A DNA stretch of 46,355 nt. It comes from an uncultured Gemmatimonadota bacterium. Its GTDB lineage: Bacteria > Gemmatimonadota > Gemmatimonadetes > Palauibacterales > KS3-K002. Shown here in pieces: positions 1 to 46,355 of this stretch. Position numbers and translations under genes: made by a program. Location of the stretch: the NCBI GenBank assembly GCA_964347085.1, contig CAYFXF010000005.1, forward strand, positions 1 to 46,355, given 5' to 3'. Each line of letters opens with the position of its first letter. The stretch's first letter is position 1. The notes under the pieces were generated by a model, which was given only the letters and a program-made list of their open reading frames with translations, ran no database searches and was not told where the DNA came from.

Positions 1-1
1 C

Positions 2-1198
2 GTATCAGTGCACGTCATGTATCACGTCGGGTCGAAGCATGAGCGTCCCGGGCGTACGGGGTTCGCGCACCTGTTCGAGCACCTCATGTTCCAGGGATCC
101 GAGCACGTGACGGACGAGGCGCACTTCCGCTACGTGCAGGATGCCGGGGGCACGCTCAACGGCAGCACCTGGTTCGACCGTACGAACTACTTCGAGACGC
201 TACCGGCGAACGAGTTGGAGCTGGGTCTTTGGCTCGAGTCCGACCGCATGGGGTTCTTCGAGTCGGCGATCACGCAGGAGAAGCTCGACAACCAGCGGGA
301 CGTGGTGAAGAACGAGCGCCGGCAGTCGTACGAGAATCGGCCCTACGGCTTGGCGGTGGAGACCGTTCTAGGGATCGCTTATCCGGAGGGGCACCCTTAC
401 CGTCACCCGACGATCGGCTACATGGAAGACCTGGATGCCGCGAGCCTCGCAGATGTGCGAGAGTTCTTCCGCACTTTCTACACGCCCGACAACGCGGTTC
501 TGGTGCTCGTCGGTGCGCTCAAGGCGGAGCAGGGGTTCGCACTGGCCGAGCAGTACTTCGGTGAGATCCCGCCCGGGCCCGGCGCGCCGCAGGTCACGGC
601 CCCGGCCGTGCCGCCACGCCAGGGGGTCCGCGAGGTGATCTATGACAACGTCCAGTTCCCGCGGGTCTACCTGTTTCACCACGCGCCCGCGCTCGGCCAG
701 CCGGGTTTCGAGGCGGCCGACGTGTTGAGCTTCCTCTTGTCGGAGGGGAAGAGCTCGAGGCTCTACCGCAAGCTCGTCTACGAGCAGCGCATCGCGCAGG
801 ATGTGACGGCCCAGCTCTGGCCCGCCGAGGATTGTGGGCTCTCGTTCGTCGTGGCCACGGCGCGGCCAGGCGTGGCGGCCGGCGACCTGGAGAGCGCAAT
901 CCTGGAGACGCTGAGCGAAGTGGAGGGCGATGGTGTCGGTCAGCGTGAGGCGGAAGGCGGAGTGAACCGGGCGCTCCACGAGTTGGTGAGAGCTCTGGAT
1001 GGGGTGGGCCAGCGATCCGATGCGATCGCCACCGCGGCGACGTTCCTCGAGCGGCCGTCGTTCGTGAACGAGCTGTTCGATCGCTTCGCTGCTGTGACGC
1101 CGGAATCGATCGCCAAGGTCGTGACCGAGTGGTTCCGGCCCGAACGGCGGGCCACGCTGCACGTCCTCCCCAACTTGGCCGGCCAGGCAAACGGATGA
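2..1198 (+). CDS. M16 (pitrilysin/insulinase) family zinc metallopeptidase, catalytic-type subunit; 5' end truncated by the window edge
   Basis: Inverted zinc motif HxxEH (GFAHLFEHLMFQGSEH) lies near the N-terminus. The conserved region starts at the first codons, so the gene begins upstream of the window. The stop overlaps the next start (ATGA at 1195-1198). Confidence 0.85.
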   Translation, partial: VSVHVMYHVGSKHERPGRTGFAHLFEHLMFQGSEHVTDEAHFRYVQDAGGTLNGSTWFDRTNYFETLPANELELGLWLESDRMGFFESAITQEKLDNQRDVVKNERRQSYENRPYGLAVETVLGIAYPEGHPYRHPTIGYMEDLDAASLADVREFFRTFYTPDNAVLVLVGALKAEQGFALAEQYFGEIPPGPGAPQVTAPAVPPRQGVREVIYDNVQFPRVYLFHHAPALGQPGFEAADVLSFLLSEGKSSRLYRKLVYEQRIAQDVTAQLWPAEDCGLSFVVATARPGVAAGDLESAILETLSEVEGDGVGQREAEGGVNRALHELVRALDGVGQRSDAIATAATFLERPSFVNELFDRFAAVTPESIAKVVTEWFRPERRATLHVLPNLAGQANG

Positions 1199-2574
1199 GC
1201 GACGCCCGGCGGCTCGATCGTACCCGAAGGCCCGAGCCCGGGCCGACGCCCCGGATCGCTCTGCCGCGCTACGAGCGCTTCCAACTAGAGAACGGACTCC
1301 GGGTCCTGGCTGTCAGGCATGACGACGTGCCCGAGGTCTCCGCGCGCATCGTGTTCCCGGCAGGGGCTGTGGAGGACGATCCGGGTTTGGCGGGGACGGC
1401 GTTGCTCACGGCCCGCGCACTGACCGAGGGGACGAAGCAGCGGTCGGCCAAGCAGGTGGCGGAGGAACTCGATTACCTCGGTGCACGATTCAGCGTAGAC
1501 GTCAGTCACGACGCGACTCTCTTGAGCCTTCACTTCCTGGGCCGGGTCGCCGATGAGGCGCTGGCCCTCCTGGCGGAGATCGTGGCGGGTCCACGCTTCG
1601 AGCCAAAGGAGGTCGAGCGGCTGCGCGAGGAGCGGCTCGACGAGATCGCGAGCGGCCTCGACGAGCCGCGGGTCGTCGCTAACCTGCGCTGGGCGGAGGC
1701 GGCGTTTGGCGACCATCCGTACGGCGTGAGGGCGGGCGGCGTCGAAGAGACGGTGCGGGCGATCGACGCAGCGGTGCTGCGCGAGTTTCACCACCGGCAT
1801 TACCGGCCACGCGGCGCCACCCTCACGGTAGTCGGCGACCTGCCCGATAGCGCAGGCTTGATGGGACGGCTGGAGTCGGCGTTCGGCGCCTGGGAGGGGG
1901 CGGCCGCCGAGCCGCGTGACCTGGCTCACCCAGGGCCCTTGGCGTCACGGCGGCTGTGGGCGGTGCCGTGGGACGGCCCTCAGACAGAGCTCCGCGTCGG
2001 TGGCCTGGGCATCGAGCGTCGGGATTCCGACTACCCGGCCGTAATGGTCATGAACGCGATACTCGGCGGACTCTTCAGCTCACGGATCAACATGAACTTG
2101 CGCGAGGAAAAGGGCTGGACGTACGGGGCGGCCTCGCGGTTCGATGCGCGCAAGCGGCGCGGCCCCTACTACGTTGCCACTGCGGTAGACGCCCGGGCGA
2201 GCGTCGCCGCGCTGCGCGAGATCCTCTCCGAGCTTGAGCGGATGCGGAACGATCCACCGCGAGCGGACGAGCTCGAACTCGCCCGTAACTCGCTGACTCT
2301 CTCCCTGCCGCGGCTGTTCGAGACTGCGGACCAGGTGTCCGGACGCGTGGCCCAGCAGATCATCTATGGCCTTCCCGACGACTACTGGGAACGCTACGCG
2401 GACCAAATCCGCGCGGTGGGCGTAGCCGACGTGGAGCGCGTCGCCGAGCGGCTGCTCTCCGGCGACCGCGTGGCGGCCGTGGTGGTGGGACCGGTGAAGG
2501 AGTTGGCGGCCGAACTGGAGTCGCTGGGCCGCGTGGAGCTCCGCGACATCCACGGCCGACCCGGCGGCCCCTAA
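1195..2574 (+). CDS. M16 family peptidase, probable non-catalytic partner subunit
   Basis: M16-like architecture and length. The position equivalent to HxxEH reads GTALLTARALTEGT, with no His or Glu. The ATG at 1195 overlaps the upstream stop; the ORF-track start at 1129 lies inside the upstream gene. Confidence 0.8.
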   Translation: MSDARRLDRTRRPEPGPTPRIALPRYERFQLENGLRVLAVRHDDVPEVSARIVFPAGAVEDDPGLAGTALLTARALTEGTKQRSAKQVAEELDYLGARFSVDVSHDATLLSLHFLGRVADEALALLAEIVAGPRFEPKEVERLREERLDEIASGLDEPRVVANLRWAEAAFGDHPYGVRAGGVEETVRAIDAAVLREFHHRHYRPRGATLTVVGDLPDSAGLMGRLESAFGAWEGAAAEPRDLAHPGPLASRRLWAVPWDGPQTELRVGGLGIERRDSDYPAVMVMNAILGGLFSSRINMNLREEKGWTYGAASRFDARKRRGPYYVATAVDARASVAALREILSELERMRNDPPRADELELARNSLTLSLPRLFETADQVSGRVAQQIIYGLPDDYWERYADQIRAVGVADVERVAERLLSGDRVAAVVVGPVKELAAELESLGRVELRDIHGRPGGP

Positions 2575-3029
2575 GGGCCGACACCCTACGGCTCTTCGCC
2601 TGGCGGGCTCGACTTTCGGTAAACCTTCGGTTAGCTTTATGAGTGCCAGGAAACCCTCGGCGACGTCCGGGCGTCTATTTAATTGGGAGCGGGAGGTGGA
2701 ACGGGCCTCCCGGTCGGAGGTGACGGGCCGGTCAACTTTCGACCGGTTTAGGAAAAATTTGCAGGACGCAAGGCCGGGAACGAGTCGCTTTTCCGGACCG
2801 CGCCCGCGGGGGCGAAGCGGCGCAGCGCTGCGCAGTCAAGCTCCTAAGCGCCGATCTGAGATCGGCTCGGACGGACGGGGAATGGAACCTGCACGGCTCG
2901 GGGGTGGGGGAGAAAAGGGGGACCCGGCCTATGCACAAAAATCAGGGGTTCAACGGCGTGAGCCTGCTCGACCGGGCAACCGGGCCGGGCGGGGCTGTAT
3001 CGCCGCAACTGGAGATCCCAGGGGCTGAG

Positions 3030-3656
3030 ATGGGAGAGCTAGCGGTAAAGCGGGTCGACGCGGCGCCTGACGTGGTGCTGGCAGATCTGCCGGACAACGA
3101 GTTGGTGGCTCGTTTCCTGGCGGGTGACCGCCTGGCCTTCCCGGAGCTGGTGGGGCGTTATCAGTCGCGACTGCTCAATTTCATCTACCGCACGATCGGC
3201 GATCGGGATCGCGCAGAGGATCTGGTACAGGAGACCTTCATCCGGGTGTTCCGGCATCTGCACCGGTTCGACCAGAGCAAGAAGTTCTCGACCTGGATCT
3301 ACACGATCGCGAGCAACTTGGCCAAGAACGAGCTGCGCAACCGCTCTCGTAATCCGCTCGTGCTGTTCCAGGCGATCAAGACGAACTGGGAGGCGGACCA
3401 CCGGCCGTTGCAGTGGGAGGACTCGACGCGCCGGCCGGATGATCTGTTCCGCAAGCGGCACCTGCGGGATATGGTGGAGCGCGCGGTGGAACAGCTTCCG
3501 GAGCACCACCGGGCGGTCTTCGTGCTACGGGAGATGGAGGGGAAGACTTACGACGAGATCGCCGAGATCACCGGAGTGAACCTGGGCACGGTCAAGTCCC
3601 GGCTCAACCGGGCCCGGAACAACTTCGCGCAGATTATCGCTCCAATGTTGCGCTGA
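3030..3656 (+). CDS. ECF-type RNA polymerase sigma-70 family factor
   Basis: Region 2 (DLVQETFIRVFRHLHRFD..FSTWIYTIASNLAKNE) and region 4 (LPEHHRAVFVLREMEGKTYDEIAEITGVNLGTVKSRLNRAR) are both recognisable. The start is uncertain: the frame is open from 2904, and ATG 2931 is an alternative. Confidence 0.85.
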   Translation: MGELAVKRVDAAPDVVLADLPDNELVARFLAGDRLAFPELVGRYQSRLLNFIYRTIGDRDRAEDLVQETFIRVFRHLHRFDQSKKFSTWIYTIASNLAKNELRNRSRNPLVLFQAIKTNWEADHRPLQWEDSTRRPDDLFRKRHLRDMVERAVEQLPEHHRAVFVLREMEGKTYDEIAEITGVNLGTVKSRLNRARNNFAQIIAPMLR

Positions 3657-3682
3657 CACCGAGCGCGCGGGTAGCGATGGAC

Positions 3683-3714
3683 GGGGCGCCGGCCGAGTGG
3701 CCGGCGCCCCGTTT
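3683..3714 (+). terminator. Rho-independent terminator candidate after the sigma gene
   Basis: Perfect 12-bp stem GGGGCGCCGGCC / GGCCGGCGCCCC with loop GAGT, followed by GTTT. Confidence 0.65.
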
Positions 3715-3775
3715 GGCTAGGGGCGGCCTAGGCGTCCCCCCTGGCCTGGGCGAGGGCAGGCCGGTCCCGCCCAGC

Positions 3776-3800
3776 GGAACACGGAGACGGTTGGCGCGTA
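3776..3800 (+). promoter_or_regulatory. ECF-type promoter candidate (GGAAC-N16-CGTA) upstream of the anti-sigma gene
   Basis: GGAAC at 3776-3780, a 16-nt spacer, then CGTA at 3797-3800. This sits 57 nt upstream of ATG 3858. It matches the generic ECF signature of AAC in the -35 and CGT in the -10. Confidence 0.4.
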
Positions 3801-3857
3801 CAAGCTTTCAAGGATCCACGGCTAGGCGGACCTTTCCTTTCTGGCTCGAGAGAGGGG

Positions 3858-4409
3858 ATGGATTGCGACGAATTCCTTGAGGGCTACTCGGACTACCTTG
3901 ATGGGCAGTTCGAGGAGCGCCCGTTCGCAGCCTACTGGGATCACCTGGGCGAGTGTTCGGGCTGTGCCGGTTATGATCGGGTAATGCGCCGTGGGCTTCG
4001 CCTGGTGAGAGCGCTCGACCCACCCGACCCCACCCCCGAATTCAGAACTCGACTCGAAACAGGATTCCTCGACAGGCGGAGGCGACTCGGCACCCGGGCG
4101 GACTACCCCTTCGCCGCGGGCTTCGCTGCGGCCGTCGTCGTGTTGGTCGCCTCCCTGGCGGTCCTGCGTTCTCAAGCGGGCACGGTCCAGCTGCCTCCCG
4201 TGGTCGTCGATGGGTCGGCCAGAGGCGAGGGCTCTCCCGCCCTCTGGGGGCCGCCACCCACGTTCACCTGGACGGCAAGCTTCCTGCAAGCGCCCGTGTT
4301 GGACAGCGATTCGCTCCTGCTGCCGGGGGCCGAGGGCTTCTCGCTCTTCCGGGTGCCACGCCGCCCTGGCGATCCCCCCGCGCGGCCGGAGGAGACGGCA
4401 CCGGAATAG
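3858..4409 (+). CDS. Anti-sigma factor, zf-HC2 type, single-pass membrane protein
   Basis: N-terminal C..(x)..H-x3-C-x2-C (MDCDEF...HLGECSGC). One hydrophobic helix (FAAGFAAAVVVLVASLAVL). Located just downstream of the ECF sigma gene. SD-like GAGAGGGG precedes the ATG. Confidence 0.7.
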   Translation: MDCDEFLEGYSDYLDGQFEERPFAAYWDHLGECSGCAGYDRVMRRGLRLVRALDPPDPTPEFRTRLETGFLDRRRRLGTRADYPFAAGFAAAVVVLVASLAVLRSQAGTVQLPPVVVDGSARGEGSPALWGPPPTFTWTASFLQAPVLDSDSLLLPGAEGFSLFRVPRRPGDPPARPEETAPE

Positions 4410-4431
4410 GCCCTCAGACGCCCTATCTGTG

Positions 4432-4460
4432 TTGACACCCCCTTCCGCGCGGCGAATACT
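4432..4460 (+). promoter_or_regulatory. Sigma-70-like promoter TTGACA-N17-AATACT placed for a leaderless holA transcript
   Basis: TTGACA at 4432-4437, a 17-nt spacer, AATACT at 4455-4460, and the holA ATG at 4466. No SD sequence lies in between. Confidence 0.45.
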
Positions 4461-4465
4461 TTGGC

Positions 4466-5545
4466 ATGGGAGAGCTGACTTACGAACAGCTCGGTGATCG
4501 AATTGCGCGGGGGAAGCTGGGCGGCAACTACTTCCTTAGGGCCGAGGACTCTTTCCTGCGCGATGAGGTCATCGCCCACCTCACCGAAGCCCACCTCGCC
4601 GACGGCTCACCCGACTTCGATCTCGATCAGCTGAGCGGCGACGACCTGGATGCGGCGACCCTGGCGTCGCTTCTCCAGACCCCTCCGCTCGTTTCGAAGT
4701 ACCGGGTCGTCGTCGTCCGGGGAGCACAGGGGCTCACGCCATCGGCCCGCGGCGTCGTGGAGCGCGCGGTGGTGCAGCCCGTGTCGGGGCGCGTTCTGGT
4801 TCTGGCCGCCGAGGTGCCGAGGGGCTCAAAGGCGAAATTCTACGACGTTCTCCGCAAGAGCTGCTTGGCGGTCTCGCTGCGAACGCCCCGGCCGTCGGAG
4901 CTGCCCGGCTGGCTGGCCAAGCGCGCTCGCTCGCTCTACGGCGTGGAGCTGGAGATGGAGGCGGCACAGCGCCTCGCCGCCGGCATCGGCGCGCGTCTGG
5001 GAATCCTCGCACAGGAACTTGAGAAGCTGGTCACGTACGTGGCGCCGGCGAAGCGGATCAGGCTGGATGAGGTGAAGGCAGCGGTGGGTGCGCTGCCTCA
5101 GGTCGATCGCTGGAGCTGGATCGACAAAGTGGTCGAGGGCCAGACGCGATCAGCGGTCGCCGAGCTCCCGGCGTTGCTCGATTCCGGGGAGAGCGCCGTG
5201 GGGCTGATCAGCGCCGTCTCGGAAGCGCTCCTCAGGGTTGGGCTTGCGCGGGCGGGCGAGGCGCGACTCGTGACGGTGCTGAAGCGCGACGGCAGCTACC
5301 GAAACTTGAGCTGGAAGGTGCGCACCTACCTCGAGCAGGCGCGCCTCTGGACGGACGAGGGAATCGCGGCGGCGCTCGAGGAGCTGTTGCGTGCCGACCG
5401 TCTGATCAAGTCGGGCGGACTGAGCGAGCGGGCGGCGTTGGAGGAGGCACTGTTGCGGATGGGAACCCGATCGGGCACGCGTGAGGCAGCGACGCTCGCG
5501 GCCGGGAGTGGGAGGGGCAGACGTGCAAAAGCGGGGAAGTCTTAG
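4466..5545 (+). CDS. holA: DNA polymerase III subunit delta
   Basis: Length of 359 aa. N-terminal clamp-loader delta pattern (GKLGGNYFLRAEDSFLRDEVIAHL) and a helical C-terminal domain. Confidence 0.8.
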   Translation: MGELTYEQLGDRIARGKLGGNYFLRAEDSFLRDEVIAHLTEAHLADGSPDFDLDQLSGDDLDAATLASLLQTPPLVSKYRVVVVRGAQGLTPSARGVVERAVVQPVSGRVLVLAAEVPRGSKAKFYDVLRKSCLAVSLRTPRPSELPGWLAKRARSLYGVELEMEAAQRLAAGIGARLGILAQELEKLVTYVAPAKRIRLDEVKAAVGALPQVDRWSWIDKVVEGQTRSAVAELPALLDSGESAVGLISAVSEALLRVGLARAGEARLVTVLKRDGSYRNLSWKVRTYLEQARLWTDEGIAAALEELLRADRLIKSGGLSERAALEEALLRMGTRSGTREAATLAAGSGRGRRAKAGKS

Positions 5546-6368
5546 TCCACGGCAGCTGAGTTCCGGTCTCTCGGCGGCCGGGCTCCTGGTTTACCTGTTG
5601 GGTGCCGCTTTGCCGGCGACCTCGCAAGTTGGATCGATGCTCGACCAGGTCGAGCGGCTGGCGGATCGCGGTGAATCGCGTGAAGCCCGCCAGGTGCTGG
5701 CGCGCTGGGAGCGCGAGGCCGGCGGGTCAGCCGCGCCGGAAGAGCAGGCGCGGGGCTGGTACCTGGCCGGCCGGCTGGCGGGTGATGGCGCGGCAGCCGA
5801 GCTGCACTACTTGCGTGTGGTGATTGAGGGGTCGGGCAGCGCATACGCGGATGACGCCCTGTTGCGGCTCGGCCAGTACAAGCATGCCAGAGGCGATTTC
5901 GCTAAGGCGATCGAGCATCTGGGCCGGTTGCGGCGTGACTACCCGACGAGCGAACATGGGCCTGCCGCGCTGCTCTGGATCACGAGGGCGGCCCGATCGC
6001 TGGGTGATGCGGAGCGAGCCTGTTCGGCTGCAGAACAGGGTCTGCGCGAGGTGGCGCCGAACGATACCTTGCTCGCACGCTATTTTCGCGAGGAGCGTGT
6101 GAGTTGTCGCGAGGTGGACCGTGCCTATACCGTTCAAGTCGCCGCCTTCAAGGAAGAGCTCGCCGCGCAGCGGCTGGCGCGGGCCCTATTGAGCGAAGGG
6201 TACGACGCCTGGGTGCTCAGCGCGTCGCCCAACGACCCGCTGTATCGGGTGCGGGTCGGCCGCGGCCTGACGGAGGCGGAGGCGCAGGTTTTGATCGATC
6301 GCATGGCCAGGGCGGGACATTCGCCGTTTCTGGTCTCCCAGACGTTACGGTATGACGAGGGACGCTGA
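5523..6368 (+). CDS. SPOR domain protein with TPR-like helical N-terminal region
   Basis: C-terminal SPOR-like segment (YTVQVAAFKEELAAQRLARALLSEGYDAWVL...YRVRVGRGLTEAEAQVLIDRM) and an N-terminal signal or anchor. GTG 5523 is preceded by GGAGGGG (5511-5517). ATG 5481 is an alternative start. Confidence 0.7.
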   Translation: MQKRGSLSPRQLSSGLSAAGLLVYLLGAALPATSQVGSMLDQVERLADRGESREARQVLARWEREAGGSAAPEEQARGWYLAGRLAGDGAAAELHYLRVVIEGSGSAYADDALLRLGQYKHARGDFAKAIEHLGRLRRDYPTSEHGPAALLWITRAARSLGDAERACSAAEQGLREVAPNDTLLARYFREERVSCREVDRAYTVQVAAFKEELAAQRLARALLSEGYDAWVLSASPNDPLYRVRVGRGLTEAEAQVLIDRMARAGHSPFLVSQTLRYDEGR

Positions 6369-6403
6369 ATCCGTGACCGTCCGCGACGGGGAGGTGTGAG
6401 CTG

Positions 6404-9019
6404 TTGCCCAAGCGTCCCGATACGCCCCTCATGCGCCAGTATCTGGAAGTCAAGGGTCGCTACCCTGACGCGATCCTCTTCTTTCAGGTTGGCGACTTCT
6501 ACGAGATGTTCTTCGACGACGCCGAGGAAGCATCACGCTTGCTCGACCTGACCCTCACCTCTCGCAACAATGGAGAGGCAGCGGAAGTGCCACTCGCTGG
6601 TGTGCCGGTGCGGGCGGCGCAGGCTTACGTTCAGCGGCTGATCCAGCTGGGTCGGCGCGTGGCCATCTGCCAGCAGGTCGAGGATGCGTCGCAGGCGAAG
6701 GGCGTCGTGCGGCGCGAGGTCGTCGAGACCGTGACGCCGGGTGCCGTCTTCTCCGAGAGCCTCCTCTCTGCCGGCCGCAACAACTTCTTGGCCGCGATCG
6801 CCGGTCAGCGGGACGCGACGCGCCTGGGCCTCGCCTGGGCGGACGTCTCCACCGGCGAGTTCCTCTGCTCCGTCGTGCCGCCCGACGAGCTCGCCTCCGA
6901 GCTGGAACGGATCGATGCGCGAGAGCTTCTCGTCCCGCGCTCATGGGATGCCAGCCGCACCGCTCGCGACGGCGAGCTGGCCGGCGCGCCGCTGACGCAC
7001 CGGGACGACTGGTGCTTCGCGACTGAGATCGCTGAAGAGCAGGTGCGTCGCCATTTCCGCATCGCGAGCCTCGCCAGCCTGGGGCTCGACGCGGCGAACG
7101 AGGCGCCCGCCATCCAGGCGGCCGGCGCTCTGCTGGGCTATCTGCTGGAGGTTCAACCGGGTGGCGTGAGCCAGCTCAGGCCGCCGCGCATCGAGCGCGG
7201 CTCGGCGGCGCTGTATCTGGACGATATGACGCGCCGGAACCTGGAGGTGGTCCGACCGCTCCAGCCGGGTTCGGGAGCGCTCACGCTGCTGGACGTGCTC
7301 GATGCGACCCTTACGCCGATGGGCGCGCGCCTTTTGCGCGCTTGGCTCCTGCGGCCGCTCGCGGAGCCCCAGGCGATCCGGTCGCGCCTCGACGCGGTCG
7401 AGGAGCTGTTCGGCGACGGGTCGCGGCGGCAAGAGGTTCGGGGTTCGCTCCGGCCGGTACGTGACCTCGAGCGCCTGAGCGGGAGGGTCGGCGCAGGTCG
7501 GGCGACGCCCCGGGATCTATTGGCGCTAGCCAGTTCGCTGCGCCAGACGCCGGCCGTGGCGCAGGCGTTAGGGTCGCCGGCGAGCGAAGCGTTGCGCGGC
7601 GCGATCGGGGGGCTCGATCCGGTGGAAGATGCTGCGGAGCTCATCGAGCGGGCGATCGACCCCGAGGCGCCGCTCTTGCTGAGCGAGGGCGGGGTCGTCC
7701 GCGCAGGGTACTGCGCGGGCCTCGACGAGCTGCGCGCCGTGCGCGATGGAGCGGTGGGTTGGATTGCAGAGCTTCAGGGTCGCGAGCGGGAGCGCACCGG
7801 CATCGCATCGCTGAAAGTCGGCTTCAACAGGGTGTTCGGGTACTACATCGAGGTCACCAAGCCGAACCTCGGGAAGGTGCCCGACGATTATCAGCGGCGG
7901 CAGACCCTGACAAACGCCGAGCGCTTCGTCACCCCAGAGTTAAAGGAATGGGAGTCGAAGGTCCTCAATGCTGAGGAGCGAATCGGCGAGCTCGAGGAGC
8001 GGACCTTCCGGGAAGTACGGGAAACGGTTGCCGGCCGACTGGAACGCCTGCAGGATTTGGCTGCTCGCATCGCGCTGATCGATGTCTACGCGGCGCTGGC
8101 CTACGTCGCGGAGCGCAACGGTTACGTGCGACCCACGGTCGACCTTGAGGATCGAATCGAGATCCGCGGCGGCCGCCACCCGGTGGTGGAGCAGGTCATG
8201 CCGCGCGAGCGTTTCGTTCCCAACGATGTTCGCCTGGATGGCGCGGAGCGCGTCATCATCCTCACGGGCCCGAACATGGCGGGCAAGTCGACTATCCTCC
8301 GTCAGGTTGGACTTATCACGTTGCTCGCTCAAATGGGGTCGTTCGTGCCCGCCGAAGGCGCAGCGATCGGGGTGACGGATCGGATCTTCACCCGGGTGGG
8401 GGCCTCCGATAATATCGCGCTCGGCCACAGCACGTTCATGGTGGAGATGATCGAGACCGCGGCAATCCTCAACGGCGCCACGGCCCGCAGCCTGGTGCTG
8501 CTGGACGAGATCGGGCGCGGCACGTCGACCTACGACGGGGTCTCCATCGCCTGGGCGGTCACCGAGTACATCCACGAGCGGATCGGCGCCAAGACCGTCT
8601 TCGCCACGCATTACCACGAGCTGACTCAGATCACTGACACCCTGCCGCGGGCAGCGGCGTACAATGTCGCCGTCAAGGAGGTCGGCGACGAGATCGTCTT
8701 CCTGCGCCGACTGGAGCCTGGGGGCGCCGACCGGTCCTACGGCCTGCAGGTGGCGCGCCTGGCGGGGATACCGGCCGAGGTGATCGCCCGGGCACGGCAG
8801 ATTCTCCACGATCTGGAGGTAGTGGAGCCCGGGTCGCGATCAGGGATCGGGCGAAGCGGTCGGTTGCCCGCCTCGGTGGATCGCTCGCAGCTCTCGCTGT
8901 TCCAGGAGCCGGAGGACCCCGTCCTGCAACGTCTGCGGTCGCTGCTGCCCGAGCAGATGACCCCGCTTGAGGCTTTGGCCGTGCTCGCCGAGCTCAAGCG
9001 CCAGCTGGAGGAGCGGTGA
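6404..9019 (+). CDS. mutS: DNA mismatch repair protein MutS
   Basis: N-terminal TPLMRQYLEVKGRYPDAILFFQVGDFYEMFFDDA, Walker A GPNMAGKST, and a length of 871 aa. TTG start with GGGGAGG upstream. Confidence 0.95.
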   Translation: MPKRPDTPLMRQYLEVKGRYPDAILFFQVGDFYEMFFDDAEEASRLLDLTLTSRNNGEAAEVPLAGVPVRAAQAYVQRLIQLGRRVAICQQVEDASQAKGVVRREVVETVTPGAVFSESLLSAGRNNFLAAIAGQRDATRLGLAWADVSTGEFLCSVVPPDELASELERIDARELLVPRSWDASRTARDGELAGAPLTHRDDWCFATEIAEEQVRRHFRIASLASLGLDAANEAPAIQAAGALLGYLLEVQPGGVSQLRPPRIERGSAALYLDDMTRRNLEVVRPLQPGSGALTLLDVLDATLTPMGARLLRAWLLRPLAEPQAIRSRLDAVEELFGDGSRRQEVRGSLRPVRDLERLSGRVGAGRATPRDLLALASSLRQTPAVAQALGSPASEALRGAIGGLDPVEDAAELIERAIDPEAPLLLSEGGVVRAGYCAGLDELRAVRDGAVGWIAELQGRERERTGIASLKVGFNRVFGYYIEVTKPNLGKVPDDYQRRQTLTNAERFVTPELKEWESKVLNAEERIGELEERTFREVRETVAGRLERLQDLAARIALIDVYAALAYVAERNGYVRPTVDLEDRIEIRGGRHPVVEQVMPRERFVPNDVRLDGAERVIILTGPNMAGKSTILRQVGLITLLAQMGSFVPAEGAAIGVTDRIFTRVGASDNIALGHSTFMVEMIETAAILNGATARSLVLLDEIGRGTSTYDGVSIAWAVTEYIHERIGAKTVFATHYHELTQITDTLPRAAAYNVAVKEVGDEIVFLRRLEPGGADRSYGLQVARLAGIPAEVIARARQILHDLEVVEPGSRSGIGRSGRLPASVDRSQLSLFQEPEDPVLQRLRSLLPEQMTPLEALAVLAELKRQLEER

Positions 9020-9432
9020 AACGGCTGATTCTCATCGGGCTGGCGGTCGCAATGGCCGCGTTGCTGTACGCGACGCTGGGCGATCGCATCGGATTGGAGG
9101 GGCTGTTGGGCCGCTACGGCTCGGGCCAGCGTCTGCCCGCGCTTCGCAGCCAGGAGATCCCGATCCGCTACCCGGCTCACCTGTGGCGCGCGGACGTCGA
9201 GGGCGAGGTGCTGTTACGCGTGCACATCACGGAGACAGGCGCGGTCGATTCGGTGGAGCTGGGTCAGTCGAGCGGGCACACAGTGCTGGACGGCATCGCG
9301 TTGGAGGGCGCGAAGCTGCTCGAGTTCTACCCGGCTGAGAAGGGCGAGCAGGCGGTGGCAGTCTGGGCCGAGTTACCCATCCGCTTCCAGAAGGGCTCGG
9401 CGAGCGCCGCGCCGGAGGAGAAGGAACGATGA
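9016..9432 (+). CDS. Energy transducer TonB-family C-terminal domain protein (short, membrane anchored)
   Basis: N-terminal TM helix plus TonB_C-like YPAHLWRADVEGEVLLRVHITETGAVDSVEL...LDGIALEGAKLLEFYP. The GTG start overlaps the mutS stop (GTGA). Confidence 0.7.
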   Translation: MKRLILIGLAVAMAALLYATLGDRIGLEGLLGRYGSGQRLPALRSQEIPIRYPAHLWRADVEGEVLLRVHITETGAVDSVELGQSSGHTVLDGIALEGAKLLEFYPAEKGEQAVAVWAELPIRFQKGSASAAPEEKER

Positions 9433-10832
9433 CGAGTCGAGTGCCGCCACCCCACGCGCGGCCCTACAAGACAGTGCTCGAGACGATCGGCTGGACGCCG
9501 CTCATCCGACTCAACCGGGTCGTCGCGAACGCGGCGACACCGGTCTACGGCAAGGCCGAGTTCATGAACCCAGGCGGCTCCGTCAAGGACAGAATCGGCA
9601 TCGCGATGATCGAGGCGGCCGAAGCCGCCGGGACCTTGAAGCCCGGGGGTGTGATCGTCGAGGGCACTGCGGGGAACACCGGTGTCGGCCTAGCGATCGC
9701 CGCCTGCGTCAAGGGATACCGCTGCATCTTCACCATGCCCGACAAGTTCAGCCAGGAGAAGATCCGGCTGATGCGGGCTTTCGGCGCTGACGTGATCACC
9801 ACGCCCTCCGCGGTGCCGCCCGACCACCCGGAGAACTATCTGAACGTGGCACGCCGCATCGTCGAGGAGACACCAGGCGCGGTGATGGCCGACCAGTTCT
9901 ACAACGAGGCCAACCCGGAGGCGCACTACTTGACCACGGGGCCCGAGATCTGGCGGCAGACCGAAGGGCGGCTCACCCACTTCGTCGGCGCTGCGGGCAC
10001 CGGGGGCACCGTGACCGGGGTCGCGCGCTATCTCAAGGAGCAGAACCCCCGCGTAAGGGTGATTACTGCCGACCCGCAGGGGTCGATCTACACCCACTAC
10101 TACGAGACCCGCGAGATCGGCCCGTATGCGCCCTACAAGGTGGAGGGCGCCGGAAACGACAAGATCCCCAGCACGCTCGACTTCGATCTCGTCGATGAAT
10201 TCCGGGCCGTGGTAGACCGCGACTCCTTCGCCATGGCGCGCCGCCTCACCCGTGAGGAAGGGCTGTTCGTCGGGAGCACCACGGGGCTCATCGTACATGT
10301 GGCGGTCCAGCTGGCCCAGGAACTGGACGACCCGGACGCGATGATCGTCTGCCTGCTGTGCGATACGGGCGAGCGTTATCTGTCGAAGCTCTATAACGAC
10401 GAGTGGATGCGGGAGAACCGCTTACTGGTCGATGAAACGCCGACTGTCGAGGCGGTCCTGCGCCAGAAGGTGGGGGAGACGCCGCCGCTGATCTCCGTAC
10501 TGCCGACCACGGTTGTCCGCGAGGCGCTGCAGCTCATCGAGGAGTACAATGTCTCGCAGTTGCCGGTAATCGTGAACGGCGACTGTGTCGGCAGCGTTTC
10601 CGAGACCACCCTCATGGCGCGGCTGCTCGAGAACCCGAACTTCATCGAAGAGTCGGTGGACGACCTGATGGGTCCGCCCCTCCCAACCGTCGATTCACTG
10701 GCGGACTTGGACGCGGTCACCCGAGAGCTTATCGCCGGCTGGCCGGCCGTTCTCGTCCGCCGCGCCGGCCAGCCGACCGGGATCATCACACGCTTCGATG
10801 TGGTTCATTACCTAACCGGGCTCGGATTCTGA
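9429..10832 (+). CDS. Cystathionine beta-synthase-like PLP enzyme (CysK/CBS fold plus C-terminal CBS-domain pair)
   Basis: PLP-lysine motif NPGGSVKDRIG, glycine loop GTGGTVTGV, and a C-terminal tandem CBS-domain region. ATGA overlap with the upstream gene. Confidence 0.85.
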   Translation: MTSRVPPPHARPYKTVLETIGWTPLIRLNRVVANAATPVYGKAEFMNPGGSVKDRIGIAMIEAAEAAGTLKPGGVIVEGTAGNTGVGLAIAACVKGYRCIFTMPDKFSQEKIRLMRAFGADVITTPSAVPPDHPENYLNVARRIVEETPGAVMADQFYNEANPEAHYLTTGPEIWRQTEGRLTHFVGAAGTGGTVTGVARYLKEQNPRVRVITADPQGSIYTHYYETREIGPYAPYKVEGAGNDKIPSTLDFDLVDEFRAVVDRDSFAMARRLTREEGLFVGSTTGLIVHVAVQLAQELDDPDAMIVCLLCDTGERYLSKLYNDEWMRENRLLVDETPTVEAVLRQKVGETPPLISVLPTTVVREALQLIEEYNVSQLPVIVNGDCVGSVSETTLMARLLENPNFIEESVDDLMGPPLPTVDSLADLDAVTRELIAGWPAVLVRRAGQPTGIITRFDVVHYLTGLGF

Positions 10833-10848
10833 TCGTCAGGGGCCATTC

Positions 10849-11889
10849 GTGAAGATCGCGGTGTTGATGGGGGGGACGAGCGCTGAGCGGGACGTGTCGC
10901 TCGCGACGGGCCGCGAGATCACGCGGGCGTTGCGTGCACAGGGGCACGACGTCGTGGCCATCGATACCGCGAACGGCCAGCTGCTCGAGGCCGCCGGGAC
11001 GCACGCTCAAACCTCGGGTGAGATCGGGCGGACGCCACCTGCCATGGACGCGTTGGATCACTTGTCGGGCGGCCAGCTGGCGCGCCGGCTGGATGACCTG
11101 CGGGCGGAACTGACGCCGGAGGTCGTCTTCATCGCTCTGCACGGCGGGGCCGGTGAGGACGGCCACCTTCAGGCGGTCCTGGATCTGATCGGCACCCCCT
11201 ACACCGGGAGCGGCTCACTTGGGAGCGCCCTGGCGATGGACAAGCTGGTCTCGAAGCAGCTCTTCACAAGCGCTGGCATACCCACGCCGCCCTGGTTGGT
11301 CGCAGCGGTCGAGGCGGCGGAGGTGGAGCGTGTGCTGGGCGGATTCCCAGTAGTCGTAAAGCCTTCCCACGAGGGTTCGACCGTGGGGGTGAGCGTGGTG
11401 CGCTCGGCGGCGGAGCTCGCGGCGGCTCTCGAACGGGCCGGGCGCTTCAGCGGGTTGCCGCTGGTTGAGAAGTTCATCCCGGGTCGCGAGTTGGCTGTAG
11501 CTGTTCTGGGGGGAGAGGCGTTACCGATCGTGGAGATCCGCCCTAGCCACGACATCTACGACTACGAGTGCAAGTACACGAAGGGGATGACGCAGTACGA
11601 GGTGCCGGCGCCGCTCTCAGCGCAGATCACCGAGGAGGTCCAGAGCCTGGCGGTCCGGGCGCATCGGTTGCTCCGCTTGGCGGGCTACAGTCGCGTCGAT
11701 TTCCGGCTCGACCAGCGCAGCCGCCCCTGGTGCCTGGAGGCGAACTCGTTGCCCGGCATGACCGCCACCAGCCTCTTGCCCAAGGCGGCCGCCGCGACGG
11801 GCCTCTCTTTCGAGCAGCTCTGTGAGCGCATCGTCCGTCTGGCGGTCGCGCCGCGCGACGACGGGAACTCGCTGGATGCTGGGGGTTAG
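10849..11889 (+). CDS. ddl: D-alanine--D-alanine ligase
   Basis: KIAVLMGGTSAERDVSLATG N-terminus, an ATP-grasp core, and C-terminal EANSLPGMT. Confidence 0.9.
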   Translation: MKIAVLMGGTSAERDVSLATGREITRALRAQGHDVVAIDTANGQLLEAAGTHAQTSGEIGRTPPAMDALDHLSGGQLARRLDDLRAELTPEVVFIALHGGAGEDGHLQAVLDLIGTPYTGSGSLGSALAMDKLVSKQLFTSAGIPTPPWLVAAVEAAEVERVLGGFPVVVKPSHEGSTVGVSVVRSAAELAAALERAGRFSGLPLVEKFIPGRELAVAVLGGEALPIVEIRPSHDIYDYECKYTKGMTQYEVPAPLSAQITEEVQSLAVRAHRLLRLAGYSRVDFRLDQRSRPWCLEANSLPGMTATSLLPKAAAATGLSFEQLCERIVRLAVAPRDDGNSLDAGG

Positions 11890-11940
11890 GGAACGGAGGC
11901 GGCTAGCGGGAGCGTGAGACGAGCGTCAAGTTGAAGGGTA

Positions 11941-12786
11941 GTGATGTATCGTAGCGGATTTGGACCGTTCGCTTTCCAATTGACCCGCTGGGTAAAAGGT
12001 CTCATCGCGGTCAACGTGGTGTTGTACATCCTTCTCTGGTCCGGTGCGATTCCCTTCCAATTCGCGATCGATTACCTCGGCTTCAACGTCGCACAGGCCA
12101 TCAAGGAGCCGTGGACGATCATCACGTATATGTTCGTCCACGCCGGCTTCTTCCACGTCCTGCTCAACATGCTGATGCTCTTCTTCTTCGGGCCGCCGCT
12201 CGAGGCGCGCTGGGGCGGGAAGGAGTTCATCAAGTACTACATGATCTGTGGGGTCGGGGGTGCCCTGTTCACCCTGGTCTTCGGCGGTGGCACGATCGTG
12301 GGCGCTTCCGGCGCGGTATTCGGCGTCATGCTCGCTTACGCGCTCAACTGGCCGAACAGCCTGATCTGGATCTACGCGATCTTTCCGGTCAAGGCCAAGT
12401 ACGTCGTCCTCTTCCTGGGCGCGCTCTCGTTCTTCTCGGCCTTCGCGGGCGCCTCGGACGGGATCGCCCACTTCGCGCATCTCGGCGGTCTCGTGGTGGG
12501 TTATGTCTACCTGAAGAAAGGTTGGCAGGTCGAGGCGCGCTGGGCCGACCTGCGGCGACGCCTGCGTCGACGCAAGCTGAGGGTCGTAGAGGGCGGATCG
12601 TCCGGCGGCCCGACCCGTGCGGGACGCGGCAAGCGTGATGATGAGGAAACGCGGCTCCTCGAGGTCGTGGACAAGCTGCTCGACAAGATCGCCGACCACG
12701 GGATCGACTCGCTGACCGCGGAGGAGCGCCGCTTCCTGGACGAGGTTTCGCGGCGGCGGCAAGCGAGCCAACAGGTGAGGCACTAA
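11941..12786 (+). CDS. Rhomboid family intramembrane serine protease with a basic/helical C-terminal extension
   Basis: Catalytic GASGAVFG and HFAHLGGLVVG motifs with multiple TM helices. The start is GTG 11941 or ATG 11944. Confidence 0.85.
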   Translation: MMYRSGFGPFAFQLTRWVKGLIAVNVVLYILLWSGAIPFQFAIDYLGFNVAQAIKEPWTIITYMFVHAGFFHVLLNMLMLFFFGPPLEARWGGKEFIKYYMICGVGGALFTLVFGGGTIVGASGAVFGVMLAYALNWPNSLIWIYAIFPVKAKYVVLFLGALSFFSAFAGASDGIAHFAHLGGLVVGYVYLKKGWQVEARWADLRRRLRRRKLRVVEGGSSGGPTRAGRGKRDDEETRLLEVVDKLLDKIADHGIDSLTAEERRFLDEVSRRRQASQQVRH

Positions 12787-12839
12787 GCGCGGAGCCAGAG
12801 GGGCGCGGCGGCCAGATCGGCCGTTGCTCAGGCAGGGGG

Positions 12840-12873
12840 GCGGCCCCGGAGGATGCTCCGGGGCCGCTTTGTT
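12840..12873 (+). terminator. Rho-independent terminator after the rhomboid gene
   Basis: Perfect 12-bp stem GCGGCCCCGGAG / CTCCGGGGCCGC with loop GATG, followed by TTTGTT. Confidence 0.7.
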
Positions 12874-12902
12874 GGGGCGGATCTTTTGGGCAGCGGGCGT
12901 CC

Positions 12903-12931
12903 TTGACGGGGTCGGTCGTGCAAAATACGAT
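12903..12931 (+). promoter_or_regulatory. Sigma-70-like promoter TTGACG-N17-TACGAT for the EF-G paralogue
   Basis: TTGACG at 12903-12908, a 17-nt spacer, TACGAT at 12926-12931. AGGGAGG (12961-12967) and TTG 12974 follow. Confidence 0.5.
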
Positions 12932-12973
12932 TGCGGTCCACACCACGACTTAGCACAGTCAGGGAGGCGGCAC

Positions 12974-15070
12974 TTGACAGCCAAAACCTTCAGTACCGAT
13001 GCCATTCGCAACATCGTCTTCCTCGGACACGGCGGCACCGGGAAGACGACGCTCGTCGACGCGCTCCACTTCGCCTCCGGGATGACGAATCGCAAGGGTT
13101 CGATCGGCGAAGGCACGACGGTCACCGATACCACGCCTGAGGAGAAGGAGCGGGGGATCAGCATCAGCGCTGCGGTCACCCATGCGATTTGGAGGGATAC
13201 GAAGCTGAACCTGATCGACACGCCGGGCTACCTCGACTTCGCTGGAGAGGCCAAGGCCGGCGTGCGGGTCGCGGACGGCGCGGTCGTCCTGGTCGACGGG
13301 ACGAGCGGTGTGCTGGTCGGCACGGAGAACGTCTGGGAGTACTGCGAAGAACGCGGCATACCGCGGCTGTTCGTCGTTTCGATGATCGACAAAGAGAACG
13401 CCAACTTCGACTCGGTGCTCGCGGAGATTCGCGAAGATTTCTCGAAGGACGCCGTAGCGCTCGAGATCCCCATCGGATCAGGTGAAGCGTTCAAGGGCAC
13501 GATCGACCTCCTGTCGGGCCGAGTGCGCGCGGCCGACCCGAAGTCGAACAAGGGTGAATACAAGGAGACCGAGGTGCCCGCCGAGCTGAAGGGTAGATAC
13601 GAGGAGGCCTACCAGGAACTGATCGAAGCGATCGCGGTGACCGACGACTCCTTGCTGGAGCAGTTCCTCGAGGGCGACACGATCGAGCCAAGGCGGGCGG
13701 CGGAGGCGCTGAAGGCGGCGATGAAGGGCGGCCAGCTGTTCCCGGTGATGTGCGCTTCGCCGGAGAGGGGGTGGGGTGTGCGCAGCCTGCTGGACCGCTC
13801 GATCGAGATCATGCCGAACCCGGCGGAGGCCAAGCCGGAGGTGGCGCGGCGCGGTGAGGAAGCGGTGGAGCTCGGTGCGGCGGACGGCGGGCCGCTCGCC
13901 GCGCTGGTGTTCAAGACCACCTCGGAGCCTCACGTGGGCGAGCTTTCCTACTTCCGGATCTTCTCCGGCTCGCTGAGCACCGGCGCCTCGGCGCAGAACA
14001 CCACGAGGGGAGCGATCGAGAAGCTGGGTCACCTGGCGATTCCGGTCGCTAAAGACCGGACGGAGGTGGAGGTGCTACATTGCGGTGACATCGGCGTCGT
14101 GGCCAAGCTGCGCGACACCCACACCGGTGACACGCTCGCCGCCGAGGGCGATTCGCTCGCTCTATCCGGAATCGAGTTCCCTGCGGCCGACATCGCGGTG
14201 GCCGTCAAGTCCGCCAAGCGTGGCGATGAGGACAAGGTCTCCACCGGTCTGCACAAGATTCACGAAGAGGACCCGACCTTCAGCGCCGCATACGATCCGG
14301 AGCTCGGGCAGACGATCGCCCGCGGCCTCGGCGAGATGCATTTGGAAGTCGCGATCGAACGGCTGAAGCGGCGCTACGGGGTGGAGGTCATCACCGAGCC
14401 GCCGCGCATCCCTTATCGCGAGACCATCACCAAACAGGCGGAGGGTCAGGGCCGCTACAAGAAGCAGACCGGTGGCCGCGGCCAGTACGGCGACTGCTGG
14501 ATCCGCTTGCACCCGATGCCGCGAGGAAGCGGCTACGAGTTCAAGAACAGCGTGGTCGGCGGCGTCATCCCCGGAAAGTTCGTCCCCTCAGTGGACAAGG
14601 GGGTCCAGGAGGCGGCGACCAGGGGCGTCGTCGCGGGGTATCCGGTGGTCGACTTCAAGGCAGAGGTCTACGACGGCTCTCACCATTCCGTCGACTCGTC
14701 GGACATCGCCTTCAAGGTGGCCGGGTCGCTGGCGTTCAAGAGCGTAGCGCAGTCGGCCGGCCCGGTGCTGCTGGAGCCCGTGTACGAGGTCGAGATCACC
14801 GTGCCGGACGAGTACATGGGCGACGTGATCGGCGATCTGAATCAGCGGCGCGGCCGGATCCTGGGGATGGAGCAGCGCGGCAAGAAGCAGGTCGTACGGG
14901 CGCACGTGCCGCTGGCCGAGTTGCACAAGTACTCCTCGACCCTGCGATCCATCACTCAGGGCCGCGGTAGCCACAAGAGGACGTTCTTTGCCCACGAGGA
15001 AGTGCCCGCTCAGATCATCGAGAAGATCATTGAGGCGGCGGAGGCCGAGCAGGAGGCGGCGAAGGCCTAG
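12974..15070 (+). CDS. Elongation factor G paralogue (divergent G domain)
   Basis: Five-domain EF-G layout: P-loop GHGGTGKTT, RGISI, DTPGYLDF, domain IV GSHHSVDSSDIAFKVAG, domain V. TTG 12974 has a strong SD 6 nt upstream. The 12824 start in the ORF track would add 50 non-homologous residues. Confidence 0.85.
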   Translation: MTAKTFSTDAIRNIVFLGHGGTGKTTLVDALHFASGMTNRKGSIGEGTTVTDTTPEEKERGISISAAVTHAIWRDTKLNLIDTPGYLDFAGEAKAGVRVADGAVVLVDGTSGVLVGTENVWEYCEERGIPRLFVVSMIDKENANFDSVLAEIREDFSKDAVALEIPIGSGEAFKGTIDLLSGRVRAADPKSNKGEYKETEVPAELKGRYEEAYQELIEAIAVTDDSLLEQFLEGDTIEPRRAAEALKAAMKGGQLFPVMCASPERGWGVRSLLDRSIEIMPNPAEAKPEVARRGEEAVELGAADGGPLAALVFKTTSEPHVGELSYFRIFSGSLSTGASAQNTTRGAIEKLGHLAIPVAKDRTEVEVLHCGDIGVVAKLRDTHTGDTLAAEGDSLALSGIEFPAADIAVAVKSAKRGDEDKVSTGLHKIHEEDPTFSAAYDPELGQTIARGLGEMHLEVAIERLKRRYGVEVITEPPRIPYRETITKQAEGQGRYKKQTGGRGQYGDCWIRLHPMPRGSGYEFKNSVVGGVIPGKFVPSVDKGVQEAATRGVVAGYPVVDFKAEVYDGSHHSVDSSDIAFKVAGSLAFKSVAQSAGPVLLEPVYEVEITVPDEYMGDVIGDLNQRRGRILGMEQRGKKQVVRAHVPLAELHKYSSTLRSITQGRGSHKRTFFAHEEVPAQIIEKIIEAAEAEQEAAKA

Positions 15071-15078
15071 TTCGCAGT

Positions 15079-15107
15079 TTGATCGGTCTACTTCCGCCGT
15101 CTATATT
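15079..15107 (+). promoter_or_regulatory. Sigma-70-like promoter TTGATC-N17-TATATT upstream of yebC
   Basis: TTGATC at 15079-15084, a 17-nt spacer, TATATT at 15102-15107. GGGAGG lies at 15153-15158 and the ATG at 15168. Confidence 0.5.
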
Positions 15108-15167
15108 CTTCGGACAAGAAGCGCACCTTAACGGCCCTCGAACCCTGCTGTTGGGAGGCGTCCGTCC

Positions 15168-15926
15168 ATGGCCGGCCACAGCAAGTGGTCGCAGATCAAG
15201 CGCAAGAAGGCGGCGGAGGACAGCAAGCGCGGCAAACTGTTCGGCAAGCTGATCCGCGAGATCACTGTGGCTGCCCGCGAGGGCGGCGGTGATCCGGACG
15301 GCAACCCCTGGCTGCGTACGGCGATCGACAACGCCAAGGCGGCCAACATGCCGAAGGACAACATCGAGAAGGCCGTGCTACGTGGCATCGGCAAGCTGCC
15401 CGGCGTGTCCTTCGAAGAAGTGACGTATGAAGGGTACGGGCCCGGAGGTGTCGCGATCCTCGTGGAGGCTGTCACCGACAACACCAACCGAACGGTTGCC
15501 GACGTCCGCCGTCGGCTCGAGCGCCAGGGCGGCAGCCTGGGCCGGGACGGGTCGGTGGCGTGGAACTTCGAGCGCAAGGGCCAGATCCTGATCGATGCGA
15601 ACCGGTACGACGAGGAAGCGGCGTTGGAGGCCGCGCTCGATGCCGGGGCCGACGATCTAGAGCGTGAGGGCGACGCCTACGTCGTGACGACCGAGCCGTC
15701 GAGCTTCCATGCAGTTCGGGCAGCGCTGCGCGAGGCGGGGCTCGAGATTCAGGAGGCCCGGCTGGCGATGATCCCAAAGAGCACGGTGCGGGTGGAGGGA
15801 CGTGATGCCGAGAAGCTCTTGGCGCTGCTGGAGGCGCTCGAAGACCTCGACGACGTGCAGCAGGTCTACTCCAACCTCGACATCGACGAGGCGCTGCTGG
15901 CGGAACTGGCCGGGGCCGGTCGATAA
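15168..15926 (+). CDS. YebC/PmpR family DNA-binding transcriptional regulator
   Basis: Hallmark N-terminus MAGHSKWSQIKRKKAAEDSKRGKLFGKLIREI. Length of 252 aa. Located upstream of ruvC, as in many bacteria. Confidence 0.9.
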   Translation: MAGHSKWSQIKRKKAAEDSKRGKLFGKLIREITVAAREGGGDPDGNPWLRTAIDNAKAANMPKDNIEKAVLRGIGKLPGVSFEEVTYEGYGPGGVAILVEAVTDNTNRTVADVRRRLERQGGSLGRDGSVAWNFERKGQILIDANRYDEEAALEAALDAGADDLEREGDAYVVTTEPSSFHAVRAALREAGLEIQEARLAMIPKSTVRVEGRDAEKLLALLEALEDLDDVQQVYSNLDIDEALLAELAGAGR

Positions 15927-16031
15927 GGGTGGAGCTGCGCGAGCGGGCCGGCCGCTAGCCGGTCCGCGACTCGGCTCCCGGTCGGTCGATTGTGGCGGAG
16001 CGCGGGCCCTGCGGCGGAGCGGAGCCTGGCG

Positions 16032-16553
16032 ATGATCGTCTTGGGCGTGGATCCGGGCACTCGGGTGACGGGCTATGGCGTCGTGGCGGAAGCGGAGGAT
16101 CGGCGTTTGAGGCTCGTCGAATGCGGTGCGGTCCGTCCGTCCGCCGGACGGCCGCTGGCTGAACGCCTGCTGGAGGTCTTCGAGGGCGTGACCGCGGTGA
16201 TCGAGAGAGCGCGCCCCGACGTTCTCTGCGTCGAGGGCGTTTTCTATGGCCGCAACGTGCGCACGGCACTGGTGCTCGGGCAGGCGCGCGGCGCCGTGTT
16301 GCTCGCCGCCGCACAGGGGGGTATCCCGGTGGCGGAATACCCGCCGGCGGAGGTCAAGAGCACGGTGGCGGGGACGGGCCGGGCGGGAAAGGATCAGCTG
16401 GCTTTCATGGTCCAGGAACATCTGGGCCTGGAACGACCGCCCACACCAGAGGACGCCGCGGACGGCGTAGCCCTGGCGCTCTGCCATCTCTTCCACTGCC
16501 GGCTGGGGCGCCGGGCGCGCGGGGGCGGCGTTGGACGGAAACACGATGATTAG
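16032..16553 (+). CDS. ruvC: Crossover junction endodeoxyribonuclease RuvC
   Basis: MIVLGVDPGTRVTGYGVV N-terminus with an RNase H-like fold pattern. ATG 16032 lies within the longer ORF. Confidence 0.9.
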   Translation: MIVLGVDPGTRVTGYGVVAEAEDRRLRLVECGAVRPSAGRPLAERLLEVFEGVTAVIERARPDVLCVEGVFYGRNVRTALVLGQARGAVLLAAAQGGIPVAEYPPAEVKSTVAGTGRAGKDQLAFMVQEHLGLERPPTPEDAADGVALALCHLFHCRLGRRARGGGVGRKHDD

Positions 16554-17139
16554 CCGGATCCGCGGGGTTCTCGTTCATAAGGAGATCGACCGGGTAGAAA
16601 TCGCCACCGACGCTGGGGTGACTTACGAGCTGTCGATACCCGCCTCGCTGTTCGAAAGCTTGCCGGCCCTGGGTGTGGAAACCCAGCTCCACGTTGCGCT
16701 GCTCGCACGTGAGGATGGCTACGAGCTCTTCGGCTTCCGTAACGAGCTGGAGCGGCAGCTTTTTCTGCGGCTCAGGTCCGCTTCCGGTATCGGGCCGCGC
16801 CTGGCGCTCACGCTGCTCGGCTCGATGAGCACAGCACAGCTGGTCGGCGCGATCCGCAGCCGGGATCTGGGGCGCTTGCAGACTGTGAGCGGTGTCGGCA
16901 GGAGGAAAGCGGAGAGGATAGCCGTGGAGCTGGCCGACAAGCTGGAGGACATGGTCGCGGCCGCTGCAGCCGTAGAGCCCGAGGCAGCGCTCGTCGAGTC
17001 CGCCGTCTCTGCGCTTCTCGCGTTGGGCTACTCGCGGGCGCAGGCGGAGAGTGCGGTGCGTGTCGTGCTCAGAAACCGTGACGGAGCTCAGTTGGAGGTT
17101 GAGGCACTGGTGAGGGAAGCGCTGGCGGCGATGTCATGA
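16546..17139 (+). CDS. ruvA: Holliday junction branch migration protein RuvA
   Basis: MISRIRGVL...[14 protein letters not shown]-terminus and a helix-hairpin-helix region ([24 protein letters not shown]). It overlaps ruvC by 8 nt. Confidence 0.9.
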
Positions 17140-18173
17140 GCACTGAGATCACGACGCCGAGGCGACTGGACGGTGAAGGGATGAGCGAAGCCGCCCTGCG
17201 GCCGCAGCGGATGAGTGAGTTCGTGGGCCAGCAGAAGGTGAAGGAGAGCCTTTCCATCTACATCGCGGCGACCCTCGGGCGAAAGGAGCCTCTCGATCAC
17301 ACGCTGTTCTACGGGCCGCCCGGGCTCGGCAAGACGACGCTCGCGCTGCTCATCGCCAACGAGCTGGGCGTCGACATCAAGACGACCTCGGGTCCGGCAC
17401 TGGAAAGACCCGGCGATCTGGTATCGGCGCTGACCAACCTGAAGGAAGGCGACGTCCTGTTCATCGATGAGATCCACCGGCTCCGCCCGGTGATCGAGGA
17501 GTTCCTCTACCCGGCGATGGAGGACTTCCGCATCGAGATCCGTCTGGGCGAGGGACCGAAGGTGCAGACGATTACGATGAGGCTCGAGCGCTTTACACTG
17601 ATCGGTGCGACGACGCGCTTCGGGTTGCTCACGCCACCGATGCGGGCGCGCTTCGGCGTGGTGGAGCGGCTGGGCTACTACCCGACCGACGAGCTGCGTC
17701 AGATCGTCCTGCGCTCGGCGGGCATCCTCGCGGTCGACATCGACGAGGACGGGGCAGAGGAGATCGCGCGCCGCTCGCGCGGCACCCCTCGCATCGCCAA
17801 TCGGCTGCTTCGACGCGTGCGAGATTACGCCGAGGTCAAGGCGGACGGCCGAGTCTCTCGGGCCGTGGCTGAGGCGGCGCTGCATATGCTCAACGTGGAT
17901 GAGTACGGACTCGAGCAGATGGATGCGCGAATGCTGCGTCTGATCATCGAGGATTTCGACGGCGGGCCGGTCGGTCTGCAAAGCCTCGCCGTGGCGCTCG
18001 GCGAAGAGGCCGATACCCTCGAGGAGGTGTACGAGCCGTACCTTATCCAAAACGGGCTGCTGCAAAGGACGGCGCGCGGGCGCATGGCGACGCCGAAGGC
18101 CTACCGCCGGTTCGGCTACGACCTGCCGCCGGGTGCGGAGGACCAGCAAGGTCGGCTGTTCGGGAATGACTAA
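17136..18173 (+). CDS. ruvB: Holliday junction branch migration DNA helicase RuvB
   Basis: [17 protein letters not shown] and Walker [14 protein letters not shown] overlap with ruvA. Confidence 0.95.
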
Positions 18174-19266
18174 GCCGACGAGCTCTATGCGGGACGCAGG
18201 GCCGTCGCTAGCTCGGAAAAAGCCGGGTGAGCGGCTCTGCACCGCTGACTTCGATTACCCGCTCGACGAGACGCGCATCGCGCAGCGACCCCTGCAGGAG
18301 CGCGACGCGAGCCGACTCCTGGTCGTCCGTCGCGGAGAGGCCGCTTTCGAGGAACGGACGTTCAGAGACCTTCCCGATCTTATCACGCCGGGCGACGTCG
18401 TCGTCCTCAACGACACACTCGTCTTCCCGGCCCGACTCACGGGACGCAAGCCGACGGGTGCGGTAGCCGAGGTGCTGCTCGTCGCTCCGCTGGATGGGGA
18501 CGCCTCTCGCTGGCACGCGCTGGTGCGCCCGGGTGGCAAGCTGAAGCCAGGGCGGGCCGTCGAGATCGGAGAGGAGCTGAAGGTCGAGATCGAAGGGCCC
18601 GCCCCAGGCGGTGCACGGATCGTGCGCCTCTCTACCCCGCTCTCGCCCTGGCAGGCCATCGCCCGCTACGGTCATGTCCCACTTCCGCCCTACATCCGCC
18701 GCTCTGACGATACGAGTGACCGCTACCGCTATCAGACGGTGTATGCCCGGAAGCGTGGGAGTGTGGCGGCGCCGACGGCAGGCCTCCATTTCAGCGAGCG
18801 GCTGCTCGGCGAGATTGCGGCCCGGGCGATCCATGTGGCCCAGGTGACCCTTCACGTAGGTCCGGGCACCTTCCGGCCGCTAGAGGTGGACGACCCGGCC
18901 GAGCACCACCTGGATGGAGAGTGGTATCAGGTGAGCGAAGCGGCCGCGGAGGCGGTCAACCGGGGCCGGGCTCGTGGGGGCGCGATCTGGGCGGTGGGGA
19001 CGACGGCGGTACGGGCATTGGAGAGCGCCGCTGACGAGACCGGACGGCTGCGGCCGCAACAGGGCACCACCGAGCTGTTTGTGCGACCGGGGTATCGGTT
19101 CCGAGTCGTGGATCGTCTGATCACCAACTTCCACCTGCCACGCTCTACCCTGCTTCTGCTGGTCGCGGCGTTCGCAGGCTACGAGCGAACGATGGCCGCC
19201 TATCAACACGCGCTCGACCACGGGTACCGGTTCTACTCGTATGGCGACGCGATGGTGGTGATATGA
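18166..19266 (+). CDS. queA: tRNA preQ1(34) S-adenosylmethionine ribosyltransferase-isomerase QueA
   Basis: [15 protein letters not shown]...[19 protein letters not shown], and C-terminal [11 protein letters not shown] 18166 overlaps the end of ruvB; ATG 18187 is an alternative start. Confidence 0.9.
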
Positions 19267-20432
19267 GCGAACTGACCGGCGCCGCGCGCCCCGCACCGGC
19301 AGGTGCGTCGGCCGGTGCCTTCCGGGTCGAGGCGCGCGACGGACGCGCCCGGGCGGGCACCTGGCGCCTCGCCCACGGTGCTGTGCGGACACCTGCCTTC
19401 ATGCCCGTCGGCACGCAGGGAACGGTCAAGGGCGTGTCGCCGGAGGAGTTGGAGGCGTTGGGCGCCGAGATCGTGCTGGCCAACGCCTACCACCTGTACT
19501 TGCGCCCCGGCTACGAGGTGGTGCGGCAGTTGGGCGGCCTGCATCAGTTCATGGATTGGCAGAAGCCGATTCTAACGGATTCGGGTGGCTACCAGGTGTT
19601 TTCCCTTGCCAACATCAACCGGATAACCGATGAGGGCGTCTGGTTCCAGAGTCACATCGACGGCTCGCGGCACTTCATCACGCCTGAACTCGTCGTAGAG
19701 ATCGAGCGGGCGTTGGGCGCCGACGTAATCATGGCGCTGGATGAGTGTCCACCAGGAGATGCGGACTGGGGGGCCGCGTCGCGCGCCGTCGAACGGACAC
19801 AGCGGTGGCTGGAACGCTGTGCCGAACGCTTCGCGGGGCTGTCCGGCGACGCACCGTCCCAGCTGCTGCTGCCCGTCTTGCAGGGGGGCACACATATCGA
19901 CCTGCGGCTCGAGTCTCTGGCCGGGGCGCGTAGCTTGGGCGCCTGGCCGGGTTTCGGGATCGGTGGCCTGTCGGTGGGCGAGCCGAAAGAGCTTACCTAC
20001 GAGGTGTTAGACCGGCTGTCACCCCAGTTGCCGGAGGATGGCGTCCGCTATCTCATGGGCGTCGGGTACCCGGCCGATCTCTTGCAGGCGATTCGCCTGG
20101 GTTACGACCTGTTCGATTGCGTGGCGCCAACGCGCAACGGGAGGAACGGGACCGCGTTTACCTCGGAGGGGCCGGTGAACGTGAAGCTCGCCGCTTGGCG
20201 AGACGATCGCTCGCCGATCGAGCCCGGCTGCGCTTGCTGGTCCTGCCGTCGCTATAGCCGCGCTTATGTTCGGCATCTGTTCGTGGCGGATGAGCTGTTG
20301 GGTTTGAGGGTGCTTTCGATCCACAACCTCTACTTCTTAACCGACCTCATGAAGCAGGCACGATTGGCCGTCTGCGAGGGGCGCTACGCGGGCTGGGCGG
20401 ACGGCTGGCTTGCGGGTTACGGACGCAGCTAG
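19263..20432 (+). CDS. tgt: tRNA guanosine(34) transglycosylase Tgt
   Basis: FMPVGTQGTVKG, LTDSGGYQVFSL, and zinc site CxC..C..Y..AY.RHL. ATGA overlap with queA. Confidence 0.92.
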   Translation: MSELTGAARPAPAGASAGAFRVEARDGRARAGTWRLAHGAVRTPAFMPVGTQGTVKGVSPEELEALGAEIVLANAYHLYLRPGYEVVRQLGGLHQFMDWQKPILTDSGGYQVFSLANINRITDEGVWFQSHIDGSRHFITPELVVEIERALGADVIMALDECPPGDADWGAASRAVERTQRWLERCAERFAGLSGDAPSQLLLPVLQGGTHIDLRLESLAGARSLGAWPGFGIGGLSVGEPKELTYEVLDRLSPQLPEDGVRYLMGVGYPADLLQAIRLGYDLFDCVAPTRNGRNGTAFTSEGPVNVKLAAWRDDRSPIEPGCACWSCRRYSRAYVRHLFVADELLGLRVLSIHNLYFLTDLMKQARLAVCEGRYAGWADGWLAGYGRS

Positions 20433-20448
20433 GAGAGAGGAAAAGTCA

Positions 20449-20766
20449 GTGCTTACACTCGTGTTCGTACCGGCCGATCAAGGCGGGGGTGGTGCATTCG
20501 GCACCGTTATCATGCTGGTCGCGTTCGTCGGCATCTTCTACTTCTTGCTTATCCGGCCGCAGCGACAGCAGCAGAAGCGGCATCAGGAAATGGTCAAGGG
20601 CTTGAAGCGAGGCGACGACGTGGCCACCGTCGGGGGGATCGTCGGCAAGATCGTGCACATGAAGGACGACCGCATCACGATCAAGACGGCAGAAGAAACC
20701 AGACTGGTCGTCGAGCGCGACAAGATCGCCCGCAAGCTCGCCGGGTCGGCGGAGGAGGAGTCATAG
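20449..20766 (+). CDS. yajC: Preprotein translocase subunit YajC
   Basis: TM helix followed by IRPQRQQQKRHQEMVKGLKRGDDVATVGGIVGKIV. GTG 20449 is preceded by AGGAGAGAGG. Confidence 0.85.
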   Translation: MLTLVFVPADQGGGGAFGTVIMLVAFVGIFYFLLIRPQRQQQKRHQEMVKGLKRGDDVATVGGIVGKIVHMKDDRITIKTAEETRLVVERDKIARKLAGSAEEES

Positions 20767-20768
20767 GC

Positions 20769-21272
20769 ATCCTGGAGATCAGAACCCTGGGCGACCCGAT
20801 ATTGAGTCAGCCGGCTGAGGAGGTCCGGGGTTTCGACGACGACCTGCGTAAGCTCGCCGACGACATGTTTGACACCATGTACGAAGCCGACGGGATCGGG
20901 CTCGCGGCGCCCCAGGTCGGCGTGTCCAAGCGCCTTTTCGTCATGGACGTCCGGGAGCCGGATGCGGAGGCTGCCGCAGTCGTCAATCCGGTGATCGTCG
21001 AGCGGTCGGGCAGCGAGCGGGGAGAGGAGGGATGCCTGTCGTTGCCCGGTCTGGTGGGCGTCGTCGAGCGTGCCACACGAATCGTCATGGAGGGGCAAGA
21101 CCTGGATGGCCGGCCGCTGCGGATTGAAGCCTCGAATCTGGTCGCGCGCTGCGTGTTGCACGAGATCGACCATCTTGACGGCGTCCTCTTCATCGACCGA
21201 GTGTCGCCGATCAGTCGTAAGATGCTCATCAATAAGTGGAAGAAGCTGCGCAAGGAGGGCGCGCGGCGGTGA
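20769..21272 (+). CDS. def: Peptide deformylase
   Basis: Motifs GIGLAAPQVG, EGCLSLPG and HEIDHLDG. The first canonical start is TTG 20802. The conserved N-terminal strand ILEIRTLGDPIL is encoded upstream of it, in frame. Proposed start is ATC 20769, 8 nt after GGAGGAGGAG. See findings. Confidence 0.85.
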   Translation: MLEIRTLGDPILSQPAEEVRGFDDDLRKLADDMFDTMYEADGIGLAAPQVGVSKRLFVMDVREPDAEAAAVVNPVIVERSGSERGEEGCLSLPGLVGVVERATRIVMEGQDLDGRPLRIEASNLVARCVLHEIDHLDGVLFIDRVSPISRKMLINKWKKLRKEGARR

Positions 21273-22201
21273 AGATCGTCTTCTGGGGGACCCCCGAGTT
21301 CGCACAGACGATCTTACGGGGCCTCCTGGAAACGGGGCGCTTGGTGGTCGGAGCGGTGACCCAGCCCGACAGGCCGGCCGGGCGAGGCCGCAAGTTGCGG
21401 CCACCACCTGTGAAGCTTGCCGCCCTGCAGGCGGGGATTCCGGTCCTGCAGCCGGAGAGGCCGCGCGGCGCCGAGTTCATGCAGGCGCTGCAGGCGCTGG
21501 GCCCGGACATCTCGATCGTCGCCGCGTACGGCCACATCCTCCGTCCCGAGGTTCTCGAACTGCCGCCCCTCGGATCGTTCAACGTGCATGCCTCGCTGCT
21601 GCCTGAACTGCGTGGCGCGGCGCCGATCAATTGGGCGATCATCCGGGGCTATCGCCAGACTGGCGTGACGATCATGCGCATGGTCGAGAAGATGGACGCG
21701 GGTCCGATGATCAGACGGGTGCCCTGTGAGCTTTCGGCGGAAGTCGACGCAGGAACCCTCACGGGCCAGCTAGCGGAGCTCGGGGCCCGAGCGCTGCTCG
21801 AGGCGTTGACGTTGATCGAGAGCGGCCGCGCCCTGGAGGAGCCGCAGGCCGAGGAGGCGGCGACCTACGCTCCCAAGCTCAACGCGGACGATGTGCGGAT
21901 CGCCTGGTCGAAGCCGGCGGACGAACTGGGTCGTTGGCTTCGCGGCTGCGATCCGACGCCGGGAGCCTGGTCCGAGGTCGGTGGCCTGCGAGTGCGCCTG
22001 TTCCGGCCGCAGGTGCTGGAGGAGGCGACGGGAGCCCCGCCGGGGGTTGTCACGGTCGCTGATCCGCGGCTAGGGCTCAGAGTCGCGACCGGCTCCGGCG
22101 AGCTGGGGATCGCTGAGGTCCAGCCAGCGGGCAAGCGCCGGATGGAGGCAGCCGAGTGGGTACGGGGTCGCGGAATCGCGGTGGGCCAGCAGTTCTGTTG
22201 A
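21269..22201 (+). CDS. fmt: Methionyl-tRNA formyltransferase
   Basis: KIVFWGTPEFA, QPDRPAGRGRKL and HASLLPELRGAAPINWAI. GTGA overlap with def. Confidence 0.9.
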   Translation: MKIVFWGTPEFAQTILRGLLETGRLVVGAVTQPDRPAGRGRKLRPPPVKLAALQAGIPVLQPERPRGAEFMQALQALGPDISIVAAYGHILRPEVLELPPLGSFNVHASLLPELRGAAPINWAIIRGYRQTGVTIMRMVEKMDAGPMIRRVPCELSAEVDAGTLTGQLAELGARALLEALTLIESGRALEEPQAEEAATYAPKLNADDVRIAWSKPADELGRWLRGCDPTPGAWSEVGGLRVRLFRPQVLEEATGAPPGVVTVADPRLGLRVATGSGELGIAEVQPAGKRRMEAAEWVRGRGIAVGQQFC

Positions 22202-22902
22202 CCCGACGGCTGCCGCGGCTCTTCCTCGTGACGAGCGACGAGGTCGTCGCGGACCCCGAGTTCCCCGAACACGCGGCCCGAGCCCTCGCGGTCGGCGGCT
22301 CCGCGTGCGCGCTGCAGCTCCGCGCTCGCGAGCTGCCGGGTCGGCGCTTCTACGATCTGGCCGGGGAGTTGCGGGTTGCCGCGACGCGCAGCGGTGCGAG
22401 TCTCTGGATCAACGATCGGGTCGACGTGGCGTTGATCGTCCGCGCGGACGGCGTTCAGCTGGGCTCGTCGGGCCTGCCGACCTCAAGCGCTCGGGCACTC
22501 GTGGGTCGGAGTTGCTGGATCGGTCGCTCGGTACACAGCCCGGACGAAGCCGCGGCCGCCGTGCGGGAAGGTGCAGATGTGGCACTTCTCGGCAACGTCT
22601 ACGCCACTTCGTCGCACCCGGACCGGGCACCCTTGGGCCTGCCCGCCGTGCGAGAGGCGGCGGCGGGCGGGCGACCGATCGTAGCGATCGGGGGTATTAC
22701 CCCCACACGAGTAACAGAGGTAATCAGGGCGGGCGCTTGGGGCGTGGCGGCCCTGACCGCGGTGTGGGGAGCCGAGGACCTGGAGGGCGAGGTGCGGCGG
22801 TTCCTGGCTGCGTTGGAGGAGCCGGCGCCGTCGGGACGAGCCGTTGAACTCGGGGCGCAATGGGTCAAGAATCAAGGGAAGAAACGGTTAGGATCACCCT
22901 GA
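22198..22902 (+). CDS. thiE: Thiamine-phosphate synthase
   Basis: LFLVTSD..., INDRVDVALIVRADGVQLG, and AIGGITPTRVTEVIRAGAWGVA. The TTG start overlaps the fmt stop (TTGA); the start is not certain. Confidence 0.8.
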   Translation: MTRRLPRLFLVTSDEVVADPEFPEHAARALAVGGSACALQLRARELPGRRFYDLAGELRVAATRSGASLWINDRVDVALIVRADGVQLGSSGLPTSSARALVGRSCWIGRSVHSPDEAAAAVREGADVALLGNVYATSSHPDRAPLGLPAVREAAAGGRPIVAIGGITPTRVTEVIRAGAWGVAALTAVWGAEDLEGEVRRFLAALEEPAPSGRAVELGAQWVKNQGKKRLGSP

Positions 22903-23087
22903 ACGGCGAGGAGCGAGGGGTCCCCTCGGGTTTGACGGTCCGCGGACTCCTGGCCTATCTCGATCTGCACGAGCAGCTAGTGGTCGTGGAGCGGAACCGG
23001 GAGATTCTGCGCCGGAGCGACTACGGTGAGGTGAGCGTCATGGCGGATGACACGATAGAGCTTGTGCACTTCGTGGGTGGTGGCTGA
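22860..23087 (+). CDS. thiS: Sulfur carrier protein ThiS
   Basis: 75 aa with ITLNGEE and a C-terminal GG directly before the stop. Located between thiE and thiG. Confidence 0.8.
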   Translation: MGQESREETVRITLNGEERGVPSGLTVRGLLAYLDLHEQLVVVERNREILRRSDYGEVSVMADDTIELVHFVGGG

Positions 23088-23150
23088 CCGAACGAGTGAG
23101 CACCAGCGCTGAAGCGTGGTCCGCACAGTGAAAGGTGCGAATCGATTACC

Positions 23151-23948
23151 GTGGCTGTTGAGAAGCTCGACGTGCCTGACCAACCACTGAAGATCGCGGG
23201 CCGGACTTTCCGGTCGCGACTCATTCTGGGTACAGGCAAATATCAGAACAACGAGACGATGGTGAAGGCGATCACGGCCTCAGGCACGGAGGTCGTCACC
23301 GTAGCCGTCCGCCGGGTCGATCTGGACCGCACCAAAGAGGAAGGCATCCTGTTTCATCTCGACAAAGAGAAGTGGTTGCTGTTACCGAACACGGCGGGCT
23401 GCTACACAGCGGACGAGGCGATTCGCTACGCGCGGTTGGCGCGCGCGGCTGGTTTTACCGACTGGATCAAGCTGGAGGTCATCGGCGATCGCGAGACGCT
23501 GTTGCCCGACGTCGAAGACCTGCTGCAGGCGGCGCGCACGCTGGTCGCCGAGGGCTTTACCGTCCTCGCCTACACCAACGAGGATCTGATTACGGCGCTC
23601 AAGCTCGAGGAAGCCGGCGTAGCGGCTGTCATGCCCCTCGCCTCGCCGATCGGCAGCGGGCTGGGCCTGCTCCACCCGTACCATATCCGCCTGATCAAGA
23701 GTCGCATCCGTGTTCCGGTGATCGTCGACGCCGGTGTGGGCACAGCATCAGACGCCTGCGTCACCATGGAGCAGGGGGTCGACGGGATCCTCATGAATAC
23801 GGCCATTGCGGAGGCCCATCATCCGGTCCGCATGGCGCTGGCGATGAAGCAGGCGACCGAGGCTGGCCGCCTGGCGTACCTCGCGGGCCGGATGCCCAAG
23901 CGCGAGTTGGCGGCGCCCTCGAGTCCCATAACGGGCATGCTCGACTGA
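23151..23948 (+). CDS. thiG: Thiazole synthase ThiG
   Basis: LKIAGRTFRSRLILGTGKY, IKLEVIGD, MPLASPIGSGLG, and VIVDAGVGTASDA. Confidence 0.92.
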   Translation: MAVEKLDVPDQPLKIAGRTFRSRLILGTGKYQNNETMVKAITASGTEVVTVAVRRVDLDRTKEEGILFHLDKEKWLLLPNTAGCYTADEAIRYARLARAAGFTDWIKLEVIGDRETLLPDVEDLLQAARTLVAEGFTVLAYTNEDLITALKLEEAGVAAVMPLASPIGSGLGLLHPYHIRLIKSRIRVPVIVDAGVGTASDACVTMEQGVDGILMNTAIAEAHHPVRMALAMKQATEAGRLAYLAGRMPKRELAAPSSPITGMLD

Positions 23949-23998
23949 AACGCGCTCCGATTCGCTCTACCAGGATCGCTCCGGCTCGGGAAGCGGCG

Positions 23999-25276
23999 AT
24001 GGAGATCCTCCGCGCCGTGCGGCGCGGTCATTTCGCCGACCGGGCGTTCGAACGTGTGGCCGGCGGCCTGGGCGAGGCGGACCGCCGACTGGCCCAGGAG
24101 CTCGCCTACGGCGTCCTGCGTCTGCGAGGTCGGCTCGATCACGTCCTCGGATCCCTGGTCCGCGGCGGAACCGACCGGCTCGAGCCCGACGTGCTGGACG
24201 CGCTGCGGCTCGGGTCTTACCAGCTGCTCGAGCTCGAGCGGGTGCCCGCGTACGCGGCTGTCTCAGACGCGGTGGAGCTGGCCAAACGGGCAGCGGGGCC
24301 GGGCGCGGCGGCGCTTGCCAATGCCGTGCTGCGGCGGTTGAGCGAGGCGACCTACGCCGCCTTCGAGTTTCCTCAGCTTGGGCGGGAGCCGCTGGACCAC
24401 CTGGCGACCTGGGGCTCCCACCCCCGCTGGCTGCTGGAGCGTTGGCTCGCTCGTTGGCCGCCGGACGAGGTGGCGCGGCTGGTTCAGCACGACAATTCGC
24501 GGCCGGCGGTGTACCTTAGCGTGGTCAGCGAGCGAGATAATGCGGTCCGTCGCCTAAGTGCGGCTGGCCTCGCGGCCGAGCCCGTGGCGTGGTCGGCGAC
24601 CTCGCTCCGTGTCGGCGGTGCTGACCTGGCGCGAGCGCTGGAGCGGGTAGAGGCCGTGGTGCAGGACCCCGGCGCGGCCGCGGTGGTCGACTACATGGCC
24701 CACGAACCGGGCGTCCCGCTGGTCGACTTCTGCGCAGCACCGGGTGGAAAGGCGGCGCTGATCGCGGCGCGGGGAGGTGAGGTCTGGGCGTTTGATGTGT
24801 CGCGGCAGCGGCTTGCCCGCCTGGTCGAGACTCGGGCGAGGCTCGGGCTCTCGCGCCTGCGGCTGGCCGTGGCCGACGCACGAGAGCCGCCCGTCAGCCG
24901 GATCGGCGCCGCACTGCTGGACGTCCCTTGCAGTGGAACCGGTACGCTCGGGCGGCACCCGGATGCGCGTTGGCGTTTGGCGCCCGGCGAGCTGGAGCAG
25001 CTTGCCCAGGTGCAGCGGCGGATGTTGGATGCAGTGGCGGACCGCATCGTACCGGGCGGTCAGCTGATCTACGCCACGTGCTCGCTCGAGCCGGAAGAGA
25101 ACGAAGAGCAGATCGAGCGTTTTCTGGCGACGCGCGAAGACTACGACTGGGATCCGCCGCCACCGGGTGCGGTTGCGGCCGACCTGCTGGACGATGCTGG
25201 GGCACTACGCGTCGAACCTCAGAGGCACGGCGTAGATGGAAGCTACGCGGCCCGACTCCGGCGCCGGTCGCTCTGA
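23999..25276 (+). CDS. rsmB: 16S rRNA (cytosine967-C5)-methyltransferase RsmB/Sun
   Basis: NusB-like N-terminal domain. SAM-MTase motifs (DFCAAPGGKA, LLDVPCSGTGTLGRHPD, YATCSLEPEENE). The ORF-track start at 23372 runs out of frame through thiG. ATG 23999 is the first canonical start after thiG; the true start may be slightly upstream (see findings). Confidence 0.85.
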   Translation: MEILRAVRRGHFADRAFERVAGGLGEADRRLAQELAYGVLRLRGRLDHVLGSLVRGGTDRLEPDVLDALRLGSYQLLELERVPAYAAVSDAVELAKRAAGPGAAALANAVLRRLSEATYAAFEFPQLGREPLDHLATWGSHPRWLLERWLARWPPDEVARLVQHDNSRPAVYLSVVSERDNAVRRLSAAGLAAEPVAWSATSLRVGGADLARALERVEAVVQDPGAAAVVDYMAHEPGVPLVDFCAAPGGKAALIAARGGEVWAFDVSRQRLARLVETRARLGLSRLRLAVADAREPPVSRIGAALLDVPCSGTGTLGRHPDARWRLAPGELEQLAQVQRRMLDAVADRIVPGGQLIYATCSLEPEENEEQIERFLATREDYDWDPPPPGAVAADLLDDAGALRVEPQRHGVDGSYAARLRRRSL

Positions 25277-25277
25277 G

Positions 25278-26048
25278 ATGGCCGCTGAGGGCGAAAGCCT
25301 TGGGGCGCGTCTAGGGCGGTCGCCGCTCGTGCGCAGGGCCGGGCTGGCGATTGGGCTCCCGATCGTGGGTCTCGCGGCGGGATACTTGATCTCCCTGATC
25401 GTGATCTTTCCGCCTCAGGACGCGGGCGCAGGCCTGACTCGGGTGCCGGACGTCGTCGGCCAGACCTCAGACGCGGCTCGCGAAGCCCTGGAACGCGCCG
25501 GTCTGGTTTACGAGGAGTCGGCGGGCTTTCACCATCCTGCGCCGGAGAGTACCGTGGTCGCACAGGAACCGCTGGCAGGACAGTTGGCGCGGCCCGGTTC
25601 GAGCGTTGGGGTCGCCCTCAGCCGCGGACCGCGGCTGGCTTCGGTGCCCAATGTTGTGGGTCTGCGAAGCGAGCAGGCGGAGGTTGTGCTGCAACGCGCG
25701 GGATATGCCAGCGAGCTGGTCTGGGTGGATGCGGCGGCGGATGTGGGGCAGGTGGTGGACGTCGAACCCGCGCCGGGCACACCGCTGGCAGCCCCAGCCG
25801 AGGTCCGCTTGATGGTGAGCGCCGGTCCGGCGACTGTACGGGTTCCGAGCCTAGTCACGCGCTCCCTGGCGGAGGCTGAGGCAACGCTGGAGCGTCTGGG
25901 GCTGCGGCTCGGCAGGGTGCGGAGCGACTCGACCTCACTCGCCGCTCCCGGCACCGTGCTCGCCCAGTCGCCGCCGGAGGGCGCCCGCGTGGCTCGGGGG
26001 GCCCGGGTCGCCGTGACCGTGGCGGCCGAACTCGCGCCGGGCGGTTGA
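25278..26048 (+). CDS. Membrane-anchored PASTA-domain protein (three PASTA repeats, no kinase or PBP domain)
   Basis: N-terminal TM helix followed by three repeats of the VP(D/N/S)(V/L)VG...A...L...GL type. Confidence 0.8.
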   Translation: MAAEGESLGARLGRSPLVRRAGLAIGLPIVGLAAGYLISLIVIFPPQDAGAGLTRVPDVVGQTSDAAREALERAGLVYEESAGFHHPAPESTVVAQEPLAGQLARPGSSVGVALSRGPRLASVPNVVGLRSEQAEVVLQRAGYASELVWVDAAADVGQVVDVEPAPGTPLAAPAEVRLMVSAGPATVRVPSLVTRSLAEAEATLERLGLRLGRVRSDSTSLAAPGTVLAQSPPEGARVARGARVAVTVAAELAPGG

Positions 26049-26074
26049 GCGGGTCGCGGGTCGAGAGGTAGGGG

Positions 26075-26623
26075 ATGAGCGAACGAAGAGGTCGCAACCT
26101 GAAGGTCGTCGGCGGTTTGGCCTTGGCCGCTGGCCTGCTCGGCACGCTAACCCTCAGCGGAGCGTTTCGCGGCGGAGCGACCGGTGTGGAAGTCGGCGAC
26201 CACGTGCCGGCTTTCAGCGCTCCGAACCTCAGCGGTGAGCAGGTATCGTTCGCCGACCTCAGGGGACAGGTGGTGCTGGTCAACATCTGGGCGACCTGGT
26301 GTGCCCCCTGTCGTGTCGAGATGCCGCCGATTCAGCGGGCCTACGAGCGGTTTCGCGATCGCGGCTTCAGTGTGCTGGCGGTCAGCATTGACACGGGGCC
26401 TGGCCATCGCGAGGTGGTGGCGCGGTTCGCCGGCGAATATGGGCTCGATTTCCCTCTACTTCTCGATCCCGAGGGTCGCATCACACGCGTGTTGCAGACT
26501 GTGGGCGTGCCGGAGACGTTCGTGCTCGATCGTGAGGGTCGGATCGTCAAGCGACTGATCGGAGCGACCGACTGGGACTCGCCGGGCAATCAGGCGCTGA
26601 TCCAAGAGTTGCTCAGGATGTGA
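26075..26623 (+). CDS. TlpA/ResA-family thiol-disulfide oxidoreductase (thioredoxin fold)
   Basis: Signal anchor, WATWCAPC active site, and VLAVSID. Confidence 0.85.
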   Translation: MSERRGRNLKVVGGLALAAGLLGTLTLSGAFRGGATGVEVGDHVPAFSAPNLSGEQVSFADLRGQVVLVNIWATWCAPCRVEMPPIQRAYERFRDRGFSVLAVSIDTGPGHREVVARFAGEYGLDFPLLLDPEGRITRVLQTVGVPETFVLDREGRIVKRLIGATDWDSPGNQALIQELLRM

Positions 26624-27594
26624 AGATGACCCGCTGGCGTGCGACGTTAAAACGCAATTGGCCGTACATGCTCACGGGGACGCTGATCTCCGTCTTCCTT
26701 TGGGTGGCGGTGAGCGCGGACACAGTGGATGAGCAGACGCTCCCTGCCGATCTGGTCATCATCAATTCGGACCGCCGCTACGTGCTGACCGAGCGCGAGC
26801 CGGCGACGGACGAGATATCGGTCCTGTTCACGGGGCAAGCCGGTGACCTCGCCCTGCTCTCCGTTTCGCGGCCGCAGATCGTCGTACAGATCGACCGAGT
26901 GGACTCCCTGGTTTGGGAAGTTGCACTCAGCCCGGCCATGGTGCGTGGAAGGGGTAACCGCCAGCTCACGGATGTGCGAGCCGTCAGCGTGCGGCCGAAC
27001 CGCTTCCGTCTGCACTTCGAGCCCAGGGCGCAGAAGGTCGTGCGCGTCGTGCCCCGCGTGCGCGTGACCCCGGCCGAGGGCTTCGCACTCGCGGACTCGG
27101 CCCGGGCCGAGCCGGGGGCTATCGCGGTCGAGGGGCCGGAGGAAGCGGTGGCGGGGATCGATTCCGTGCTGACTGTGCCCGTTGTGCGCGAACGCCTACG
27201 CGAGTCGTTGTTCGTTGAGGCACCCCTGCAGCGACCGGAGCCGCGCCGCTTGCTGGAGCTGTCTTCGCTCAGCGTTCGAGTCATCGTTGCGGTCGAGCCG
27301 CGGGTCGAGCGCCTCTTCCCCAGCCTGCAGGTCGCGGTCGCCGGCGTCGACAGCGCGGGCCTCAGCGTCGAGCCACCGACGGTCAGCGTTCGCATCGCTG
27401 GGCCGCGCAGCGCGGTGCGCGCCGTGCGTGTGGAGTCGCTCACGCCCTGGGTAGAGCTGGGTGGGCCGGCCGATCTCGAGAAGGCAGCGCCGATCTGGGT
27501 CCGGGCTCCCAGTCCCCTCGTCAGCGTGACGGTCGAACCCGATTCCGCCGTGGTCCGCGAGGTGGAGACGAGCGCTCAGCCCGGCGGGCGCTGA
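26620..27594 (+). CDS. YbbR-like (CdaR-like) domain-containing protein
   Basis: N-terminal TM (WPYMLTGTLISVFLWVAV) followed by repeated beta-rich segments typical of YbbR repeats. The GTG start overlaps the upstream stop. Confidence 0.6.
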   Translation: MKMTRWRATLKRNWPYMLTGTLISVFLWVAVSADTVDEQTLPADLVIINSDRRYVLTEREPATDEISVLFTGQAGDLALLSVSRPQIVVQIDRVDSLVWEVALSPAMVRGRGNRQLTDVRAVSVRPNRFRLHFEPRAQKVVRVVPRVRVTPAEGFALADSARAEPGAIAVEGPEEAVAGIDSVLTVPVVRERLRESLFVEAPLQRPEPRRLLELSSLSVRVIVAVEPRVERLFPSLQVAVAGVDSAGLSVEPPTVSVRIAGPRSAVRAVRVESLTPWVELGGPADLEKAAPIWVRAPSPLVSVTVEPDSAVVREVETSAQPGGR

Positions 27595-27618
27595 GGGCTC
27601 GAGGCCGCACTCCGTCAG

Positions 27619-28662
27619 ATGAGCGACCGGACCATCCTCGCCGTCGAGACCTCGTGCGATGATACGGCAGCGGCCGTGCTGCGCGGCGAGCGAGAGCTGC
27701 TAGCCCATGTGATCGCTACCCAGGACATGCACGCGGGCTGGGGAGGTGTGGTCCCCGAGCTGGCCTCGCGGGCGCAATTGCAGGTGATAGACAGCATCGT
27801 GGCAAGGACTCTGGCCCAAGCGGAGCTGGGCTTGGAGCGAGTCGACGCCTTCGCGGTGACCGTCGGGCCGGGGCTCATCGGCTCGCTGCTCGTAGGGCTC
27901 AACTGGATCAAGGCAGCCGCCTACGCGCTCGGCCGGCCGCTCGTCGGCATCCACCACATGGAGGCCCACCTTTTCGCCACAGCGCTCGAGGACGAGTGTG
28001 CGCGACCACCGTTCGTCGCGCTGCTCGTCTCTGGCGGACATACGCTCTTGCTGTTCGCGGAGGACTGGGGTCGCTACCGGCTACTGGGTGGGACGCGGGA
28101 CGATGCCGCCGGCGAGGCGTTCGACAAGGTGGCCCGATTGTTGGGGCTTGGTTATCCCGGTGGGCCCGCGATCGAGCGACTGGCGCAGGAGGGGGATGCC
28201 GACCGCCACCCTTTCACGGTGCCCATGCTGCGGAGTGATCAAACCGAGAAGAGCCGCGACTACTATGACATGTCGTTCAGCGGTCTGAAGACGGCCGTGC
28301 TCATGCGAGTGCGCGCGTTGGACGATCAGGGTCAGGGAGCGGAAGAGGAGTTGCCACACCTCTGTGCGAGCTTTCAGCAAGCAGCGGTCAGGCAATTGAC
28401 GGAAAAGACGCTGCGGGCCGTGAGGGCGACGGGCTGCAAGCGCGTGGTCCTCGGTGGCGGCGTGGCGCGCAACAGGACGCTGGCAAAGACTCTGCGCGCT
28501 CGACTGCCCGAGAACAGCGAGGTCTTTGTGCCGTCGCCGAGGCTTGCGACGGACAACGCGGCGATGGTGGCGCGGGCGGCGTACTTTCGGCTTGGGCGCG
28601 GCGAGCGGAGCGGGCTCGACCTGAATGCGCGGGCGGATCTGCCCTTGCCGGGGGTGGTTTGA
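27619..28662 (+). CDS. tsaD: tRNA N6-adenosine threonylcarbamoyltransferase TsaD
   Basis: ILAVETSCDDTAAAV, HHMEAHL, VSGGHT, and GGVARN. Confidence 0.92.
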   Translation: MSDRTILAVETSCDDTAAAVLRGERELLAHVIATQDMHAGWGGVVPELASRAQLQVIDSIVARTLAQAELGLERVDAFAVTVGPGLIGSLLVGLNWIKAAAYALGRPLVGIHHMEAHLFATALEDECARPPFVALLVSGGHTLLLFAEDWGRYRLLGGTRDDAAGEAFDKVARLLGLGYPGGPAIERLAQEGDADRHPFTVPMLRSDQTEKSRDYYDMSFSGLKTAVLMRVRALDDQGQGAEEELPHLCASFQQAAVRQLTEKTLRAVRATGCKRVVLGGGVARNRTLAKTLRARLPENSEVFVPSPRLATDNAAMVARAAYFRLGRGERSGLDLNARADLPLPGVV

Positions 28663-28711
28663 CGGTCGTGAGCGTCTTGCTGAATGCCCCGGGCTGACGG
28701 AGCTTGAGTCC

Positions 28712-29548
28712 ATGTACCCCGTACTCTTCCGTTTCCGCGGTCTCGAGATCACCTCGTTCGGCCTCATGCTCGGCCTGTCTTTCCTCGTCGCAGGCTGGAT
28801 CGTGGGCGTGGAACTCAAGCGCAAAGGCTACGAACGGGAGGCAGCCTGGTCGCTTCTCATGGGAGCGATCGTGGGAGGCATAGTCGGCGCCAAGCTCTAC
28901 TATGCGTTCCTCGACTGGCCGCTCCTGATTCGGCAGCCGCTGCAGACGCTCTTCTCACGCGCCGGCCTGGTGTGGTACGGTGGTCTGCTCGGCGGCGCGC
29001 TGGGCGTGATATTCATGGCGCGGCGCGAGAAGCTCCCCGTCCCCACAATTGCCGACACGGCAGCACTCGCCCTGCCTCTGGCCTACGCCGTCGGTCGGGT
29101 CGGCTGCTTTCTGGTGGGTGATGACTATGGGGGGCCGACCGACAGCTGGGTGGGTTTGGCGTTCCCGAAGGGCTCGCCTCCGTCGACGGCGCAGAACCTT
29201 CGCGACTACTTCGGGGTCGCATTGCCGGACTCGGTGGCGGCCTGGGAGGTCGTACGCGTGCATCCGACCCAGCTGTATGAGATCGGCGTCTCGCTGCTGA
29301 TCTTCGCGTTGCTTTTCCGATTGCGACGTCACCCTCACCGGGCTGGCTGGCTGTTCATGGTGTATCTAGCTTGTGCCGGCCTCGGGCGCGGCTTTGTCGA
29401 GTTCTTCCGTGCCAAGGATGATCGCTTCTTCGGACCATTCACCCTGGCGCAGGTCATCAGCGTCCTGCTGATCGTCTCGGGCGTCTACGGAGCGACGGTC
29501 CTAAGGCGCGCCCGAGCCGCCCGAATATCGGGATCACCCGGGCCTTAG
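28712..29548 (+). CDS. lgt: Prolipoprotein diacylglyceryl transferase
   Basis: Polytopic membrane protein with GRVGCFLVGDDYG and HPTQLYE motifs. ATG 28712 lies within the longer ORF. Confidence 0.9.
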   Translation: MYPVLFRFRGLEITSFGLMLGLSFLVAGWIVGVELKRKGYEREAAWSLLMGAIVGGIVGAKLYYAFLDWPLLIRQPLQTLFSRAGLVWYGGLLGGALGVIFMARREKLPVPTIADTAALALPLAYAVGRVGCFLVGDDYGGPTDSWVGLAFPKGSPPSTAQNLRDYFGVALPDSVAAWEVVRVHPTQLYEIGVSLLIFALLFRLRRHPHRAGWLFMVYLACAGLGRGFVEFFRAKDDRFFGPFTLAQVISVLLIVSGVYGATVLRRARAARISGSPGP

Positions 29549-29569
29549 CCGAGCCGCGGCGCCACTGCT

Positions 29570-30427
29570 GTGCCCACGCTACTCCATATCTCCGACCTGC
29601 ATTTTGGCGAGCCATTTCTAGCCGAGGTGGCGGAGGCCGTCGTAGCGCACAGTCAGGAGCTCGGGCCCGACGTGGTGGTGGTCTCGGGCGATCTGACCCA
29701 ACGGGCGCGGGCCGCTCAGTTCCGGCAAGCCGCCGAGTACTTGCGGCGTTTCGAGCCACCGGTGGTCGTGACGCCGGGCAATCACGACGTTCCGTTCTAC
29801 CGCATCTGGGAACGCTTCCTGGCGCCCTACCGCAACTATCGCCGCTACATCTCTGAGGAACTCGACAGCGTGACGGAGGTTACCGGCCTTCGTATCGTTG
29901 CGCTGAACTCGAGTCGCAGGTTGACCTTGACGAACGGTCGGATTCGCCGTTCGCAGCTCGACTTCGCTTCGCGGGCGTTCGAGGATGCGGATGGATCCCT
30001 GGTGCGGATCGTGGTGACGCATCACCACCTGGCTCCGCCGCCGGGGTTCCAACGTGGCAACGTGATGCCTTTCGCTCGTCGGGCGCTCAAGCGCTTCACG
30101 CACTTGAAAACGGATCTCATCCTAGCCGGTCACATGCATCGCTCCTATATCGGCAGCTCGCTGGACTTCTTCCCCGGCGACCTTGGGCGCCGAGGCATTG
30201 TGATCGTGCAGTGCGGGACCACGACGTCCCGGCGGGGTCGAGGTGTCGAGCGCGAGCGCAACACCTTGAACGTGATCCGGGTCGGCGACGGGACGATTCG
30301 AGTTGCGCACCATGCCTGGAACAAGAGGCTCGCTCGCTTCATGCCGATCAGCGAGCACCTGTTTCCGGGCGGTTCGAGGGAGTACTTGGGTGAGGTCGAT
30401 GAAGCCGGCGGTCCGGGGACGGCCTGA
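29570..30427 (+). CDS. Metallophosphoesterase (calcineurin-like)
   Basis: ISDLHFG, SGDLTQ, GNHD, VTHHH and GHMH motifs. Confidence 0.8.
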   Translation: MPTLLHISDLHFGEPFLAEVAEAVVAHSQELGPDVVVVSGDLTQRARAAQFRQAAEYLRRFEPPVVVTPGNHDVPFYRIWERFLAPYRNYRRYISEELDSVTEVTGLRIVALNSSRRLTLTNGRIRRSQLDFASRAFEDADGSLVRIVVTHHHLAPPPGFQRGNVMPFARRALKRFTHLKTDLILAGHMHRSYIGSSLDFFPGDLGRRGIVIVQCGTTTSRRGRGVERERNTLNVIRVGDGTIRVAHHAWNKRLARFMPISEHLFPGGSREYLGEVDEAGGPGTA

Positions 30428-32666
30428 GCGACGGAGCACGGGCCGCCTGGCGCTCGTCTGCCTCGCGCTGCTCGCCGGCCTCGCGCCGGCCGAGCCCGCC
30501 CGGGCCCAGGGCACGGCCCGCGACACGTTGCCGGTTGTCCGCAATCTAGAGATCAGTGGCAACGAGAAGCTGAGTGACGACGAGCTCAAGAGGGCGATCG
30601 CGACCCGGTCGAGCGGGTGCCGCTCGGCGTTCCTCAGCCCCTTCTGTTGGCTGGGGCTCGACGCGTTCAAGCGCAAGGCGCGGCTGGACCTGCGTGAGTT
30701 ACGCACCGACCTCGCCCGCCTTCGCATCTACTACTTCCGGCGCGGGTACCGTCAGGTTCAGGTCGACACGGCGCTGGTGCGCGAGGGGAAGCTCGTCGAC
30801 GTGACCTTCGTCATCGACGAGGGTCAGCCGGTTCTGGTAGGCAGCCTCGAGGCGCGGGGGCTCGAGGGGATCGCACCACGGCTGGCTCGCAACCTTCCCC
30901 TAAACGTCGGTGCTCCGTTCAGCGAGGTGGAGCTCGGTGTTTCGCGGGATCGACTCGAGCGCGGACTGCGTAACCTAGGCTACGCGGAAGCTGCGGTGCT
31001 GGTGGAGGCCTCGATCCCCGGAGCCGACACGCTGACGGCCCATGTCGTGCTCGAGGTGATTCCCGGCCCGCGCTACAACATCGGCGCCATCGAGGTGGAG
31101 GGTACTTCGGAGCTCGACCCGCGCGACGTCGTGCGGCTGCTCACCTTCCGCTCCGGTGACTTGTATCGGGAGGACGAGATCGTCCGCAGCCAACGCACGC
31201 TCTACTCGCTGGCGCTGTTCGATTACGTCGACATCACCGCCGAGCCGTCCGGCGCCGATTCCACGATCGACGTCCGAGTCCAGGTCAACGAAGCCGAGAT
31301 GCGTGGCGTGCAGTTTGGGGTCGGCGTCTCGACGACCGAATGCTTGCAGCTGGAAGCAGGTTGGGCGCACCGCAATCTCTACGGAGGTACCCGACGGCTC
31401 GACGTGACCGGCGTCCTCTCGAACCTTGGGACCCAGGCCTGGGCGCGGCAGTTCCCCTGCAACCAGGCCGGCGACACCACGGAGCTCGCGACCAACCCCT
31501 TCAACAAGATAAACTGGCGGTTACGCGCTGAGTTTCAGCAGCCGTGGCTGCTGGGCACGCAGAACTGGTTGCGACTGGGTGTGTTTACCGAGCGGCAGAG
31601 CTTGCCGCCTATCTACGCCCGCGTCAGCTACGGTGGGGACGCGCGATTGACTCGGGAAATCGCGCCGGGGACCGCGCTCAGCGCTTCTTTCCGGGCTGGG
31701 CGTGACAGCTTGGAGGAGGGGAGCGCCGATTTCCTGTTTTGCGCCAACTTCGGCGTGTGCACGCCGAGCGACATCGAGACACTCTCGGAGACGCGCTGGC
31801 TCAACTGGGTGACCCTCGACTTTGTGCGCAGCACGACGGACGCGGTCCTTAGTCCCACCCGCGGCTACCGGCTTAGCCTGGAAGGCGAGCATGCGTCGCG
31901 CCTGACCGGCTCCGAGTGGACATACTATCGGGCCCAGGCCGAGCTGAGCTGGTATCAGCGGTTCGGGCCCGGCCGGATCGTGGCGCTGCGGGTACGGGGG
32001 GGTCGGGTCGTGCCGATCGGCTCCGGCTTGGAAGGGGTCAGCCTCGAGGAGGTGAGGGAGCCGGTGACCAATCCACTCAAGCGGCAGTACGCAGGTGGAG
32101 CGTACACGGTGCGCGGATTCGGGCAAAATCTTCTCGGCCCGAAGGTGCTGCTGGCCAATGCCTCGGAGTTGGCCGACACGACGCGAGCAGGGGCAGGGGC
32201 CTGCGACCCGACGGAGGTGACGGAAAAGAACATCTGGATCTGCGACCCGACGGCGGCAGGCCTGACCTCCGATGACGTGGTCCCACGGCCGGTGGGCGGC
32301 GAAAACTCTGTGGTCGCGAACGCCGAGTTGCGCTGGCCGCTCGGTAGCCGCTGGACCGGGGTCGTCTTCGTGGACCTGGGCAAAGTCTGGACAGTGGGCG
32401 GAGAGAAGAGTGAAGCGGAGTCACTGGCTTGGTCACCGGGCATCGGACTCCGCTACCGCAGCCCGGTGGGGCCGCTACGTCTAGATATCGGCTACAACAC
32501 AGGGAGTAGTGAGCGGCTACGGGTGGTGAGCGTGCTGGGAACCGGCGCCGAGACGACGATCGTCCAGCTCAGCGAACTTTTCAACCACGACCCGTTCGAG
32601 GGATCCGGCTTGCGAGGTTTCTTGAACCGGTTGCAGCTCCACTTTTCGATCGGACACGCGTTCTAG
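30399..32666 (+). CDS. Omp85 (BamA/TamA family) outer membrane protein, about 3 POTRA repeats plus a beta-barrel
   Basis: Signal peptide (LALVCLALLAGLAPAEPARAQG), POTRA-like repeats, a surface-antigen barrel, and C-terminal beta-signal ending ...HFSIGHAF. Its stop overlaps the tamB-like start. Confidence 0.85.
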   Translation: MKPAVRGRPERRSTGRLALVCLALLAGLAPAEPARAQGTARDTLPVVRNLEISGNEKLSDDELKRAIATRSSGCRSAFLSPFCWLGLDAFKRKARLDLRELRTDLARLRIYYFRRGYRQVQVDTALVREGKLVDVTFVIDEGQPVLVGSLEARGLEGIAPRLARNLPLNVGAPFSEVELGVSRDRLERGLRNLGYAEAAVLVEASIPGADTLTAHVVLEVIPGPRYNIGAIEVEGTSELDPRDVVRLLTFRSGDLYREDEIVRSQRTLYSLALFDYVDITAEPSGADSTIDVRVQVNEAEMRGVQFGVGVSTTECLQLEAGWAHRNLYGGTRRLDVTGVLSNLGTQAWARQFPCNQAGDTTELATNPFNKINWRLRAEFQQPWLLGTQNWLRLGVFTERQSLPPIYARVSYGGDARLTREIAPGTALSASFRAGRDSLEEGSADFLFCANFGVCTPSDIETLSETRWLNWVTLDFVRSTTDAVLSPTRGYRLSLEGEHASRLTGSEWTYYRAQAELSWYQRFGPGRIVALRVRGGRVVPIGSGLEGVSLEEVREPVTNPLKRQYAGGAYTVRGFGQNLLGPKVLLANASELADTTRAGAGACDPTEVTEKNIWICDPTAAGLTSDDVVPRPVGGENSVVANAELRWPLGSRWTGVVFVDLGKVWTVGGEKSEAESLAWSPGIGLRYRSPVGPLRLDIGYNTGSSERLRVVSVLGTGAETTIVQLSELFNHDPFEGSGLRGFLNRLQLHFSIGHAF

Positions 32667-35600
32667 TGACCTGGAAAGAGCGGCTCATCGGCATCCCGCT
32701 GGCCATCGTCGGAGCGTTGCTGCTGCTCGCGACCGGCGCCGGCATGCTGCTAACGCGGACGGATTGGGGCCGGGAGCAGGTGAGGTCGTTTGCCCTTGAG
32801 AAGCTGAACGCGGCAATCCGCGGGCGGGTGGAGATCGATGCGGTTCTGGAGGGCGATCTGCTCCGCATGGTGCGCTTTGCTGGGGTACGTCTGTACGAGC
32901 CGAACGGGGTGGAGTTCGCGCGGGTGGATACCCTGGCGGTTCACTATCGTTGGGCGGACTTCCTGGTCGGGAACGTGATGTTGCCGCAGGTGACGCTGAT
33001 CGGGCCGGTCGTCAACCTGCGGAAGTCACCGGAGGAAGATTGGAACTTCCTAGCGATCTTCCGGGGCCAAAGCGAACCCGACACGGCGGAGGCGAGACCC
33101 GAGCCACGGCAACCTGGGAGTCGGCGCCGCGTCGTGCTCCGGGACGTCACGATTCGCGGAGGTGACGTGTCGCTCCGCTTGCCCTGGGAGCCGGAGCGCG
33201 ATGGGGAGGCGGACACGACTCGCTGGTACGTGGAGCGAACCGACGGTGGTTGGCAGCGGGTGTTTCGCCTCGAGCGGCTCAACGCTCGGCTGCCGAACGC
33301 TCGAGTGGTCGCGCCGCAGGAGCAGGGTCGGCTGTTCCAGATCGCGCAGCTGAGCGGCATCGCTACTGTGATCGGCGAACCGATTGAGCTGGTGCAGCTC
33401 CGTGCGGACCTCGAGCTCCACGGCGATTCGCTCTCCTTCGACATCTGGGAGGCCGACCTGCCGGCATCGCATCTGTTCGGTCAAGGCTGGGTCACGCTGG
33501 CAGGAGAGCTCCAATACGACTTGACGTTGCGGGCCAACCCGGTAGCGACGCGGGACCTGGTCTGGTTGATCCCCAGACTGCCAGCCGGCGTGGCCGAGCT
33601 GGACTTTGCTATGCGGAGTCTGGACCGCGGGATCGAGTTCCAGCTGCAGAACGCGGACTGGGAGTCGCAGGACGCCCGGCTCAGAGGCCGGTTTGCCGTG
33701 CGTTTAGGGGAGGGTGGCGTTGGGCCCGAGTTCAGGGACGTCGCGCTGGACATCGCGCGCCTGAACACGGCCCTGGCCGGTCCACTGATCGGGTGGCAGC
33801 CCCCGCTCGAGGCCGTTCTATCGGGAACGGTCGCCCTCGACGGATCGATGTCGGCGCTGCGCGTCGATGCCGACGTGCTGATCGAAACGGAGAGCGCCGA
33901 CACGCTGTCACGCGTGAAGGGTGTCGGCACTATCCACGCTGCGACCGGAGCACTCGGAGCGTCCGGACTCGAGCTTGAGTTCGCGCCCCTCGAGCTGGCG
34001 CTGGTGCGATCCTTCGCGCCGGGCCTGGCGGTCGAGGGTCGGCTGAACGGGGTTGCAAATCTGGACGGAAGCTTGCCGTCGGGCCTGGCGATCCAGTTCG
34101 ATGTCGAACAGCGCGATCGAACTCTGGTCCCGAATCGACTGAGCGGCCGTGGAACGGTGGCGGCGGACGGGCGGTCACCAACGCGACTCGATTTCCGGGC
34201 CCGCGCCGACCCGATCTCTCTGACCACGCTGGCCCGTTACTACCCCGCCGTTCCATTTCGCGGTGACTTCCGCGGCGACCTGCGTGTCGCCGGTGGCCTG
34301 GACGATCTGGCTGTGGAGGTGGATCTGTCCGGGCTCGGCGACTCGCTGCAGGTGCGTGGGAACCTGCAGCTGGCCGCCATACCACCCCGTTATAGCGGGT
34401 TCGTGCGCGGCTGGCGGATCCGCTTGCCGGAATTCCGGCGCGGTTTGCCGATCTCTGACCTCGACTTTCGAGTGGAAGGCGAGGGGCAGGGGGCCAGGCT
34501 GCCGGAACTGCAGGCACGTGGACAGCTAGACGTCTTCGCCTCCTTCGTGGGTGGCGTGCGCGTGGACTCGGCAACGGCGGCCGTGGGTGTGAGCGGCGGT
34601 CGGCTGACCGTCGACACGTCCCTGGTCAAAGGTGAGTTCGGCGAGCTGACTATCTGGGGCGGTCTGCGCCTGACGGATGCTGCGGCGGACAGCCTCTTTG
34701 TTGAACTGGTAGCGGACAGCCTCGGCGCGCTCAACCCCTGGCTCTTTCCAGACTACGGCCCCACAGGCGCCCCTGCGCTGGCGGCAAACGGATCGGAGGG
34801 CGTCGTTGGTCAAGAGGCTCCTCGAGTCGAAGGCCAGGCGCGGGTCAGCGGTCGGCTGGTGCGTGAGTCGGGCCGCCTAGCCCTGCGCGGACGTCTCGAG
34901 GGTGAAGGGATCGGCTATCGTGATTGGACGGCGGAGGGCCTGGAGGTCGAGTCGTTCGAGGTCGGTAGTCCAGAAGGTGGCGTGCGGGCGGTCGGCGAGC
35001 TGACGGCCAGGGGTGTGGGGTTGGGAGAGCTGCGCTTCGAGGAACTGAGGCTGCGCGGCGGCCTGGTGGATACCGTGACTACGCTCGATTTCGAGCTGGC
35101 CAAGCCTGACGCTTCGGCTCAGGGTCGGTTGCGAATCGGCCTGGGCCAGACGGCGCGCACGATCGGGCTCGATTCACTCGCACTTCAATTCGGGGAAGGG
35201 GTGTGGGCGCTGGCCCAGCCAGCCCAGCTTCGACTGGAGGAGACGGGTGCGCTCGCCGTTGAGGACTTCAGGCTAGTGAGCGGAGGGCGGCGGATCGCGC
35301 TGGAGGGCGCCATCGGGGTCACGGGCCCAGCGACCTTCAGCGCCCAGCTCGGCGGCGTGAATCTCTCCGACATTGATCGCCTGTGGCCGGATAGCTTGGG
35401 CCTGGCGGGCCAGCTCCGGCTCGACGCCCAGCTTAGCGGCCGGGTCCGCGATCCTATCGTGCAGGGTGAGTTCGAGATCGTCGACGGTCAGCTGTTCGGC
35501 GTGTCCTTTAGCAGTTTCCGCGGTACACTCGCGTACCAAGGGAGCGCGCTCGCGCTGGACGCCTCCGCCTGGCAGGACCGTACGCGCCTCTTCCGTCTCC

Positions 35601-37087
35601 ACGGCACGCTACCGCTCGAGTTGCAGCTACCACGTGTGGAGCTTGCGTTGCCAGAGCGCGAGATCGACCTGCGGCTGGAGGGCGACCGCGTGCCCCTGAC
35701 GCTCGCTTTGCTCATCTCGGACCAGATTGACGACGTGACGGGCCACGCAGGCGCGGCCGTCCGCATCGGTGGAACGTCGGAGACGTTGAACCTCGAGGGA
35801 CCGATAACGCTCGTCGATGGCAGCTTCCGCGTTGTCCGAACGGGTATCAGGTACCAGGCGCTGGAAGGCGACCTCTCTTTCCGTGGCACCACGCTTACCG
35901 TCGAGCAAGCTCGACTCCGCAGCTCGACCGGCGGCCGCGGCGTGGTGACCGGCACGGTCGATCTGCTCGATCTGACCAACCCGCGCTTCGACCTGCAGCT
36001 AACCGCGCAGGCCTTGCCTGTCTACGACCAACTTGACGCGCGAGCCGTGGTCTCGGGTACTACGACCCTGCGGGGCCCTTACGAGGAGCCCGAATTCACC
36101 GGCGCGGTGTCGGTGGTGAGCGGCGTATTGTTCGTCGAGGAGATCGGCCGGCAGCGGCGGATCGTCGATCCCTTCAAGGAGAGACTTCTGCTCATCGATA
36201 CGATCTTCGGATTCGATGTTGCCGGGCGCCAGCGCAGTCCATTCATGGAGAACCTCACAATGGACCTCGGCCTCAAGGTCGAGCGAGACACATGGCTGAG
36301 GTCCGAGGAGATGAACGTCGAGATCGCGGGCGACCTCGTGGCGCGAATGCAACCCGGCGAGGAACTCCCCCGTATCACCGGCACGTTGCAGGCGATTCGA
36401 GGCGAATACCGATTTCTCAACAAGCGTTTCGAGGTCAACGAGGGCACGATCGAATTTGTCGGCTCGGAGACCGTCAACCCGAACCTGCGGATCGTGGCGC
36501 TCTACACCGTCCGGACGCAGAAACGCCCGATCCAGATCCGCCTGGTCATCGGCGGCACGCTCGAGGACATGACGTTGACCCTTGAGAGCACAACTCAGCC
36601 ACCCATTCCGGAGTCTGATCTTCTCTCTTACCTGGTGTTCGGCAGACCGTCCTACGAGCTCACCCGCGGCAGTGAAGAGAGCAGTTTGCTGGGGGACATC
36701 ACGCGCGGTGCGCCGCAGGCGCTGTTCGGTTATGCGTTGGGCTCTCTGCTCGTCGGCGAGTCGGGCATCGCCTACATTGACGTGAGCCGGGTCGAAGCGG
36801 GAGGTGCCGAGACGGAATACCGCGGCGGCGTGGGTCCCGCGCTCTCGGCCACCCAGGTCGAAGTCGGTTGGTATCTGGCTCCCACGGTCTTCGTCAGCGT
36901 CGCTCAGCAGCTGATCGGCGTTGTGCGGCCCACCGTTCGGCTCGAATGGCGCCTGGACGACCGCCTCACAATTCGCGGCGTTACCGAGCCGCGCTTCGGT
37001 AGCGAAGGGATTCTCGCCTTCGAAGCCTCAGGTACCGATCTCGAGCAATCGTTCGGCGTCTTCTTGTTTTACGGTTGGGCCTATTAG
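32666..37087 (+). CDS. Translocation and assembly module protein TamB-like (AsmA/DUF490 family)
   Basis: 1473 aa with an N-terminal anchor, a long beta-rich repetitive body, and a DUF490-like C-terminus. It immediately follows the Omp85 gene (TAGTG overlap). Confidence 0.8.
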   Translation: MTWKERLIGIPLAIVGALLLLATGAGMLLTRTDWGREQVRSFALEKLNAAIRGRVEIDAVLEGDLLRMVRFAGVRLYEPNGVEFARVDTLAVHYRWADFLVGNVMLPQVTLIGPVVNLRKSPEEDWNFLAIFRGQSEPDTAEARPEPRQPGSRRRVVLRDVTIRGGDVSLRLPWEPERDGEADTTRWYVERTDGGWQRVFRLERLNARLPNARVVAPQEQGRLFQIAQLSGIATVIGEPIELVQLRADLELHGDSLSFDIWEADLPASHLFGQGWVTLAGELQYDLTLRANPVATRDLVWLIPRLPAGVAELDFAMRSLDRGIEFQLQNADWESQDARLRGRFAVRLGEGGVGPEFRDVALDIARLNTALAGPLIGWQPPLEAVLSGTVALDGSMSALRVDADVLIETESADTLSRVKGVGTIHAATGALGASGLELEFAPLELALVRSFAPGLAVEGRLNGVANLDGSLPSGLAIQFDVEQRDRTLVPNRLSGRGTVAADGRSPTRLDFRARADPISLTTLARYYPAVPFRGDFRGDLRVAGGLDDLAVEVDLSGLGDSLQVRGNLQLAAIPPRYSGFVRGWRIRLPEFRRGLPISDLDFRVEGEGQGARLPELQARGQLDVFASFVGGVRVDSATAAVGVSGGRLTVDTSLVKGEFGELTIWGGLRLTDAAADSLFVELVADSLGALNPWLFPDYGPTGAPALAANGSEGVVGQEAPRVEGQARVSGRLVRESGRLALRGRLEGEGIGYRDWTAEGLEVESFEVGSPEGGVRAVGELTARGVGLGELRFEELRLRGGLVDTVTTLDFELAKPDASAQGRLRIGLGQTARTIGLDSLALQFGEGVWALAQPAQLRLEETGALAVEDFRLVSGGRRIALEGAIGVTGPATFSAQLGGVNLSDIDRLWPDSLGLAGQLRLDAQLSGRVRDPIVQGEFEIVDGQLFGVSFSSFRGTLAYQGSALALDASAWQDRTRLFRLHGTLPLELQLPRVELALPEREIDLRLEGDRVPLTLALLISDQIDDVTGHAGAAVRIGGTSETLNLEGPITLVDGSFRVVRTGIRYQALEGDLSFRGTTLTVEQARLRSSTGGRGVVTGTVDLLDLTNPRFDLQLTAQALPVYDQLDARAVVSGTTTLRGPYEEPEFTGAVSVVSGVLFVEEIGRQRRIVDPFKERLLLIDTIFGFDVAGRQRSPFMENLTMDLGLKVERDTWLRSEEMNVEIAGDLVARMQPGEELPRITGTLQAIRGEYRFLNKRFEVNEGTIEFVGSETVNPNLRIVALYTVRTQKRPIQIRLVIGGTLEDMTLTLESTTQPPIPESDLLSYLVFGRPSYELTRGSEESSLLGDITRGAPQALFGYALGSLLVGESGIAYIDVSRVEAGGAETEYRGGVGPALSATQVEVGWYLAPTVFVSVAQQLIGVVRPTVRLEWRLDDRLTIRGVTEPRFGSEGILAFEASGTDLEQSFGVFLFYGWAY

Positions 37088-37231
37088 AGGCGCCAGCTGC
37101 GGTCCAGGCTAGCCGCGCCGACCCCGGTTTGAGTAAGTTTTCAGAGTTCGACTACAGAATCGATTCCGCGTTCCAGGGTCGTAGCTCGGGCAGATGAGCT
37201 CAGGTGGCGGCCGCGTTATCGAGGTCAGGGT

Positions 37232-38056
37232 ATGAGGAATTACGTCAAGGTATTCGGGCTCATGGCGGCCCTCACAGCGCTGGTCCTGGGTATCGCCTAT
37301 CAGTCGGGCGGCCCCGGGGCCTTGCTGCCAGCCTTCCTGCTCGTGGGACTGTTCAACTTCGGGATGTTCTGGTTCAGCGACCGGGCGGTGCTGCGCGCCT
37401 ACCGGGCGCGCGTGATAGAATCTGAGGACAGCCCGCAGCTCTATGCGATGGTAGACCGGCTGCGCCAGCAAGCCGGGCTGCCGATGCCGAAAGTGGCGAT
37501 CGCCCCGAGCCCGCAGCCCAATGCGTTCGCCACTGGTCGCAATCCGGAGCGCGCGGTGGTCTGCTTTACCCAGGGGATTCTTCAGGCGCTGAACCGTGCC
37601 GAGCTCGAGGGCGTCGCCGCGCATGAGCTGGCTCACATCAAGAACCGCGACATGCTCACCAACACAGTGGCCGCCACCATGGCGGGTGCGGTGATGATGC
37701 TCGCGCGCCTGGCATTCTTCTTCGGTGACCGGAACCGCAACCCGATCGCCGGACTCGCGATGCTGATTCTGGCGCCACTGGCGGCCGTGCTCGTCCAGAT
37801 GGCGATCAGCCGGCAGATGGAGTTTCGGGCGGACCGCGCCGGCGCCGAGATCGCCGGTTCACCCTTGGGCCTGGCCCGGGCGCTGGAGAGCCTGGAGAGC
37901 CACGCACGCCGCATCCCCATGGAGGTGAGCCCGTCGGCGGCGCACGTGTGTATCGTGAACCCGCTGCGGCGCGGAGCGCTCATGGGACTGTTTCGCACAC
38001 ACCCTCCGACCGAGGAGAGGGTCGCCCGACTTGAGGAACTCGCCGGCGTCGTCTAG
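37232..38056 (+). CDS. htpX: Zinc metalloprotease HtpX (M48 family)
   Basis: Four TM segments, HELAHIKNRD (HExxH), and C-terminal THPPTEERV. Confidence 0.9.
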   Translation: MRNYVKVFGLMAALTALVLGIAYQSGGPGALLPAFLLVGLFNFGMFWFSDRAVLRAYRARVIESEDSPQLYAMVDRLRQQAGLPMPKVAIAPSPQPNAFATGRNPERAVVCFTQGILQALNRAELEGVAAHELAHIKNRDMLTNTVAATMAGAVMMLARLAFFFGDRNRNPIAGLAMLILAPLAAVLVQMAISRQMEFRADRAGAEIAGSPLGLARALESLESHARRIPMEVSPSAAHVCIVNPLRRGALMGLFRTHPPTEERVARLEELAGVV

Positions 38057-38079
38057 TTACGGTCCGCCGGAGCGCTTTC

Positions 38080-39021
38080 GTGTTCAGAGAGCGGGAAGTG
38101 GACCCTAAGCCGTACGTCTTCGTAATCCACAACCCGGCGGCGGGGATGCGCAGGCCCGGGCGGGTACGGCGTCGAATCGAATCGACGCTGTCGTCCCGCG
38201 GAATTCCCTTCGACTACGCCTACACCGAGGAACCGGGACACGGCTCGGAACTTGTGGCAGGGGCGCTGGCGCGAGGCTTCCAGCGCATCTTGGTTGCGGG
38301 CGGCGACGGGACCGTGCGTGAAGCGGTCGCGGCGCTGGCGGGGAAGGACGCCGCGCTGGCGCTCATCCCGGTGGGCACGGGAAACCAGCTCGCCGCTAAC
38401 CTCGGGGTTCCCAAACGGTTCAGCCACTCGCTGCACGTGGCGCTCAGCGGCGGTCTGCGCCGAATCGACCTGGGTCTGGTGGATGGGCGTCCGTTCACGT
38501 CCATCGCCGGGGCGGGCTTCGACGCGGAGGTCGTACGGCCGGGGTCGCGTTTGAAACGCCGCGTGGGGTTTCTGGCCTACGTGCATTCCGCGGCCCGCGC
38601 GGTGCTCGCGCCGCGGCCGGTCGAGCTTAGAGTCGAGGTCGACGGGACGGTGATGCAGGGACGTGGAATCGGTGTGGAAGTCACCAACATGCCCGGACTC
38701 ACCGCGCCCGGCTTGCGTCGCCCTGTGCCGATCGTGCCAGCGGGGAAGATGGATGACGGGCAGCTCGACGGCTGTCTGGTGGCGGCGGAGACCACACTCG
38801 ATTGCCTGTCCGCTTTGGGCTCGATCTTGCGACGAAAGTACGGTCGAGATCGAAGGCTTCGGTACTTCAGCGGCCGTAGCATAGCCGTGCACGCCGATCC
38901 GCCGCTCCGAGTGCAGGCCGACGGCGAGCTGCTGGGTCTGACCCCCTTCACGATCCGTGTCTGGCCACAGGCGCTCAGCGTTATGGTTCCGGCCGCTATG
39001 GCGGCGACAAACAATGCCTGA
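38080..39021 (+). CDS. Diacylglycerol/lipid kinase family protein (YegS/BmrU-like)
   Basis: [25 protein letters not shown], and a length of 313 aa. Confidence 0.85.
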
Positions 39022-41854
39022 CGAGTTCCTGATCGTCCGCGGCGCCCGCGAGCACAACCTCAAGAATATCGACGTCCACCTGCCTCGGAACCGGTTGACC
39101 GTCATCACCGGCCTCTCCGGCTCGGGGAAATCGAGTCTGGCGTTCGATACGATCTTCGCCGAGGGACAGCGGCGCTACGTCGAATCGCTGTCGGCCTATG
39201 CGCGGCAGTTCCTGGGCTTGATGGAGAAGCCCAACGTCGACACGATCGAGGGGCTCTCACCTGCCATCTCGATCGAGCAGAAGACGGCGAGCCGAAACCC
39301 GCGCTCGACGGTCGGCACGATAACCGAGATCTACGACTATCTCCGTCTACTCTGGGCGCGCTGCGGCACCCCCCACTGTCCGTCTTGCGGTAAACCGGTC
39401 CGCCGGCAGACGCCCCAGCAGGTGGCCGAGGCCGTGCTCTCCTGGCCCGAGCGAACGCGTGTCGAGGTGACGGCGCCACTGGTCCGCGGCCGGAAGGGCG
39501 CATTTCGCGAACTGCTCGAGCGGGCGCGTAAGGACGGCTTCGTGCGGGTGCGGGTAGATGGGGCGACCTACGACCTCGACGACCCGCCGAAGCTGAACCG
39601 CCGGCTGAACCACGATATCGCTGTTATCGTCGACCGACTCATGGTGCGGCGGCAGGATCGAGCACGGCTCACCGACTCGGTCGAGATCGCATTTCGCACC
39701 GCGGACGGCGTGGTCCAAATCGAGCGCTATCTGGATGGGGACGAGGTCGAGAGCCATCTGTTCAGCGAGCGCTACGCTTGCCCCGACTGCGGCATCAATC
39801 TCCCCGAACTGGAACCCCGCCAGTTCTCCTTCAACTCGCCGTACGGCGCCTGCTCCGCCTGCGGCGGCCTCGGGGCTCGCAAGGTGGTCAACCCCGACCT
39901 CATGCTTGCCGATGGCCGGTTGTCGCTGCTGGAGGGCGTGCTGGTGCCTTGGGGCTCGCCCGTCGGGTACCTGCGCAAGCGGGTCATCGAGCCGCTGGCA
40001 CGCAAGTATGGCCTGCATCCCAACACGGCCTGGGATGGGCTGCCCGAGACGATGCAGCAGGAAGTCCTCTTCGGCAGCGAGGACCTCGATTGGGAAGGCG
40101 CGGTGTCGCGTTTGGAGCGCCGTTATCACGAGACGGCGAGTGAGAAGCTGCGGGCGCGGCTGACCGAGTTCATGTCCGATGCGGTTTGCGGCGACTGCAA
40201 GGGTAGCCGACTGCGAGCGGAGGCTCTGGCGGTCAGCTTCGCGGGTAAGTCGATCGGTGAAGTGGTAGGATTGACCGCTGACCGGGCGCGCGAGTTCTTC
40301 GAGTCTGTCAGGCCGTCAGGCGACGGTCATGGGTCTCCGGCGGTCAATGCCGTGGCCGATCCGATACTCAAGCAGATCCGAGAACGCCTGCGTTTCTTGG
40401 CCGACGTCGGTGTCGGCTACCTATCGCTCGGTCGCAGCGCCGAAACCCTCGCCGGCGGCGAGGCCCAGCGCATACGGCTGGCGACGCAAATCGGCTCCCG
40501 GCTCGTGGGCGTGCTCTACATCCTGGATGAGCCGTCGATCGGACTCCACCAGCGCGACAACGGGCGACTGCTCGAGACCCTCGAAGCGCTGCGCGACCTT
40601 GGCAATACCGTAATTGTGGTCGAGCACGATGAGGCCACGATACGGCGGGCGGACCACATCCTCGATCTGGGTCCCGGCGCGGGGCGGCGTGGTGGCGAAG
40701 TCGTGGTGGAAGGCAGTCTCGATGAGGTGCTCGGCACTCGCGAGTCCCTAACCGGCGCCTACCTGCGCGGTGAGCGGAGAATCGACGTCCCCGCGGCCCG
40801 GCGTAGCGGTTCCGGCACGAGTCTTCGTATCCGTGGCGCTCGCCAGTACAACCTCAAGACCGTTGATGTGGAGTTCCCGCTCGGCCGCTTCATCTGTGTC
40901 ACCGGTGTTTCAGGCTCGGGAAAGTCCACATTGGTCGAGGAGATACTTTACCGCGAACTGGCGCGACGACTCTACCGCTCGCGAGTCGTCCCGGGCATGC
41001 ACGACGCCATCGAAGGGCTGAACCAGATCGACAAAGTGATCGACGTCGATCAATCGCCGATCGGTCGGACACCCCGCTCCAACCCCGCCACTTACACGGG
41101 TGTCTTCACGCCCGTGCGGCAACTCTTTGCCCAGCTCCCGGAATCGCGTATCCGTGGCTACGCTCCCGGGCGCTTCAGCTTCAACGTGAAGGGCGGGCGC
41201 TGCGAAGCCTGCCGCGGGGACGGTCTGCTCAAGATCGAGATACATTTTCTGCCCGACGTCTACGTCCCCTGCGAGGTGTGTCGCGGCCGCCGCTACAACC
41301 GGGAGACGCTGGAGGTGTTCTACAAGGGCAAGAGCATCGCTGACGTGCTGGCCATGACGGTGGACGAAGCGCTGGAGTTCTTTCAGCCCATCCCCACGAT
41401 TCGGCGCAAGCTGCAGACGCTCAGCGATGTGGGTCTCGGCTACATCACGCTGGGTCAGAGTTCGACCACCCTCTCGGGTGGCGAGGCGCAGCGCGTCAAG
41501 CTAGCCACGGAACTCAGTAAGGTTCAGACGGGGAAAACCCTCTACATCCTGGACGAGCCGACTACGGGCTTGCACTTCGAAGACATTCGCTTGCTTCTGC
41601 ATGTCTTGCACCGTCTAGTCGAGCGTGGCAATACGGTCGTGGTGATCGAGCACCAGCTCGACGTGATCAAGACGGCCGATTGGATCATCGATCTCGGGCC
41701 CGAAGGCGGCGATCGAGGCGGGGAAGTCGTCGCGGCCGGCACACCCGAACAGGTTGCCGCCAACACGGCGAGCCTGACGGGAGAGTTCCTGCGCCCGTTG
41801 CTGAATCGGCGAGGCAAGAGAGAAAAGAGAGGACGGGAGGCGCAAAGTGTCTGA
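39014..41854 (+). CDS. uvrA: Excinuclease ABC subunit A
   Basis: [47 protein letters not shown], two ABC modules, and zinc-finger CxxC pairs. ATG 39014 overlaps the end of the kinase gene by 8 nt. Confidence 0.97.
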
Positions 41855-42611
41855 TGTGGATTCGCATGCGGAGCGTGATCTGAATCTGGCGGGCCGGGCC
41901 TGGCTGGCTCTAGGGATCGGCCCCCAGCGGGAGCCGCCGCGCCTGCACCGCCTGGAGGTGCCGCTGGCGGAGGCGCGGCTGGCGCTGGTGACCACGGGCG
42001 GCTTCGTGCCAGCGGGCGGCGAGCCGTTCAGGGCGGGCAAGTTTGGCGATCCCAGCTTCCGGGAGATCCCGACCGATCAGGACCCGGAGTCGCTCGAGAT
42101 CTTTCACACGCATTACGACCACGCTCACGTCAGGCGCGATATAAACGTTCTCTTCCCGATCGAGCTCTGTAGAGAATTGGCCGCACAGGGCGTCATCGGG
42201 GACCTTGCCGCGACCCACTACTCCTTTATGGGCTACATCCCAGTCACCCGTCGCTTAGAACGCCACTACGCTCCCCAGGTTGCCGGACAACTCGAACAGC
42301 AGCAGGTCAACGCCGTGCTGCTCACCCCTGCGTGACCCACTTGCAACCGGACCGTAGGTCTGGTCGCGCGTGAGATCGAGAGGCACGAGATGTCGACGGT
42401 TTGCATCATGAACCTGCGGAAGGTGGCGGAACGCATACGCGCCCCACGCACTTTGCTGCTGGATCGACCAATGGGTGCATTGATCGGCGAGCCGGGCGAT
42501 CGTGCTGGGCAGCGATCCGTGGTGCTGGCGGCACTTCAACTCTTGACACGCTCCGCTGTCGAGCCTGGTGAGATCAGCGAGTACACAACTTTGGGCACTG
42601 CAGGTCCGTGA
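41847..42611 (+). CDS. GrdB/PrdB-family (selenoprotein B-like) reductase; predicted selenoprotein with in-frame TGA (Sec) at 42333-42335
   Basis: ORFs 41847-42335 and 42390-42611 share one frame and are separated only by TGA 42333. The joined sequence reads ...[27 protein letters not shown]..., matching from memory the GrdB active site LT..U..C.R.G....KEIE. Upstream family signatures are present ([47 protein letters not shown]). GTG 41847 follows GGGAGG and overlaps the uvrA stop. Confidence 0.7.
42343..42367 (+). promoter_or_regulatory. Candidate bacterial SECIS stem-loop downstream of UGA 42333
   Basis: GC-A-ACCGGACC-GUA-GGUCUGGU-C-GC: an 8-bp stem with one G-U pair, plus 2 outer bp across an A/C mismatch. 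It begins 8 nt after the UGA. The apex lies about 20 nt downstream and contains G/U. Confidence 0.45.
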
Positions 42612-42633
42612 GCCTCGGGGCCGGAGGAGAGAG

Positions 42634-43149
42634 ATGACCCCATTCACGTCGTTGCTCGAGGAGACGCTGGAGGCGTGGTCGGATGTGCGGAGCGGCTTGA
42701 TCGAAGAGGTGGAAAATATCCCCGAAGACCGCTTTGACTTCCGGCCGACGCCCGAACTTCGAAGCGTGACCGAGCTCCTACAACACATACTCGAGGTCGC
42801 CCTGCTGATGACGGGCGAGCTGACCCGCCCGGACACGGATTTTCATCGCGCGGAGTGGTCGGAGCTGCTGGATGAGTACGCATCCCACACACGGGACGCA
42901 CGTAGCAAAGCGGAGCTGCTCGACTTGCTCGCAGGCTCGTTCGCGGAGGCGGAGCATTCGTTCGCGATGGTTGGCGAAATCCACATGCTGCAATTCATCA
43001 CACGCTTCGATGGGGAGCTGGGAACCCGCCTCGCCTGGCTGAATCATGGGATCGCGCAAGAGATGTATCATCGGGGCCAGCTCGTCTTGTACGAGCGCTT
43101 GATGGGCATCGAGCCTGCACTGACACGAAAGATCCGTGGGGGATCCTGA
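42634..43149 (+). CDS. DinB-family (DinB/YfiT-like four-helix bundle) protein
   Basis: Pattern of conserved His residues (LLQHILEV ... WLNHGIAQEMYHRGQL) and a length of about 170 aa. ATG 42634 is preceded by GGAGGAGAGAG. Confidence 0.75.
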   Translation: MTPFTSLLEETLEAWSDVRSGLIEEVENIPEDRFDFRPTPELRSVTELLQHILEVALLMTGELTRPDTDFHRAEWSELLDEYASHTRDARSKAELLDLLAGSFAEAEHSFAMVGEIHMLQFITRFDGELGTRLAWLNHGIAQEMYHRGQLVLYERLMGIEPALTRKIRGGS

Positions 43150-43158
43150 GAGAGGGCG

Positions 43159-43476
43159 ATGAGCGGAGACGACCTTCAGTTCACGGTTCTTGAGCGGTTA
43201 CTGCTCGAACGGAGCACGGATCTGGCCGCTACACGGCGTCGCCTTCAGCTCGTCGTGGCGAGCGGTTTGCTGCTACTGGTGGCCCTGGTCGTCGCCTCTG
43301 CGCTGGTCCGTTCCTGGGAGCTCCTACTCTTGTTTGCCGTGGTCTACGTGTTGGCAACGACCTGGGAGCGGGTGGGCTACGCGCGGACCATCCTGGTCTA
43401 CAAGGGCCTGATCCAGAAGTTGGCCGGCCGCCTCGACGTCCTCGAGCCGGCAGACGACCCGCCCAGCTTCTCTTGA
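43159..43476 (+). CDS. Hypothetical small membrane protein (two predicted TM helices)
   Basis: GC3-rich ORF with SD-like GAGAGGG 5 nt upstream. Hydrophobic segments LVVASGLLLLVALVVASALV and LLLLFAVVYVLATTW. I recognise no family. Confidence 0.5.
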   Translation: MSGDDLQFTVLERLLLERSTDLAATRRRLQLVVASGLLLLVALVVASALVRSWELLLLFAVVYVLATTWERVGYARTILVYKGLIQKLAGRLDVLEPADDPPSFS

Positions 43477-43574
43477 CAGGGTCCACCGGCCCCCCATAGG
43501 TTAGCGACCCTTTTCGACGAAGACTCAGAGAATCGATCGCTGGACGTGGGGCCCGGGTTCGGGAAACTGCCGGT

Positions 43575-43603
43575 GGGCAGGGGGGGCAGGGGGGGCGCAG
43601 GGG
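43575..43603 (+). repeat. G-run cluster (GGG-CA-G7-CA-G7-CGCA-GGGG), potential G-quadruplex
   Basis: Read directly from the sequence: four G-tracts of 3 or more within 29 nt on the + strand, in an intergenic region. It includes a tandem GCAGGGGGG unit. Confidence 0.5.
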
Positions 43604-43630
43604 CACGGCCCGCCGCCTGGGACTGCGGGC

Positions 43631-43816
43631 GTGGAAACGATGCGAAGTAAGGCACACCACGAAATTATCGGCCCGGAGGGGCCCGGCCGCGCCGCGGCCG
43701 AGGATGCCGACAGCCGCTGGGCCGCCCGGGCTGGGATCTTCGGGGCGTACACCTTACTTCTCGCCTGGGGTGCGGCCTACCTGGTCCTCTTCTTCCTCGA
43801 CCGACTCCCGTTCTAG
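43631..43816 (+). CDS. Hypothetical small membrane protein (one C-terminal TM helix)
   Basis: 61-aa ORF (GTG 43631 or ATG 43640) with mostly G/C third positions. TM segment GIFGAYTLLLAWGAAYLVLFFL. No family recognised. It may not be a real gene. Confidence 0.35.
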   Translation: METMRSKAHHEIIGPEGPGRAAAEDADSRWAARAGIFGAYTLLLAWGAAYLVLFFLDRLPF

Positions 43817-43849
43817 TCTGGCTTCCCACATGATCTTGCAGGAGGAGTC

Positions 43850-44431
43850 TTGAACGCGGTCTGGATCGTCGTGCTGCTCATCGCCGTGATCGTGGTCGCT
43901 GCGTTCGTGCTCAGGCGCCGGCGTCCCCCGCCAGGGAGGGAGCTGCCGGCGGCTGGTGAGGCTGAGGCGCCGCGGCCGGAGGCTCGGCCGATCCGAGAGG
44001 CGCGGGAGCTGGTCGCGGAGGCGGCAGCTCCGGCGGCCGAGTCCGTCGTCAAAGGCGCCGCTCCTCCGGTGGAAGCCCCGGCCGGGGCGGAGAAGCCAGC
44101 CCTTTCTCGGGAGCCTGGCGGGGTCGAGTCGGCGGTCGCCGGCCCAGCTCCGCCGAAGCCGCTGGTGTCGGACGAGGAGCTTCAGGAGGGGGTGGAGACA
44201 CGGCTCGCGGACTCGGAGCGAATGCTGGCCGAGCTCAGGCAAGTGACTGCGCGCGCGGGCGACGAACTTCTGGCGAATGTCGGCTCGGTAGAGATCATGG
44301 AGGAAGGACTGCAGGAGGTACGAGTTCTCGCCGAGCGCAAGCAGTGGGGCCAGGCCAAGAACAAGGGCGAGGCTCTCCACGCGCAGCTTTCGCTGCTTCT
44401 GCAGAGCGCCCGCCGGGAAGCAGCTTCCTGA
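43850..44431 (+). CDS. Hypothetical membrane-anchored protein with Pro/Ala/Glu-rich linker and helical C-terminal domain
   Basis: TTG start 4 nt after AGGAGG. N-terminal TM (VWIVVLLIAVIVVAAFVL) followed by RRRR, a low-complexity linker, and an amphipathic C-terminus. Confidence 0.5.
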   Translation: MNAVWIVVLLIAVIVVAAFVLRRRRPPPGRELPAAGEAEAPRPEARPIREARELVAEAAAPAAESVVKGAAPPVEAPAGAEKPALSREPGGVESAVAGPAPPKPLVSDEELQEGVETRLADSERMLAELRQVTARAGDELLANVGSVEIMEEGLQEVRVLAERKQWGQAKNKGEALHAQLSLLLQSARREAAS

Positions 44432-44514
44432 TCTAGCCGATCAAGCGGACCGCGCCGGTGTTTGCCGGGAACGAGCGGACCGTTCGCGCCACTGCCGGCC
44501 CTCCTCGAGGCGTC

Positions 44515-44541
44515 GGAAACCCCTGGCCTTCTGGGGTCGTA
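44515..44541 (+). promoter_or_regulatory. ECF-type promoter candidate (GGAAAC-N17-CGTA) upstream of ybjN-pspA
   Basis: GGAAAC at 44515-44520, a 17-nt spacer, CGTA at 44538-44541. It lies 100 nt upstream of ATG 44642. Confidence 0.35.
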
Positions 44542-44641
44542 GTTGCTATTGATGTCGACGCTCTTGTCGGAGCCCAAGCAGCTTAGTCTCGGGCTGGGTG
44601 AGGTCGGGGATTCTGACCGTTTGACATAGGCGGAGGCCGAG

Positions 44642-45031
44642 ATGGTCACGCGTGAGGACGTTGAAAATTTCTTGATCCGCATGGAGCTGCCTTATCAGGA
44701 GGTGGACGAGGGGCTCTGGGTGGTCGGCGATGGTCAGGAGGCCGCGACGGTGTTCGTCAGTCACGATCCGCCGCTGCTGCTCATGCGGGTCGAAGTGATG
44801 GATGCGCCGGACGACGAGGAGCTGCGGGGCGGTCTGTTTCGGGAACTTCTCGAGCTCAACGCGACCGATCTGTTGCACGGCGCGTATGGCTTGGACGAGA
44901 ACGAGATCGTGCTGACGGACAGTCTTCAGCTCGAGGACCTCGATTTCAGCGAATTTCAGGCGTCGCTTGAGAGCATCATATTGGCGCTGCGGTCACACTT
45001 CGAAATTCTGTCGCGTTACCGGACCCCTTAG
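44642..45031 (+). CDS. YbjN-domain (T3SS-chaperone-like fold) protein
   Basis: 129 aa. Pattern F.V......L.......D......LFRELLELNATDLLHGAYGLDENEIVLTDSLQLEDLD is typical of YbjN-like proteins. It sits immediately upstream of pspA. Confidence 0.7.
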   Translation: MVTREDVENFLIRMELPYQEVDEGLWVVGDGQEAATVFVSHDPPLLLMRVEVMDAPDDEELRGGLFRELLELNATDLLHGAYGLDENEIVLTDSLQLEDLDFSEFQASLESIILALRSHFEILSRYRTP

Positions 45032-45041
45032 AGAGAGAGCC

Positions 45042-45842
45042 ATGAGTATCTGGAGCAGACTGTCCACGATGGTGCGTTCAAACCTGAACGACCTCATCGC
45101 TCGGGCTGAGAACCCCGAGAAGATGCTCAACCAGATCATCGATGACATGCGCTCGCAATTGGCCCAGGCCAAGCAGGAGGTCGCGGTCGCCATCGCCGAC
45201 GAGCGCAAACTGCGCAGGCAGGTGCAGGACGAGCGCGACCAGGGCGGCGACTGGGAACGGCGGGCCAAGCTGGCGCTGCGAGAAGGTCGTGAGGACCTGG
45301 CACGTCAGGCTCTGCTGCGCAGCCAGGAACACGGCGCACACGCTGGGACCCTAGAGGAGCAGTGGCGTTCGCACGCCTCCGAGACCGAGAAACTGAAGGA
45401 CACGCTGCGACAGCTGAGTAGCAAGATCGAGGAGGCGAAGCGGAAGCGGAACCTTTTGATCGCACGGCAGAAGCGAGCTACGGCGCAGCGGCGTATCCAT
45501 GAGACGATGGCCGGCCTGGCCGAGCGCAGCTCGTTCGAGGCATTCGATCGAATGGCAGAGCGGATTGAGGATGCCGAAATGCGGGCGCTGGCCGCCGCCG
45601 AGGTCGATGAGGAGCTCGTCGGTGACGACCTCGAGCGGCAGTTCAAGCGTCTTGAGGGCGGCGATATCGATGTCGAGCGCAGGCTTGCCGCCTTGAAGGA
45701 GGAGATGGGGCTGCTGCCGGCCGGGGAGGAGGAGGCCGAGGCGGCAGGCGAAGTCAGAGAGGCGGAGATCATCGAGGACGAACCGATCGAGGAGGAAGCG
45801 GTCGAGGAGGAAGCGGTCGAGGAGGAGGACCGAGCTGGCTGA
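45042..45842 (+). CDS. pspA: PspA/IM30 family protein with acidic repeat tail
   Basis: MSIWSRLSTMVRSNLNDLIARAENPEKMLNQIIDDM N-terminus, coiled-coil body, and C-terminal EEAVEEEAVEEE. Confidence 0.9.
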   Translation: MSIWSRLSTMVRSNLNDLIARAENPEKMLNQIIDDMRSQLAQAKQEVAVAIADERKLRRQVQDERDQGGDWERRAKLALREGREDLARQALLRSQEHGAHAGTLEEQWRSHASETEKLKDTLRQLSSKIEEAKRKRNLLIARQKRATAQRRIHETMAGLAERSSFEAFDRMAERIEDAEMRALAAAEVDEELVGDDLERQFKRLEGGDIDVERRLAALKEEMGLLPAGEEEAEAAGEVREAEIIEDEPIEEEAVEEEAVEEEDRAG

Positions 45843-46355
45843 GCGCTCGCGGATAATCGGCTCGCGCCAGGCCTACGGCGTTCTGGCGACGACGGTCTTC
45901 GTCGTCCTTCTCCTTCTCTTCGTCAACAGCGTCGCCGAAATCCTCTTCCTCCTGTTTGTCGCGATGCTCTTCGCTATCTATCTCGGGGCAATCACCGACT
46001 TCTTCTCACGGCACCTGCACCTGGGGCGTGGCCTGGGGCTCGTCATGGCGCTAGTGACGACCCTAGTGGTGATCGGCGTGGTCGGGCTGCTCATCGTGCC
46101 CCCGGTGGCCAACCAGTTCCAAGGGCTGTTCAACGCCTTACCGGGCGCAGTGGATGCCTGGGAGGCGGAGCTGGTGCGCCTGGCCCAGGAGAACCGCCTG
46201 CTGAGCCGCATCCTCGGCCCCATCGGTGAAGGAGCAGAGAGCCGCGACTTCCTCGACACCATCTTCCAGCAGGTCAGTGAATTCTTCGGCGATGTCGTGC
46301 CCTACGTCTTCTCCGGGATCGGGGTGGCGATCCACGTCGTCTCGGTGCTGATCAT
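45835..46355 (+). CDS. AI-2E family (UPF0118/PerM-like) transporter; 3' end truncated by the window edge, start codon uncertain
   Basis: Frame-1 ORF open to the window end. TM1-TM2 plus loop pattern (...ILFLLFVAMLFAIYLGAITDFFSRHL.LGRGLGLVMALVTTLVVIGVVGLLIVPPVANQFQGL). Not in the ORF track because it has no stop within the window. The first canonical start, ATG 45964, would remove TM1. CTG 45835 lies 5 nt after GGAGGAGGA. Confidence 0.7.
   Translation, partial: MAERSRIIGSRQAYGVLATTVFVVLLLLFVNSVAEILFLLFVAMLFAIYLGAITDFFSRHLHLGRGLGLVMALVTTLVVIGVVGLLIVPPVANQFQGLFNALPGAVDAWEAELVRLAQENRLLSRILGPIGEGAESRDFLDTIFQQVSEFFGDVVPYVFSGIGVAIHVVSVLI

Follow-up and report, generated by a model that had tools for sequence, protein, structure and literature searches.

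Does the in-frame TGA at 42333 to 42335 in this Gemmatimonadota DNA end a short protein, or does it encode selenocysteine (Sec) within a longer one, and to which family would such a protein belong? The window, by which we mean the whole stretch of 46,355 nt, contains two same-frame open reading frames that, as noticed in a preliminary description of the sequence, are split by this TGA alone, the sole internal interruption between the GTG start and the terminator (Table 1). Joined, they form a frame of 254 codons in which residue 163 is U; the read-through peptide quoted in that description around Sec163 was reproduced exactly on retranslation. Its expectation that automatic annotation would split or truncate the gene was borne out as well: databases hold the window protein solely as a truncated 162-aa product (P0001), and a separate ORF of 66 to 73 aa is called in three loci (L001, L006, and L007). 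The GC content of the window is 66.5%, and since stop-free frames are common at such values, the long open frame is not above chance by itself; its significance derives from homology across the TGA (TIGR04483) and from comparative data, not from the frame or the RNA fold alone. On these grounds we hold with high confidence that the frame encodes one UGA/Sec-decoded selenoprotein, a stand-alone PrdB-like member of the GrdB/PrdB superfamily, aided by a SECIS hairpin and with a proposed redox chemistry.

Table 1. Features at and around the selenoprotein gene (window coordinates)
Feature	Coordinates	Strand	Remarks
uvrA-like ABC ATPase gene	38957..41854	+	Upstream context; Pfam UvrA_inter, UvrA_DNA-bind
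Shine-Dalgarno-like GGGAGG	41835..41840	+	6 nt 5' of GTG 41847; read from sequence
Complete selenoprotein CDS	41847..42611	+	254 codons, GTG start, Sec163, terminator TGA 42609-42611
UGA read as selenocysteine, residue 163, first position of U-P-T-C	42333..42335	+	TGA column conservation; Cys in full-length homologues
Window-specific extended lower stem	42338..42372	+	42338-40 with 42370-72, 42342-44 with 42366-68; MFE fold
Cys166 codon, proposed resolving cysteine of U-x-x-C	42342..42344	+	100% conserved in 81 read-through proteins
Conserved SECIS core hairpin	42346..42364	+	8-bp stem 42346-42353 with 42357-42364, loop GUA 42354-42356; begins 11 nt after UGA
DinB-family gene	42635..43149	+	23 nt 3' of selenoprotein gene, same orientation; Pfam DinB, DinB_2

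The read-through protein matches Pfam GRDB (PF07355) at 51.6 bits (gathering cutoff, 22; E = 1.1e-13), with residues 40 to 160 aligned to positions 223 to 345 of a 347-position model that stops 2 to 3 residues short of U163, an end that presumably reflects the Sec site of the family. The best-scoring curated model is PrdB (TIGR04483; 134.4 bits, E = 4e-39), aligned to residues 30 to 234 and crossing the TGA, and the alignments to the NCBIfam PrdB, GrdB, GrdF, and GrdH models all span the Sec site. Among the protein B models, TIGR01918 (various_sel_PB) scores 65.6 bits, marginally above its subfamily cutoff of 65.45 (39 to 76 bits among relatives), while TIGR01917, NF040794, and NF040795 score 58 to 66 bits against cutoffs of 602 to 800. 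These Grd matches are confined to about model positions 220 to 431, and the architecture of approximately 430 aa is absent from the 254-aa protein. Membership in the GrdB/PrdB family, and a PrdB-like rather than GrdB-like character, had both been proposed from the letters of the DNA; they are upheld by the scores and by the missing N-terminal region. Judged by sequence, the window protein is PrdB-like yet not a PrdB equivalog.

The latter distinction bears on whether the gene encodes a genuine PrdB subunit of D-proline reductase, whose PrdA and accessory genes would lie elsewhere in the genome. Such an assignment draws on the TIGR04483 match, on the PrdB-like length and Sec position, and on JGI and some NCBI records that name relatives "D-proline reductase (dithiol) PrdB." We nevertheless consider it improbable. 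The TIGR04483 equivalog cutoff is 300 bits, and every stand-alone member tested falls between 134 and 197 bits (137 to 197 for the seven others). No PrdA, GrdA, GrdE, or PrdC-type neighbor is present within 10 kb in five Gemmatimonadota loci (L001 to L005; precomputed Pfam lists), none recurs as a conserved neighbor in any lineage when 5 kb around the gene are compared among 81 loci, and no association with a prd operon was found at these loci. In addition, the carriers include lineages outside the known Stickland fermenters: to our knowledge, Bacillaceae, Chloroflexus, and Ktedonobacteria are not known for this metabolism, and carriers of the stand-alone gene include aerobes. The lack of a partner is inferred from these neighborhoods, and a partner gene might lie at another site of the genome. 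With 134 bits where 300 are required, and with no PrdA nearby, the family label is correct and "proline reductase" is not.

Across phyla, the gene appears to stand alone. ORF clustering within 5 kb in the 81 loci yielded no neighbor shared across phyla, the top "conserved neighbors" being the gene's own two halves and antisense shadow ORFs. Lineage-specific neighbors comprise DinB, DUF547, SOD, rhodanese, a B12/radical-SAM DUF4080 protein, and isocitrate lyase, with no clear theme. In the window, the stop of the upstream uvrA-like gene overlaps the selenoprotein start by 8 nt. Downstream, a DinB gene is the next called Pfam-bearing gene in L001 to L006 and emerges from the clustering as a neighbor in six Gemmatimonadota-group loci, being conserved in Gemmatimonadota only. 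No terminator-like site was found between the selenoprotein gene and the DinB gene, and in this phylum the two are probably cotranscribed. DinB proteins are commonly thiol-dependent.

Turning to the TGA itself, we gathered 80 related loci by a peptide pattern adjoining the Sec site and ranked them by similarity, a procedure by which Cys-type and divergent members are undersampled in the set; the pattern was built from a 6-sequence alignment, a 13-sequence alignment containing no sufficiently conserved stretch. All 80 loci, from at least six phyla, carry a TGA followed by xxC at the Sec column (lineages: Gemmatimonadota, Chloroflexia, Bacillaceae, Clostridia, Acidobacteriota, Desulfuromonadales, Thermodesulfobacteriota, and Dehalococcoidia), as do the five Gemmatimonadota loci L001 to L005. 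An orthologue (L001/L011) is also carried by the complete Gemmatimonadota chromosome CP070722.1. Almost all homologues in databases have lengths of 154 to 166 aa, being cut at this very point. Seven residues 3' of the TGA are 100% conserved in the 81 read-through proteins (C166, E178, T184, P200, R201, G210, and G214). Both the in-frame UGA and the coding frame 3' of it are therefore kept in orthologues, as is characteristic of a selenoprotein gene. Cys-containing orthologues, which the preliminary description had suggested looking for, exist in number: the full-length Cys form P0055 has 960 matches, and its CPLC lies in register with the U-x-x-C (U-P-T-C in the window), so that U aligns with the family Sec/Cys as had been anticipated. 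In a one-genome-per-species collection, the family counts 529 tblastn-confirmed matches; it is mostly Sec, with a large Cys branch, and occurs in many aerobes.

If the TGA were instead a true stop, the product would be 162 aa long and the downstream frame either a decaying remnant or the separate ORF 42390-42611. Gene callers do produce just this division, and Sec genes are not among the genes of the window. We regard this as very unlikely, however, since the 91 downstream codons keep the frame and show conservation across phyla at 81 loci. The downstream part moreover corresponds by homology to the C-terminal third of both the Cys forms and the PrdB model, and the most conserved motif (13 residues) lies after the TGA but before ATG 42390, outside the separately called ORF. 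Covariation in the hairpin that follows the TGA argues in the same direction.

In this hairpin, the core stem (nucleotides [nt] 14 to 21 with 25 to 32) is paired in 90% of cells in 81 sequences, compared to at most 49% when the pairing is slid. Six of the eight stem pairs show compensatory changes, such as U-A in place of C-G at columns 15/31 and U-A in place of A-U at 19/27, and covariation amounts to 0.317 versus 0.149 in shuffles, with the observed value reached in none of 500. The loop begins with a G (position 1, column 22; G22) that never varies, even though the amino acid at 170 may be V, A, or G. Some of the conservation is owed to the protein, because the hairpin sits inside conserved coding sequence. 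The 68-nt fold of the window sequence alone is unexceptional (z = -0.76; 49 of 200 shuffles fold equally well). In most lineages the 8-bp stem is perfect, lacks a bulged U, and closes a 3-nt loop. In Bacillaceae there is a U-U mismatch and the loop is larger, and a shifted hairpin is used by a few Chloroflexota; the extended lower stem of the window is not conserved across phyla. Rfam gave no matches, neither for the whole window at the gathering threshold nor for 42250 to 42450 searched permissively, a result of little weight because we know of no general bacterial SECIS model there. The preliminary description had recognized a SECIS-type element at 42343 to 42367, starting 8 nt after the UGA. 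Its nature and presence stand; its start has to be moved to 11 nt, because the conserved core is the shorter hairpin and 42343 to 42367 adds part of the window-specific lower stem.

As for the decoding machinery, neither the window nor the 87 fetched loci yielded selA, selB, selC, or selD, and ARAGORN detected no tRNA in the window and solely a tRNA-Glu in the fetched loci. The only match, SelB-like and at 13025 to 13435 (tblastn with E. coli SelA, SelB, and SelD queries), proved to be the GTPase domain of EF-G, as confirmed by Pfam. Two candidates for a second selenoprotein in the window, from a GC3-based scan for in-frame TGAs (an insensitive filter, given that GC3 is only 0.67 in the downstream part of the target gene itself), were rejected by their coordinates, one (27592) as a junction of adjacent genes and the other (24263) as an antisense frame. 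Elsewhere in the phylum, two Gemmatimonadetes genome bins from sponge symbionts carry the SelA, SelB, and SelD COGs (PMC5649159, Table S4); Gemmatimonadota are not mentioned in a survey of selenium utilization (PMC5029168) or in reviews. UGA is the terminator of 9 of the 18 Pfam-supported genes in the window, and the genetic code is therefore not reassigned. Decoding without Sec, whether by reassignment to Trp or Gly or by SECIS-independent near-cognate read-through placing Trp or Cys at 163, would fit the lack of Sec-specific genes in the 46 kb but is hardly credible, given that UGA also terminates the selenoprotein gene itself, that the homologous position in non-UGA forms is Cys within a redox-type C-x-x-C, that the conserved SECIS-like hairpin is spaced as in E. 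coli, with an invariant G in its loop, and that the selenoprotein family is an established one (PMC1088965, PMC2398784).

Returning to the Sec-decoded protein, a structure model (AF2) was made on the natural Cys homologue P0055 (pLDDT 94.5, pTM 0.92). It predicts a Rossmann-like alpha/beta fold in which the C/U position follows strand 132-136 and the xxC begins helix 140-155; transferred to the window protein, the model places Sec163 in the loop that follows a beta-strand and Cys166 within the opening turn of the next helix. Foldseek against the PDB returned generic Rossmann-like or periplasmic-binding-like matches only (best E = 8e-3, TM < 0.35), and a PDB sequence search returned nothing relevant. 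Following the bacterial paradigm, a SelB-type factor with Sec-tRNA(Sec) would bind the core hairpin during translation, its apical loop opening with the invariant G, and would insert Sec at 163 in place of termination. By analogy with PrdB, Sec163 might then attack a bound substrate or disulfide, and Cys166 might resolve the resulting adduct as a selenenylsulfide, which a general thiol system of the cell might re-reduce. The substrate is probably not D-proline, glycine, or betaine, because a dedicated PrdA, GrdA, or GrdE partner gene is lacking.

This leads us to a tentative proposal, to which we would give slightly less than even chances: stand-alone PrdB-like proteins may form a distinct, self-contained selenoenzyme family with no pyruvoyl partner, in which the U-x-x-C and an invariant polar pocket (D68, R72, H87, D98, N100, E178, and R201) act on a small-molecule or thiol substrate and which in Gemmatimonadota is coupled to a DinB-type thiol-dependent enzyme. 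If true, a selenoprotein family that ranks among the most abundant in the environment would be a non-Stickland enzyme that is misnamed in current annotation. The label "D-proline reductase PrdB" is in any case unjustified for the stand-alone subfamily. For annotation, the gene and nearly all its database homologues are stored as proteins of approximately 160 aa plus an orphan ORF, and a rule for the repair of such split genes can be given as UGA, 10 nt, an 8-bp stem, and a G-U-N loop. The window further adds Gemmatimonadota to the lineages carrying the stand-alone family, which has been counted for 20 years among the most abundant environmental selenoproteins and of which cultured carriers exist, among them Guptibacillus hwajinpoensis DSM 16206 (NZ_CP119526.1) and Chloroflexus islandicus.

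Compared with known systems, the protein resembles PrdB of the Clostridium sticklandii and C. difficile type in length (approximately 240 to 250 aa) and in the placement of Sec, within a U-x-x-C at roughly two-thirds of the chain; it differs from it in its score and in that the prdA, prdC, prdD, prdE, and prdF context was not found at the loci, PrdB being a protein of Stickland fermenters and the stand-alone gene occurring in Gemmatimonadota, Chloroflexia, Bacillaceae, and Acidobacteriota. With GrdB, GrdF, and GrdH (PF07355, TIGR01917/TIGR01918) it shares a homologous C-terminal half (model positions ~221 to 431) and an equal Sec position, but it is devoid of their N-terminal region of ~220 residues and of GrdA, GrdE, GrdC, and GrdD neighbors. 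The E. coli SECIS lies 11 nt from the UGA at nt 15 to 31, with G23 and U24 essential (PMC8659212). Like this fdhF element, the hairpin of the PrdB-like family lies inside the coding sequence with its upper stem-loop 11 nt after the UGA, here at nt 14 to 32, and its apical loop starts with G and then U (G22/U23); the perfect stem, 3-nt loop, and missing bulged U of most lineages set it apart. Finally, "proline reductase PrdB" (UxxC) was listed as a selenoprotein in the Sargasso Sea in 2005 (PMC1088965) and in the GOS survey in 2008, the latter counting 235 Sec and 110 Cys forms (PMC2398784), so the window gene belongs to an already known selenoprotein family. Within their available portions, both surveys use the PrdB name and list the family without discussion of function or gene context. 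The marine proteins share with ours the Pfam family, the UxxC, the many Sec beside Cys forms, and an origin in environmental bacteria, and they are most likely the same stand-alone subfamily, an assignment set by family and motif and not by direct sequence identity.

GGGAGG at 41835-41840 precedes the start codon, GTG 41847. From there the reading frame extends to TGA 42333-42335 and, with the phase unchanged, on to TGA 42609-42611. As the preliminary description stated, two ORFs in one frame are split solely by the internal TGA, and the joined product comprises 254 residues, the internal UGA being codon 163. Its expectation that an automatic annotator would truncate the gene is also borne out, the product being stored as an unnamed 162-aa protein. 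Long open frames are frequent at 66.5% GC, and the uninterrupted frame alone is unremarkable; likewise, the 68-nt segment folds with an ordinary energy (z = -0.76). Since frame and hairpin are each ordinary in isolation, the case is built on homology and comparison, and on these we consider it very likely that the gene is a true member of the GrdB/PrdB superfamily and decodes UGA as Sec. UGA is otherwise an ordinary terminator in the source organism; it ends 9 of the 18 Pfam-supported genes in the window as well as the selenoprotein gene itself.

A search of approximately 5.8 billion proteins returned 283 homologues. Of the 120 listed, almost every one measures 154-166 aa, which means that gene prediction truncates them at a common position. 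Five Gemmatimonadota loci likewise have TGA as their stop, with the x-x-C peptide encoded in frame beyond it. Scanning GTDB with one genome per species yielded 529 tblastn-confirmed matches. TGA followed by x-x-C occupies the Sec column in 80 of 80 loci, these being the best 80 of the 529, picked by peptide pattern beside the Sec site and hence skewed to close, Sec-type members. They span Gemmatimonadota, Chloroflexia, Bacillaceae, Clostridia, Acidobacteriota, Desulfuromonadales, Thermodesulfobacteriota, and Dehalococcoidia. The downstream segment is present in the orthologues: across 81 aligned read-through proteins, C166, E178, T184, P200, R201, G210, and G214 are invariant, and all lie beyond the UGA. 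Full-length homologues free of UGA are plentiful, with 960 matches to P0055, a natural Cys form with the motif CPLC, cultured Ktedonobacteria among them. The first Cys of the CPLC forms aligns with U163, and the TGA thus coincides with the Sec/Cys position of the family. Two non-Sec metagenome proteins depart from the motif, P0054 (C-P-L-D, without the second Cys) and P0120 (S-K-L-C, Ser taking the place of Sec), and their redox chemistry may be changed or lost.

The hairpin described downstream of the UGA is present (see table). An alignment of 81 sequences is gap-free over the first 48 nt counted from the UGA, and almost all lineages share a hairpin with stem nt 14-21/25-32 and a 3-nt loop. 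Standard pairs amount to 90% on the alignment, versus 13-49% with the 3' arm slid by 1-3 nt. Both-sided changes occur in 6 of 8 stem pairs, and the covariation score is 0.317, compared to 0.149 ± 0.013 in shuffles (0 of 500 as high); RNAalifold independently finds the inner five pairs. Examples are AAC/GUC to AAU/AUC at columns 15/31, ACC/GGU to UCC/GGA at 19/27, and CAG/CUG to CAA/UUG at 18/28. Several compensations join one synonymous or conservative codon change to another, which argues for selection on the RNA itself as well as on the protein. G22, which opens the loop, never varies, although the residue encoded there may be Val, Ala, or Gly. Rfam scans gave no matching model.

Two variants of the element are observed. 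Aerobic Bacillaceae (L019, L024, L026, L030, L031, L037, L039, L041, L042, L048, L060, L064, and L076) carry a U-U mismatch at 19/27 and a larger loop (CAGUC-GGCCG-GUCUG), and supply 13 of the cells left unpaired at that position. The Chloroflexota loci L045, L063, L065, and L079 have U-P-D/E-C-C/A motifs and a different, shifted hairpin, e.g., GCCGGAGCGUGCCCGUGCUGGC, and may represent a separate SECIS type or sub-clade.

With the UGA replaced by Cys in the query, Pfam GRDB (PF07355) matches at E = 1.1e-13, and the alignment ends with residue 160 on model position 345 of 347. This places the end of the model 2-3 residues short of U163, presumably because its seed sequences were cut at the family Sec codon. 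The best NCBIfam model is the PrdB equivalog TIGR04483 (134 bits, residues 30-234), whose alignment crosses the UGA, whereas Grd models reach 58-66 bits over C-terminal halves only, and the TIGR01918 subfamily cutoff is barely cleared (65.6 versus 65.45). Both the family assignment, with U at the family site, and the proposed PrdB-like rather than GrdB-like character hold. Dehalococcoidia-type members (P0063, P0067, and L084) have an extra N-terminal region of ~90-130 residues ahead of the PrdB-like core.

A PDB sequence search found no relative with a solved structure. The natural CPLC form gives a confident AlphaFold2 model (pLDDT 94.5, pTM 0.92) with an alpha/beta fold, for which Foldseek against the PDB returned nothing significant (best E = 8e-3, TM < 0.35). 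Strand 132-136 is followed by a loop that carries the U/C position, and helix 140-155 has the second Cys in its first turn, an arrangement usual for redox-active pairs. Sec would be inserted at codon 163 in a SelB-dependent manner. The PrdB catalytic cycle, reportedly described by Kabisch and colleagues in 1999, serves as the model for the cycle proposed here: the selenol would act as nucleophile, resolution of the adduct by Cys166 would yield a selenenylsulfide, and reduction would fall to a general thiol system, with no pyruvoyl partner. The functional assignment reaches a predicted U-x-x-C selenol/thiol enzyme, not D-proline reductase.

SelA, SelB, and SelD were found neither in the window nor in the fetched loci; the window holds no tRNA and the fetched loci no tRNA-Sec. 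A lone weak SelB-like match (tblastn, 140 aa at 29% identity) falls on a canonical EF-G, in its GTPase domain. Two Gemmatimonadetes bins from a sponge metagenome (67-68% GC) contain SelA, SelB, and SelD COGs once each (PMC5649159 Table S4), and the Sec trait therefore exists in the phylum.

Coordinates of features in and around the selenoprotein gene
Feature	Position	Strand	Remark
EF-G	12824-15070	+	all five EF-G domains present
UvrA-like ABC ATPase, 965 aa	38957-41854	+	UvrA_inter and UvrA_DNA-bind domains
SECIS core hairpin	42346-42353 with 42357-42364	+	loop GUA; window copy of conserved stem
DinB-family mechanical ORF	42568-43149	+	GTG 42568 falls inside selenoprotein CDS

No PrdA, GrdE, GrdA, or PrdC-type genes occur in the Pfam-annotated flanks of the five Gemmatimonadota loci, and clustering all ORFs within 5 kb at 81 loci revealed no neighbour common across phyla. 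Lineage-specific neighbours are DinB in Gemmatimonadota (in the window directly downstream, after a 23-nt gap), DUF547 in Chloroflexia, Fe/Mn superoxide dismutase in Bacillaceae, and rhodanese plus a B12/radical-SAM protein in Desulfuromonadales, which together hint at thiol or redox stress only faintly, if at all. The DinB-family gene more likely starts at ATG 42635 (GGAGG before it), giving 171 aa as in orthologous loci. Upstream, the UvrA-like stop (41852-41854) overlaps the selenoprotein GTG by 8 nt, which suggests translational coupling of the two genes; some Gemmatimonadota relatives carry a CDP-alcohol phosphatidyltransferase gene between them. A long antisense ORF opposite the selenoprotein gene (42255-42836, minus strand) clusters as though conserved across phyla, with equivalents in 56 of 81 loci; this shadow ORF is an artefact of coding sequence that is both GC-rich and conserved, and does not represent a gene. 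Farther upstream (30303-37087, plus strand), ORFs of 787 and 1473 aa hold the position of the Omp85/POTRA (TamA-like) and TamB/DUF748 genes of relatives, followed by an M48 peptidase and a YegS/DAGK-type lipid kinase, a block syntenic with Gemmatimonadota loci L002-L004.

In the Sargasso Sea survey, "Proline reductase PrdB" (pfam07355, UxxC) already counted as one of the most abundant selenoprotein families, with 42 sequences (PMC1088965), and so it did in GOS, with 235 Sec and 110 Cys forms (PMC2398784); the family also features in recent reviews (PMC9312934, PMC13188914). The gene therefore belongs to a known selenoprotein family: what was detected, correctly, is a mis-called gene. Relatives bear the NCBI name [quoted passage not shown]. 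Slightly beyond the literature consulted, we describe a stand-alone subfamily that occurs in Gemmatimonadota, lacks a conserved partner gene within 5 kb, and has in common across phyla an fdhF-like SECIS with strong covariation. It also differs from PrdB proper, since all stand-alone members tested, Sec and Cys forms from five phyla, score 134-197 bits on TIGR04483, below the equivalog cutoff of 300. In the E. coli paradigm, whose geometry the conserved hairpin here shares, a distance of 11 nt separates the UGA from the upper stem-loop (nt 15-31), and both G23 and U24 are essential (PMC8659212).
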